Positions 1 through 64,000 are shown, counted from the first letter of the stretch. The stretch is 64,000 nucleotides of DNA from Octopus vulgaris (GCA_951406725.2 OX597815.1:182466001-182530000), one strand, 5' to 3'. A program made the numbers and translations. Notes: a model not told the origin generated them from the sequence alone.

Positions 1-130
1 TCTCTTCTGCGGGTTTTACGAATAGCAAAAGGACCACGTTTCGGAGTTCCCCCACTACAGACAATCCTGAGGCGCGATCTTGCGAGCTCTGGGACGAAGA
101 CCGCTTCGCTCAGCAAACAAACAAACAAAC
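1..130 (+). mobile_element. 3' end of a SINE/LINE-like repeat with (CAAA)n tail, truncated by window edge
   Basis: GC-richer segment ending in cagcaaacaaacaaacaaac; family not determined. Confidence 0.4.
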
Positions 131-394
131 AGCAACATCTGACTCGAAACTAATTTTGAAGAGTTCATTTATTTCAAACACAAACGTTTCCCAAGTTTCA
201 GTTTTCATACTTTTTTGGAGGGGTGGGTAAGTTGCTATCAGCTTAAATGAAATTAAAACCTTAAAACTGGGTGTCGAAACAGAATGGGGGCATATTATTT
301 TCTACAAAATTAATATGAAATTACTTCAAATAAATGAAAAATATAGATGGCCAATTTTTATGCAATGATTATGTCTCTTTGAGTATTAGATTTA

Positions 395-982
395 CCAGAA
401 ACGTTAGCACGCGGGGCGAAATGCGTAGCCGTATTTCGTCTGCCGTTACGTTCTGAGTTCAATTTCCGCCGAGGTCGACTTTGCCTTTCATCCTTTCGGG
501 GTCGATAAATTAAGTATCAGTTATGCACTGGGGTCGATATAATCGACTTAATCCGTTTGTCTGTCCTTGTTTTTCCCCTCTGTGTTTAGCCCCTTGTGGG
601 TAGTAAAGAAATAGGTGTTTCGTCTGCCGTTACGTTCTGAGTTCAAATTCCGCCGAGGTCGACTTTACCTTTCATCCTTTCGGGGTTGATTAAATAGGTA
701 CCAGTTACGCACCGGGGTCGATATAATCTACTTAATCCGTTTGTCTGTCTTTGTTTGTCCTCTCTGTTCTTAGCCCCTTGTGGGTAGTAAAGAAATAGGT
801 ACTTCGTCTGCCGTTACGCTCTGATTTCAAATTCCGCCGAGGTCGACTTTGCCTTTCATCCTTTCGGGGTCGATAAATTAAGTACCAGTTACGCACTGGG
901 ATCGATGTAATCGATTTAATCCGTTTGTCTGTCTTTGTTTGTCCTCTCTGTTCTTAGCCCCTTGTAGTAATAAAGAAATAGA
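395..982 (+). mobile_element. SINE family A (tRNA-derived), head-to-tail trimer of the body
   Basis: Three ~185-bp units with gttcaaattccgccgaggtcgactttgcctttcatcctttcggggtcgat; junctions aaagaaatag|gt.. near 615 and 800. Confidence 0.9.
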
Positions 983-1039
983 TTTACTGTGTTTTGATTT
1001 GAAATATTATGTGGGTCACTGTAAGAATGGAAATAATAG

Positions 1040-1230
1040 TTTCAAATTTTAGCGCAAATCAAGCGATTCAGGAAAAGGGATTGGTCGGTTACATCGACAC
1101 TAGTGCTCACCCAAAATGGTAAAAAGCAAAGTGGGCCTCACCGGAATCTGAACACAGTACGTAATGGCGGACGAAATGCTGGTAAGAGTTTTTCCGGCTC
1201 GGTATGAATTCTGTAAGCTCGCCGCCCTAA
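1040..1230 (-). mobile_element. Degenerate SINE family A
   Basis: Diverged reverse-complement match (aaagcaaagtgggcctc ... gacgaaatgc ... agctcgccgcc). Confidence 0.65.
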
Positions 1231-1925
1231 CATTTAATCAATATTGAGGTAAAAAAAACTAAGTCCATCGACGTTGTGTATTTAGTGCAAGTATACCTTT
1301 AATTCACAATAATTGCTTCATATTTAAAGCATTCGATCTGAACTGAAGCATGAGACACCGAACTACGATTTAGCAGGGAAATACTTATGAAATACTTCAA
1401 AAATAATATCTCACAGATTTGTAGTAGTCATTTTCCTTGCAGCAGATTTCTACGACATTCTAAATACAAATTCATATGTTAGTAAAAGACAAAGATTCAT
1501 GATAGTCGAGAGCCAAGTAAGAATTATTGCTGCAAGGAAAACAATAACACTTTTGTCTATCAGTTGAGATATAACTTAAGTGTTGATAGTGTTTTCTTCT
1601 ATGTCCCAGGATTTAAGTGAGGCATAACTGGAAAGTGCATCTCAATTTAATGTTCAGTTTTATAATAATATTCTGACTATTACTATTCAACTCAACAGAT
1701 TGTCGAAATTACATGATGCTGCACTTATTAGGCTAACCCCTAATAAGTGGGAGAATGGGTAAGTCGATTACACCAACCCAAGTAGTCAACTGGTACTTAT
1801 TTCATCGACCCCAAACTTTTGAAAACCAAGTCAACCTTGGCAGAATATATGGATTTTAAAAACTTTTACAGTGTACCGAGCAAATCTCTTTAATTCATTT
1901 TATTTTTTATTATATCCTAATTTTG

Positions 1926-2086
1926 ATTATTTACATTATTTGCATTTGACGGATATTTGTCCTCATCTTGTTTGTTGTTAACTCAACGTTTCGGCTAATA
2001 TACTCTCCAGCCTTCATCAGATGCCTTGGGGAAATTTCGAACCTGGGTTCTCATTCCTAAGGTACTTTTCGATGTTATTATTATTA
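1926..2086 (-). mobile_element. Hammerhead-bearing short repeat (PLE pLTR-like), short inverted arm
   Basis: Reverse complement of 2651-2807; ends in (TTA)n. Confidence 0.8.
1980..2025 (-). ncRNA. Minimal type I hammerhead motif with weakened stem I
   Basis: Minus strand ggcat-CTGATGA-a-ggctg..tagcc-GAAA-cg-tt-gagtt. Confidence 0.6.
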
Positions 2087-2650
2087 CAAAAGCTGTGACT
2101 GAGGGAGAAAATATGTCGATTCTATGGGGCTTCCCCATACATACCGAGAAAACTATAAAAGCTAATAAAACCGGATATTATTATAAAAGATCAGACAAAA
2201 AAAAGGTGTGTTTATTAATTGACATGAGTATTCCTTGCGATCACAATATAGCGACGAAAGAGTTTGACAAGATCGGTAAATATAAAGACTTTCTGATAGA
2301 AATTGAAAACATGTGGCACCTCAAGGCGACTACAGTACCAGTGATTGTAAGATCTCTAGGAATGATAAAACAAGGTACTGAAACCCATTTGAAAATGATA
2401 CCAGGCTTACCATCCTTACAGGAAGTGCAAAAAATCGTGTTAACTGGAATGACTCATGTACTGAGAAGAGTATTATTGCTGTGAAAACAACATCCATTCA
2501 TGAATTTATTTATTAATTTTTTTAAATACATATTTTACCTGTGAATTTGCGTGTGTAATTTGGGAATGCATACAATGAGCTTCTCTGCCCTAGGTGTACG
2601 GAAAACACGCGGCGAGAAATGGAAGAAAATTTGAAGAAAGAAGGAAAAAA
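2087..2650 (+). mobile_element. 5'-truncated R4/Dong-like (REL endonuclease) non-LTR retrotransposon 3' end plus 3' UTR
   Basis: ORF to 2484: ILW.FPI.T..TIKANK, PDIIIKD in a shifted frame, LIDMSIP.D.NI..KE..K..KY, VPVIV..LG; typical PD-(D/E)xK REL C-terminus; followed by (TAA)n. Confidence 0.8.
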
Positions 2651-2842
2651 TAATAATAATAACATCAACATCGAAAAATACCTTAGGAATGAGAACCCAG
2701 GTTCGAAATTTCCCCAAGACACCTGATGAAGGTTGGAGAGTATATCAGCCGAAACGTTGTGTTAACAAACAAGATGAGGACGTATATTGTAAATAATGTA
2801 AATAATGTACAAAATTCCTCATCTCTTAAATATAGAAGTGTA
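2651..2842 (+). mobile_element. Hammerhead-bearing short repeat (PLE pLTR-like) with extra 3' tail
   Basis: Inverted partner of 1926-2086 plus ~35 nt extra (aaaattcctcatctcttaaatatagaagtgta). Confidence 0.8.
2718..2763 (+). ncRNA. Minimal type I hammerhead ribozyme
   Basis: gacac-CTGATGA-a-ggttg(loop)cagcc-GAAA-cg-tt-gtgtt; stem I gacac/gtgtt, stem II ggttg/cagcc, palindromic AACGTT at stem III. Confidence 0.8.
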
Positions 2843-3994
2843 TTACTTAATTTTGATGTCTGTCATTTTCAATATCATTTCTAATCACAGAAAATAACTT
2901 TATATATAGTGCTGTCTTAGTTACGGTTTATATAAATGCTTTGTATAAATATATATTGATCACGTATAAGAGACTAATCTTCGAAGCAATCTACAAATTT
3001 TGTAGGAAATTCGATAATAAGAAGGAATACAACTTAGTGCATTAAACAAGCTTATTAGTAGATTATTAACGTCAATACAGTGTTAGCTCATGTGTTGATA
3101 ATTTATTGGCTAACAATAAATCTTAACGATAAATATTTACATGTTTCCACAGTATTTGGATAGCGAAATAGAATTCATAATACTAAATAATTTGTTTCCG
3201 CATCATTTGCCGAGGTTATTGTATAAACTATTATTTCACTAAGTACGTACAATTTCTTATTTATGCTTATTCGTTTCATCAGAATTTTGCCCCTCGGTTT
3301 TGTAAAGTTGCTACGTGTTTCAGTAAATATTTACTATATCTGAAAATGAGTTTTCGATTTTCTTTCTGCAAATGTGTATTCGTACTCGGGCATTCTTTTC
3401 AGTTGATTCTTAATTGTGTTGTTATTATATGATATAGTAACGAAAGCCAGGCTTACAAGTTATCTTCAAATTACTGCCACGAAAAACTGTTATCATTTTG
3501 TGGATTCCAGTATACCAGTGATAAAATAAACACACACACACACACATACACACGCTCACACACACATATACACACATATATGTATATCTATAAAAATCTG
3601 TGGCAGATGCGTATGTGTGGTCAACAATTAGAAGTGGACACCTGCCACACTCTTTTGTTATTCCTTCGTAGACATACCAGGACATATCTAGTATTTCAGA
3701 AGAATGTTTTGCAATTTTCGCAGTGCTCTTATTGATTTTAAACACCACGGATTGAACTGATTGCACCTACTCAATTGATGCAAATACAAATGGACATCTA
3801 CTCAAAGTGTTGTTTGCTGGTTTTGAAAGCACTGGAGACACATATAACGAATTCTGTATCGAAGTACATCGAAAATTTCTAATCAAGGCCTGGAGTGAAA
3901 TCACCCAAGCACTAACTTTCAAAGATGAGAATGATGGATGCATATAGGTATTTGTGCAGGTGTGTTCTTAGCGCAATCATATGTGTGTAAATAT

Positions 3995-4292
3995 ATATCA
4001 CGTGAACGAACAGATTATCGCATATTGTTATACATCGCTGGTCACATTGCGATTTGCCTTATTTCAATTTTCGAATGATGCCACGCTGCTGGAGAGGGAA
4101 GCAAGCCAGCATTTTGCCAGATCGGGAAAACAGTCCGTCGCAGGTTTATTCCTTTAGAGTTGAGTGGATTGTATGAAGCGAAGTGAAACGGAGGGTTTTG
4201 CTCAGGAACAAAAATACGCTGCTCGGTCTGGAAATCGAGCCCACGATTTAGTGATTGTCAGTGCAACATCCTAACCACCGGACTACGCGCGC
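3995..4292 (-). mobile_element. Old tRNA-derived SINE
   Basis: Minus strand starts gcgcgtagtccggtggttagg (A-box-like) and gggctcgatttcc (B-box-like); tail resembles 8905-9025. Confidence 0.6.
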
Positions 4293-4320
4293 TAATATGT
4301 ATATATATATATATATATAT

Positions 4321-5728
4321 AAACTTAGATAAACTTAGATATGTTTCGACCAAAGATTGGTCCAGGCCATGTCTAACTTAATAGCACCACCTGATAGGAT
4401 TATTCGAATCCTGTTTAAGTCAAGTTTTGTTCAAGTAGTGAGTTCTTGTTGGGTGAGTTGTATCCAATCATGGGTGGCTTGTCTGGTATTCTTTGAAGGA
4501 ATCTATCCAGACTGTTTAAAGTTGATGGGATCCTTTTCCTCTTTGATCTCCCTCGGGACAATGTTAAATAGGGCAGGGCCTGTTGAGGAAAAGAAATTAT
4601 GTTGCAGTGTACATGTATGTTGTGATCTTGAATTGGGCAGGGGACGTATAGCCCGTGGTCCAAGCCTTGGATGAACCTTGAAGCTAATGTTTAGGTCGTT
4701 TGGGCAAAGTTGGCGGTATATTTTCCACATCGTACAAATGATGTACCGCTCACGGCGACGCTGGAGGGAGTAAAGTTTCAAGGCTTTAAGGCGATCCCAA
4801 TAATCGAGAGCAGCCATGCCTTCAATTTGTTTAGTGAGAGCCCTCTGGGGTGACTCAATTCTGGAGATGTTTTGTCTTGTGTGAGGAGACCACAGTGGGC
4901 AGCAGTATTCAAGGTGTGGCCGTACAAAGGAGGAAAAAAGTAGTATGATGACACCTTGTTCTCTGGACGGGAAAGTTCTTAAGATCCAGGAACTCAACCT
5001 ACGAGCTATATCGACCTTCTTGTTGATGTGTGCACTCCAACTGAGATCGTCATCAACAATTACACCGAGGTCTCTGATATTGTTAGAGGCTGTGAGCGGT
5101 TCCCTTGAAGGAAGAGATTATGGTTGTTTTAGTGAGGATTTCTTCCAAAATGCATCAGCTCAAATTTTCCCTCATTCAGTTGCATTTTGTTTCTGTCTGC
5201 CCATTGACTCACAGCATATAGATCAGAGTGGAGTTGAGTTCGGTCTGCTTCTTCATTGACGATTTGCTGGAGCTTAGTGTCATCAGCAAATATTTTCACT
5301 TTGCAGTAATGTACGACACTGGAAAGGTCGTTTATGTAAATTATGAAGAGTAGCGGACCCAAAACAGTTCCCTGGGGAACACCGCTGGTGACTTTTGCTG
5401 GGTTTGAGTGGACTCCATCAACTACAACATGTTGTGTTCTATTCGCCACGAAATACTTAATCCAGTGTAGAACTTTTCCACGGATTCCAACATTTGCCAA
5501 TTTTGAGAACAGGATATTATGGTCTACCCTGTCGAACGCTTTACTGAAGTCAAGATATATGACGTCAGAGTTCGAACCTGTTCCCAAGGCTTTGAGTACA
5601 TCTTCAATGTGGTGTAAGAGCTGTCTTAGACAGTCTCTGCCACAGCGAAAGCCATGCTGATTTGCATTTAGGAGTTTGTGGGTCTCCAGGAAGTCAGCTA
5701 ACCTTGATCTTAACACTCTTTCAAACAC
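4321..5728 (-). mobile_element. 5'-truncated CR1-clade LINE relic (RT and C-terminus, broken frame)
   Basis: ORFs 5129-5728 (QHGFR, YLDFSKAFDRVDH, GVPQGTVLGPLLF, FADDTK) and 4503-4997 (VRPHLEYC..LWSPH, RLKALKLYSLQRRRER); tail repeat atctaagttt x2. Confidence 0.9.
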
Positions 5729-5742
5729 TTTATATATATATA

Positions 5743-6167
5743 TAGGCGCAGGAGTGGCTGTGTGGTAAGTAGCTTGCTAACCAACCACATGGTTCCGGGT
5801 TCAGTCCCACTGCGTGGCATCTTGGGCAAGTGTCTTCTGCTATAGCCCCGGGCCGACCAATGCCTTGTGAGTGGATTTGGTAGACGGAAACTGAAAGAAG
5901 CCTGCCGTATATATGTGTATATATATATATATATGTGTGTGTGTTTGTGTGTCTGTGTTTGGCCCCCTAGCATTGCTTGACAACCGATGCTGGTGTGTTT
6001 ACGTCCCCGTCACTTAGCGGTTCGGCAAAAAAAAAGACCGATAGAATAAGTACTGGGCTTACAAAGAATAAGTCCCGGGGTCGATTTGCTCGACTAAAAG
6101 GCGGTGCTCCAGCATGGCCGCAGTCGAATGACTGAAACAAGTAAAAGAGTAAAAGAGTAAAAGAGTA
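5743..6167 (+). mobile_element. SINE family B (tRNA head, CORE-like cttgggcaagtg, internal microsatellite, taaaagag tail)
   Basis: ggcgcaggagtggctgtgtggtaag ... ccgggttcagtccc ... gactgaaacaagtaaaagag. Confidence 0.9.
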
Positions 6168-6176
6168 TATATATAT

Positions 6177-6562
6177 AGGCGCAGGCTTAACTGCATAGTA
6201 AGAAGGTTGCTTCCCAACCACATGGTTCTGGGTTCAGTCCCATTACATGTAACTTGAGCAAGTGTCTTCTACTGTAGTTTCGGGCAGACTGAAGCCTTGT
6301 GAGTGGATCTGGTAGACGGAAACTGAAAGAAGCCCGTCGTATACGTATATATGTATATGTTTGTGTGTCTGTGTTTGCCCTCCCCCCACCATCTCTTGTT
6401 GGTGTATTTATGTCTCCGCAACTTAACGATTCAGCAAGAGGAACCGATAAGATAAGTAACTAGTCTTACAAAGAATAAGTCCTGGGATCGATTCGTTCAA
6501 ATAAAGGCGGTGCTCCAGCATGGCTTCAGTCAAATAACTGAAAGAAATAAAAGAATAAAAGA
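6177..6562 (+). mobile_element. SINE family B, older copy
   Basis: Diverged full-length match to 5743-6167. Confidence 0.85.
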
Positions 6563-6629
6563 ACATATATATTTACATATTTATGTCCATATTCATGTGT
6601 ACTTATATCTATATAAATAAACATATGTG

Positions 6630-6693
<64 letters not shown>

Positions 6694-6715
6694 TGTGTGT
6701 GTGTGTGTGTGTGTG

Positions 6716-6979
6716 TATTCTTTTGTTCTTTTACCTATTTCAGCCATTTGATTGCAGCTATGTTGGAGCACCGCCTTTATTCGAGCAAATTGATACCAGA
6801 GTTTATTCTTTTCTTTGTAAGCCTAGTATTTATTCTATCATTCTCTTTTGCCAAACCGCTAAGTTATGGAGACGCAAACACACCACCATCGGTTGTCAAG
6901 CGATGTTTGGGGTCACAAACACTGACACACAAGCATATACACACACACATACATATAAACACTTGCACACACATACACA

Positions 6980-7028
<49 letters not shown>

Positions 7029-7198
7029 GCAAATATACGAAGGGCGTCTTCTAGTTTCCGTCTACCAAATCCACTGAGAAGGCTTTGGTTGGGCTGAGGC
7101 TATAGTAGAAGACACCTACCCAAGGTGCCACGCAGTGGGACTAAACCTAGGTCCATGTGGTTGGTAAGCAAGCTACTAACCGTACACCCACTCGTGCG

Positions 7199-7200
<2 letters not shown>
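6716..7200 (-). mobile_element. SINE family B
   Basis: Reverse-complement full-length match with expanded internal (AC)n. Confidence 0.85.
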
Positions 7201-7264
<64 letters not shown>

Positions 7265-8193
7265 TACACACACACACACATATATATATATACCCACATA
7301 TATTATTTACACAAACACACACATTCACAGCCCGCTTTCCCAGTTAGATCTATACCAATGTATAGTGTGTGCTTGCTTTGCTGTATTCTGTAATATTAGC
7401 TTTACAAACACATACACACACACTCGCATGCTCACCCCCATCGCCACATACATTCACGCCTACTGATACTACTTTACACATTCAAGCTATTTATACTTCC
7501 TCACTCTCATAATATCTGTCTCTGTCCCCCTCTCTCTCCCTGTTCCTCTTCCCCTATCTCTCCTTCTCTCTCTCTCTCAATATATTTTTTATCAAGTTTG
7601 TTTTAATTCCTATTCCTAAGCATACTCTTCATTCTCCTTTAATATATTGGAACTTGAAATAAATCAATCTCGTTAACAAATTCATACATCGTAAAATATT
7701 TGCACGAATAATTTGAACAATGATTTATATGATATAAATACGTCGACAAATATCATAAATTAGTATTGGTAGGTAAAAAATGTTCGTTATATTTCGTAAA
7801 CAACCATAATGTATTGAAGCAAAGGATATAAACCAGGCTTAAATGTGTTACATAATATCATTATTCCGGAATGTAAAAATACTGAAGTTATTACAGTAAA
7901 ATGGATTATGGGTTTAAGTAGTGAGTTACATCCTAATTTGTTCTCACTGCTTATATTTTAGTCACTTGATGTTGAAATAAATCAGGGATACAATAATAAT
8001 GCTGAATATATGTAGAGGGAGGTACATACAATTGCCTGAATTGTATATACATAACTATTCTCCAGCAGTTCTCAGACTTAGTTGTGTGTTTCAGATTTTC
8101 TTAATGACAGAACAGCGGATTACAACTACATACATCCGTACATACATATACAGACACACGCACACACATGCATAAACACAAACACACTGACAC

Positions 8194-8228
<35 letters not shown>

Positions 8229-8254
8229 TCGGTGTTGAATGCTGTGATTTGTTT

Positions 8255-8630
8255 TTAGTACCTCCGCCTTAGCGAAGGCGGAGGTATTCTTTGCAGTCGT
8301 GGTTGATTGCTTGTCCGTGGACAAGATATCTCAAGAACCGCTGGATGGATTCAGTAGAAACTTTCAGGGATGTTTGGCCTCGTGACTGGTACAAACTGAT
8401 TAGAATTTGGCATCGATCCGGTACCGGACAAGTATTCTGGATTATTTTTTTCCGTTTTCTTTTTTTTACTTAATTTTTGAGAGCAGTCGGGTTCATTTTA
8501 GTATTATCGTTTGTGAGAGTAGTCGAATTTATTTCAGATATTCTCATTTTGAAACTCATCTCCGGCTAATCACTGAGAGAACTTTGGGGTTGCCTTGGCG
8601 GAGGTTTGCATTCTCTGGGTGCTCTTGTTT
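8255..8630 (+). mobile_element. Helentron-associated non-autonomous element (HINE/DINE-1-like)
   Basis: 5' hairpin tacctccgcctt-agcg-aaggcggaggta; subterminal inverted ggcggaggt at ~8597 followed by a short 3' hairpin; T-rich ends. Confidence 0.7.
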
Positions 8631-8703
8631 TATATATTTTGAAAACTAAAGTTTTTGACAGTTTGTATTTCCCCTCCTGTATTCCTCCCTTTCTCTCCTT
8701 CTT

Positions 8704-8904
<201 letters not shown>

Positions 8905-8907
<3 letters not shown>

Positions 8908-9024
8908 CGTGACCACTGTGATCGACCAGGCTATCAGATGTTGCTACACATTGTTTGTCACAATGCGCTTCGCATTGTTTTAGCCTTCAAATGACGCCAC
9001 CCCGCTGGCTAAGCGAGCAGGCCA

Positions 9025-9025
<1 letters not shown>
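8905..9025 (-). mobile_element. 3' tail fragment of a SINE/LINE
   Basis: Similar to the tail of the SINE at 3995-4090; embedded in (AT)n. Confidence 0.5.
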
Positions 9026-9088
<63 letters not shown>

Positions 9089-9103
9089 TTATGTATGTAT
9101 GTA

Positions 9104-9490
9104 TAAGGTGTATTATGAGGATTTATGCAACACAGTCCTATAAAAGCTCAACAAACAATTAAAAACGGAGAAGAGATGTTAAAAGTTTTATAAAATTTTA
9201 ATCCATGCATACGATCGTTTCAAATGGTAACACTAGCATGTAAAAAAAACATGGAAGAGATTAAATTAATTATAATTAAATTAATTTAATTACATATTAC
9301 CTTTCTCCTCGGTGCGAAAATAAAGGATACATCAGAAAGGTCGTAACAGAAGAAAAATTATGCTGTTATAAGAGACTGCATTGAGTCCATGTCGCATAAT
9401 TCGTTCGGATAAAACGCATAAAACGATTGTGAAAGATGAAATATAAAAACATGCTTCGGTAGTGTTGAGACTCGTTGGGTAAGAACTAAA
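9104..9490 (-). mobile_element. Hammerhead-bearing pLTR-like repeat fragment
   Basis: Contains the hammerhead motif at 9207-9315; abuts microsatellite. Confidence 0.5.
9207..9315 (-). ncRNA. Variant hammerhead (CCGAGGA core) with long stem II
   Basis: Minus strand gca-CCGAGGA-gaaaggtaatat...gtgttaccattt-GAAA-cgatcg-TA-tgc. Confidence 0.6.
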
Positions 9491-9540
9491 CAGTATGTAT
9501 ATACACATGCATCTTTAGGTATGTACATAAGTATACATAT

Positions 9541-9946
9541 ACTCTCTTTTTACTCTTTTTACTTGTTTCAGTCATTTGACTGCGGCCATGCTGGAGCACC
9601 GCCTTTAGTCGAGCAAATCGATCCCGGGACTTATTCTTTTGTAAGCCCAGTACGTATTCTATCGGTCTCTTTTGCCGAACCGCTAAGTAACGGGGACATA
9701 AACACACTAGCATCGGCTGTCAAGCAATGCTAGGGGGACAAACACAGACACACACGCACACACACACACACATACATATATACGACAGGCTTCTTTCAGT
9801 TTCCATCTACCAAATCCACTCACAAGGCATTGGTCGGCCCGGGGCTATAGCAGAAGACACTTGCCCAAGATACCACGCAGTGGGACTGAACTCGGAACCA
9901 TGAGGTTGGTTAGCAAGCTACTTACCACACAGCCACTCCTGCGCCT
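9541..9946 (-). mobile_element. SINE family B
   Basis: Near-consensus reverse-complement copy. Confidence 0.9.
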
Positions 9947-9956
9947 ATATATATAG

Positions 9957-10181
9957 TTCTTTACTGCCCAGAAGGGGCTAAACATAGAGGGGACAAACAA
10001 GGACAGACGAAGGGATTGAGTCGATTATATCGCCCTCAGTGCGAAACTGGTGCTTTATTTATCGACCCTGAAATGATTAAAGGCAAAGCTGACCTCGGCG
10101 GAATTTGAACTCAGAACGTAACGACAGACGAAATACCGCTAAGCTTTTCGCCCAGCGCGCTAACGTGTCTGCCAGCTCGCC
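9957..10181 (-). mobile_element. SINE family A monomer
   Basis: Reverse complement from ggcgagctggcaga to gtaaagaa. Confidence 0.9.
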
Positions 10182-11366
10182 ATACATATGTATATATTTG
10201 TGTTTTCATACATTCAAACATGTACATGCACATAAACATTTTTAAAATGCAGTTTGCAATTGTTCGAAAATTTCAAATCTTTCCCAACCACCCAGACACT
10301 TCATTATCACTTGCATGAAGTTTAAGCATGACCGGGTGAAGGTTAAAAAACTGCTTACCGATACAACACCAGGTATACGTATTAAAAATGGCTCATTTTA
10401 GAAAATTATTCCTTGTAAACAGCACAACCTGTTTAATCTGTTCATAAATTCAAAAAATTAAGCTAGATGTGCTGTCTTTGTAGACAACGAATGAACTGTG
10501 AACAAACTGCCCCTAGTAAAATACTTTAAATATTCTATTCCCTTCTGCTTCTTTAATTGTCGAAGAATTGATTATAGAAGTTCACTAAATATTAAGTATT
10601 ACCACTGCTTGCTAATGTGCCGCGAAGTGATGACAACTTTTTTTTTATCTCGAATAGTGATGCCAACATGCGACAACTGCTGCATAACTGTCTCTTCTTG
10701 ATTAAATGTCGTACATTCTGTACAGTCACGTGTGCTTTCAACTCAACAATATAAAATCAGCATTTATCGCATGATTGTCATGCGTGTTATATTAAATTGC
10801 TGAGCTTTATTAACTTGCTTTGGTTCATATATCTTCATTGACTAACAAGCCAAATGTGGTCACCGGTTGAGCATTTGAAAGGATTAGAGATTTATGAAGT
10901 TTCTTTCATTCTGGTTCACTATTAATTTGCATGTTGAATGTGAGACTCAACAAAATGCTTGGATGTCTTAAGTGGTTAGATCTCGATTACATCCAACCAG
11001 AGGAACTTCCCACCTGCAGACTGCCTTTCGTTAGATCCCTTTCAAATGTCCCTTGCAGTCTAAACTCATCAGACTGTAAGGTCTTTTTCCATAACATATT
11101 GGAATCTTTGGAATTACCTCAAAATTGCTTCCTCTTGTAAACGAGTTATACAGCCTCCCATCTTAAGCTCTGTTACGTAGCTTGTTAGTCATCATATATA
11201 TATATATATATTTTATATATATATATATATATATTAATAAAAAGAATTCCAACCTTGTCTGATTTTCACGTTTTATTTACAATCTTATAATGATATATTA
11301 TAAGATAATATATTATAATTGAATAAAATAAAATGAAATAGTAGAATGTTAAATATTCATTCTGAT

Positions 11367-11411
11367 TGAACTAGTACTTTCATGCATTGAATTCTGCAAT
11401 CTTCGGGTTCA
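11367..11411 (-). ncRNA. PLE pLTR minimal hammerhead (CCGAAGA variant), left arm
   Basis: Mirror of 17058-17102. Confidence 0.65.
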
Positions 11412-11905
11412 TGTAGTAGTGTTGACAGTCATGCTTCACAATTTTTGACTGTAGCAAGATGAGTGATTCTGTGCTATAAATACAGCTGGGTAGGCTCCAG
11501 AGTGCTAGGTTTTGCAAACTGTATTCTGACCAATCAGTGTGTAGTATCACTCAATTACTTAAGCTGATTGGTTGGTTGAGCTGATTGGTTTAGGCATCAC
11601 GCTTTGTTGGACAGGTCAAGAGTCCTGTATCTTGACCCTGGCCGAAGCAGCAATTGTTGGGTTATTTTTAGAAATGTTGTAAATATCCTTTGTCAGAGAT
11701 TTTTATATTTTTATATTTCAATTGTCATCATCATCATTGTCAGCACCTTAATTATTGTTGCTAGTGGTGATGGTGGTGGCAATAGAACTTTTAACCCTAA
11801 ATAAGATAATTTTCCTGCTATCTTCGTCTTGATCACCTTTAGTATTGTTGTTGTTGTTAGTGGTCATGGTCGTAGCAGTGGAAGTAATACCTCTAAGTAT
11901 TATTA

Positions 11906-14233
11906 TTATTGCTTATTTAGCTTGGGTTCGAATTTATCAATAAAATTCTTTTCTCTGATTTTCCTCTCGATTTCACTTGGGCTGTGTAATTTGTAGAATG
12001 GAAATATTATATATATTTTCCGACCACATGTTGCTAGGTGGTTACTCAAAGGTATCTGACGGACCTCTGGGTCTCTAATCTGTTGCCGGTGTACACGTGA
12101 GCGTTCTAATAGTGCGTTTCCCGTCTGACCTACATATATTTCTTCACAATTTGGGCATTTGATGCAGTAAATTAAATTTCTGCTTTTGCAGTTCATATTC
12201 GCGTTTGTGAATATTTTCCCGGTTTTTGTGTTTATATATTGACCGGTATGTATGAATTGGCATGTGCCACATCGGCTATCATTGCATTTAGATACCGTGA
12301 ATGTTTGGTCTTTGTTGCTGAGGTCAAATTTTGCCTTTGTTAGTAATGTTTTCAAGTTTTTAGGCTGTCTTTTACTAAGCACCATAGCTCGATCCTTGAT
12401 TATGTCTTTTAATTCATTACTTTGGGCAATGATTGGTAGGTTTGCTTTGGCAATGTTGAAGATATTCTGGTGACATGGGTTGTGTGTCACTATGAATGGT
12501 ATGACTTGTTCTTGTTTTCCTCTTCCTTGGGTTGTCCTAAGTTGTTGTATAGGTATTTTTATAGCCCGCTGTATGCCATTTTCTATAAGTAGAGATGGGT
12601 ATTTTTGTTTGAGCAAAAATTCTCTTAGTTCTATTAGGCGTTTGTTCCTGATATTTGCATCTTCTACAATAGTACAAATTCTTCTGGCTAGGCAGTATGG
12701 GATGTTACGTTTTGTATGTGGTGGATGGCACGACTTAAAATTTAGGTATTGATGTGTGTCTGTGTGTTTATAGTATATATCTGTGGTGATGGTGGTGTCT
12801 TTTTTAATTACCATTATATCCAGGAATGGTAATTTGGTACTACTCATCTCCTTTGTAAATTTGAGAGATGGGTGTAGGTTGTTCAGGAGGATATTGAACT
12901 CTTCCAGAGTATTTAGAGATTCTGTCCAGATTATGAAACAGTCGTCTAGGTATCTCTTCCATGCCTTTTCAATATACTTTCTAAATCCAGTGCCATAGTT
13001 TACCTCCACCTCTTGGTAGAGTTGTTCTTCTAAGTATCCCATTACAGAGTTGGCGTAAACGGGAGCAAACCTCGTTCCCATCGCCGTGCCTCTAATTTGG
13101 ATGTAATTCTTTCCATTGAAGAAGAATGTGTTATTTTCTAGAATAAGTTTGACTGTGTCTAATATAAATGGCACTGTGAATCTGCTGGGAATCACTTCTC
13201 TATGTTTTTCTAACCAGTATTTAATCGCCTTTATTCCTAAATCGTGTGGAATATTGGTGTAGAGGCTTACCACATCAAAACTTAGTAAAACTGAATTTGT
13301 TTCTGTTGTTTTGGGAAGATGGGACAGGAAGTCGATGTCATCCCTGATGAAACTTGGTATGTAAGTACATAGTGGTTTCAAAACAATGTCAATAAAATTG
13401 CTTAGACGGTGTGTAGGGCATGCTGGACCAGCTATAATAGGTCTAAGTTTTAGGTCTTTTGGATGTAATAATTTTATGTACTCACTTTCTTGTTCTTTTA
13501 CTGCCTGTTGAATGTTTTTTGATTTGTGTATTTTTGGTAAGCCGTAGAAGTTGCTGGGTTTTGGTTCAAAATTGGTGATGTAGTCTTTTTCATTATCCGT
13601 AAGTGAGTTGTGGTGTGTTGAAATCAGGTTGTTGATCTTTTTCATGATGTGGTGGTCTATATTTGCGGGTATTTCACAATAGAAGGTTGTATCCTTCAGT
13701 TGGTCTTCAACCAAATCCTTATAGTATTCGGTATCCATAATAACAATTGCACCACCTTTATCTGCTTGTTTAATTATTATTGTTTGATCGTTTTGTATAC
13801 GTTTACATGCAGACATCTCTGATTTGCTAATGTTTGGCCTAACATTGGTATTGCGTCTAAGGGGAAATTTAGACAGGATATCAATGTATTGGTCAAGGTA
13901 GTTATTTCTTCCTTTTGGTGGGGTGAAATTTGATTTATTCCTTACTAGGGATTCATCAATCTCATTACTTTTGTTAGCGAAGAATTCTACAAGTCGTAAT
14001 TTTCGACAGAATTTTTGGATATCCTCCTTTAATTCTTGGTGGTTGGCTGTTGGTGTAGGTGTGAATTTCAGTCCTTTTGACAGAAGTTGGATTTCATCAT
14101 CGTCAAGATCTCTTTTTGATAAATTAATTATTTTAGGATCTATACGTTCAGTTGTTTGGGGTATGTTTCCTCTTGGATTTTTTCTTTCTCCGGTGTTTGT
14201 TGTCCTGACGTAAAAAAATGGATTTTTTTCTGG
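11906..14233 (-). CDS. PLE reverse transcriptase + GIY-YIG endonuclease; open frame of 775 codons, first ATG at 13816
   Basis: IINLS..LLSKGLKF N-terminal motif upstream of the ATG; ADKGG, FYGLPKIHK, SFDVVSLYTNIP, GTAMG, RYLDD, LPFLD; Cys linker KCNDSRCGTC; LIYCIKCPNC..YVGQTG; bounded by TAA at 14234-14236. Confidence 0.92.
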   Translation of the reverse strand, partial: PEKNPFFYVRTTNTGERKNPRGNIPQTTERIDPKIINLSKRDLDDDEIQLLSKGLKFTPTPTANHQELKEDIQKFCRKLRLVEFFANKSNEIDESLVRNKSNFTPPKGRNNYLDQYIDILSKFPLRRNTNVRPNISKSEMSACKRIQNDQTIIIKQADKGGAIVIMDTEYYKDLVEDQLKDTTFYCEIPANIDHHIMKKINNLISTHHNSLTDNEKDYITNFEPKPSNFYGLPKIHKSKNIQQAVKEQESEYIKLLHPKDLKLRPIIAGPACPTHRLSNFIDIVLKPLCTYIPSFIRDDIDFLSHLPKTTETNSVLLSFDVVSLYTNIPHDLGIKAIKYWLEKHREVIPSRFTVPFILDTVKLILENNTFFFNGKNYIQIRGTAMGTRFAPVYANSVMGYLEEQLYQEVEVNYGTGFRKYIEKAWKRYLDDCFIIWTESLNTLEEFNILLNNLHPSLKFTKEMSSTKLPFLDIMVIKKDTTITTDIYYKHTDTHQYLNFKSCHPPHTKRNIPYCLARRICTIVEDANIRNKRLIELREFLLKQKYPSLLIENGIQRAIKIPIQQLRTTQGRGKQEQVIPFIVTHNPCHQNIFNIAKANLPIIAQSNELKDIIKDRAMVLSKRQPKNLKTLLTKAKFDLSNKDQTFTVSKCNDSRCGTCQFIHTGQYINTKTGKIFTNANMNCKSRNLIYCIKCPNCEEIYVGQTGNALLERSRVHRQQIRDPEVRQIPLSNHLATCGRKIYIIFPFYKLHSPSEIERKIREKNFIDKFEPKLNKQ

Positions 14234-15009
14234 TTATGATTTATATTCCTGTTGATGTTTGCTTGATGAATTTTGCGTTTTGGTTGTGGTACTTTACTTG
14301 GTTTCGTTATGTTTTCTGTCTTGTTTTTGGTATTATGTATGCTACTTTTCAATTTCTTGTTAGCATTGTTTTTAACCACCTGGAGAAATGATCTGGGTTT
14401 ACTTCTAGATCTAGATCGGTTTTTTGTCCAGTTTCTTGTGGGTAATCTCTGTTGAGGTCTTGAAAATGATCTCCTGTTATTTCTACTGCTAATGGTCTGT
14501 TCAAAACAATATCTATTTTGTTTGTGCTTTTTGTTCATGTTGTGTGCATTAGGGTGTTTGCATACAAAATGGGAAGAGTTCTTACCGTAGTTCGTCTTCG
14601 ATTCGTGGTGAAACGGGTGTTCATGTTGCCACGTGTTCTGGTGTATGTTGCGTTGGTGAGGTTGTCCACTTTTAATGCTATTTCTCGGAGTTCTGGTGTC
14701 TTTACCGTAATTTGTAGCATATTTGTCGAGAAATAATTGTTTCCGCTGCCAAAACTTTCTTGATCTGCTTTCTTCTTTTGAGATATCTCTGATCCATAGT
14801 TCTCGCATTTTTTCTGCTATATTGCCGGTCGTTAGTTTGGATATTTCATCTCTGATTTGATCATCGATAGCTTCGTATTTGGCTTTGTAGCGGGATTGTT
14901 TAGACAGGGTTATGGAGATGTCGGTCCTGAATTTTATCAAACTAAGGTCCCATCGAAGTTTAGTTTCTTCCTCTGGTTCTCCTGCAATTTCTTTAATTAG
15001 GTACTTCCG
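14140..15009 (-). CDS. PLE upstream ORF (helical N-part, basic RS-rich C-part), 5'-truncated at the inversion junction
   Basis: Track ORF 14140-14940 stays open to the junction (RKYLIKEIAGEPEEETKLRWDLS...); overlaps the RT frame by 94 nt. Confidence 0.75.
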   Translation of the reverse strand, partial: RKYLIKEIAGEPEEETKLRWDLSLIKFRTDISITLSKQSRYKAKYEAIDDQIRDEISKLTTGNIAEKMRELWIRDISKEESRSRKFWQRKQLFLDKYATNYGKDTRTPRNSIKSGQPHQRNIHQNTWQHEHPFHHESKTNYGKNSSHFVCKHPNAHNMNKKHKQNRYCFEQTISSRNNRRSFSRPQQRLPTRNWTKNRSRSRSKPRSFLQVVKNNANKKLKSSIHNTKNKTENITKPSKVPQPKRKIHQANINRNINHNQKKIHFFTSGQQTPEKEKIQEETYPKQLNV

Positions 15010-16563
15010 AAAGACCTAAAACTTAGACCTATTATAGCTGGTCCAGCATGCCCTACACACCGTCTAAGCAATTTTATTGACATTGTTTTGAAACCACTAT
15101 GTACTTACATACCAAGTTTCATCAGGGATGACATCGACTTCCTGTCCCATCTTCCCAAAACAACAGAAACAAATTCAGTTTTACTAAGTTTTGATGTGGT
15201 AAGCCTCTACACCAATATTCCACACGATTTAGGAATAAAGGCGATTAAATACTGGTTAGAAAAACATAGAGAAGTGATTCCCAGCAGATTCACAGTGCCA
15301 TTTATATTAGACACAGTCAAACTTATTCTAGAAAATAACACATTCTTCTTCAATGGAAAGAATTACATCCAAATTAGAGGCACGGCGATGGGAACGAGGT
15401 TTGCTCCCGTTTACGCCAACTCTGTAATGGGATACTTAGAAGAACAACTCTACCAAGAGGTGGAGGTAAACTATGGCACTGGATTTAGAAAGTATATTGA
15501 AAAGGCATGGAAGAGATACCTAGACGACTGTTTCATAATCTGGACAGAATCTCTAAATACTCTGGAAGAGTTCAATATCCTCCTGAACAACCTACACCCA
15601 TCTCTCAAATTTACAAAGGAGATGAGTAGTACCAAATTACCATTCCTGGATATAATGGTAATTAAAAAAGACACCACCATCACCACAGATATATACTATA
15701 AACACACAGACACACATCAATACCTAAATTTTAAGTCGTGCCATCCACCACATACAAAACGTAACATCCCATACTGCCTAGCCAGAAGAATTTGTACTAT
15801 TGTAGAAGATGCAAATATCAGGAACAAACGCCTAATAGAACTAAGAGAATTTTTGCTCAAACAAAAATACCCATCTCTACTTATAGAAAATGGCATACAG
15901 CGGGCTATAAAAATACCTATACAACAACTTAGGACAACCCAAGGAAGAGGAAAACAAGAACAAGTCATACCATTCATAGTGACACACAACCCATGTCACC
16001 AGAATATCTTCAACATTGCCAAAGCAAACCTACCAATCATTGCCCAAAGTAATGAATTAAAAGACATAATCAAGGATCGAGCTATGGTGCTTAGTAAAAG
16101 ACAGCCTAAAAACTTGAAAACATTACTAACAAAGGCAAAATTTGACCTCAGCAACAAAGACCAAACATTCACGGTATCTAAATGCAATGATAGCCGATGT
16201 GGCACATGCCAATTCATACATACCGGTCAATATATAAACACAAAAACCGGGAAAATATTCACAAACGCGAATATGAACTGCAAAAGCAGAAATTTAATTT
16301 ACTGCATCAAATGCCCAAATTGTGAAGAAATATATGTAGGTCAGACGGGAAACGCACTATTAGAACGCTCACGTGTACACCGGCAACAGATTAGAGACCC
16401 AGAGGTCCGTCAGATACCTTTGAGTAACCACCTAGCAACATGTGGTCGGAAAATATATATAATATTTCCATTCTACAAATTACACAGCCCAAGTGAAATC
16501 GAGAGGAAAATCAGAGAAAAGAATTTTATTGATAAATTCGAACCCAAGCTAAATAAGCAATAA
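15010..16563 (+). CDS. 5'-truncated inverted copy of PLE RT/GIY-YIG ORF
   Basis: 491-aa track ORF identical to the C-terminal part of the minus-strand protein. Confidence 0.85.
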   Translation, partial: KDLKLRPIIAGPACPTHRLSNFIDIVLKPLCTYIPSFIRDDIDFLSHLPKTTETNSVLLSFDVVSLYTNIPHDLGIKAIKYWLEKHREVIPSRFTVPFILDTVKLILENNTFFFNGKNYIQIRGTAMGTRFAPVYANSVMGYLEEQLYQEVEVNYGTGFRKYIEKAWKRYLDDCFIIWTESLNTLEEFNILLNNLHPSLKFTKEMSSTKLPFLDIMVIKKDTTITTDIYYKHTDTHQYLNFKSCHPPHTKRNIPYCLARRICTIVEDANIRNKRLIELREFLLKQKYPSLLIENGIQRAIKIPIQQLRTTQGRGKQEQVIPFIVTHNPCHQNIFNIAKANLPIIAQSNELKDIIKDRAMVLSKRQPKNLKTLLTKAKFDLSNKDQTFTVSKCNDSRCGTCQFIHTGQYINTKTGKIFTNANMNCKSRNLIYCIKCPNCEEIYVGQTGNALLERSRVHRQQIRDPEVRQIPLSNHLATCGRKIYIIFPFYKLHSPSEIERKIREKNFIDKFEPKLNKQ

Positions 16564-16880
16564 TAATAATACTTAGAGGTATTACTTCCACTGCTACGAC
16601 CATGACCACTAACAACAACAACAATACTAAAGGTGATCAAGACGAAGATAGCAGGAAAATTATCTTATTTAGGGTTAAAAGTTCTATTGCCACCACCATC
16701 ACCACTAGCAACAATAATTAAGGTGCTGACAATGATGATGATGACAATTGAAATATAAAAATATAAAAATCTCTGACAAAGGATATTTACAACATTTCTA
16801 AAAATAACCCAACAATTGCTGCTTCGGCCAGGGTCAAGATACAGGACTCTTGACCTGTCCAACAAAGCGTGATGCCTAAA

Positions 16881-16994
16881 CCAATCAGCTCAACCAACCA
16901 ATCAGCTTAAGTAATTGAGTGATACTACACACTGATTGGTCAGAATACAGTTTGCAAAACCTAGCACTCTGGAGCCTACCCAGCTGTATTTATA
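16881..16994 (+). promoter_or_regulatory. Putative Pol II promoter in pLTR (three CCAAT boxes and a TATA-like box); mirrored at 11475-11588 on minus
   Basis: ccaatcagct at 16881 and 16898, reverse ctgattgg at ~16932, tatttata at 16987-16994, ~65 nt upstream of the hammerhead. Confidence 0.5.
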
Positions 16995-17057
16995 GCACAG
17001 AATCACTCATCTTGCTACAGTCAAAAATTGTGAAGCATGACTGTCAACACTACTACA

Positions 17058-17102
17058 TGAACCCGAAGATTGCAGAATTCAATGCATGAAAGTACTAGTT
17101 CA
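17058..17102 (+). ncRNA. PLE pLTR minimal hammerhead (CCGAAGA variant)
   Basis: tgaac-CCGAAGA-t-tgca(gaattcaa)tgca-t-GAAA-gtac-TA-gttca; stem I tgaac/gttca; palindromic AGTACT. Confidence 0.65.
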
Positions 17103-17279
17103 ATCAGAATGAATATTTAACATTCTACTATTTCATTTTATTTTATTCAATTATAATATATTATCTTATAATATATCATTATAAGATTGTAAATAAAACG
17201 TGAAAATCAGACAAGGTTGGAATTCTTTTTATTAATATATTCTTCTATACACAATCACACACACCCATATATATATATA

Positions 17280-17324
<45 letters not shown>

Positions 17325-17337
17325 CTTTTTGATATTA

Positions 17338-17356
17338 ACTATTATTATTATTATTA

Positions 17357-17417
<61 letters not shown>

Positions 17418-17418
17418 C

Positions 17419-17450
<32 letters not shown>

Positions 17451-17490
17451 CGTTATTATTATTATTATTATTATGATTATTGTTATTATA
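17338..17490. repeat. (TTA)n microsatellite
   Basis: Direct reading. Confidence 0.95.
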
Positions 17491-17769
17491 TATACTCTCT
17501 CTCACTCTTATTCTCTTATTCTCTTCTATATTATTACTCTGTTTTATTTGTCTTGAATGAAAATTAATAGACAGTATATACTGGAACACTATGTTTGTCA
17601 AAATTTTTCACAAAACGTTTTGAAAGATATCTCGCAATTCTAAATATTATGGATCATAAAATATAATTCATTGTTTATTTTGCATTTAAATTTGTTGATA
17701 TTTATAAACAAAATCCAAGTAGTATACTCCTTGAATGGGAGAGCATATTTTATTGTTTCATTATATATA

Positions 17770-18294
17770 TATTATATTAAATTAGAGACAAAACCACTAT
17801 TAGGCAAATCAAACAATGAAAGACTTAAGCCAATACATATGATTAATTTATATTATTTAAATATGTAACAAAATTATCAAAAAATATAATTAATATCCCA
17901 CTACGATCGTTTCCTGCCTGCTGTCTTCAAATTTTTGAGTCGCAGTCATTCATCAGGTGGTTTAAATATCTAAAATATAATCAATATTTTTAAGATATAG
18001 ATAATATATATAATATAAAATAATAATTTACTTATAATAAACTCTATTATTAAATATGATTATATCGAAATCGACTATAATGTTAAATATTAACTTTAAT
18101 TTATAAGGTAGAAAACCCATATTCTAATATCAATATTAGTCTATATCTAATTACATAAATATTTAAGATGACTAATATATATAAATTATCAATGAAAATA
18201 TATATAAATATTATAATCAAGATCTAAAATAATCTCTATAAATAATTGTATATAATGAAAACCTAAAAAATTTAATTTTTCATGTTTAAAGATG

Positions 18295-18295
<1 letters not shown>
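17770..18295 (-). mobile_element. AT-rich hammerhead-bearing pLTR-like repeat
   Basis: Contains canonical hammerhead; bounded by AT repeats. Confidence 0.55.
17898..17960 (-). ncRNA. Type I hammerhead ribozyme, canonical core
   Basis: Minus strand ccac-CTGATGA-a-tgactgc...gcaggca-g-GAAA-cgatcg-TA-gtgg; stem I ccac/gtgg. Confidence 0.75.
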
Positions 18296-18352
<57 letters not shown>

Positions 18353-18357
18353 GCACA

Positions 18358-19075
18358 CGAGTAGGTTCCCAAAAGTAACCGGAAATGAGTGACGCTCGTT
18401 GTAGTTAAGGCTTCCGCTGCTAGAAGTCGCTTGATGCGACACTAAGACATCCGTCTGCCGATCAGAGAAGCAAAGCGGTAATCGAGATAATGGAAGCATT
18501 CATTGTCACCACACCCCAAAATAGTGTGTCCAGTGAAGTCCAATGTCAAAACGAAGCTGATTTATTTCACCGATATGAAAGGAATCGTTCACACAGTATT
18601 TGTTCAAACTGTTAACCAAACATTTTACTTGGTATTTCTGAAGCGTTTGCGAGATACGGTGAGACGAAAATGCCTCGACCAGTGGCAAAGTGAAGAATGA
18701 TGCTTTCATAACGACAATACACCTTCGCCCATCGCCTTGAATGTGAGACAGTTTGTGACCAAAAATGGCCCTGAGCCCGTTTATCCACACTCTCTCTTCA
18801 CCTTATATTGCTCCCTGAAATTGGTTTTTGTTCCCCCGAATGTAAACAATCCTAAAGGGAAACGTTTTGTAGATGTGACAAAGGTGATTAAAACGACGGA
18901 AGCCTTAAAAGGCATCCCTTCGCAAGAGTTCTAGAACTGCTTCTAACAATGGAAAACTCGTCTTGACTTATACTTCAAATGGAGAAAACTTTGAAGGTGA
19001 TAAATGTGTAAACATATAAAACTAAGTGAATGAAATAATATTACAAAATTCCAGTTTCTTTTTGGTGTCTCCTCG
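18358..19075 (+). mobile_element. Internally deleted, decayed mariner transposon
   Basis: KSNVKTKLIYFTDMKGIVH..QTVNQTFY...LKRLR, HNDNT, KGKRF..V; diverged TIRs cgagtaggttcccaaaagtaaccggaa / ttccagtttctttttggtgtctcctcg|ta. Confidence 0.8.
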
Positions 19076-19654
19076 TATATGAACCATGATAAAATTAGCT
19101 CTTCCATTCATAGAGTATACAAGTTGAACAAATTTCAATTCTAAATAAGCAATAAATAATATTTTATGATCCATAATGTTTAGAATTTAGAAACTTTTTT
19201 GTGAGAAATGTTAACTAGCACAGTGTTCCAGCACATACTGTCTATTAATTTTCATTCGAGACAGATAAGAGTGAACGTGTGTGTCAGGCTGTGAGAAAGA
19301 AATCTCCGAGAGACACAGAGACAGAGTTGAGGAAATAGTTGAAGAAAGAGAGGTGTATTAAGGAGAACTTAAAGGGGTGATCCTTCACGAATCAACTCTT
19401 TTAGAACTAAAGGTTCCCCCCACCGCCATCTACTTTCTTGAATTCTCCCAATTTTTTTCGTGGAAATTACAGTCCCAGGATATTTCTTCAGTAATAAGTG
19501 TAAGATGGTTTTGGAATTCTGAGCAGATTTGGGAAAAGAGTTATTGAAACCGACGAAGTTTCAGTAAGAATAACGAGTTACAACGTTATGTGAGTGTGTA
19601 TGGTTATACACACACCGATAACACCCACCCCATACGCGCGTGCACGCACACACG

Positions 19655-19655
<1 letters not shown>

Positions 19656-19727
<72 letters not shown>

Positions 19728-19743
19728 TGATAGATAGATAGAT
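19656..19743. repeat. (AGAT)n microsatellite
   Basis: Direct reading. Confidence 0.95.
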
Positions 19744-22175
19744 CGATATGTATATCGTTAGGCATGTAAAAAGACAAACAGATAGACCGATACATATACA
19801 CATTTATGTATAGACATATTTATGATTGCTTTTGTATGCAGCTTTATGTTTTCTTCATATACCAAAAAACAATAAAATGTGTGTAAGTAGGTATTAAATA
19901 TCTATTAAAGTAATTGGTCGAGATATTAAATCTAAAATTTTATTAGCGGAAAGTCTCATTTTTATGTAAGTTATGGTTTGTAGGCCTTTCATAGGAAGAG
20001 ACGAATCGAGATATCATCTTACTATAAACTCTAGGAAACAAAGTAAAGGCTGACAAACCAATAAACCAACGAATTAGAACTTGAATTACAATTTCTCTCA
20101 ATACAATAACTTTTAATGACTGGCAATATAATATTCTAATTATATCTCATAATACATAGAATTTTGAAGAACTTAATGTTTTCATAGGATATACAGCTAG
20201 AATATATTTTCAGTCTCTTTCTCAAAAAGACGAGAACATTAATATGTTAGTAACTAACTTTTATTACTTCGGGAAAATTTGTAAATTTATTACTGTACAT
20301 TTTTGCATATAATCATTTTGTTTATGTCTAGGAAACGATAATGTATTTGGTATTTACCGTCAACATTCTACAATACCTGAGAGATAAGCTCTTCAAAATT
20401 TTCTTTACCTCGATGACTGGAGGTAAATCTCTTTAAACATTACATATAAAGTCTGAAGCAATATTAATAGATGTGTAATTTACTATCTACTAATATAAAT
20501 TTTTCGGTGCCTCAGTAAATTTACATAAATGACTGTTCATATAATACTGTAATTTTGTTGTTTGATTAATTGGTGACGTGATATAACCATTAGGTGTAAA
20601 GGTTTCCTTACATTGCACGTCATCAGATTAAGTATTTCGTTGCTCCAACAAATCACACAACATTTAAATTGAGTAAAGAACCGTTAGTTCGAATATAGGG
20701 ATACAACATACTATTTACATTTAGCATTTTTGTGGGGTATGTTCTTACATCAAATCCTATGCAAAAATGCATACACTTGAAAATACCACCTTTAACATGA
20801 GAAAGCGATATTGGATATTGGATAATTCTACATAATTTTCCATAAGTCAAATTCGTGCTGATGTACGTAAGTGGTGTAACCGTTTAGTCATATGTGTGAG
20901 CGACCAGGGTGAACTAGGGGCTGTGCATCAACAGAGAAAGAGGAGGAGAAAGATACATTGAACGAAAGAGTGAATGAGTGGGCTAGATTTTAAAGTCAGA
21001 CATATTGAGTGACATAGAAGTTAAATTTGAAATGTACATTGTAAAATTATATAATATATAATAAGTTTTCATAACTTAGAAATATTGCTGTTTTGTTTCT
21101 TCAAATTTCTGTAAAACAATATGAATTTTACACTCCTCAATGCTTAACACACTTTTGACAATGCAATTTACTTTGAGATACACGTTTCCATAACTAATTC
21201 ACATTCAAAACTGCAATAAATTAATGCGAGACAAAGAAATATTAATATATAGAGACACACGTATTTGATGCAGAAATAATTGTATTGACTGTATGAATGC
21301 AATGTGTATAATGAATTTAGAACATAAAGTATTTCTTATGTATTTATTGAAATACCAGTGGGGAAGCTCTTACTCTGTCTATTAACCTGATGGTGTTGAA
21401 CCAGTTCATCAGTTATAGAAACTTTGCTGAAATATCACTATTCCACAAGTCTTTGCATACTGCCTCACGTCGTATGACAAATTGATGGGCAATTCATTGA
21501 AACAATCAAAATTCAAATCTCTATTCTACAATTTCTTTATATTTATCGAAAACAATTATTACTAATGAAATACTTATATTTTGAAATGAATTGTGCTGAA
21601 GATATAGGTTTTGAAAGATCTATTTTGCATTTATATATGCTGTAGATATTTAATGATATTCATAACAAGATGCTATATTGTTCTTAGTGGTTGTTCTACC
21701 TATTTTGCAACTGCTGGTGTTATTTCGACCCACGTCATCCCAGTTCCTTTACACATATCCTCAAATATATTGAAACCCTCACCTTCTCACTCATATTGTT
21801 TCCTTTCTTCCCTGTAGTTTCAAGGAAGTAAATTTAACGCATGACCAGGAATAAAAATAAGTTTTCGTTTGAGTGAGATGATCTATTCGTTGTATAAGCG
21901 CGTTGAGTAGAGTTCTACACTGTTATTTCATGCGAAGTCCATCATGTTTAGTTACCATCTCACTTGCTTTCACTATGACTAAATCAAGACTAAAACGTGA
22001 CTAGTCATTTTTGCATCATTGAAAGTTGAAGACGGCTAAGGTAGAATTAGAAATCCCTCGGCAAAATGGGGCAAAAATAATTATGACAAATACTAAGCGC
22101 AATTTGATGGGATCGCGGGCGTTGTTTAAAAGATACGATTCTATCATTGTTCCGTTTGATTTTTAAGGGGAGAAA

Positions 22176-22573
22176 TCTTTATATATAAAACTCAAGTTGT
22201 GTGTCTGTCTCCTACGATTTAGATTCCTAACTACTCCCACATTTTGCGGTGCAGTTTAACCAAAACCTGGTATCTTATAGTCGTGATTCATATCGAGCCC
22301 TTATGCGTATTAGCGCGCGTCTACGATGAGTCTACGATTTAAAAAAAAAATTACCATCATTTTTTTCCATTTTAATGCATTGTTTTCGCTATTATATAAG
22401 GGAAGTAACTCTCTAAAAATGTCTACGATAAGTCAACGATTTTTAAAATAAATTTACCATCATTTTTTTCCATTTTTAATGCAATTTTTGCTATGTTTTG
22501 GCTATAACTCTCTAAAAATGCTTATACAGTTATTTCCTTTACAAAACCGAGCAACGCCGGGCGATACTGCTAG
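22176..22573 (+). mobile_element. Non-autonomous Helitron
   Basis: A|TC 5' end (tctttatatataaaa), subterminal GC hairpin ccgagcaacgccggg, CTAG|T 3' end; internal ~110-bp duplication. Confidence 0.85.
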
Positions 22574-23202
22574 TATTATATAAAAATATAAAGAATATAT
22601 ACATGTGTAAGTAGGTATTTGTATGAGTGAAAATACACGTTGTGTAGGTTGCCGTTCTAATATTACAATGATGTTTGGTTATCATTGGTAAGCTAAATTA
22701 GACAAAAGATCGTGGATTGCTTTCCGTTGTCACCGCACCAATATACGCAGAAGTTCACATAGATATATCACGAACTTCCCAGAGAAAAAAGAAAAGCATT
22801 GCACGCATTCTTTTAGATATGCCACCAAACATGCTTCCAATCCAAAGAATATAATGTTTTCAAGCGGCCTCTCTTTTCCTTGATCCGTCCATAAGCTTCT
22901 GTTATCCTCTATTCTTCAAAAATGCTATATGTTCCTCCATTTCAGCTAGAATCAGGGTGAGCGAACTATCACGAAAAACTTTGAGAAGGCTGTTAATATG
23001 CCACAGAATAATCAGACATGTGTATATGGTAAACACATACATGTATTATAATTCAGGGTTAGGAGTCATTCTTCAGAAAACATACGTAGAAATAGACGCC
23101 GGTTGCTGATGTTTTCTGCTTTGTAGTGTGTGTGTGCGTGTATTCTCACTCATGTATATTTCAGTATTGAAAAAATGTATTGAGAAAGTGTGTGTGTGCG
23201 TG

Positions 23203-23241
<39 letters not shown>

Positions 23242-23256
23242 CTATATGTCCATATG

Positions 23257-23312
23257 GAGGCACGTGGCTTGCTGGTTGAGGCAAATCCTCGTCGTCGTAA
23301 CCGAAGGAATGC
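23257..23312 (+). mobile_element. Internally deleted SINE family C (head joined to tail)
   Basis: ggaggcacgtggc... joined to cctcgtcgtcgtaaccga. Confidence 0.5.
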
Positions 23313-23313
23313 T

Positions 23314-23368
<55 letters not shown>

Positions 23369-23605
23369 GGGTATTACTATCCAGAAAATCCAAAGTCGCA
23401 GGTAAGACGATGTTCGTGGCATAGAAAGACCGTAGTGAAATTCTCTCTTTGATAATAATACCAGTGAGAAGTCTAATGTGGGTCTTTATTTAACACTCGC
23501 ACACAGTCGCACACACACACAGAGATTTGGAAAAAGAGTTATTGAAACCGACGAAGTTTCAGTAAGAATATAAGTGCATCTTTTTCCTGACTTGTTGTCT
23601 CTTAC

Positions 23606-23647
<42 letters not shown>

Positions 23648-24590
23648 ATACTATAGTATAGTATAATATAGCATAGTATAGTTGAATATTCGCTCTCTTA
23701 TCCAGTATTGTGGTTTTCTACTTCAGAAAACTAGGAACGTGAAAATAGATGGCCATCAGTGAAAGTCAGACCACCGAATAAAAATATAAACTTTATTTCT
23801 TCTGCGCACTTTTCTCATGCTTCCTATCGTCATTATGTGTCTGACAAATTACTCCACTTATTTTACAATCCATTGCGCATTCTTTGTGTAAGCTCTCACA
23901 CCAAAAGAAGTGAGAAAAAAATGGAATAAATAATGTTTCAGAAAAAACCTACAACTGCATCAATTACCTGGATATCCTGCGGCCACCAAAAGACGATTTC
24001 ACATTCTGTTACGTTTCGGTGTGGTTTTTCAAAATCTTTGCAATCATTGCGTTAATTATGACTTGCTCCACTATAACTCCATATCCTTTTCAGTTAGTTT
24101 CACCTGCATTTCTGAAATTGCTGGAATACTTTCTAGTCATCTGATTGACAATATAACTAAAAAAAATGCTGCATATACTATGCATAACTATTCCTTTTGC
24201 TTGCATATCATTAGTGTCGTGTATCGAACTTTGCTACAAAAATACAATCTTATGTTTGATACGGGGAATGCAAAAGTGATATATGAGAAAACCCATTCAT
24301 CGTTATATATGTGTTTTGGAGTGTGTATGGGTGTGTGTTAAGCGGGTAGTAAAAATAGAAATACCAAACATGTGTATACATGCAAAGCACACATATATAT
24401 AGATATATAGTGAGTCAAATGACTTACAATTGCATCTTTTCTCTGACTTGTGGTCTCTTACATGACTCACGTAAATATGAATATACTTATATAAATATAT
24501 ATATATGCGCTGTATCAGCATGGCCTCAGCGTCTGGCTGAAACCCGTAAAAGATAAAACATTTACATATGTATGTATGTAAGTATGTATG

Positions 24591-24659
<69 letters not shown>

Positions 24660-24670
<11 letters not shown>

Positions 24671-24887
24671 TGTGTCAGTGTTTGTCCCCCTAGCATTGCT
24701 TGACAACCGATGCTGGTGTGTTTATGTCCCCGTCACTTAGCGGTTCGACAAAAAGAGACCGATAGAATAAGTACTGGGCTTACAAAGAATAAGTCCCGGG
24801 GTCGATTTGCTCGACTAAAGGCGGTGCTCCAGCATGGCCGCAGTCAAATGACTGAAACAAGTAAAACAGTAAAAGAGTAAAAGAGTA
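24660..24887 (+). mobile_element. SINE family B 3' half
   Basis: tttgtccccctagcattgcttgac ... gactgaaacaagtaaaa. Confidence 0.85.
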
Positions 24888-24954
24888 TACATACATACAT
24901 ACATACATACATACATACATACATACATACATACATACATACTTACATATATTT

Positions 24955-25090
24955 TTATTTTCTCTCCCTGTTTCTGTGTTTCTGTCGAAGAGCGTTGGCT
25001 CGAAACGTAAAAGACTTTCTCACTTCCCGAGCGTTAAACTAATACATCTGTTTGTTGTTTACACACTCATCTCCGTCTTTTGTTTTATCG
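24955..25090 (+). mobile_element. Short repeat with CTGTNGA hammerhead-like motif (copy 1; motif 24978-25013)
   Basis: ttt-CTGTCGA-a-gagc-gttg-gctc-GAAA-cg-TA-aaag; homologous to 41620-41790 and 59820-60000. Confidence 0.65.
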
Positions 25091-26279
25091 ACGATTATAA
25101 AGTGCATATACATGAGAGTGCGTTATTCGTGTGTGCGTGTGTTTCTGTATGCGTGATTCAAGAAACTAATGATGTATTACGTCGGCAAAAATTATAAGGA
25201 ACTTCGTTATTTTGGATATGACTTCATGTTGTGATGACAATATTACTCTAACAACTGCGGGTCGACTCTTCCTTTTGTAAGAAAATAATATTTCAGTACT
25301 GAGAAAACGTAACGATAAAACAGGAGCGAGAAGCGAAAGGTTAAACTTAAGAAATGATTGTCAGTATTGTATTAAATAAAAGAAAATGTATTAAAAAAAT
25401 TGATTTTGTAGTGTCACATTTGTAACAATGAATATAATTGAATGCGTTTCTAAATCGGTTTTTATTGTTACAAGATTCACATTTATGTTTAAGTAAGTGT
25501 CGACTTAGCGAAAATAATTCTAGCATTATATCGGGAGACGACCTTGGAGAATGCTGAATTTCGCCTGAGGTGTATTGGCAATCCACATAACTGGAACGAT
25601 TAGGAATAGGAGGTATCATCTGTTGGTAGAGAATTAGTGGCAGGAATGAAAAAAGGGAGCAGCAATATATATAATCTACAAAAAGTATGTATTCATTAGA
25701 TTTTACGAACAGGCGAATCGTCTATGTAGATATATGGACGATGCAATTCCAAGCATGAAGATACGTATTGCTTTCCTATCACAATTCCCTAATGTCAATA
25801 TTTAGATATATCCATGCCGTTATTATTTGTTTATTTACATTTCTTCATTACTTTGTCATTGGCTTCGATTTGTTTTATTTTTCGTATTCCTAATGTCCTC
25901 ACAAAAAGACATGAATACACTCTATACCGGATACATTCGAACGTGCATATATAATCACATCAATGGCATCCAAGTCTCTTTCGCCCATCCATTTAAATCT
26001 ACGCACCACCATTCCTTTACTATTTTGCTCATTGTTATCGTTTTGTTTTTTTTATAATTTCTTGTGTCCTTTGCGTTTCCTGCTCACACCCACCCACCTC
26101 CCTTCGCATTCCTCCTCAAAAGATTTGATAGTCGCAGACATTGAATAGTGTACGTAAATACTGATATTTGACATGACTCAGTCCTTTAAATATCTTCTGA
26201 AGACTGTTTCTATAGAATCTTTTCAAATTTAAACGTTTCTTTAAACAAACATCTTTGAAATTGAATTGTTTATTGTTTA

Positions 26280-26338
<59 letters not shown>

Positions 26339-26769
26339 ATATGAAAGCAAATATTAGAATAATCTAATAGCATTAACATTGTTGTTTCTGATCTAACACT
26401 TGTCATTCTGTCCATAATGAAATAGCCATAAAATGGTAGCAAGAAGTAGCCAACGAACTGCAAGATACGTATTTTTCTTTTGTTTTTTATGAAGCCTTAG
26501 CAAATTACCACTTGTTACTCGTAATCACAGGAAAAGCGATGTACCGCTGTACCGTAGGTAGATACAGTTATCTTTTCTTTGATGAAGTCTTCGTAAATGT
26601 TTTGTCGTAGAAGATACTGCATATTTTTACTAATGCAGTAATATTATTGGCTACAACGTCTGAACAAGGGCAACAAAGATTCACGGGAGTAGCCCGACAA
26701 CTCACTACCTTCTGAAAAGGTCTGAACTTGATCTGTAATGGAGCTACTTGAATAATGGCAACAATTTCT

Positions 26770-26990
26770 AATACCGTTTCAAACTTTGCCACATGACCAG
26801 TAATTTCAGGGAAGAGGAAGGGATTAACTAGATTAACTTGACTCCATTGTCCAACTGGTACTAATTATATCGAGTCGATAAGGTTGAGAAGCAAAGCCGA
26901 CCTAGGCAGAATTTGAACTCTTAACGCAAAGACGGACGAAATACTTCTAAGCATTTTGGCCAACATGGAAAACGATTTTGCCAGCTCGCC
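26770..26990 (-). mobile_element. Degenerate SINE family A
   Basis: gcagaatttgaactc, gacgaaatac, gccagctcgcc. Confidence 0.7.
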
Positions 26991-27278
26991 GACTGGTAAA
27001 GATTTCTGATATTGGTAGGTGTTTATACGTTTTGGAGAATACATCAGCATCGTTATAGACATGCTGACGGCCTTACTTGGTTAACTATGGTTTACCGTCG
27101 AATATAATTCAATCCTCTGAACTTGAGCTCAGATATTACCTCTAATAAAATAATTTGCAAATAGCAAAGGACTCTCATTCTGTTATAAAAAACAATGATT
27201 TGTGCTCTAGTTTCTTTGATGACTTTTCTGCAGACTACGCCCTCCCAGAGAGTTATGTCTGCAGAATGTCAAATGAAA

Positions 27279-27520
27279 AGGCGGTGAGCTAGCAGAAACG
27301 TTAGCTCGCCAGGCGAAATGCTTAGCGGGTATTTCGTCTGCCGCTACGTTCTGAGTTCAAATTCCGCCGAGGTCGACTTTGCCTTTCATCCTTTCGGGGT
27401 CGATAAATTAAGTACCAGTTATGCACTGGGGTCGATCTAATCGACTTAATCCCTTTGTCTGTCCTTGTTTGTCCCCTCTATGTTTAGCCCCTTGTGCGCA
27501 ATAAAGAAATAAGAAATAAG
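27279..27520 (+). mobile_element. SINE family A monomer
   Basis: ggcggtgagctagcagaaacg ... aagaaataagaaataag; flanked by direct repeat agaatgtcaaatgaaaa (TSD). Confidence 0.92.
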
Positions 27521-28599
27521 AATGTCAAATGAAAATATTAAACGCATATTTTATAATCGTTTTTTAATTGTATCTCCACGTACTTAATTCCTTGCTCATG
27601 TTTTCCACAATCTCTCAACTTATAAAAAATTCAATGCCTGACATATCAATCTTGCCCGGTTATTTTATTCTGTTCCTATGAAGCAAATGTTGTGGCAATA
27701 TATGGCTAATTAAAGTAAGAGCTGTCACAGACGAAATATTATGTGAGACATTATTGTTATTCGTGGAACTGATCAATAAATGCCGTCTTAAATTCAAGAA
27801 ACAAATTAGTAGCCTCAATTTATCACCTGGGACAGTTATCGTTAGTAGGTAATACTGCATGGGCAGTGAGGCTGATAATATCTAAGTAACGATACCTACA
27901 TCTGTATGAGCGTCTCCAACAATACAATCAATTGCAAAGCGGACAAATAAATTCGTATAAAAACAAAGAAAATCAAATTGACATCAGCATTTAAAATTTC
28001 AACAAAGCAGACCGACGTATTTCTATATTTAAAACAAATACAAAGATGTCCGATGCCAAGATCAGAAAACATTCATAAATCACCAGGAGTTTCAGTGTTA
28101 CAAATCAATAACAGATCGAACAGTCAATCAAACCACCTAGTAACCATCTGGGAATATGTTTCCTTTTCACCTATACTGTGACGTTTCGTCAAGATACTTT
28201 ACACTTGCTTGTTCGGTCGTCGCACTGAATAGTAAAATTGTAAATAATTAGCTTGATAAATTTCAGTTTAACGTAATACGCATGGGAAATAAAGCATAAT
28301 AGACGGGTGTCTCAACAGATGAGAATATTTAATTGAATTTTTATCATATCTATACGCCAGAGATCGGCCGCAGGCAGTCTGGACTTGCTTTGATATAAAA
28401 CATGACGAGAAAGTCGTCAATACTCTTTTAAGTGTCTAACGCTATATGGGTCTCTTAGTTACTTCATTTCAATGGAAAATATTATTTGGTGTTAATTGGT
28501 AAAAAAAATATTGGTGAGTGGTGAGGTAGAAATCTAGACGAGGAAATTAATAGATAGAAAATAAGGAATATTAAGATTGTTAAAGTAAAACAAAGTAAT

Positions 28600-28921
<322 letters not shown>

Positions 28922-29239
28922 ATATACGCAATAATTTTAACGCAATTCTGTGAATTGAAAGAAAAATAAGAGATAGCAAAGTAAATGTCACGGTTCGTTA
29001 ACCATGAAGTTTACAAAGAATTTACAGCTAAAACATGTTTATCACAGAAATGAAGATCTTAGCATTTATCGTATTATTCAAGCAATTACTTGAGGCTTAT
29101 CATTGAGATGGCGATTTCAAGAAAGTCTTGAAATTTTAGTGAACGTAGGAATACATTTATAGGAGTAGTAATGGAATATTAAATTTTTTTTAAATAAAAC
29201 TAGATTAATCTTCAAGATATCCGTGGAATTATTATATCT

Positions 29240-29450
29240 TGGTTTCCAATTTTCGCACAAGGCCAGCAATTTGAGTGGGGAGCTAAGTCGAGTACATTGG
29301 TCACAGTGCACAACTGGTATTCATTTTATCGATCTCCATAGTGTGAAAGGTAAAGTCAACCTCGGCAGAATTTGAACTCAACGTAAAGACAGACGAAATA
29401 CCGCTGAGCGTTTTATCCGGCGTGCTACCGATCCTGCCAGCTCGCCTCCT
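29240..29450 (-). mobile_element. SINE family A (older subfamily)
   Basis: Reverse-complement match. Confidence 0.75.
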
Positions 29451-30444
29451 TATATAATTAATATATAATTATTATATATTGATCAATCGGATTTTAAAGA
29501 ACCATTCTAAAATATCAATGCACTAGCTGACAGGTGAGAATTCAAGGAACTCTTATATAATTGTGCACTCTTATATACTCGTTTATGTGTATATATATAT
29601 GTGTGTGTGCGTGTGTGTGTGTGTGTGCGTGCGTGTGTGTACGTGTGTATGTGTGTGTGCGTACGAATATATTCGGGTATATACAATCATGTACCTGTTT
29701 ATTACTAATACAATCGTATTCTTTCTATCTCTTTTTCTTCTTTCTTTATTACACTCCTTTATTCTCTTTCCGGTGATTAATATTTTCTTTAAAGTTACTC
29801 CAGGTATGCCAATCCCATTTAATTGATAATACCCTGGGTTATGATACACAATTTCGATAATGTTTTACTTTCTCGAGCAGACAACTGCCTGAATATAAAG
29901 GCTAATTAACAAATCCAACTTCTAAACTTATCTTCTCAACTAACACATTAATACCATCATTTTTGTTATTTTTTATTTGCATTTATAACTGATATTCGTC
30001 TTCTAAGAACATTAAACCTACTCATTAAATTATCTGTATCTCTTTAGAAAGGTGAATTCGTCCAAATCCTGCTCGTATTAATTTATTCATCAATATCACG
30101 ATGAAATACTTATTGATGTCTTGTGATAATACCGAATACTGCGTGATTAGTTTCTCTCATATAAGCACTTAGTGCATAAAGGCACACATATAGATCAAAG
30201 ATGGTGAGAATCGTCTGTCATGGCCGCCGGGACTCATATCACGTGATTTCATTCTTCTGGGAAAACATCAGTAGAAGGCGTTCGGTCACTGCACGCCAGT
30301 CAAATCTTACTGCAACGATATATAGAAGATCAGCATCTCTTCTCTCACTGGTATAACAAATAGCCGTTAAAAGTTGGTTGTTAGCGAGGAGAGCAATATG
30401 ACGACAAAACTGTAACTCTTGTATCCATCTTAACATAGATGACT

Positions 30445-30723
30445 TGTTAGAACACCGAATACTTCATTCTAGTCCTGGAGAGATTCTCTCATATAGAAGT
30501 TTGGTACATAAAAACACACAAACTAACTGGTATGTGGTGACAGGACGCCCAATGCCGATGATTACCAATAGAATGGAATCACTGGAATCACGTGATACTG
30601 GAATTTTGGGGCCAGTGACAAACGATTCTGGTCTGCTACGATCTATGTTTGTCTTTTTATGCACCAAGTACCTGTATCAGAGGATCTCTCAAGGAAAACA
30701 GCGCAGTATTCGACGTTTTAACA
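30445..30723. mobile_element. Palindromic MITE
   Basis: TIR tgttagaacaccgaatact / agtattcgacgttttaaca (16/19) and internal inverted segments ~30470-30520 vs ~30645-30695. Confidence 0.7.
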
Positions 30724-30998
30724 GGACATCCATGTGAATTTGGACATGAAAATTACCTTTTGATATTAGTACCGCTTCCGTCGTTAATAATTAACTTTTC
30801 ATGAAATTTACAATATGCATTGTATATTATAAAAACAATAGTTAATGATTACACGTATTCATGTTTTTCAACTTAAGTGACTTATCGAACCCATATGTTC
30901 TTGAAATAGCTGTGGCCAAAGAGTAAATGTGATACCAGTGCCACCATTGTTTATTAAGAAGCAATGGAGCTAAACCAGTATCTATATCGTGCCATATA

Positions 30999-31231
30999 GG
31001 GCGGTGAGCTGGCAGAAACGTTAGCGCGCCGGGCGAAATGCTTAGCAGTATTTCGTCTGTCGTTACGTTCTGAGTTCAAATTCCGCCGAGGTCGACTTTG
31101 CCTTTCATCCTTTCGGGGTCGATAAATAAAGTACCAGTTTCGCACTGGGGTCGATGTTATCGACTTAATCCCTTTGTCTGTCCTTGTTTGTCCCCTCTAT
31201 GTTTAGCCCCTTGTGGGTAGTAAAGAAATAT
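30999..31231 (+). mobile_element. SINE family A monomer, young
   Basis: Near-consensus; TSD tatatcgtgccatat on both sides. Confidence 0.95.
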
Positions 31232-32019
31232 ATATCGTGCCATATCAAAATTGAAAACAACTACATTACAAGGCAAAGAGAAACAAATTAAAGTCCCCAC
31301 TTTACCTAGAAGTGAAATCTTTAACTAATTTTTCTTAATCTGTTTCTACTTATTTCTATTTTCATTAAGAAATCGGATCAATAAAACGATCAATTATTGT
31401 ACATGTAACAGAAAAATCACAAAAGCTCGGAAATCATTTGCAATGGATGATGTCCAGCTTCAGACCTTCTGTCTTTAGTCATCAATTCATCACTTTATAT
31501 GGAAGAATATAGAACTAAACAGTTCTGCTTAAGTTAACATATGTAACAAATGACAGGACACATTTAAAATAGTCTAAGCCACAGCTCAAATAATTACAAC
31601 TGAACCTCATATAAAATACTTGGAGTTACATGTATCTAATGACATTCAGCTTACGAAGATGAAAATGACGATCTATCATAATTGTAATCTCTATCCTATG
31701 TATAATAAATTGGCTGTTTAGTGAAGAGGTGTTAGGATCCTGAAGGTGATTAGAAAGGTTTATTCTCCTCGAAATAAATAACTACTGCAGAATGACATCT
31801 GGTATATCGATGTGTGCATGCATATGTATTAATATTTAATATAAATGTGCGGGTGTGCATGTGTGTGTGTATGCGTGTGTGTGTCTATGCGAATTCATGT
31901 GTGTGTGTGCGTGTGAAAACGAATACATATATAACGTATATACATGCACATACTCACATGCATACATACATATACCATATCATATTTATAAATGTATATG
32001 TGTGTGCGTATGTGTATAC

Positions 32020-32051
<32 letters not shown>

Positions 32052-32066
32052 ATATATATGCATATA

Positions 32067-32107
<41 letters not shown>

Positions 32108-32817
32108 TTTCATCAGATATGTATCTACATTGACTATGAAACGGTCATTAGGACATATAAGAACAGAAAATATTCTTCCTAAACTGTGCATCGCGATACT
32201 CCGAATCAATTCACAAATTACAATCACTTGCGGCAGTGGATATCATTGCTAACCTTAATTAGAAGACACAGGAATTGCTTCAAGTAAGCAAAATTCTATT
32301 TTCTGGATAAACTTACAAAATAAGTAATGATGTGTATTAAGCATAGAAGAGGTGAGAAAATAACTTGTTAATATAAATATAAATCTGTCAAGGAGTAAAT
32401 GGCGATAAAGGTTTCGTTTTAATGCCTTAATCAATTCTTAGCTTAACGTTTGTATGAGAAAAAGTCAATAAGATTGTGAGTGCTCAATGTTTCAACCTCC
32501 CTTCTGAATTAATTTTGAAAGATATAATTTGATAGACTGATACGTAATAGGTAAGTTTACTCCAGGCTAAATAGATAACTTACTGATCTTCCGACTCTCT
32601 ATTTCTTAGTTCTTTAGTTCTATTTATTTATTTATTTATTTTTGTCATTCCATTACTGAGAATAAAAGAATATATTAAGTAATTAACACATTGACTAGAA
32701 TAAAATGAGATAATGGACAATCGCGAATGTCAGTGATTTAGAAGTATATTTAATTAGGAACAAATAGCTATTGTAGTAAATTAAAATTAAATGACTTGAA
32801 CTATAATATATCATGGT

Positions 32818-33170
32818 GGAGGCGCAATGGCCCAGTGGTTAGGGCAGCGGACTCGCGGTCATAGGATCGCGGTTTCGATTCCCAGACCGGGCATTGTGAG
32901 TGTTTATTGAGCGAAAACACCTAAAAGCTCCACGAGAGACTCCGGCAGGGGATGGTGGTGATCCCTCCTGTACTCTTTCACCACAACTTTCTCTCACTCT
33001 TACTTCCTGTTTCTGTTGTACCTGTGTCACGCTGAATATCCCCGAGAACTTCGTTAAGGGTGCACGTGTCTGTGGAGTGCTCAGCCACTTACACGTTAAT
33101 TTCACGAGCAGGCTGTTCCGTTGATTCGGATCAACCGGAACTCTCATCGTCGTAACCGACGGTGTGCTTC
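32818..33170 (+). mobile_element. SINE family C (tRNA-Arg-like head)
   Basis: ggaggcgcaatggcccagtggttagggcagcggacTCGcggtc..ggtttcgattccc; tail cgtcgtaaccgacgg. Confidence 0.9.
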
Positions 33171-33313
33171 TAAAGACTGTATCATAAAAGATGATTTTTC
33201 AACTATTCTGCTATCATCACGAAAACAGTAATTTTCTTGCATATTTATAAAAGTTGTATATGAACTGAAACATTTATCAATATACATACATGCATATATA
33301 CATACATACATAC

Positions 33314-33384
<71 letters not shown>

Positions 33385-33562
33385 ATAAAATACAAAATGG
33401 AAAAGAACGCAAAATATCTGGGCAACTAGGTGATACAAAAGGGGACAATAAAAGATCCAGATAGACGAAACAAAAACAAACATGGACGGGTCATTCGAAG
33501 CCTTTTATCTTCAGTCAAGAACCGGATCATCCTCGCAATTTCGGCTGATTAATCTTGATTAA

Positions 33563-33610
<48 letters not shown>

Positions 33611-33909
33611 TTCAGTGCATCTCAGAACCTAATAATAATCTACAGAATTAGAACCGGAAGTCTTCTGTTTGCTGAAAGTGCTTCATTTGATTCTGTGCAT
33701 TTAACTTTTTTTACATGATTGGATCTGTGAAACTGTAACATTAAACTGAGCTTCTAGTCAGTGGGTTAATTAGTTAATATATATACTTTCCTTCTTTTAT
33801 AATCATTCATGTGTGTAGGTATGTTCTTAATGATCGTTCAGCGGAAAGTCTCGCTCATGAGGTTTATGTGAGTATATATGTATGTATGAACGTGTGTCTG
33901 TTCTTGTAT

Positions 33910-33989
<80 letters not shown>

Positions 33990-35229
33990 GTGTGTGTGTG
34001 TATGCATGCATATATCTATATATTTTATACATAAGCATATATATATATATGTGTGTGTGTGTGCTTGTGAGTGTACCCCCACACACACACACATTCATAC
34101 ATAAATACGTACATGCATAATTATTTACATACATACTCACACACTCACACACCCACACACACATATTCGCATAAATATATGTTATAGCTTAAATATTTTT
34201 TATTATTATTTATGATAAACAGGATGTGTGATTGATATATCAAAGTATGAAATGAGTGTTTTAAACGCTGATAACATTTCAACCGAATTGCCGACTGTTA
34301 AACTAAAGAAGATCTAATGAAAATTTCAAAATGTTTCAAATTCAACATCAACAGCTTCATTAAGAGATGCACAATTAGTTTCTCCAGCCTTTGATTATGT
34401 ACTCATCTTGTTCACTTAACAGATTCGTCACTCACTACAATTTTTAAAACGTCATTCGATTATTTCCGATGATTTTGGCCTTAATTCTACTGCGTCGCGT
34501 TGTTGGATTCCAAAAATTTTAACTTCAATAATCCCTAGGCTCGAAATTTCATTACGATTTCTGCATATTTTAATAAAATTTCCCTTATTTTTTTCTTAAC
34601 CATTTCGGAATCATATTTCATACTATTCTATGAACAGCTTTAAGCATTGCCTCACCAATCACATTACTACAATGTTTGATTCGAAAATTATGAAGATAAT
34701 TGCATATTTATGCATAACGTTTTAAAAGTGAAGTATGTGGAAATAATATTTTGCTGCAGTCGTTGAAGTTATTTAACATATAGAGAGAAATAAGCAAAAC
34801 TCTATTTAAGAAATGTCATAACTACTTACACATTGCCTTGATATTTCGCATTAATACAAACCACTTTATATTTGTATGTTATATTTATAAGATAAACAAG
34901 TTACAATGAATGACAAAATTTCTTTAGATGATGATATACTTTCGTTTTGCAACTAACATCAATTGCTTCTGTGTAATGCTCTTAATAGAAGTAGCTTAAA
35001 ATGTTATGTAGTAAATATGCTGACCTACGAAATATATCATGTTGCATACAATTATAATGTTTCCTCTTGTACTAACTCTTATTTTCATGCGATACTATTC
35101 CAATTTTTTCATTAAACAAAATATCTTGAGAAAGGGTTAACCAAACATACAAAAATGCACACATATGGAAGTTTTTGAGATAATGCTGTGTTAGTGATTT
35201 TACTGTAGCAAAACGAAAATGCTTTGGTC

Positions 35230-35300
35230 GTCTGTTTCTAGAAACTCCTTTATACCGATGACCTAGATCTCATAGCTGAATCAGTCGAGGGATTTATTTT
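35230..35300 (+). pseudogene. Tiny RTE-like RT relic
   Basis: Translates KLLYTDDLDLIAESVEG, resembling the ELLYADDL.LIAES motif. Confidence 0.55.
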
Positions 35301-36461
35301 CTTTTCTAAGCATTAATTATATACTAATAAATACTATCGACCTACGTTACCCCTATACATTAAGGAGTAATAACAAATCAACGAGAGAGACTGGACATGG
35401 ACGTCTAAATAGATACAAATAGCAATTGTCTTCCAAATTATATAAACGAAAGTGTATATTAGACAACGTAATCTTAGAACAAAAGATGCTATGCTCGCCA
35501 CTGCAATACACATGGCTGTTCAAGAGTTAAATAGCAATATTGCCAACAATAACAGTAATAATACGACTAATTCTAAAATTATAAATATGAATAGTGAGAA
35601 TAACACTTATGTAATTAATGCCAATGAATAGAAAAGAACGCATTAAAACTTAAGCTTCTAAATGTGGTGAATAAAATATAACCAACAACCGTTATAAGAA
35701 CATAAGATAAATTTGTATTTCATGTTAAGTATATGATAATGATAAGTTTCAACAATGATGATTGGCTGGCCTTCTCTATTGAGATGTTGCTTTATCGTCG
35801 TCAGTAACTTTCTAGATTTGCACGAGGTATTACATTTATAACATAACAAAGTAGTCTACTTTGGAACACACCTTCCAGTCACGTAATGTCTTTCAAGACA
35901 TATGCTGCGGTGATATGTGACAAAAAATTTCGTTTAACACTTACGAGCACTCATACGCTATGCGCATACACGTACACACTTGAAAGTAGACATACATATC
36001 TAGATGCATGTACATACATACATACATGTATGTATGTGTATTTATGTATTTATGCATGTATGAATGCATGTATGTATTGTATCTTGTTGAACACAACTAT
36101 AATGCTTCCTATAATACTAACTCTTATTGTCATGCCATACAATTCCTATTTTCTTTATTAAACGAAATATCTTGAGAAAGGGTTAATCAAACATTAGATA
36201 TACACGTACGTGGAATAAATTCAACAATACTGTTTATAAGCTTATCTTTGAAATCATTGGAAAGAGTATTTCTAACTGTATGGCCGCACATTAGAAAAAA
36301 AGACAAAAACAGTTAGTATTGTTTGATTTATTACACTTATGTTTTTTCGTTATGTATTTGTTATTCTGCTACCAGAATTAAGAAATTATTAACAATTGCT
36401 TTACGTCAATACTTTCTTCCAACTTTTTGGCTGAGATCAAAGTGTAGTATATATATATACA

Positions 36462-36484
36462 TACAGACAGACAGAAAGACAAAT

Positions 36485-36556
<72 letters not shown>

Positions 36557-36640
36557 TAGGTAGGTATGTAGGTAGGTAGGTAGGTAGGTAGGCAGGCAGG
36601 TAGGTAGGTAGTTGGTGGATAAATAGATAGATAAAGACAA

Positions 36641-36702
<62 letters not shown>
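36462..36702. repeat. Compound (AGAT)n/(AGGT)n/(AGAC)n microsatellite
   Basis: Direct reading. Confidence 0.95.
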
Positions 36703-37593
36703 TCAAAAAGTAATTCTTTCCCTCAAATATGATTCGTCTGTTTTTAGCCCTGAGATAACTGCGTAAAATTCTTCCCAAGGAAATAGCGCTAGAAAACGTT
36801 AACGCTGATAATTTTGTATTCTATTCACTATACAAATATTTCCCACAGAAACTCAATGACGTCTGATTTTATGATATTGCACGTATCTGGTTTCTAGTTA
36901 ATCAGTCGCAAATCATAATATATAAAATTTTATTATGTGTCGCATTTAATGTAAGCCCCTAAGTATAGTAAAGAAAAAAGTTATCACTGAATACCATAAT
37001 AAATATATTAAATTTTTCCTTGGGTAGTGATTTGAGAGAAATTGTGTTGTGTCACTGGTATTACTGGATATACATTTATTTTCCTGTCTCCTACGGCCAA
37101 CATTTGAATTTAAACATTAGTATGAAAGGAAGGTTAACAGATGGTTTGGTGCTTGCTTCGGTATTAGTATATTCTACTACTTTATAAAGCGATGGTTCTC
37201 TTCAATATATTTAACTATGGATATAACGAAAATTATATCTTAGATATTAGATTCACCATGGAAAGTTTGTCTTATTTACGAATATACTACTAAGGATAAC
37301 AGATTGAGCAATCTAAGTTGTATTTATCTTGTTCGGAATAAATACTACTTTGTGTAGCAATTTAGTAATGGGATTTAAAGTGATAAAAATGACGAGGATA
37401 ATAGGGTTGATGATATCTAGATGTGTGATATTTCTCGAATATATGAATAGGAAAAGAATAGAGTAACATGTTAACTTAGAAGCTTGAAGTATTCCCCGTG
37501 CTCAATGATGAAAAGAAAATATATGACTCCCATAATATTGTTTCCCTTACCATACACATATTTCTAGTCAGTTTTTAATATTTTCTGTATATA

Positions 37594-37794
37594 TAGCCGC
37601 AGGAGTGGCTGTGTGGTAAGTAGCTTGCTTACCAATCACCAATCTGAGTTCAGTCCCACTGCGTGGCACCTTGGGGAAAGTGTCTTCTACTATAGCATCG
37701 GACCGACCAAAGCCTTGTGAGTGTATTTGGTAGACAGAAACTGAAAGAAGCCCATCGTATATATATATATATATATATATACATATATATATAC

Positions 37795-37849
<55 letters not shown>

Positions 37850-38050
37850 TCCCCCCAACATCGCTTGACAACCGATGCTGGTGTGTTTACGTCCCCGTCA
37901 CTTAGCGGTTCGGCAAGAGAGACCGATAGAATAAGTACTGGGCTTACAAAGAATAAGTCCTGGGGTCGATTTGCTCGACTAAAGGCGGTGCTCCAGCCTG
38001 GCCGCAGTCAAATGACTGAAACAAATAAAAAAATAAAAGAATAAAAGAAT
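37594..38050 (+). mobile_element. SINE family B
   Basis: Full-length near-consensus. Confidence 0.9.
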
Positions 38051-39044
38051 ATTATCTCTAAACGATTAGAATGTTTTACGAAATGTGCAAACACCTTTTA
38101 AGTCGAGAGAGAGCATTTCAAGTTATGAAAATGTATTTCGAGAACGTTAACCACGTGATTAATGTTATTGATATGCAACTTTTTCAACAGGGAAATAAGA
38201 CGTAGTCATGAATATGACACTGAACACCCGTTATCCCAATAAAAGCAGGTGTTACAAAGGCTATTATAATAACCGATTCAAATGGATATTATGCATAAAA
38301 ATCGCATTGTTAAAGGAAGTTTTTAGCATTCATGAATTCTTATATGATATTTACTGCCTCACAGGAGCATCTGTTGAAAATCGTAGATTTTTTTCCCTTA
38401 ATATCTCGACTCATCACCTCTACTGAAAATGACACGATAATAATAGCTCAAATTCTTACAAAAATAATTCATTAATGATATTTATATGTATAATAATGCT
38501 GACGAAAGTGTGGCGGTTATATTTCCCATTTTACTAAATATTTATGAGACATGTCATATGTTTTGTTTGCGAATTGATCATCGCCTTTGTATGCATTTTT
38601 GATGCAATAAGCAAGAATTGTAAATGTAAACCAGAGAATCAATAAAGCTAAATTTAACCTTGTCTCGTATTATAAAACTGATTCTTTGCCACGAATTTTT
38701 CGTGACATAGGAGACAATAAGTAATGCAAGACAGAAACAATCACTAAATGCTATATTTGTATTCGGAATATGTGGATATTAGATATAGTTGCAGGAATAG
38801 GTGTGAGAAATAAGATAGGCTTTGCAATCACATGGCTCCTAGTTTATCCCACTGCAAGACACGTTTCGCTTCTTTGATAGCAGCGGGCCGACCAATAACC
38901 TGCGAACATTAGTGAGTAGTTCGCAAGTCTGAGAATCTATTGACGGGTGTGCAGACATGTCTATACCGACAAACATACATACATACAAACATACATGCAT
39001 ACAACCACACATACATACTTATACAAATATATATGATATATGCA

Positions 39045-39087
<43 letters not shown>

Positions 39088-39147
39088 GAGAGAGAGAGAG
39101 ACATATATATATGTATGTATCTATGTATGTCTATATATGTATTTCTA

Positions 39148-39191
<44 letters not shown>

Positions 39192-40539
39192 GAGAGAGAG
39201 AGAGAGAGAGAGGTTATGAGAGGTACTTTTAGGTCACTTTAAATAAAACCCTTGATTCATTAACACTAAAATAAGCGTTTTCGTTAGTCAGTACAGACTG
39301 TTTATCTGAGTTTGGAAACAATTAGCGTTAACTTTTGCAGTATTACGATAGATTAATATCATTCAATCACTACACTGCTAATGAACCAGTAATTTAATAC
39401 TTTATAAAGATACAAGTTTAACTTTTGTAGCAGAGATGTATAAAGCTTAGTGGTAGTTAAAGAGACAAAAAGTAAATTTGAATTTAGCAGTATTTGGACA
39501 CGAACAACATCGTGAAGAAGCTACATACCGTAAAGCTTGTAGTTCGGCGCTGTAGCGTTTCTGCCGATTCACCATCCATTCTTTGTTATATAATGTATTA
39601 GAAAGAAATCAAACTGAGCATAAACTACGATAAAACTAATAGTTTATTGTAATCGATCTTAACACACTTCCATGTTATAGGTGAGATTAACTGCTATCTT
39701 TCACGAGTGAACACCGAGATGCTATTTTTTTCTCTCTTCGTGATGTTTTATTTTCGTTCATATATTTTTAGTTTTCTTCTATTCTCCTTCTTAATATTAT
39801 TTGAAACCTAGTTAATAGTAGTTTCCTTAAGAGGCTGCTACAGCATTGATGTATAAATGTGACAAACACAGACGATATAATTTTCTTGTGTTACTACTCT
39901 TTGTTTTCTAGTTAAATATCCCTCGTGTTAACAATAGGAAATAAATAACTCCCGAACACCGAGCCTGACCATTGCCACTAGCTTCAAGGCCGGATAATAA
40001 CGCTCACTTCGTGTCAGTATTTCATCAAAGGTTAACACAATGAAACACAAACCGCAAAAGTCATTGAAAAGAGATTACTATATCATTACTTTTATTTTGT
40101 CAGTGTAAAGAAATAATGAGTAATATTAAACATATTTCTTTGCGAAAAAATGCTTTGTAGAATCAGTTTGTTGTATAGTGTTTCTGGCAAAAGTAATAAA
40201 ATAGATTTATAGAAAAGTGTTGGTTACGCTACGGTTAGCTAATTCACATGATTGCCAGACAATAGCAGTTTGTCATTTGTTTCCTGTCAGTTCTGTTGAA
40301 GACAAATGATAACTTGAACTGACGACTGGAAGAAAACAAATCATTTCTTCAGAAGGTACTTTAAGGTGCTTATTTAAATTTAGCTCGCACAGACACCTGG
40401 GTCTGCGCCAATCACAATTTACAGATGCAACTCATCAACAGTACTGTTTATAGTTCGATACACGTACGTCTGTTCTCAGTCTGCAGATCTATTTTAAGTC
40501 AGTGAAAACGGAGAGCAAGAAAGAAAAATCAAATAATCG

Positions 40540-41370
40540 CTTCTACTCTAGACACAAAAAACTTGAAATTTTGCCAGAGGCATCAAGTCGATTACATCGA
40601 CCCCAGTACTCAACTGGTACTTATTTCATCCCAAAAGAATGAAAGGCAAAGTGCACCTCGGCGTAATTGGAACTCAGAATGTAAAACCCGAATAAATGCC
40701 AAACATTTTTTCTCCGGTGCCGTAAAGATTCTGCCAGCTCGCCGCCTTTATCACATTTAAAAGTAATCCTTTCTACTATAAGCACAAGGTCTGAAATTTT
40801 GGGGAGGGGGATAGTCGATTAGATCGACCTCAGTATTCAGTTGGTACTAATTTTGTCGACCCTGAAAGGATGAAAGGCAACACCAAACTTGGCAGAGTAT
40901 GAACTCAGAACATGAAGAAGACTACTGAAATAACGTTAAGCATTTTGCTCGACGTGCTAACGACTCTGCCAGCTTATTGCCTTTTTTTTTCTACTCTGGG
41001 CACAAGCCCCGAAATTTTTGGGGAGGGGACCATTCGTTTATATCGACCCCAGTACACAACTGGTACTTAATTAATCGACCCCGAAAGGAGGAAAGGCAAA
41101 GTCGACCTCGGCGGAATATGAACTCAGAACGTAGCGGCAGACGAAATACCTATTTCTATTTATTTACTACCCACAAGGGGCTAAACACAAAAGGGACAAA
41201 CAAGGACAGACACACGGATTGAGTCGATTATATCGACCCCAGCGCGTAACTGGTACTTATTTAATCGACCACGAAGGGATGAAAGGCAAAGTCGACCTCG
41301 GCGGAATTTGAACTCAGAACGTAGCGGCAGACCAAATACCGTTAAGCATTTCTCCCGGCCTGCTAACAAC
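40540..41370 (-). mobile_element. Cluster of SINE family A copies (two old monomers plus a dimer)
   Basis: Repeated aaggcaaagtcgacctcggcggaa; dimer junction gacgaaatac|ctatttct near 41150. Confidence 0.85.
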
Positions 41371-41619
41371 TGTGCATCTAAAATATCAGGTCATACCACA
41401 AGTAACGTCCGGATATTAAATAAGGAAAAGCAAAATACTTTAAGAAGACGCCAAATATATCTAAGCTACCTTAAAATTATCACAATATGTACGCGCCGAA
41501 TTCAGATAAATAAACGCAAAAGATTCATGAAACGGTTTAATTACATTCCAATTAAAGGGAAACCCCTTTTTTTCTATCATCACTGTAATATATATATATA
41601 TATACATATACATATCGTT

Positions 41620-41784
41620 AGCCACTACACACACTTTTTCTTTCCTTGTTTTTTCTGTGTCCCTTTCTGTAGAAGAGCGTAGGCTCGAAACGTAAAAGAT
41701 TTTTTCTATTCCTGAGCGTTATACTAATACATCTGTTTGTTTTGTACACCACCTGTCTTCGTCTTTTGTTTTTTCTTAAACTCT

Positions 41785-41790
<6 letters not shown>
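41620..41790 (+). mobile_element. Short repeat with CTGTNGA hammerhead-like motif (copy 2; motif 41663-41698)
   Basis: cttt-CTGTAGA-a-gagc-gtag-gctc-GAAA-cg-TA-aaag; ends in (AT)n. Confidence 0.7.
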
Positions 41791-41832
<42 letters not shown>

Positions 41833-41834
<2 letters not shown>

Positions 41835-42278
41835 CAACGGAAAAGAGGAATTTCGATTAACCCGACGTGGTGAGTTGCAATGTTTATAAGAAATAAAATA
41901 AAAGGAAAATACGCACACTTACATAATTTTAATATGATTTTTAATATATCGAACGGTTTCGTTATCACTATTCATGATATTATGTTTTACATATTTGAAT
42001 AGGTATTTTTTCTTAAGAAATTTTGTCCATGTTGTATGATGAAATTCCCACAACAATATTGTTGTTACCCACAACAATAACAATAATAACGATAACCAAT
42101 TACTTCCCTTTTATTTATCTACTTGTGAAGTCATTCACTTGTGAATTTCTTCACACACAACATGGACAAATTTTCTTCTTAAGAAAAATACATATTCAAA
42201 TCAGAAAAACATAATATCATGAATAGTGATAGCGAAACCGGTCGATATATTAAAAATTATATCAAAACTATGTAAGTG
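41833..42278. mobile_element. Head-to-head inverted pair of a pLTR-like repeat with a hammerhead remnant
   Basis: Arms ~41916-42050 and ~42140-42278 are diverged reverse complements; atatc-ATGA..gc-GAAA-ccgg-TC-gatat. Confidence 0.7.
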
Positions 42279-42291
42279 ACAAGAATAAATA

Positions 42292-43532
42292 TACATGGAC
42301 ATGGCAGAAATAAACAGACACCTCATAAAACATGTTTTATGTTTATTCTAACTTGTAAGGCTTTATATTCTTTTATTCATTGACATTTTTATGATTCAGG
42401 TTCTGTATATGACTGTTTAATCATGCCATGTAGAAAAGATGTCTAGGAACTGTCTAAATTTCAAAGTGGTCGTATCGTGGCTCATTCTGAAGGTGGACAT
42501 AATCAACGTAAAATCACAGAAAACCTTGAGATCTCGCTTTCTACACTTAATAGAGTGATTGTGCAATTCGCTAGAGAGGGGAAAGATTCCATATCGCCTC
42601 GCCGCAAGCAACAAAGGTTCTCTGACAGGACCCTTCTCTTTGTTAAGAGAAGTGTCGAGGATAATCCTCGTTGCGAGGCCTCTCTGGCATAGTAGAAGTT
42701 GATGTCAGTCCCAGAAAAGCAGTTAGGCATCTGCACAAACTTGGTTACTATGCCAGAGCAGTAAGAAGGAAGTCTCTTGTTCGGCCAGCCAAAATCAAGC
42801 GGGGAAAAAGATTGGGCCAGTGAGATGGTGGAGAGGCCACTAGTGTTTTGGGATACTGTCGTACTTTCTGATGAATCCAGAATTGTTGTATTTCCCGACA
42901 GTGGTCGTGTGTGGGTCTGGGGACTCTATGATCAAGAATTTGATGTGAAAAGATTACAGAAACAAATGAAACACGGCAGCTGTTCTTGTTCTGTGATGGT
43001 CTGGGAAGCAATTTCGTTGATCAGAGCTTGTGGAGTGGGAAGAAAATATAAACTCAGATAAATATGTGTCATATTGCAGAAAGGACTTTTTTTCAATCTT
43101 CTTCAGTGATGAAATGATTAAATAAGACTCTTTATTTATGGAAGATGAGCTTCCTTGTCTCATGGCTAAAATGACCCAAGATTTTTTGGATGAGAATGGC
43201 ATTAATAAGCTTCCTTAGCCAAGTTACTCACCAGATATAAACCCTATTGAAAACCTCTGAGAAATAATGGACAGGACACTTACAAGAAAGCATCATCAAA
43301 GTCAGATCTCTTGAGATTACAGCATGAAACTTGGCAAGGGATTCCGCAAACGAATATTCGTCATTTCATCAGCAACATGTCTAATGAGGTCCTTGCATTG
43401 AAAAATGCAAAGGTTTTGTCTACTAAATATTAAATATTCACAGTACAACAATTAATAAATTTGAATATATAATTTCAGATTCAAATAAATTTTAATAATC
43501 ATAAGGGTGTCTATGTACATCTGTTATGTATG
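42292..43532 (+). mobile_element. Decayed Tc1-family transposon
   Basis: HTH-like region ([20 protein letters not shown]), VVLSDES, SVMVWEAI, LFMED, SPDINPIENL; stops and frameshifts; diverged TIRs containing agacacc / ggtgtct. Confidence 0.85.
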
Positions 43533-43569
43533 TAGGTATGTATGTATTTATGCATATATAGTGTGGAAG

Positions 43570-43645
43570 TACTCCGTCGGTTACGGCGACGAGGGTTTCG
43601 GTTGATCCGATCAACGGAACAGCCTGCTCGTGAAATTAACGTGTA
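43570..43645 (-). mobile_element. SINE family C 3' fragment
   Basis: actccgtcggttacg..acagcctgctcgtgaaattaacgtg. Confidence 0.75.
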
Positions 43646-43973
43646 AACTCATGGACGGTTAGAAAAATCAACATTTGTCGATTATATGTTCTTTTCTGCT
43701 TTTTATTGATGTTCATTGGCTTTAAACATTTTTGGCCCACAGACGTAACAAGTTCTATTTCTGGGACCGTATTTGTTCTATAAACAGCAGCCAAATGGAC
43801 GCTATATGTTGTTATTTATTTTGGTCAGTTCTACATATCATGGAGATTTAAATATTGTCTACGAAATATTAACTCGATAATCATAATTTTGATATATAAT
43901 CAACACAGCCAAATGGATTATACAGGGTGGGCTAGATGTCACGAAGAACATTTCACATTTTATCATATTTTAC

Positions 43974-44027
<54 letters not shown>

Positions 44028-44225
44028 ATTACCTCCCTTTGCAGGTTTAGGGCACCGTGACGGTGTCGAGCCTTTCTGGTGACGTCGATGTTCGCCTGGG
44101 GCTAAATGCAACAGTAACACCCCCACCACCCTGCCCTGTCCCTAGCCATATTCAGATGGCTTTAGTCCCTTATGTTATCGAGCAGTTACTGTCTATATCC
44201 CTTTTAGAGAATTATTATTGCTATT

Positions 44226-44226
44226 A

Positions 44227-44313
<87 letters not shown>

Positions 44314-44333
44314 CATCATTATTATCATCATCA

Positions 44334-44389
<56 letters not shown>
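44226..44389. repeat. (TTA)n/(TCA)n microsatellite
   Basis: Direct reading. Confidence 0.95.
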
Positions 44390-44391
<2 letters not shown>

Positions 44392-44399
44392 TAATATGT

Positions 44400-44985
44400 A
44401 CGACGAGCTGGCGGAATCTTTAGCGCGCTGGACGAAATGCTTAGCGATATTTCTTCTGTCCTTATGTTCTGAGTTCAAATTCCGCTGAGGTTGATTTAGC
44501 CTTTCATCCTTTCAAGGTTGATACAATAAGTACCAGTTGAACACTGAGGTCGATGTAATCGACTAATCCTCACCTCCCCCTAGCTGCCCTTGTGGCAGAA
44601 TTTTGAAATAATTTTTATTCACAACGGATGAAATGCTTAGCGTTATTTCGTCTGCCGCTACGTTCTGAGTTCAAATTCCGCCGAGGTCGATTTTGCCTTT
44701 CCTCCTTTCTGGGTCGATTAAATAAGCACCAGTTATGCACTGAGGTCGATGTAATCGACTTATTCCGTTTGTCTGTCCTTGTTTGTCCTCTCTGTGTTTA
44801 GCCCCTTGTGGGTAGTAAAGAAATAGGTATTTCGTCTGCCGCTACGTTCTGAGTTCAAATGCCGCCGAGGTCGACTTTGCCTTTCGTCCTTTCGGTGTCG
44901 ATTAAATAAGTACCAGTTACGCACTATGGTCGATGTGATCGACTTAACCCCCAACCCCAGCTGTCTTTCTGGCAAAACATTTAAG
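44400..44985 (+). mobile_element. SINE family A monomer plus dimer
   Basis: Consensus matches; junction aaagaaatag|gtatttcg at ~44826. Confidence 0.85.
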
Positions 44986-45097
44986 TCATTATTATTATCA
45001 TTCATTTTGTTTATCGTGTACAAGTAACTGTGTATCCGTCATCATTATTATGATTCATTTTGTTTATCGTGTACAAGTAATTGTGTATCCGTCATTA
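44985..45097. repeat. 53-bp tandem duplication (~2.1 copies)
   Basis: gtcat starts at 44985, 45038, 45091; shared ttcattttgtttatcgtgtacaagtaa. Confidence 0.85.
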
Positions 45098-45625
45098 TTT
45101 TAATAATTTTATCCAATTTTCGAAAACTTGAAGCATGTCTTTGACGGTTCTGGCGTGTATTGAACTTATTTTCTGCGTGACTTTTGGACCATCCTGTAGA
45201 GTTAATGACTGAAATAATTTTAGACTGAATAATATTTTCTTATCCACACAACATAAATGTATTAATGTGCGATGCTCGAGCATCGATGAACGTGTCCTCT
45301 CGTTATTCGATACAGTTTCTGGTTGAATATGAAACATCATGTAAAATATAGTTATTTATATAAACGTTTCTAAGGGAACACTAAATTAACTATTTTTTTT
45401 TCATGCAGATGACGTCTCAGAATGATTTAGTTTTCTGAATTTAATTTTTAATGTATTTGCATGCACTTCTCAAGTGCATAGAATTAATCGTGCAATCATC
45501 AGAATTTCATGATGTCGTGAACTCTAAACCTTACCGAGAAAGTCTCAAATACCGTGACCAAAACATTTTAGAACCTGTCTTTCTAATGTGGCAACAATTG
45601 CTAAACTAATATTAGAGCTGAGCTA

Positions 45626-45812
45626 AGGTGGCGAGCTGGCGGAATCGTTAGCACGCCGGGCAAAATGCTAAGCGGAATTTCGTCCGTCTTTGCGTTCTAA
45701 GTTCGTATTCCGCCGAGGTAAACTTTGCTTTTCATCATTTTGAGGTCGACAAAATAAGAACCAGCTGAGTAATGGGGTCGAAATTTCTGACCTTGTCAAC
45801 ATTTGAAACCAA
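45626..45812 (+). mobile_element. SINE family A
   Basis: ggtggcgagctggcggaatcgttagcacgccggg... Confidence 0.8.
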
Positions 45813-46305
45813 TTTTAGACATTGAGCTAAAGCGAACTTTTTCACAGCCTAAGTAGGTATGTAATACTTACACGATTAAATATATCTACACTTTTTTAAT
45901 ACTCTCGAATTAAATTGGCAAATTTGCATCGTTACAAACCCCTGAACGCTGTTAAAAATTCGAGAAATTATAATTGTTATTCATACCCTATGCGGCATGA
46001 ATAAAAATGAAGCAGTTTGAAAAAATTATGTATTCATCATATGACTTTATCTTTAACATTAACGATGAAACTAAATGAAAGTGACTTTGAGGTTTGAAGT
46101 AATATACGTATCTCTATTACATTTACTCATAAAAATAGTTCTACTTTCTTAAAATTTTCTCATACACATATCTATATATTCATGCCTGATTTAGTGTGCG
46201 TAGCCAGTAAATGTAGATGCGGGTATATGTGTGTGTTACGATGGGTGCTACATTTTATATTTTCTTTACACTTCATGTTTTACTGATGTAGTATTCTATT
46301 TCTCG

Positions 46306-46672
46306 TGGAGGCGCAATGGTCCAGTGGTTAGGGCAGCGGACTCGCGGTCGTAGGATCGCGGTTTCGATTCCCAGACCGGGCGTTGTGAATGTTTATTGGG
46401 CGACTGCATCTAAAACTCCACGAGACCCCGGCAGTGGGTAGTGTCGAACCGTGTTGTGCTCTTTCATCACTGCTATCTCTCATTCTTTCTTCCTGTTTCC
46501 GTTGCACCTGTATTTCAAAGGGCCAGCCTTGTCACACTCTGTGTCACGCTGAATCTCCCCGAAAACTACGTGTCTGTGAAGTGCTCATCCACATGCACAT
46601 TACTTTCACGAGTAGGCTGTTCGGTTGATTGGATCAACTCGAACCCTCGCCGTCGTAATCGACGGAGTGCCA
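46306..46672 (+). mobile_element. SINE family C
   Basis: Match to 32818-33170. Confidence 0.9.
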
Positions 46673-47145
46673 CGATTCTCTTTCTTCTATAGTCAGTATT
46701 TTGTTTCGTATTTCAACTCTTTCCCCGCGATTTCTCATCATCATATGATTAATTACATCTTTGAAATGCATACCATATAATTAAGGTTGTAATTATTCCA
46801 ATATATAAACTGATTAAACTGTATATCACCAATTCACCGAAAGAGCCATTAAACATCAAAATCCACAGCATGAAAGCAATCTGGAATGTAAAGCAGGAGG
46901 CCTATGATGTGGCTAAATTAATAAAAGTAAAGCTTATCTATTTCTAAAGGTGAAACTGAATTACTAAAGCAAAGAATTTCTCATTGAAAACAAATTTTTT
47001 GTGGATTTGTACATATATTTATATATACGCACATACATGTACGCATACATACAGCTGTGTATGAACATTCCCTAATACATACATACATACATACATACAT
47101 ACATACATACATACATACATACATACATACATACATACATACATA

Positions 47146-47380
47146 CAGTAATTCCACGACTGTCGAGGGTGTTACGTTCCAAAAACCCCCGCGACAGGTG
47201 AAAATTCGCGAGTTAGAAACAGTACTGTACTGTATGTTATTTTTGTTATCGTTCTAATTTGTATATATTCATTTTATTATAAATGCAAAACAACACCACG
47301 GAAGAATCGACGTAAGCTAAAATAACAAACCGCGTTGGTGAACCGCGATAAGTGAACTGCGATATGGCGAGGAATTACTG
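47146..47380. mobile_element. Tigger/pogo-like MITE
   Basis: TA|cagtaattccacg ... cgaggaattactg|TA. Confidence 0.8.
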
Positions 47381-47476
47381 TATGTATGTATGTATGTATG
47401 TATGTATGTATGTATGTATGTATGTATGTATGTGTGTGTGTATGTATGTATGTATGCATGCATGTATGTATGTATG

Positions 47477-47507
<31 letters not shown>

Positions 47508-48209
47508 GTATGTATGCGTGAATGTTTGTGGGCATTTGTGTGTTTATGTGTGTGTAACAAACTGGCAACTTCAAATGCAAATTCATTTTGTATGAGATAA
47601 CTTTATTCATTGCAAAGTGAGAATTGTAGATAAACAGGTTGAGAACTGCGTGCATCGTATCTAGAGACTGAAATAGATGCTTCGGCAAAGATATGGTGCA
47701 AAATCTATGTGACGAGTGTATGCAAAGATATCGTTATCTTTTGAAATTTCCTGCTTGCTTTGGCTGATTTTAGAAGTGAGAAGATGTTTGATAGAAGAAA
47801 TTGCAAGGTCACCATAGAATACCTATAGAACTTTAGTGAGAAAAACTTTAAAATGATTTATCAAGCATATAGTTTTACTTCTAAGCAAAACGAATGTTTG
47901 GTTAAAAAAATATGTGTAATAAGAAAACATTAAATTAACAGCTTATAGGGTTTACCTGTTACACGAGGATAGTTTGAGCCGTTTGCTGATTGAGATGTCT
48001 TAATCTTTCAATCTTTAAATATGATTGATGTTTGTCTATAAGAAGGGTTGTTTGTCTACAGAGGACTCAAGTTCTAAACGCTCCAAATAAATTTACAAAA
48101 TGCGTATACGTAGAAAAGCTTGGTACAGCTTAAGCATGTACATGTGGGTATGTGTGTGTGTGTATGAATGCATGTATATATGCATGCATCCATATATGTA
48201 TGTATGCAA

Positions 48210-48857
48210 TTTTCCTTCTACTTGTTTCAGTTATTAGATTGCAGCAGCCATACAGGGGGGTGGGTGGCTGCCTCGAAGAATTTTTAGTCAAATGAATTCA
48301 CCCAGGTCCTTATTTATTATTTTTGTAAGCCTGGTATTTATTCTATCGGTGTCTTTTGCCGAACTGCTAAGTGATAGGGATGTAAACACTCCAACATCGG
48401 TTGTCGAGTGATGCTAGGGGGACAAACACTGACACACAAACATATACACATATACTCTTTTACTCTTTTACTTGTTTCAGTCATCTGACTGCGGCCATGC
48501 TGGAGCACCGCCTTTAGTCGAGCAAATTGACCCCGGTACTTATTCTTTGTAAGCCCAGTACTTATTCTATCGGTCTCTTTTGCCAAACCGCTAAGTGACG
48601 AGGACGTAAACACACCAGCATCGGTTGTCAAGCAATGCTAGGGGGACAAACACAGACACACAAACATACACACACATATATATACATATATACGACGGGC
48701 TTCTCTCAGTTTCCGTCTACCAAATCCACTCACAAGGCATTGGTCGGCCCGAGGCTATAGCAGAAGACACTTGCCCAAGACGCCACGCAGTGGGACTGAA
48801 CCCGGAACCATGTGGTTGGTTAGCAAGCTACTTACCACACAGCCACTCCTGCGCCTA
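48210..48857 (-). mobile_element. SINE family B (old 3' half plus young full copy 48453-48857)
   Basis: Reverse-complement consensus matches. Confidence 0.88.
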
Positions 48858-48995
48858 TATATATAAGTTTTTCTATTGCGTTTTTTAAAAATTTATTTGT
48901 ATTTATATCTTAACAACAAACTACGACAAAATAAATTAACTATACATCCACAATTCTCCATCCTTATTAATTTTACTTACATATATATAAACGAC

Positions 48996-49040
<45 letters not shown>

Positions 49041-49374
49041 TTTCTGACTACGAGATCCACTCACAAGTGTTTTTGGGTCGGCTCGTGGAAGACACACTAA
49101 CCAAGGCGGCCAGCAGTGGCACTGAACCTAGAGTCATGCGGCTGGAAAGCAAGCTTCTCAGCACACAACCACGTCTGTATGTATGCAATATATATGGACT
49201 TCTCTTGGAGTGTTAAGTTTTACTTGAGAGAGTTCAAGCCGGTCGCTAACAAAATGAAAAGACTTTTTTGAGTTAAGAGAGTTCCCGATATTTGTAAAAT
49301 TGTGATTGAGTTTTTGTGTAGGTTGGACTGTCTATGCATTCACCCAAGTGTGTACATATATTCACAAAAGAATC

Positions 49375-49760
49375 CCAAGAGATTCTTTGGAATGTTTTAC
49401 AAGTCTTCACTGTGCCATTGATAGATTAGATTTTGAGAACTTGGGTCTGTTACTTTTGGTCTTTCTTCGTGAAACCGAGTATTTCTTGATATTTGTGCAA
49501 ATTTGATGGTACATAGCCTAAAACACCTATGATGATAGTGACAAATGAGAATTCAAAGTCAGGTACAATAAATTTAAGTTCCACATTATTTCACCACAAA
49601 TGCTATATTTTTCCTAGACCTTTGGGTATCTGTGTATCTGACCTCTTCAACAGTGCATAACTTTTGTTCTTTGTCCAACAGAAGAATATCAGGTCTGGCA
49701 TGTTTGCACCGAACTGATGTATTTATGGAGTCGTTCCATCAGTATTCTTTCTTCTGCTGG
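49375..49760 (-). pseudogene. Decayed REL-endonuclease LINE C-terminus (R2/R4/NeSL group)
   Basis: Minus strand reads WNDSINTSVRCKHARPDILLLDKEQKLC..E and FSFVTIIIGVLGYVP..LGF..GTVKTCKTF, with stops. Confidence 0.65.
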
Positions 49761-50620
49761 TTTTGACATGACTTTTATGTATGTATGTATGTATGTATGT
49801 ATGTATGTATGTATGTATGTATATATGTATGTATGTATGTATGTATATATGTATGTATGTATATTCCCCTCATTTTTTAACTCCTCTCTAATAATCCCAA
49901 AACAAATTATTAACATCCAAATTACTCGATCTTTTAGAAATAATTTAGGAGGCTTTTCACTCATCATTTCATCATTATTTTTAATAATTATTAATTTTAA
50001 CCTCTTAGGCCTAATTCCTTATGTATTTAGAGCTACAAGTCACTTAGCTATATCTTTTTCTCTCTCATTCCAAGAAAAGTCCGTATATACATGCATGCAT
50101 GTATGTATGTATGCATGTGTGTATGTATGCATGCATGCTTGCATGTAGGTATAGATGAATCGCTTGCGAGAGTGATGTAAAACATGTACAGGAATACAAT
50201 TCGCAAAACCAGGAATTTCAAGGAGATCAGTTTGGATTTCAGTTAGGAACGTTGTTATTAAATATCTACATAACTTTACTGAAGTCTTCATATTCTACCC
50301 AGGCCCTATACAGTACCCAAACAATGCCATTCATGGCATATGTAGAGACCAGAAGTTTCGGTTAATTGACTTTGTCCTTGTAACGGAACATCCCTAACGT
50401 TTGTCCATTTATCATACAGAAATCATCGAAGTTATTTCCTTTTAGACGTATTATTGGTATTTACAACCGGCGTTACTGAGTCCTTTCGATTTCTATATAT
50501 ATAGGATCTTGTCAATTCCGGCGAACATGCATTAATGATGAGACAGAACAAGATGCAGTATCGTCATCTAATTTTGCAAGCCTAGTAGTGGTGTGAACGG
50601 TCATTGATTGTGCAGAAAGA

Positions 50621-50667
<47 letters not shown>

Positions 50668-51811
50668 AGAGTAGCTTAATTTCTAATTACGGTGAATGTG
50701 AAGAACAAGAGCCACCGATTTTGATCTTTACCTAATCAATACATTCATTAGGAGCGCGTTGTAACTAATTAAATTGCAAATACACCGCTTTCATGGTCAA
50801 ATTATATATAAATTTACATGCATAGGTTAAATAAACATATCTAAGACAAATTGATCCCGGCGTAAGTCGATCGAGATTCTTATCCAATGCTTAATTTATC
50901 GAGTTCGAAAGGATGAAAGACCGAGCAAATTTTGAATGAATTTGTATTCATGTGTAAAAATGTTGCAAATTACTGCAATAATAGCGTTCAAATTTGGCAT
51001 GGGGTCAAGCATTTAAGAAGGAATGGACTTCATCAAATTTCTCACAATCTTTAACCGTTAATTCATTTATGAATTATGAACGGTTTATACTTTATTTTGC
51101 GGACGTTGACGTGGTTTTAAATGAGAGCAAAATTACCGCAAGACATTCCGTGCGGCATTCTAATAAGAATGTCGCTTAGTGTTCTTCACTCAAACAATTA
51201 GACATAGTAAAGTTTAAAACAAATCACTTGTGGAAATCACTGATGGAAAGTGAATGGTAATTATCTTAAGAACCGTGCTACCAATTACAATTACTCGCCG
51301 TTGCTGAATGCAAAAGACACGGACACAAGTAGAACATATAACAAATTCGTAATATGTAAATATAAATAAATTTATATACGACGATGGCGTCACTAGTCGA
51401 AGTTTCAAAGTCACTGTCAACGATATTCTTGTTTAAGAATAATAAATTTGTACACGACAAAAGTGTAGAGTAATCAGATTAATGTAATTTTTTTCAATTA
51501 TAACTGAACAGAAAGCAAATATTTGTACATGTGTGTGTGAGTGTGTGTACGTATGTGTATCAGTGTATATATGTATGTGTAAAAAAATAAAAAATACGTT
51601 CTCATCTGATGATTACAGTTTTTATAATGAGGTAATGTTCTCATTCTTCATCGAAAGTGACGTAAGAGACAGTTGATTGCAATACACCAAGTGAATTTAA
51701 GACTTGTCAGACACATTAGACTATACCAAAAACGTATTGCCTAATGTGACGCGTAACGTGGACAAGCCCCTTAGGGTTGGTTTTTCCCTGTACAAAACCG
51801 AAATATCCTAC

Positions 51812-51847
<36 letters not shown>

Positions 51848-52196
51848 TGAATATAACACTAAATAGCGACGATTAAAATTAATTTGCGTACATTTATGGC
51901 CAATGCGATTGTGTACAGTGAAACGCCATAGGACGTCTATTGCAGTAATTACGTCCGAGTAGATATTCTTGTTTTAGCCTTTGTAAAATCGCATCACGCA
52001 TGCTCTTATGTTCCGCAGTTGGCTGCGATATGCGTCATTCCCTCGTATAATGTTAAAAAACAGAGTATACATCAAAGCTAAGCAGTACTAAACCGTCCTG
52101 GAATTGAATGTGAGCGACAGCTATCCAGATTCTGCAGGTGTAGTTGTTCATCAATGCCGTTAGGCAGTTCCATCCAACACTCACACGCACACGCAC

Positions 52197-52273
<77 letters not shown>

Positions 52274-52464
52274 TGGTATATTTTGTTAAGAACACAGGAG
52301 AGTATGATATAAAATCCGTCCACCTTCAGATATCACCTTATGCTATCCAGGGGTAGTATTATGCGTAATTCCAGGTTTGCGTTTTGATTTCTGTCGTGTG
52401 TGAATAAATAATTGAAAAAAATATGGAGTCAACAAAAAGGAGTACGGCTAGACATTTAATTTCA

Positions 52465-52570
52465 ATTATTACAATTGTTTCTACGCAACGTAGTTCTCCA
52501 GGCATGCAGGTATTTGATTATGCAACTGTTTCCTTGCATTATGAGGTCTAGTTGTGTTTCGTCAGGTGAT
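52465..52570 (-). ncRNA. Degenerate hammerhead motif in an old pLTR-like repeat
   Basis: Minus strand CTGACGA-a-acacaactag...ctacgttgcgt-a-GAAA-caattg-TA; stem I decayed. Confidence 0.5.
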
Positions 52571-52719
52571 ATGTCAATATTGTCTCCGTAAGTTCAAACT
52601 CTCCACGTACGCACGCACACACATATATAAATTCTTCTCTCCTCAAAATAGTTGGCCTTGTGCCCCAGTTTAAAATCATTCCTGATATCATATCATTACA
52701 TTAATGTTTTATATATTAT

Positions 52720-52910
52720 AAACTTTATCACAAGGCCAGAAATTAACGGGGTTTCGACACCAGTTTTTAATTTTTACTCATTTTATCGACTCCGAAGAAT
52801 GAAAGGTAAAGTTAGCCTCTGAAGAATTTGAACAAAGAACCTAAAGACAGACCAAAATCGCTTATGCATTTTCACAGATGTGCAAACGATTCTACCAGCT
52901 CGCCGCGTTA
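52720..52910 (-). mobile_element. Degenerate SINE family A
   Basis: ttttatcgactccgaagaatgaaagg..ccagctcgcc. Confidence 0.7.
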
Positions 52911-54132
52911 AATATTTTATATACTTAATGCCAATTTTATCAATACGTTACACACACGCGCCAGAATTTTTAGTTGTATGTATGTTTGAATCTTTAATAT
53001 ATATATATTAATCAGGTAGTTTCATTTATATGAATATTCTTATAAGATTTTCTTGAATTCTTTAGATTTTAAAGGAAAACTTAAAAGGAAATTATTAACA
53101 CGCACATGTTTCGGTTTCAAAACGGCTTTTCTTTTCTTTCTTTACAGCTTCGCACTCACATTTATAAAACACACTCGTGCTTAAACCTCGATTTTCTAAA
53201 TTGTACCGAGTTTATTATATTTAATAGTAACCTTCAATACTCAATGTATTCTACAATAAATTAGTTAATATTTTGAATAGTATTACATTGGCTTTCTGCT
53301 ATTAATTTCCTTATCTCATGCATGAGCATGACTTGCTAAAGAGGCTATTGATAAATAGTTCTTCAAAGAATGTTATTCCATTCGTAAGACATTTGATATT
53401 AAAATATTTCTCAAGACGTTGCGATAAGTCTGAGTTATTGAGGAAATTTATGAGAATGAAAACAGGAAAGAGAAATTCGAAATGAACAAAAAAAAGAGAT
53501 TCGAAATAAAAAAGAAAAATGAAATGCATATTGTATCTTTTAATCGTTATTCTAAAGATTTTTATAATTTAGGGTATGCACATTATATGATAGAATATAT
53601 TTTATATTTTAACGTAAATATAATTTGTATAGGTATACACAATGCATACTATGTACTTGTGTTACTACACCAAAAACCAGTGTTAAATTTATAATCCTGG
53701 ATTCTGCTGTATCAATATAGAGCATCGATCATAACTCTTATATTCTTTATCTGCTTTAAGAGGGCCTTTTCTTGTACAAACATTCCTTCACCGACAGATA
53801 GCTGGTTCTTGATATATAAAGAGCTGGATGAAGAGGTAGAGTGTACAATCTCACAGATTACTTTTAATAAAATTTCTTTGATTGCTTTCAGAATCACTCC
53901 GAAATATTGTCAAGATTAAAAACATGCAATCGCTGAGTCTAGCATTGTTATAAACAAAAAAAGAATAACATGACAGTAAAAGTTACATTTGTAACAAAGC
54001 TTCTTCCATCCTGTGTAAACAATCATTTCAAATTTTATCCAGCGGCATAAATACACCTTTCGTTCTTATCATCTAAAGCTATATTCCAACCATTGTCATC
54101 ACACATCGTATATGTTCTTTATATATCTTATG

Positions 54133-54177
<45 letters not shown>

Positions 54178-54749
54178 CGTATGTATGTACACACATATGC
54201 TAGAAATGGTTCATGATTCCATAATGCAATCTCTTATCATAACCATTCCTTGCTCTTATACAAAAACAACAACACAATAAACTGATATCATTTCATAAGT
54301 AAATGGACATTCAACTGCATAAAGGAATATAGATAGCCACAAGATTGATTTGCATTAAGTTGCACGCAACATGTATCTTTCGAAGCTCTTACTTGTACAC
54401 ATACAATGCATACAGTTACATCCCTAGCTTTTACTTGGACTGCTAAACCGCCCACGCTGATCCACTTAGCTGACTTCATTCATATTGCCTCTTTCCATGT
54501 GCTCACAACTCTCTCGTCTCTCCTACTTTCGTCAGTCTATTGTGTCAATATCGGGCCCCCAAATTAAGCACTACTGTTCACACACTTCCTCTGAAATTCA
54601 GGCCCATCAAATATTATCCCTGCACCGGATTTTTTTTTTTTTCAGTATCTGACCACTTGCCTTGCAGCTAATCAGCAACATAACTAAATCACTCTCCACC
54701 CACAATTTGCAAATTGTGAAGAGCCTCTGTATCTTTATTCTATATCATA

Positions 54750-54965
54750 TACGGGTTTGAACTGTTAGAACGAGGCGAGCAATTTTTGGCAAGGGATTAC
54801 TTACAGCGCGCCCCGCCCCTATCAGTGCCCTACTTATTTCATCAACCCTGAAAGGGAGGAGAGGCAAAGTCAACCTTAGCTGAATTTGTACTCAGAAAGT
54901 TAAGATGGACGAAATGCCGCTAAGCATTTTGCCCGGTGTGCTAACGATTCTGGCAGCTACCCACC
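54750..54965 (-). mobile_element. Degenerate SINE family A
   Basis: aggcaaagtcaacc..gacgaaatgccgctaagcattttgcccgg. Confidence 0.7.
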
Positions 54966-56629
54966 TTTTTGTTCTATATCATAATTTAAAATATCAAAAT
55001 GCAGAGGTAAAAATGTCCAAGGAATAATAGTCTTACAACATTCGAATTCCGAGTGATCTATAATTAAGTAGAAGAGTGCGCCTGTGATTTTCACATCTCA
55101 TAACTCTGCTTACGCAATCGATAAACGTATATCTGACTGTCAGAGAAATGCGATTGTACCTATGTATTCGATATACTGTCATCTTTATTGATAAGGGAAA
55201 TTCCTATAACGAGCGATGTGCAACACAAGCTGCGGGAGTCGTGGCACGGCTGGAATTAATTTATGACGTAGAGAACAAAATTACAAAACATCAGGTTTCT
55301 TTCTACTGCCTCTCTTGTCTTGCGCACAGCTAACCTTCACTGTTTTGCTCTCTTTCTAATACAGACTTGGCTGGGAAACCCCTACAACCAACCGCGACTG
55401 GGAAAAGCCTTGACTGCAAATCCTTCTCCCTGCCATCCTGGAGAGGGCTCTCATACTTAGCACGCTTTTATTCGTCGGCTTGATCACACCCTTCTTCCAA
55501 AGGGATCGTAAACTTGTTCAAAACTATTTTCTTGACCTTTTGAAACCACAAACCTACACTTGGCTTCAAGGTTATATGAATGACCTGAGAAACTGTAATC
55601 TTTCCCCCAAGTCCACTTTCATATTCCATGACCAGGCCTCATGTAGTAGACTATTATTTGTCCTTCTCGCCATCCTCACTAGTTATTTAAATATAATCTT
55701 TCTTGTATTTTCGTAATAATTTTCATAAATAAAAAGAGAATAGTATTCGGAATTAAAACCGTATATAGATATCGTATATGATATACATACATCCTCAGAA
55801 CCCAAAGTAATCCGCCCCAATTCCATGTGCGTCAATTCCATGCCTATCATAAGAAATATTCCAATAATTCTGAATATAAATGAATCAACTTTTACATCTT
55901 AAAATGCAAAGGAACATGAATTGCTATGAAGTCGTCCGATTCCAGGAAGAAAAGAGAAACAGATGCGCTCTTCTCAATAGTTCTGTTTAACTTTTCAGTT
56001 TCAAATACTTATTTCGTAATTTTATTGCCTATTTTCTATATAATTCTTTATGATAACTACTTTTACATAGTATATCCCTCGCTGCTGTCAATGGGATTCG
56101 CTAATTCACACCAGGAGTTTCTTCAGCTGTCATCATATTTCCATTGTTAAAAACAGAGAATTTATTTATCAGAATACGTAAATTGCGAATAGCAAATGAC
56201 AACCACTTGCCCCGACGAATTGTTCGTAGAGCTGGATTTTATTCAGCTCAGAAACTAAGTTGATACAAAACTTATATATTATATCGCGTAGGACATCGGC
56301 TACTACATATAAATCAAAAGGTGATTGAGAAATGGATGCAAAATTGATGTCGTTTTGAATGTTTATTTATCAAACGGTGAAGGAAAATTAGGAATTCAAA
56401 GTGGTTTGGTTTGTCCACATAATGGCAACATAAAATTCTCGTGAATTCTATGGCAAAATTGCAATGAACTTTCAAATTCTGCCTTCAGCTTCACATTTAG
56501 AAATATATTAAAGCAATACATATTGAATGAGCCGCCGGGAAAAAGTCCTTGTCAATAAGAATTTTATCATAAATTTGACTCTACTTTCAGAATTGAATAC
56601 TCTATAAATAATCGATCTATTTTTAACAT

Positions 56630-56666
<37 letters not shown>

Positions 56667-57323
56667 TTACGGGCATATGTCTATATGATACAAAAGCATG
56701 CGAACTAGTGCTTACAATTTAATTACAACCCGAGTCTCGATAATGATTTAAATTTCCTGGACTAATATCAACAAATTCGTGTTAATTTGTTTAGTACTTT
56801 GCCATAGCACGAACTCCCATGAACTTCAGGCGATTTACCATTATACAGAAACATTTCCTTAGGCTGATTTTGAACTCTTATCATAATAACTAATCTCAGG
56901 AACTTGCATTTTTAAGGTAATTTCTTTAATATTGAAGAAAATTTATAATATGCCAAAAGGAAATATTGCTTGAAAAACTAGTGATTCGAATCTCGAATAG
57001 TATAGCCTTATCAGCCACAATATATCTGCTGAATATCAATTTTTACTTAATGAAGGTCATTAAAAAATTATATTTTACACCTTTGGGCATTAGTATCAAT
57101 AATCATTGTTGCGTATTCCAAGGAATATATATGTAAAAAAAAAAGAAAGAATTTTTACTATTATTATATATCTGATTTAAATTTAGTCATATTTACAATA
57201 ATAAGGAGCGCTTATGTCCTCTTACTGGATTTCGCTACTGCCATATTGGCTGATTGTTTTGTATAGGTTGCTTTTGAGCACTTCTAATGCAAATAGTTAA
57301 TCGTCATCAATTAAGGTGCGATA

Positions 57324-57741
57324 AGGTGGCGAGCTGGCAGAATCGTTAGCACACCGGGCGAAATGCGTAGCCGTATTTCGCCTGCCGTTACGTTCTGAGT
57401 TCAAATTCCGCCGAGGTCGACTTTGCCTTTCATCCTTTCGGGGTCGATAAATTAAGTACCAGTTACACACTGGGGTCGATGTAATCGACTTAATCCGTTT
57501 GTCTGTCCTCTCTGTGTTTAGCCCCTTGTGGGTAGTAAAGAAATAGGTATTTCGCCCGTCGCTATGTTCTGAGTTCAAACTCCGTCGAGGTCGACTTTGA
57601 CTTTCATCCTTTCGGGGTCGATTAAATAAGTACCAGTTACGCAGTGGGGTCGATATAATCGACTTAATCCGTTTGTCTGTTTGTCTGTTTGTCTGTCCTT
57701 GTTTGTCCTCTCTGTGTTTGGCCCCCTTGTGGGTAGTAAAG
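57324..57741 (+). mobile_element. SINE family A dimer
   Basis: Head plus two bodies; junction aaagaaatag|gtatttcg at ~57546; flanking tcaattaag.tgcgata repeat (TSD-like). Confidence 0.92.
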
Positions 57742-58331
57742 TGATCAATTAAGTTGCGATAGCAACAGAGATTTTTCCTGTTACATCCTACCCACGGATC
57801 GTAAAGGAAAAACATTATAATGGGGTTTCGTATCGATATACAGTGATATTCCAGATTTGTTCATTTTTATCATCACTTTCCAATTTTCTAATTCAATATG
57901 GTTCAAACGATTGCTTTCTTCTAGGGCCAATATCTTTGAAACAATAGAACCTGTTCTGTATAGCAGAAGAAAATCGATTAGCTAACCATAATTTTTTAAT
58001 ATGTCATTTAATTGCAAGTTCTCTCCCTAATTTGATTAGCCTGATATCACACTAAAAGGTTATTGCAGTTAACCCTAACCCTAAAATCGTTGCAATATCA
58101 CATAAATCCTAATTTTGTCTAAACTGTTTTACAAATTAATCAATCCCTCAGATGATTTGTATTCTAGCAGAAAAAAAGAAAAAAACATAGTAGCATCTCA
58201 GGTGAAGCCAACAAGACATGCTTATGATGTTAAAGGATTATTCTAAATAATAATATAATTTAGCCTTGCATTACGCAATACTGGAAGCCATAGTTTGGAT
58301 ACAATCACCGAAAATATAAAGCAACAAATAT

Positions 58332-58882
58332 TCTTCTCTACACTAGGCACAAAGCCCGAAATTTTGGAGGAGGGGGAGGCCAGTCGATTAGATCGATCCC
58401 AGTACGCAACTGGTACTTAAGATAACGATCCATGAAAGGATGAAAGGCAAAGTCGACCTCGGCGGAATTTGAACTCAGAACATAAAGACAGACGAAATAC
58501 CTATTTCTTTACTACCCACAAGGGGCTAAACATACAGTGGACAAACAAGGACAGACAAAGGGATTAAGCCGATTACATCGAACGCAGTTCGTAACTGGTA
58601 CTTAATTTATCGACCCCGAAAGGAGGAAAGGCAAAGTTGACCTCGGCGGAATTTGAACTCAGAACGTAACTGCAGACGAAATACCTATTTCTTTACTACC
58701 CACAAGGGGCTCAACACAAAGGAGACAAACAAGGACAGACAGACGGATTAAGTCGATTATATCGACCCCGAAAGAATGAAAGGCACAATCGACCTCGGCG
58801 GATTTGAAATCAGAATGTAGCGGCAGACGAAATACCACTAAGCATTTCTCCCGGCGTGTTAACGTTTCATCGAGCTCGCTGC
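58332..58882 (-). mobile_element. SINE family A trimer
   Basis: Junctions gacgaaatac|ctatttctttactaccc at ~58500 and ~58684. Confidence 0.9.
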
Positions 58883-59819
58883 TTTACAAAGCAACACATA
58901 TTAAAATCGATGCTATAAATAGGCACAGTATATATATGTATATATATATATATATATATACTGTGATAAAATTTGAAATCTTGAACCATATTAGCAGACT
59001 AAAGATATTTACAGAAACCAGGAGAAAAGTGTATACAAAGTGGAGTAATTGGATCGAAAAGTATCTCGACAATTCCGTACGACACCTGGAGTCAAAGTGA
59101 GAAACTTCAAAGATATGGTACCTACTATCTCACTCTGCTTCTCCGCTTCCAGACCAGTCGGCATCTTTATTTCACCTTCGTTGTGTACCAATTACCTCAG
59201 TAATTTTCTCTTCTGAAAAAGCAACTTTTGATCGTTTCCTTTGAAAATGAAATGCACTTGCATACACTCACACATACACACACGCACATACATAGACACT
59301 CAATAAAATTTTGTCTTTATAAAACTTCTCTTTCATATCTTTCATAAACATTATGTGTATATATACATACATACATACTTATATACATACACACGTAAAC
59401 GTGATATATACGATGCAATTTTAAAGAAAGTTTAGCTTAACGCCGTAGACTTTAATAACTTAATTCATTACTAACAGTATAGGAAACTTGAAAAAATGTT
59501 AATTTGGGCCGGGAATTAAGGATTTGAGGGTTAATTTAAAGCATGTTTAAATACATCGTGAAAGGAAACTTGGAATCTCACACAAAATTTGTTTTATTTA
59601 TACAATTTGTTTTATATAAATATACAATTTTCTAGCTCCTACTAGCAAACGAAACACATTTAATAGTGAATAAATAGCAACAGTTGTCTAATCTCCTGTT
59701 TTGATTAAACATTACTCTGCACAATTATTTCCGAGTTTTTTTCCAACTTTTATGCACTCGAATTTCGAATACTGGAATACATAACTCGAATTTTAAACCA
59801 ATCTCCATTTCATAGATCG

Positions 59820-60000
59820 CTAGCCACAACACATTCTTCATTTTCTCTCCTTGTTTCTTTCTGTGTACCTTTCTGTGGAAGAGCGTAGACTCGAAATGCT
59901 AAAGACTTTTTCACTTCCCGAGCGTTAAACTAATACATCTGTTTGCTGTCTACACCACGTATCTTCGTCTTTTGGGTTTTTTTTGGGGGGGAATTTTCCC
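59820..60000 (+). mobile_element. Short repeat with CTGTNGA hammerhead-like motif (copy 3, decayed; motif 59869-59904)
   Basis: cttt-CTGTGGA-a-gagc-gtag-actc-GAAA-tgct-aaag. Confidence 0.6.
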
Positions 60001-60009
60001 CAAATATAT

Positions 60010-60312
60010 ATTCTTTTATTCTTGTATTCTTTTACTTGTTTCATTCATTTGATTGCGACCATACTGTAGCACCGCATTTAGTCGAGCTAATCGACCCCAG
60101 GACTTATTCTTTGTAAGCCTAGTATTTGTTCTATCACACACACACACACGCACACACACATATATATATATACATAGGATTGGCTTCTTTCAGTTTCCCT
60201 CAACCAAATCGACTCACAAGGCTTTGGTCGGTCCAAAGCTATATCAGTGGGACTGAAACCGGAACTATGTGGTTGGGAAGTAAGCTTTTTCGCACAGAGC
60301 CACACCTGCGCC
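60010..60312 (-). mobile_element. SINE family B, internally deleted
   Basis: Reverse-complement head and tail. Confidence 0.75.
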
Positions 60313-60332
60313 TGTATACATACATACATACA

Positions 60333-60412
<80 letters not shown>

Positions 60413-60775
60413 GTACATACATGCATGCATAAGTTTGTATGCACGTGTGTGTGTGTGTGTGTGTGTGTGCGAGATTTTGTGTTTTGTCTGTGTGTATGTA
60501 TATATAGCAGTTGCTCCTGTTAGCAATAATTTAAGACAGAGTTTTACTCGCCTACGTGTAAGCGATGTTCTATGCAAGTGTTGGCATCCTTGAATAGCCA
60601 ACAATACTCAACAACTGATCACCATTAACGAATGCGCCACACAAGCGCCTTGTATACACGTCAGCGTTCACATTATTCACATCCTTTTACAATTAAATTT
60701 GAAGATCATGCGCATCCACCACATACAGTGCGAATTTATAAATACCATGGAGACATTTCTGTATTCTTACGTAGA

Positions 60776-60781
60776 AACACG

Positions 60782-60831
<50 letters not shown>

Positions 60832-60880
60832 TGTGCACATACGTACATATACATATGTAAATATATATACAGATATGTTA

Positions 60881-60926
<46 letters not shown>

Positions 60927-60989
60927 CTTATATACATACACACTCATATATACATATATAAATATATATACATACATATATATATATAT

Positions 60990-61020
<31 letters not shown>

Positions 61021-61235
61021 CATGTATATATATATATATATACATACATATATATATATTTATATACATACATATGTATATATATATACATGGATATATA
61101 TATATATATACATACATACATATATATATACATACATACATATATATATATATACATACATACATATATATATACATACATACATATATATATACATACA
61201 TACATATATATATATATACATACATACATATATAT

Positions 61236-61272
<37 letters not shown>

Positions 61273-61285
61273 CATACATATATAT

Positions 61286-61328
<43 letters not shown>

Positions 61329-61600
61329 TATATACATATATAAATATATACATACATACATATATATATATACATACATATATATATATATACATACATA
61401 CATATATATATATACATACATATATATATACATACATACATATATATATATACATACATACATACATATATATATATATATACATATATATACATACATA
61501 TATATATATATATACATACATACATACATATATATATATACATACATATATATATACATACATACATACATATATATATACATACATACATACATGCATA

Positions 61601-61658
<58 letters not shown>

Positions 61659-61660
61659 GA
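60776..61660. repeat. ~0.9 kb compound (AC)n/(AT)n/(ACAT)n array
   Basis: Direct reading; source of the long YI/MYV ORFs. Confidence 0.95.
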
Positions 61661-62280
61661 TATAATGCACGATGAATTGTGAAACTGGGTAGAAGTGGGG
61701 AGATCATCAAATGAACGGAGATGATTATTTGATTGAAATGATAAATCCCTCTGCTTACAAAATCTTTACGATATTCACATCACAGAACGTTACAAAATAT
61801 TTATTTCATTAATTGAAGCATATTCCTCAAGCGCGCCAGTTTTACCGGACGACCGTTGAATTTAGAGATTCTTCTTATATTCAATCCTAGTTCCCTTTTC
61901 CGTTCGTCCACAAGCGGGTTTCAGAAACTATGAATCTATATTATTCTATAGATGTTTTGGAAAATTCTGCTTTGTATACACATTCACTGCACGTATTTAC
62001 TGAAACGAGTTCTAAAAGATAGAATATTCCGTGCATAAATATTTACAGGAGTTGGATCTAGCAAACTTTGCTAATCTCTAAATTAATTGAATAATACGAA
62101 GTAACCATTGGATGTTGCTATTTTTAATAAAATTGCATGTTTATCATACTGTATACAAGCATAGATATACACATACACGTCCATACATGCATACATATAT
62201 ATATATATATATATTTACACACATCACATGTGTAAATATATATATATATATTTACACACATCACATGACATTATGTGTGT

Positions 62281-62334
<54 letters not shown>

Positions 62335-62964
62335 GTGTGTAAATATATATCTTATAAATGTTTACTTGATGCCAGCAAATATAATATGGCATGCGAAAAG
62401 AACCGCCATATTAACTAGAGTTAATATAATTTCTTCATACATTTCGATACAATATTCAATATATACGAGATATTTTCAATTCTTTAAAGTATTAATTATT
62501 TCGTTACACCTAATTATTGTACAGTCATCAAGAATGAATATTGCTTTACTTCGAAAAGGAACAGTATATTTAGATACAATTAGAATCGTATATTATTCTT
62601 AATTGATATACAATATCTGAAGATGACCATTCACATTTTCCATATTACTAGCTCTCTACAGTTATAAAGATCCTAACCAATTCCATTATACGCTTTCCCG
62701 ATAAATAACGAAAATGTTACTGACAGTATAGTAAGAGAATTAAATATTTAACTGAGTGCACGTTATATAGGAATACACTAGGATCGAAACACGTTTGTTT
62801 TACGAACGAACTTTTTGTGGTGTAATCGATTTTATATTCATTCGAATACACCAGCATCTGCAAGATATGTAGTCAGTGATTATTCTGAGATGGGTAAGAT
62901 AGGGAATATGAACAGCAGAAATAGAAATCAATACATGACATTGGGTAGGTATATTATATTTAAG

Positions 62965-63250
62965 TGGAGGCACATTGCCTAGTGGTTAGGGCAGCGGACT
63001 CGCGGGTTCGAATCTCAGACCGGGCGATGTGAGTATTAATGAGAGAAACATCTGAGCTCCATGCGGCCTCTACAGAAGGTAATGACGAACTTCTGCTGAC
63101 TCTTTCGCCATAACTTTCCCTCACTCTTTCCTCCTTCATCTAGCAGCTCACCTGCGACGGACCGGTGTCCCGTCCAGGTGGGGAACTTATACGCCAAGGA
63201 AACCGGGAAACCGGCCCTTATGAGCCAGGTGTGACTCGAGAAGGAACAAA
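62965..63250 (+). mobile_element. SINE with family C tRNA-Arg-like head and a different 3' body
   Basis: ggaggcacattgcctagtggttagggcagcggactcgcgggttcgaatctc; body cctgcgacggaccggtgtcccgtccagg. Confidence 0.75.
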
Positions 63251-64000
63251 CATATATTTATAGGCAAGATACTACATATTTGATTAAAGAAACTTGTGTT
63301 TCTTAATAACACCTATCTAACGATTACATTTGAAAATAATTAAAAATTTGTAGAAGAAATTACTTGTTCAGTATTAATACGTAAAAATGACGTTGATAAT
63401 GCATAAAATCGTTCCAAAAAAATTGTATTTAATTTTATAGAGAGAGAAGGAAATGTTCTGCATCGTGCGATATTTTAACACTCTTTTCAGAAGATTATAT
63501 TGACAAATGGATTAGATTTGAAATTTCTGATTTGATCTGTCTTGATATGTGATTTGGCCTTTAGGAGCTGATACAGCTTCCCAGCTATAATTAGCTTCAT
63601 ATGTAAGTGCGTGTGTGTTTCAATTTGTTTATGCATGGATATAGATATTTCCATACTTATGAATACACATGGACGCACACACTCACACACACACATATTT
63701 ATATATGTATGTATGTCTATATATATGTACGTGAGTGTATATATAATATATATTTGGTATCTTTTCCTTTTGAACGGCACATGTCAACACAATTTCTAGT
63801 TAACTAAACACTTTAAAACTTCGTATACTGGTAGAATGTGTCAAAATAAAACATTTTTTTCTCTTGGCTTTCTCGATAAAATTGTAATTCGTTTGTTTAA
63901 CAGGAAGCGCGTGTATAAAATTATGGAATTATTTTGTTTGTTAATTGTTTAAATTATTTTCCATTGCTTTCGTTTTAGCCTTCCGTTTTTTTTACACGCG

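Follow-up and report, generated by a model that had tools for sequence, protein, structure and literature searches.

The 64,000-nt stretch of the Octopus vulgaris genome analysed here (the window; OX597815.1:182466001-182530000) contains two 5'-truncated Neptune-like copies of a Penelope-like element (PLE), one short and one long and neither of them full length, inserted head-to-head in an (AT)n run. The likeliest mechanism, to which we give a probability of roughly 0.6, is that both DNA ends primed reverse transcription. The locus is a clean, long-armed instance, within a young family, of a structure already known: inverted copies with 5' truncation, tails at one end only and (TA)n targets have all been published for PLEs. 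The new details are the rarity of the junction microhomology, the ending of the long copy in a hairpin loop, the size of the family and a conserved frameshift heptamer.

Self-BLAST of the window returned one long inverted match, 11229-13473 against 17240-14995. When the arms 11229-13459 and 15010-17240 were compared position by position, 0 mismatches were found over 2231 bp, and identity first broke at 11228 and 13460. The 1550-bp spacer between the arms continues the reading frames of the minus-strand copy only. Both ends of the insertion adjoin (AT)n, and an additional 26-nt segment is present at the right arm only. The layout is as follows.

11194-11234, no strand: left (AT)n target microsatellite, of which 11229-11234 could belong to the element or to the target
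11229-15010, minus strand: long 5'-truncated copy of 3.78 kb, its 3' end facing left and without a tail
11229-13459, minus strand: left arm, 2231 bp, identical to the right arm
13460-15009, minus strand: spacer, 1550 bp, belonging to the long copy only
14995-15010, no strand: inversion junction, imperfectly microhomologous to 13459-13473 and placed within a hairpin loop of the family
15010-17240, plus strand: short 5'-truncated copy (right arm), beginning at ORF2 codon 259
17241-17266, plus strand: 26-nt AC-rich one-sided extension that follows the right arm
17267-17322, no strand: right (AT)n target microsatellite, followed by (TAT)n to 17489

These observations agree with an initial annotation of this DNA, which had described arms without visible differences, a spacer extending only the minus-strand copy, (AT)n at both ends with about 26 extra nucleotides on the right, and two head-to-head truncated Penelope-like copies in a microsatellite target. 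Its claim of intact ORFs holds for the RT-EN frame of the long copy; ORF1, on the other hand, is cut at its 5' end and the short copy starts only at codon 259. As neither copy is full length, neither could serve as a source copy.

The coding and ribozyme-like features of the element are the following.

14140-15010, minus strand: 3' part of ORF1, cut by the 5' truncation, overlapping ORF2 by ~91 nt in a -1 relation
14212-14218, minus strand: U_UUU_UUU heptamer in the ORF1 frame, a candidate -1 frameshift site
11906-14233, minus strand: ORF2, 775 codons from stop to stop, with reverse transcriptase (RT), linker and GIY-YIG nuclease
11367-11411, minus strand: minimal type I hammerhead motif of the left copy, from a pattern scan
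17058-17102, plus strand: minimal type I hammerhead motif of the right copy, from a pattern scan

The RT motifs DKG, YGLPK, GTAMG and YLDD are present and conserved in ORF2. Pfam scored RVT_1 at 27.9 bits (E 2.4e-6), slightly below the cut-off of 29.6, and GIY-YIG at 24.8 bits, over the cut-off of 22.6. Across the 22 sequences of alignment A1 the RT motifs including DKG were invariant, as were the cysteines of the CX4CX2C linker CNDSRCGTC (C624, C629 and C632) and the CxxC and two histidines of the nuclease (C667, C670, H689 and H706). A CX2-5CxxC linker marks the Neptune and Nematis clades (PMC8557442; this and the other published sources are cited from excerpts). The element therefore appears Neptune-like, with Nematis possible, on an assignment made by motifs rather than by a tree of named reference elements. 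Named protein relatives of the RT-EN include mussel and oyster sequences. ORF1 was similar to P0001 and to the ORF1 of the related loci L082, L004, L007, L003, L008 and L001; a tandem unit is present in L001.

The pattern scan found one hammerhead motif per arm and none elsewhere in the window. Its core, CCGAAGA, is a U4C variant, loop 3 is the palindrome GTAC, and cleavage is predicted after 17097. Stems I and II form in the predicted fold (z 0.24). An Rfam search found no hammerhead, its 4 hits being below gathering and chance-like. The motif in each arm matches descriptions of PLE end repeats in the excerpts of PMC4209133 and may represent a putative ribozyme.

To what extent the palindrome is real was judged from a comparison with sequencing runs that covered 10300-15030 outside the repeat 11186-11247, in four of 24 listed runs, two of which (X20 and X21) were raw-read runs that supplied 1 and 67 reads. 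Within that coverage, neither an empty allele of the target nor a tail on other family copies was seen. One possibility is an assembly or library artefact, either a chimeric read produced by fold-back or two family loci joined by mistake. The head-to-head junction was not seen among the 15 of 41 joints listed and occurs in no listed read or contig, and several raw reads of X21 had fold-back-like loose ends at short palindromes of the element, for example at 14443. However, the mirror ends at the element's 3' end and excludes the flank, the two flanks differ, and both a 1550-bp spacer and a one-sided extension are present. The left flank also matched a single-locus contig exactly over 882 bp (depth 55.5, run X1), and the layout equals a published natural PLE one. 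We consider an artefact very improbable. In X1 and in X2, the single record that crossed the end of a stretch was explained by the left flank.

The family is large and young. Single element contigs of run X2 had depths of 3425 and 3790, compared to 13.2-16.5 for flank contigs, which suggests ~200-300 near-identical copies as a rough reading of contig depth, not a copy-number measure. In run X1, 2509 of 4950 contigs were at least 99% alike. A young, high-copy family was supported as part of the initial annotation's claim of a very recent insertion from an active family, but its argument that identical arms mean a very recent event is weakened by two letters of the spacer, 14101 and 14911, that differ from nearly all of the family depth while the arms differ nowhere. 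In X1, ~69 of the 98,446 depth units had the window's letter at 14101, which corresponds to roughly a single locus given the flank depth of 55.5; no contig of run X2 carried it. If 1-2 independent changes per 1550 bp had occurred during or after insertion, 2.9-5.8 differences between the arms would be expected, and the probability of none would be 0.056-0.003. The odd spacer letters together with identical arms therefore mean either that the letters were inherited from the source or that the arms were copied from one another or homogenised. Unless the letters were inherited in this way, the result counts against priming from both ends.

The latter could have happened late, in an older, real insertion whose arms were equalised by inverted-repeat gene conversion or by consensus polishing of the assembly. 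The contrast between spacer and arms and the one-locus depth of the letter at 14101 are what this explanation would predict. It is nevertheless improbable, as the family is generally young, variants inherited from the source explain the same data, and X2 has no contig with the window's letter.

Imperfect microhomology at the junction had been proposed and was borne out. Counting the junction itself, only 3 of the 3762 element positions gave an anchored, gapped alignment score as high as the one observed there. Without gaps, 7 of 9 matches were reached at 4 of 3773 positions, and by duplex energy 47 of 3764 positions were equally good. In run X2 the family sequence matched the window through 15010 and then diverged as a loose end, which opens with seven letters reverse-complementary to 15002-15008. 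Translated in frame, the loose end corresponds to P0001 along its PILPRKYLIKE stretch and is thus true upstream sequence of the family, which puts the end of the long copy inside the loop of a hairpin of 6-7 bp. Of the element's 3782 positions, 21 lie within or next to the loop of a perfect hairpin of equal strength; the coincidence concerns one junction and was noticed post hoc. Head-to-head joins were also found in 7 of 97 related loci, all distant relatives, in a count that is separate from other inverted self-matches at L011, L033, L044, L045 and L091. Judged by eye, these seven junctions had little microhomology beyond the aligned arm end, which counts against priming from both ends.

The same microhomology would allow a different history, and this also counts against priming from both ends. 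A single priming event could have produced a long cDNA that stopped at the hairpin, annealed to its own 13459-13473 and from there duplicated its 3' 2.2 kb; in this case the 26 nt would be host target sequence. Such a fold-back would yield perfectly identical arms, as observed, and would fit odd spacer letters alongside zero arm differences; moreover, self-priming at palindromic junctions has been proposed for Penelope (PMC3846280, in part), and the junction here lies in a palindrome. However, the inverted copy begins 1550 bp away from that palindrome, not at it. Copying by fold-back should also have continued through the left (AT)n, but the 26-nt segment is preceded by just ~6 shared letters. 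That segment is one-sided and AC-rich, as expected of a PLE tail, and is unlike the other microsatellite interruptions of the window: of five A/C/T segments between (AT) runs, four are (ATAC)n satellite and only 17241-17266 is non-periodic. On this evidence we regard a fold-back as unlikely.

By comparison with PMC8557442, in which a one-sided tail of 30-40 bp is described as frequent in PLEs, and with PMC11167929, the 26-nt segment is probably a PLE tail. If it is derived from the element, two RNA-templated starts are required. A tail of that origin would favour priming from both ends, since folding back of a long cDNA yields the right arm but no tail. Two properties of the segment count against priming from both ends: it is shorter than the published 30-40, and its region folds no better than shuffled sequences (z +1.30). 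An exact 21-mer from the end repeat had no match among the genome contigs searched.

Priming from both ends of the break would proceed as follows. The nuclease would cut (AT)n on both strands. The right end would initiate at an outer site and thereby copy the tail, while the left end would initiate ~26 nt further in, at an AUAUAU of the RNA able to pair with the target. The left cDNA would extend for 3.8 kb and stop in the loop of the small hairpin. Its 3' end would then pair imperfectly with the other cDNA, at the equivalent of 13459-13473, after which each cDNA strand would be completed on the other. The short copy, read from the right, cannot template the adjoining 1550 bp.

Priming from both 3'-OH ends had been put forward in the initial annotation, and it fits the in vitro behaviour of a related PLE; at this locus it is what we infer from the structure. 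In the excerpts of PMC11167929 (Frangieh et al. 2024), the protein of PAc, a Poseidon element from the green anole, cuts both strands of an AT-rich target and extends them, and two start sites in an AC-rich stem-loop define a tail, with a spacing that matches the probable tail found here. That this biochemistry comes from a Poseidon and not a Neptune element counts against priming from both ends. PAc also differs in being single-ORF and without the Cys linker, and its start site has no homology to its target; here, by contrast, ~6 AT letters are common to the left end and the target. An inverted product is not among the reconstituted products described in those excerpts.

Compared to the canonical EN+ PLE unit (Craig et al. 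2021, PMC8557442; Arkhipova et al. 2013, PMC3846280; both in part), the insertion shares the head-to-head inverted 5'-truncated copy, which is described as frequent, the extension at one end, the AT-rich simple-repeat target, the end-repeat hammerhead and the junction palindrome. The excerpts of a curation guide (PMC8969392) agree with this published layout. On the other hand, the inverted arm here is 2.2 kb long and reaches into the RT, whereas the rotifer examples in the same sources are inverted pLTRs of ~200 bp; no upstream tandem pLTR is present in these two 5'-truncated copies, and the probable tail measures 26 nt.

The initial annotation had also set the insertion apart from L1 twin priming, and this was supported. 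In L1 twin priming two primed cDNAs are likewise joined by microcomplementarity (bioRxiv 10.1101/2024.08.27.596794, in part), but the second primer anneals internally and the 3' end is not duplicated, whereas both copies here carry the full 3' end. The two-element L1 bridge described in the same source, in which two 5'-truncated L1s meet at their 5' breakpoints and both keep a 3' end, arises from two separate insertions that flank a rearrangement. A literature search combining most of the terms Penelope, inverted, both strands, microhomology and octopus found no report.

With the Neptune clade, the element shares a C-terminal GIY-YIG with CCHH, the CX2-5CxxC linker, DKG and a (TA)n target. It differs in having ORF1 as a frame of its own, with a conserved heptamer where this overlaps ORF2; a killifish Neptune has two ORFs that do not overlap (PMC12602865, in part). 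A programmed -1 frameshift likely joins ORF1 and the RT ORF. We scored 52 sequences including the window and examined the best 12 by bit score: T_TTT_TTN occurs in the ORF1 frame within the overlap in the window and in nine of the other 11, the remaining two having A_AAA_AAC in one case and no heptamer in the other. These rows are partly dependent, as a single metagenome supplied L001, L003 and L010, and the site looks alike in L020 and L027. Among the other 40 scored sequences T_TTT_TTN was found only in L004 and L007, close relatives with broken frames, and the background was 1 in 3149 codon positions in eight ORF1 bodies. 3' of the heptamer in the window the fold reached -6.9 kcal/mol (z -0.38), and a model without pseudoknots predicted no stable structure there. 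The RT-EN relatives were at most 803 aa long in the best 120 of 679, and of 2708 candidates for longer proteins one held ORF1, without an RT, which is weak evidence.

Two other explanations of the frame change were considered. A private frameshift error at 14140-14233 was rejected, as neither X1 nor X2 lists an indel in that interval; a contig that differs in 18 letters crosses 14042-14228 free of gaps, which also disfavours an error. For a reading of the U-run as a splice acceptor, in-frame GT-AG pairs exist and TTTTTTAG occurs in four relatives, but it is absent from L003, L014, L020, L027 and the window, and this reading was set aside as improbable.

The legend of Fig. 1 in PMC8557442 describes ORF1 as separable by a frameshift with a pseudoknot, the clade being unnamed. 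A search of the literature by title found nothing on frameshifting in Neptune elements, although this figure or the supplements of the same paper may already assign it. The enzyme of the family is probably an ORF1-ORF2 fusion made by -1 frameshifting. The insertion lacks the start of ORF1 and is thus predicted to have been dead on arrival.

Taken together, these data allow a tentative joint reading, to which we would give rather worse than even odds. The scars of a young family may show a whole unresolved PLE insertion cycle: the two ends of a single break each use a defined start site, AU pairing with (AT)n helping at one of the two sites; an RNA hairpin stops a cDNA; and microhomology lets the cDNAs anneal. 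The lineage would make its RT-nuclease by a conserved gag-pol-like -1 frameshift, so that Neptune-like elements would be two-ORF and not the textbook single-ORF.

A near-perfect palindrome of 6 kb is a candidate for fragility and may give rise to double-stranded RNA. What looks like a frameshift separating ORF1 from RT is probably a natural feature rather than damage, a point that matters for annotation and for rebuilding a Neptune assay. How the tandem and inverted structures of PLEs form has been named an open question (PMC8557442, in part). A single locus is not enough to answer it, but a family with some hundreds of near-identical members is: the origin of the tail, the junction microhomology and the hairpin coincidence are all countable across the family on existing long reads.

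The overlap between ORF1 and ORF2 of the long copy contains a slippery-type heptamer:

14212-14218, minus strand, T_TTT_TTN heptamer inside the ORF1/ORF2 overlap

This motif is conserved at the same place among Neptune-like elements, being found in the window and in the related loci L001, L002, L003, L004, L007, L010, L014, L020, L021, L027 and L082. In L008 an A_AAA_AAC heptamer takes its place. The U-run of the window heptamer is also able to pair with an A-run directly upstream (14228).

Several layouts were observed in the related loci. L001 has a tandem unit of 3699 bp, with a hammerhead ~110 nt upstream of the first ATG of ORF1, and L089/L090 form a tandem array of a 3083-bp unit whose copies are >99% alike. 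An inverted arm occurs together with a tandem end repeat in one locus:

L087, 521-4862, 790-bp inverted arm with tandem end repeat

Some records whose labels name a bacterial genome or a symbiont contain PLE sequences of animal type (loci L081-L097; proteins P0007, P0010, P0023, P0067, P0092 and P0116). These probably represent host contamination, a problem that PMC8557442 also remarks on.

The window holds other repeats:

431-981 and 58385-58769, tandem repeat, 184-bp unit
5735-6175, 9532-9967, 37588-38055 and 48442-48879, dispersed repeat of ~440 bp, both orientations
60847-61657, mixed (AT)n/(ATAC)n satellite, ~800 bp

The 184-bp unit has related copies, some direct and some inverted, near 41.0, 44.5, 57.3 and 58.5 kb, and the window copies of the dispersed repeat are 77-93% alike.

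Among the family contigs from sequencing runs X1 and X2, internal deletions confined to single loci are numerous. A 71-bp skip at 11820-11892 is present in both runs at a depth of 734-848, and it marks an element subfamily with a shorter 3' region.
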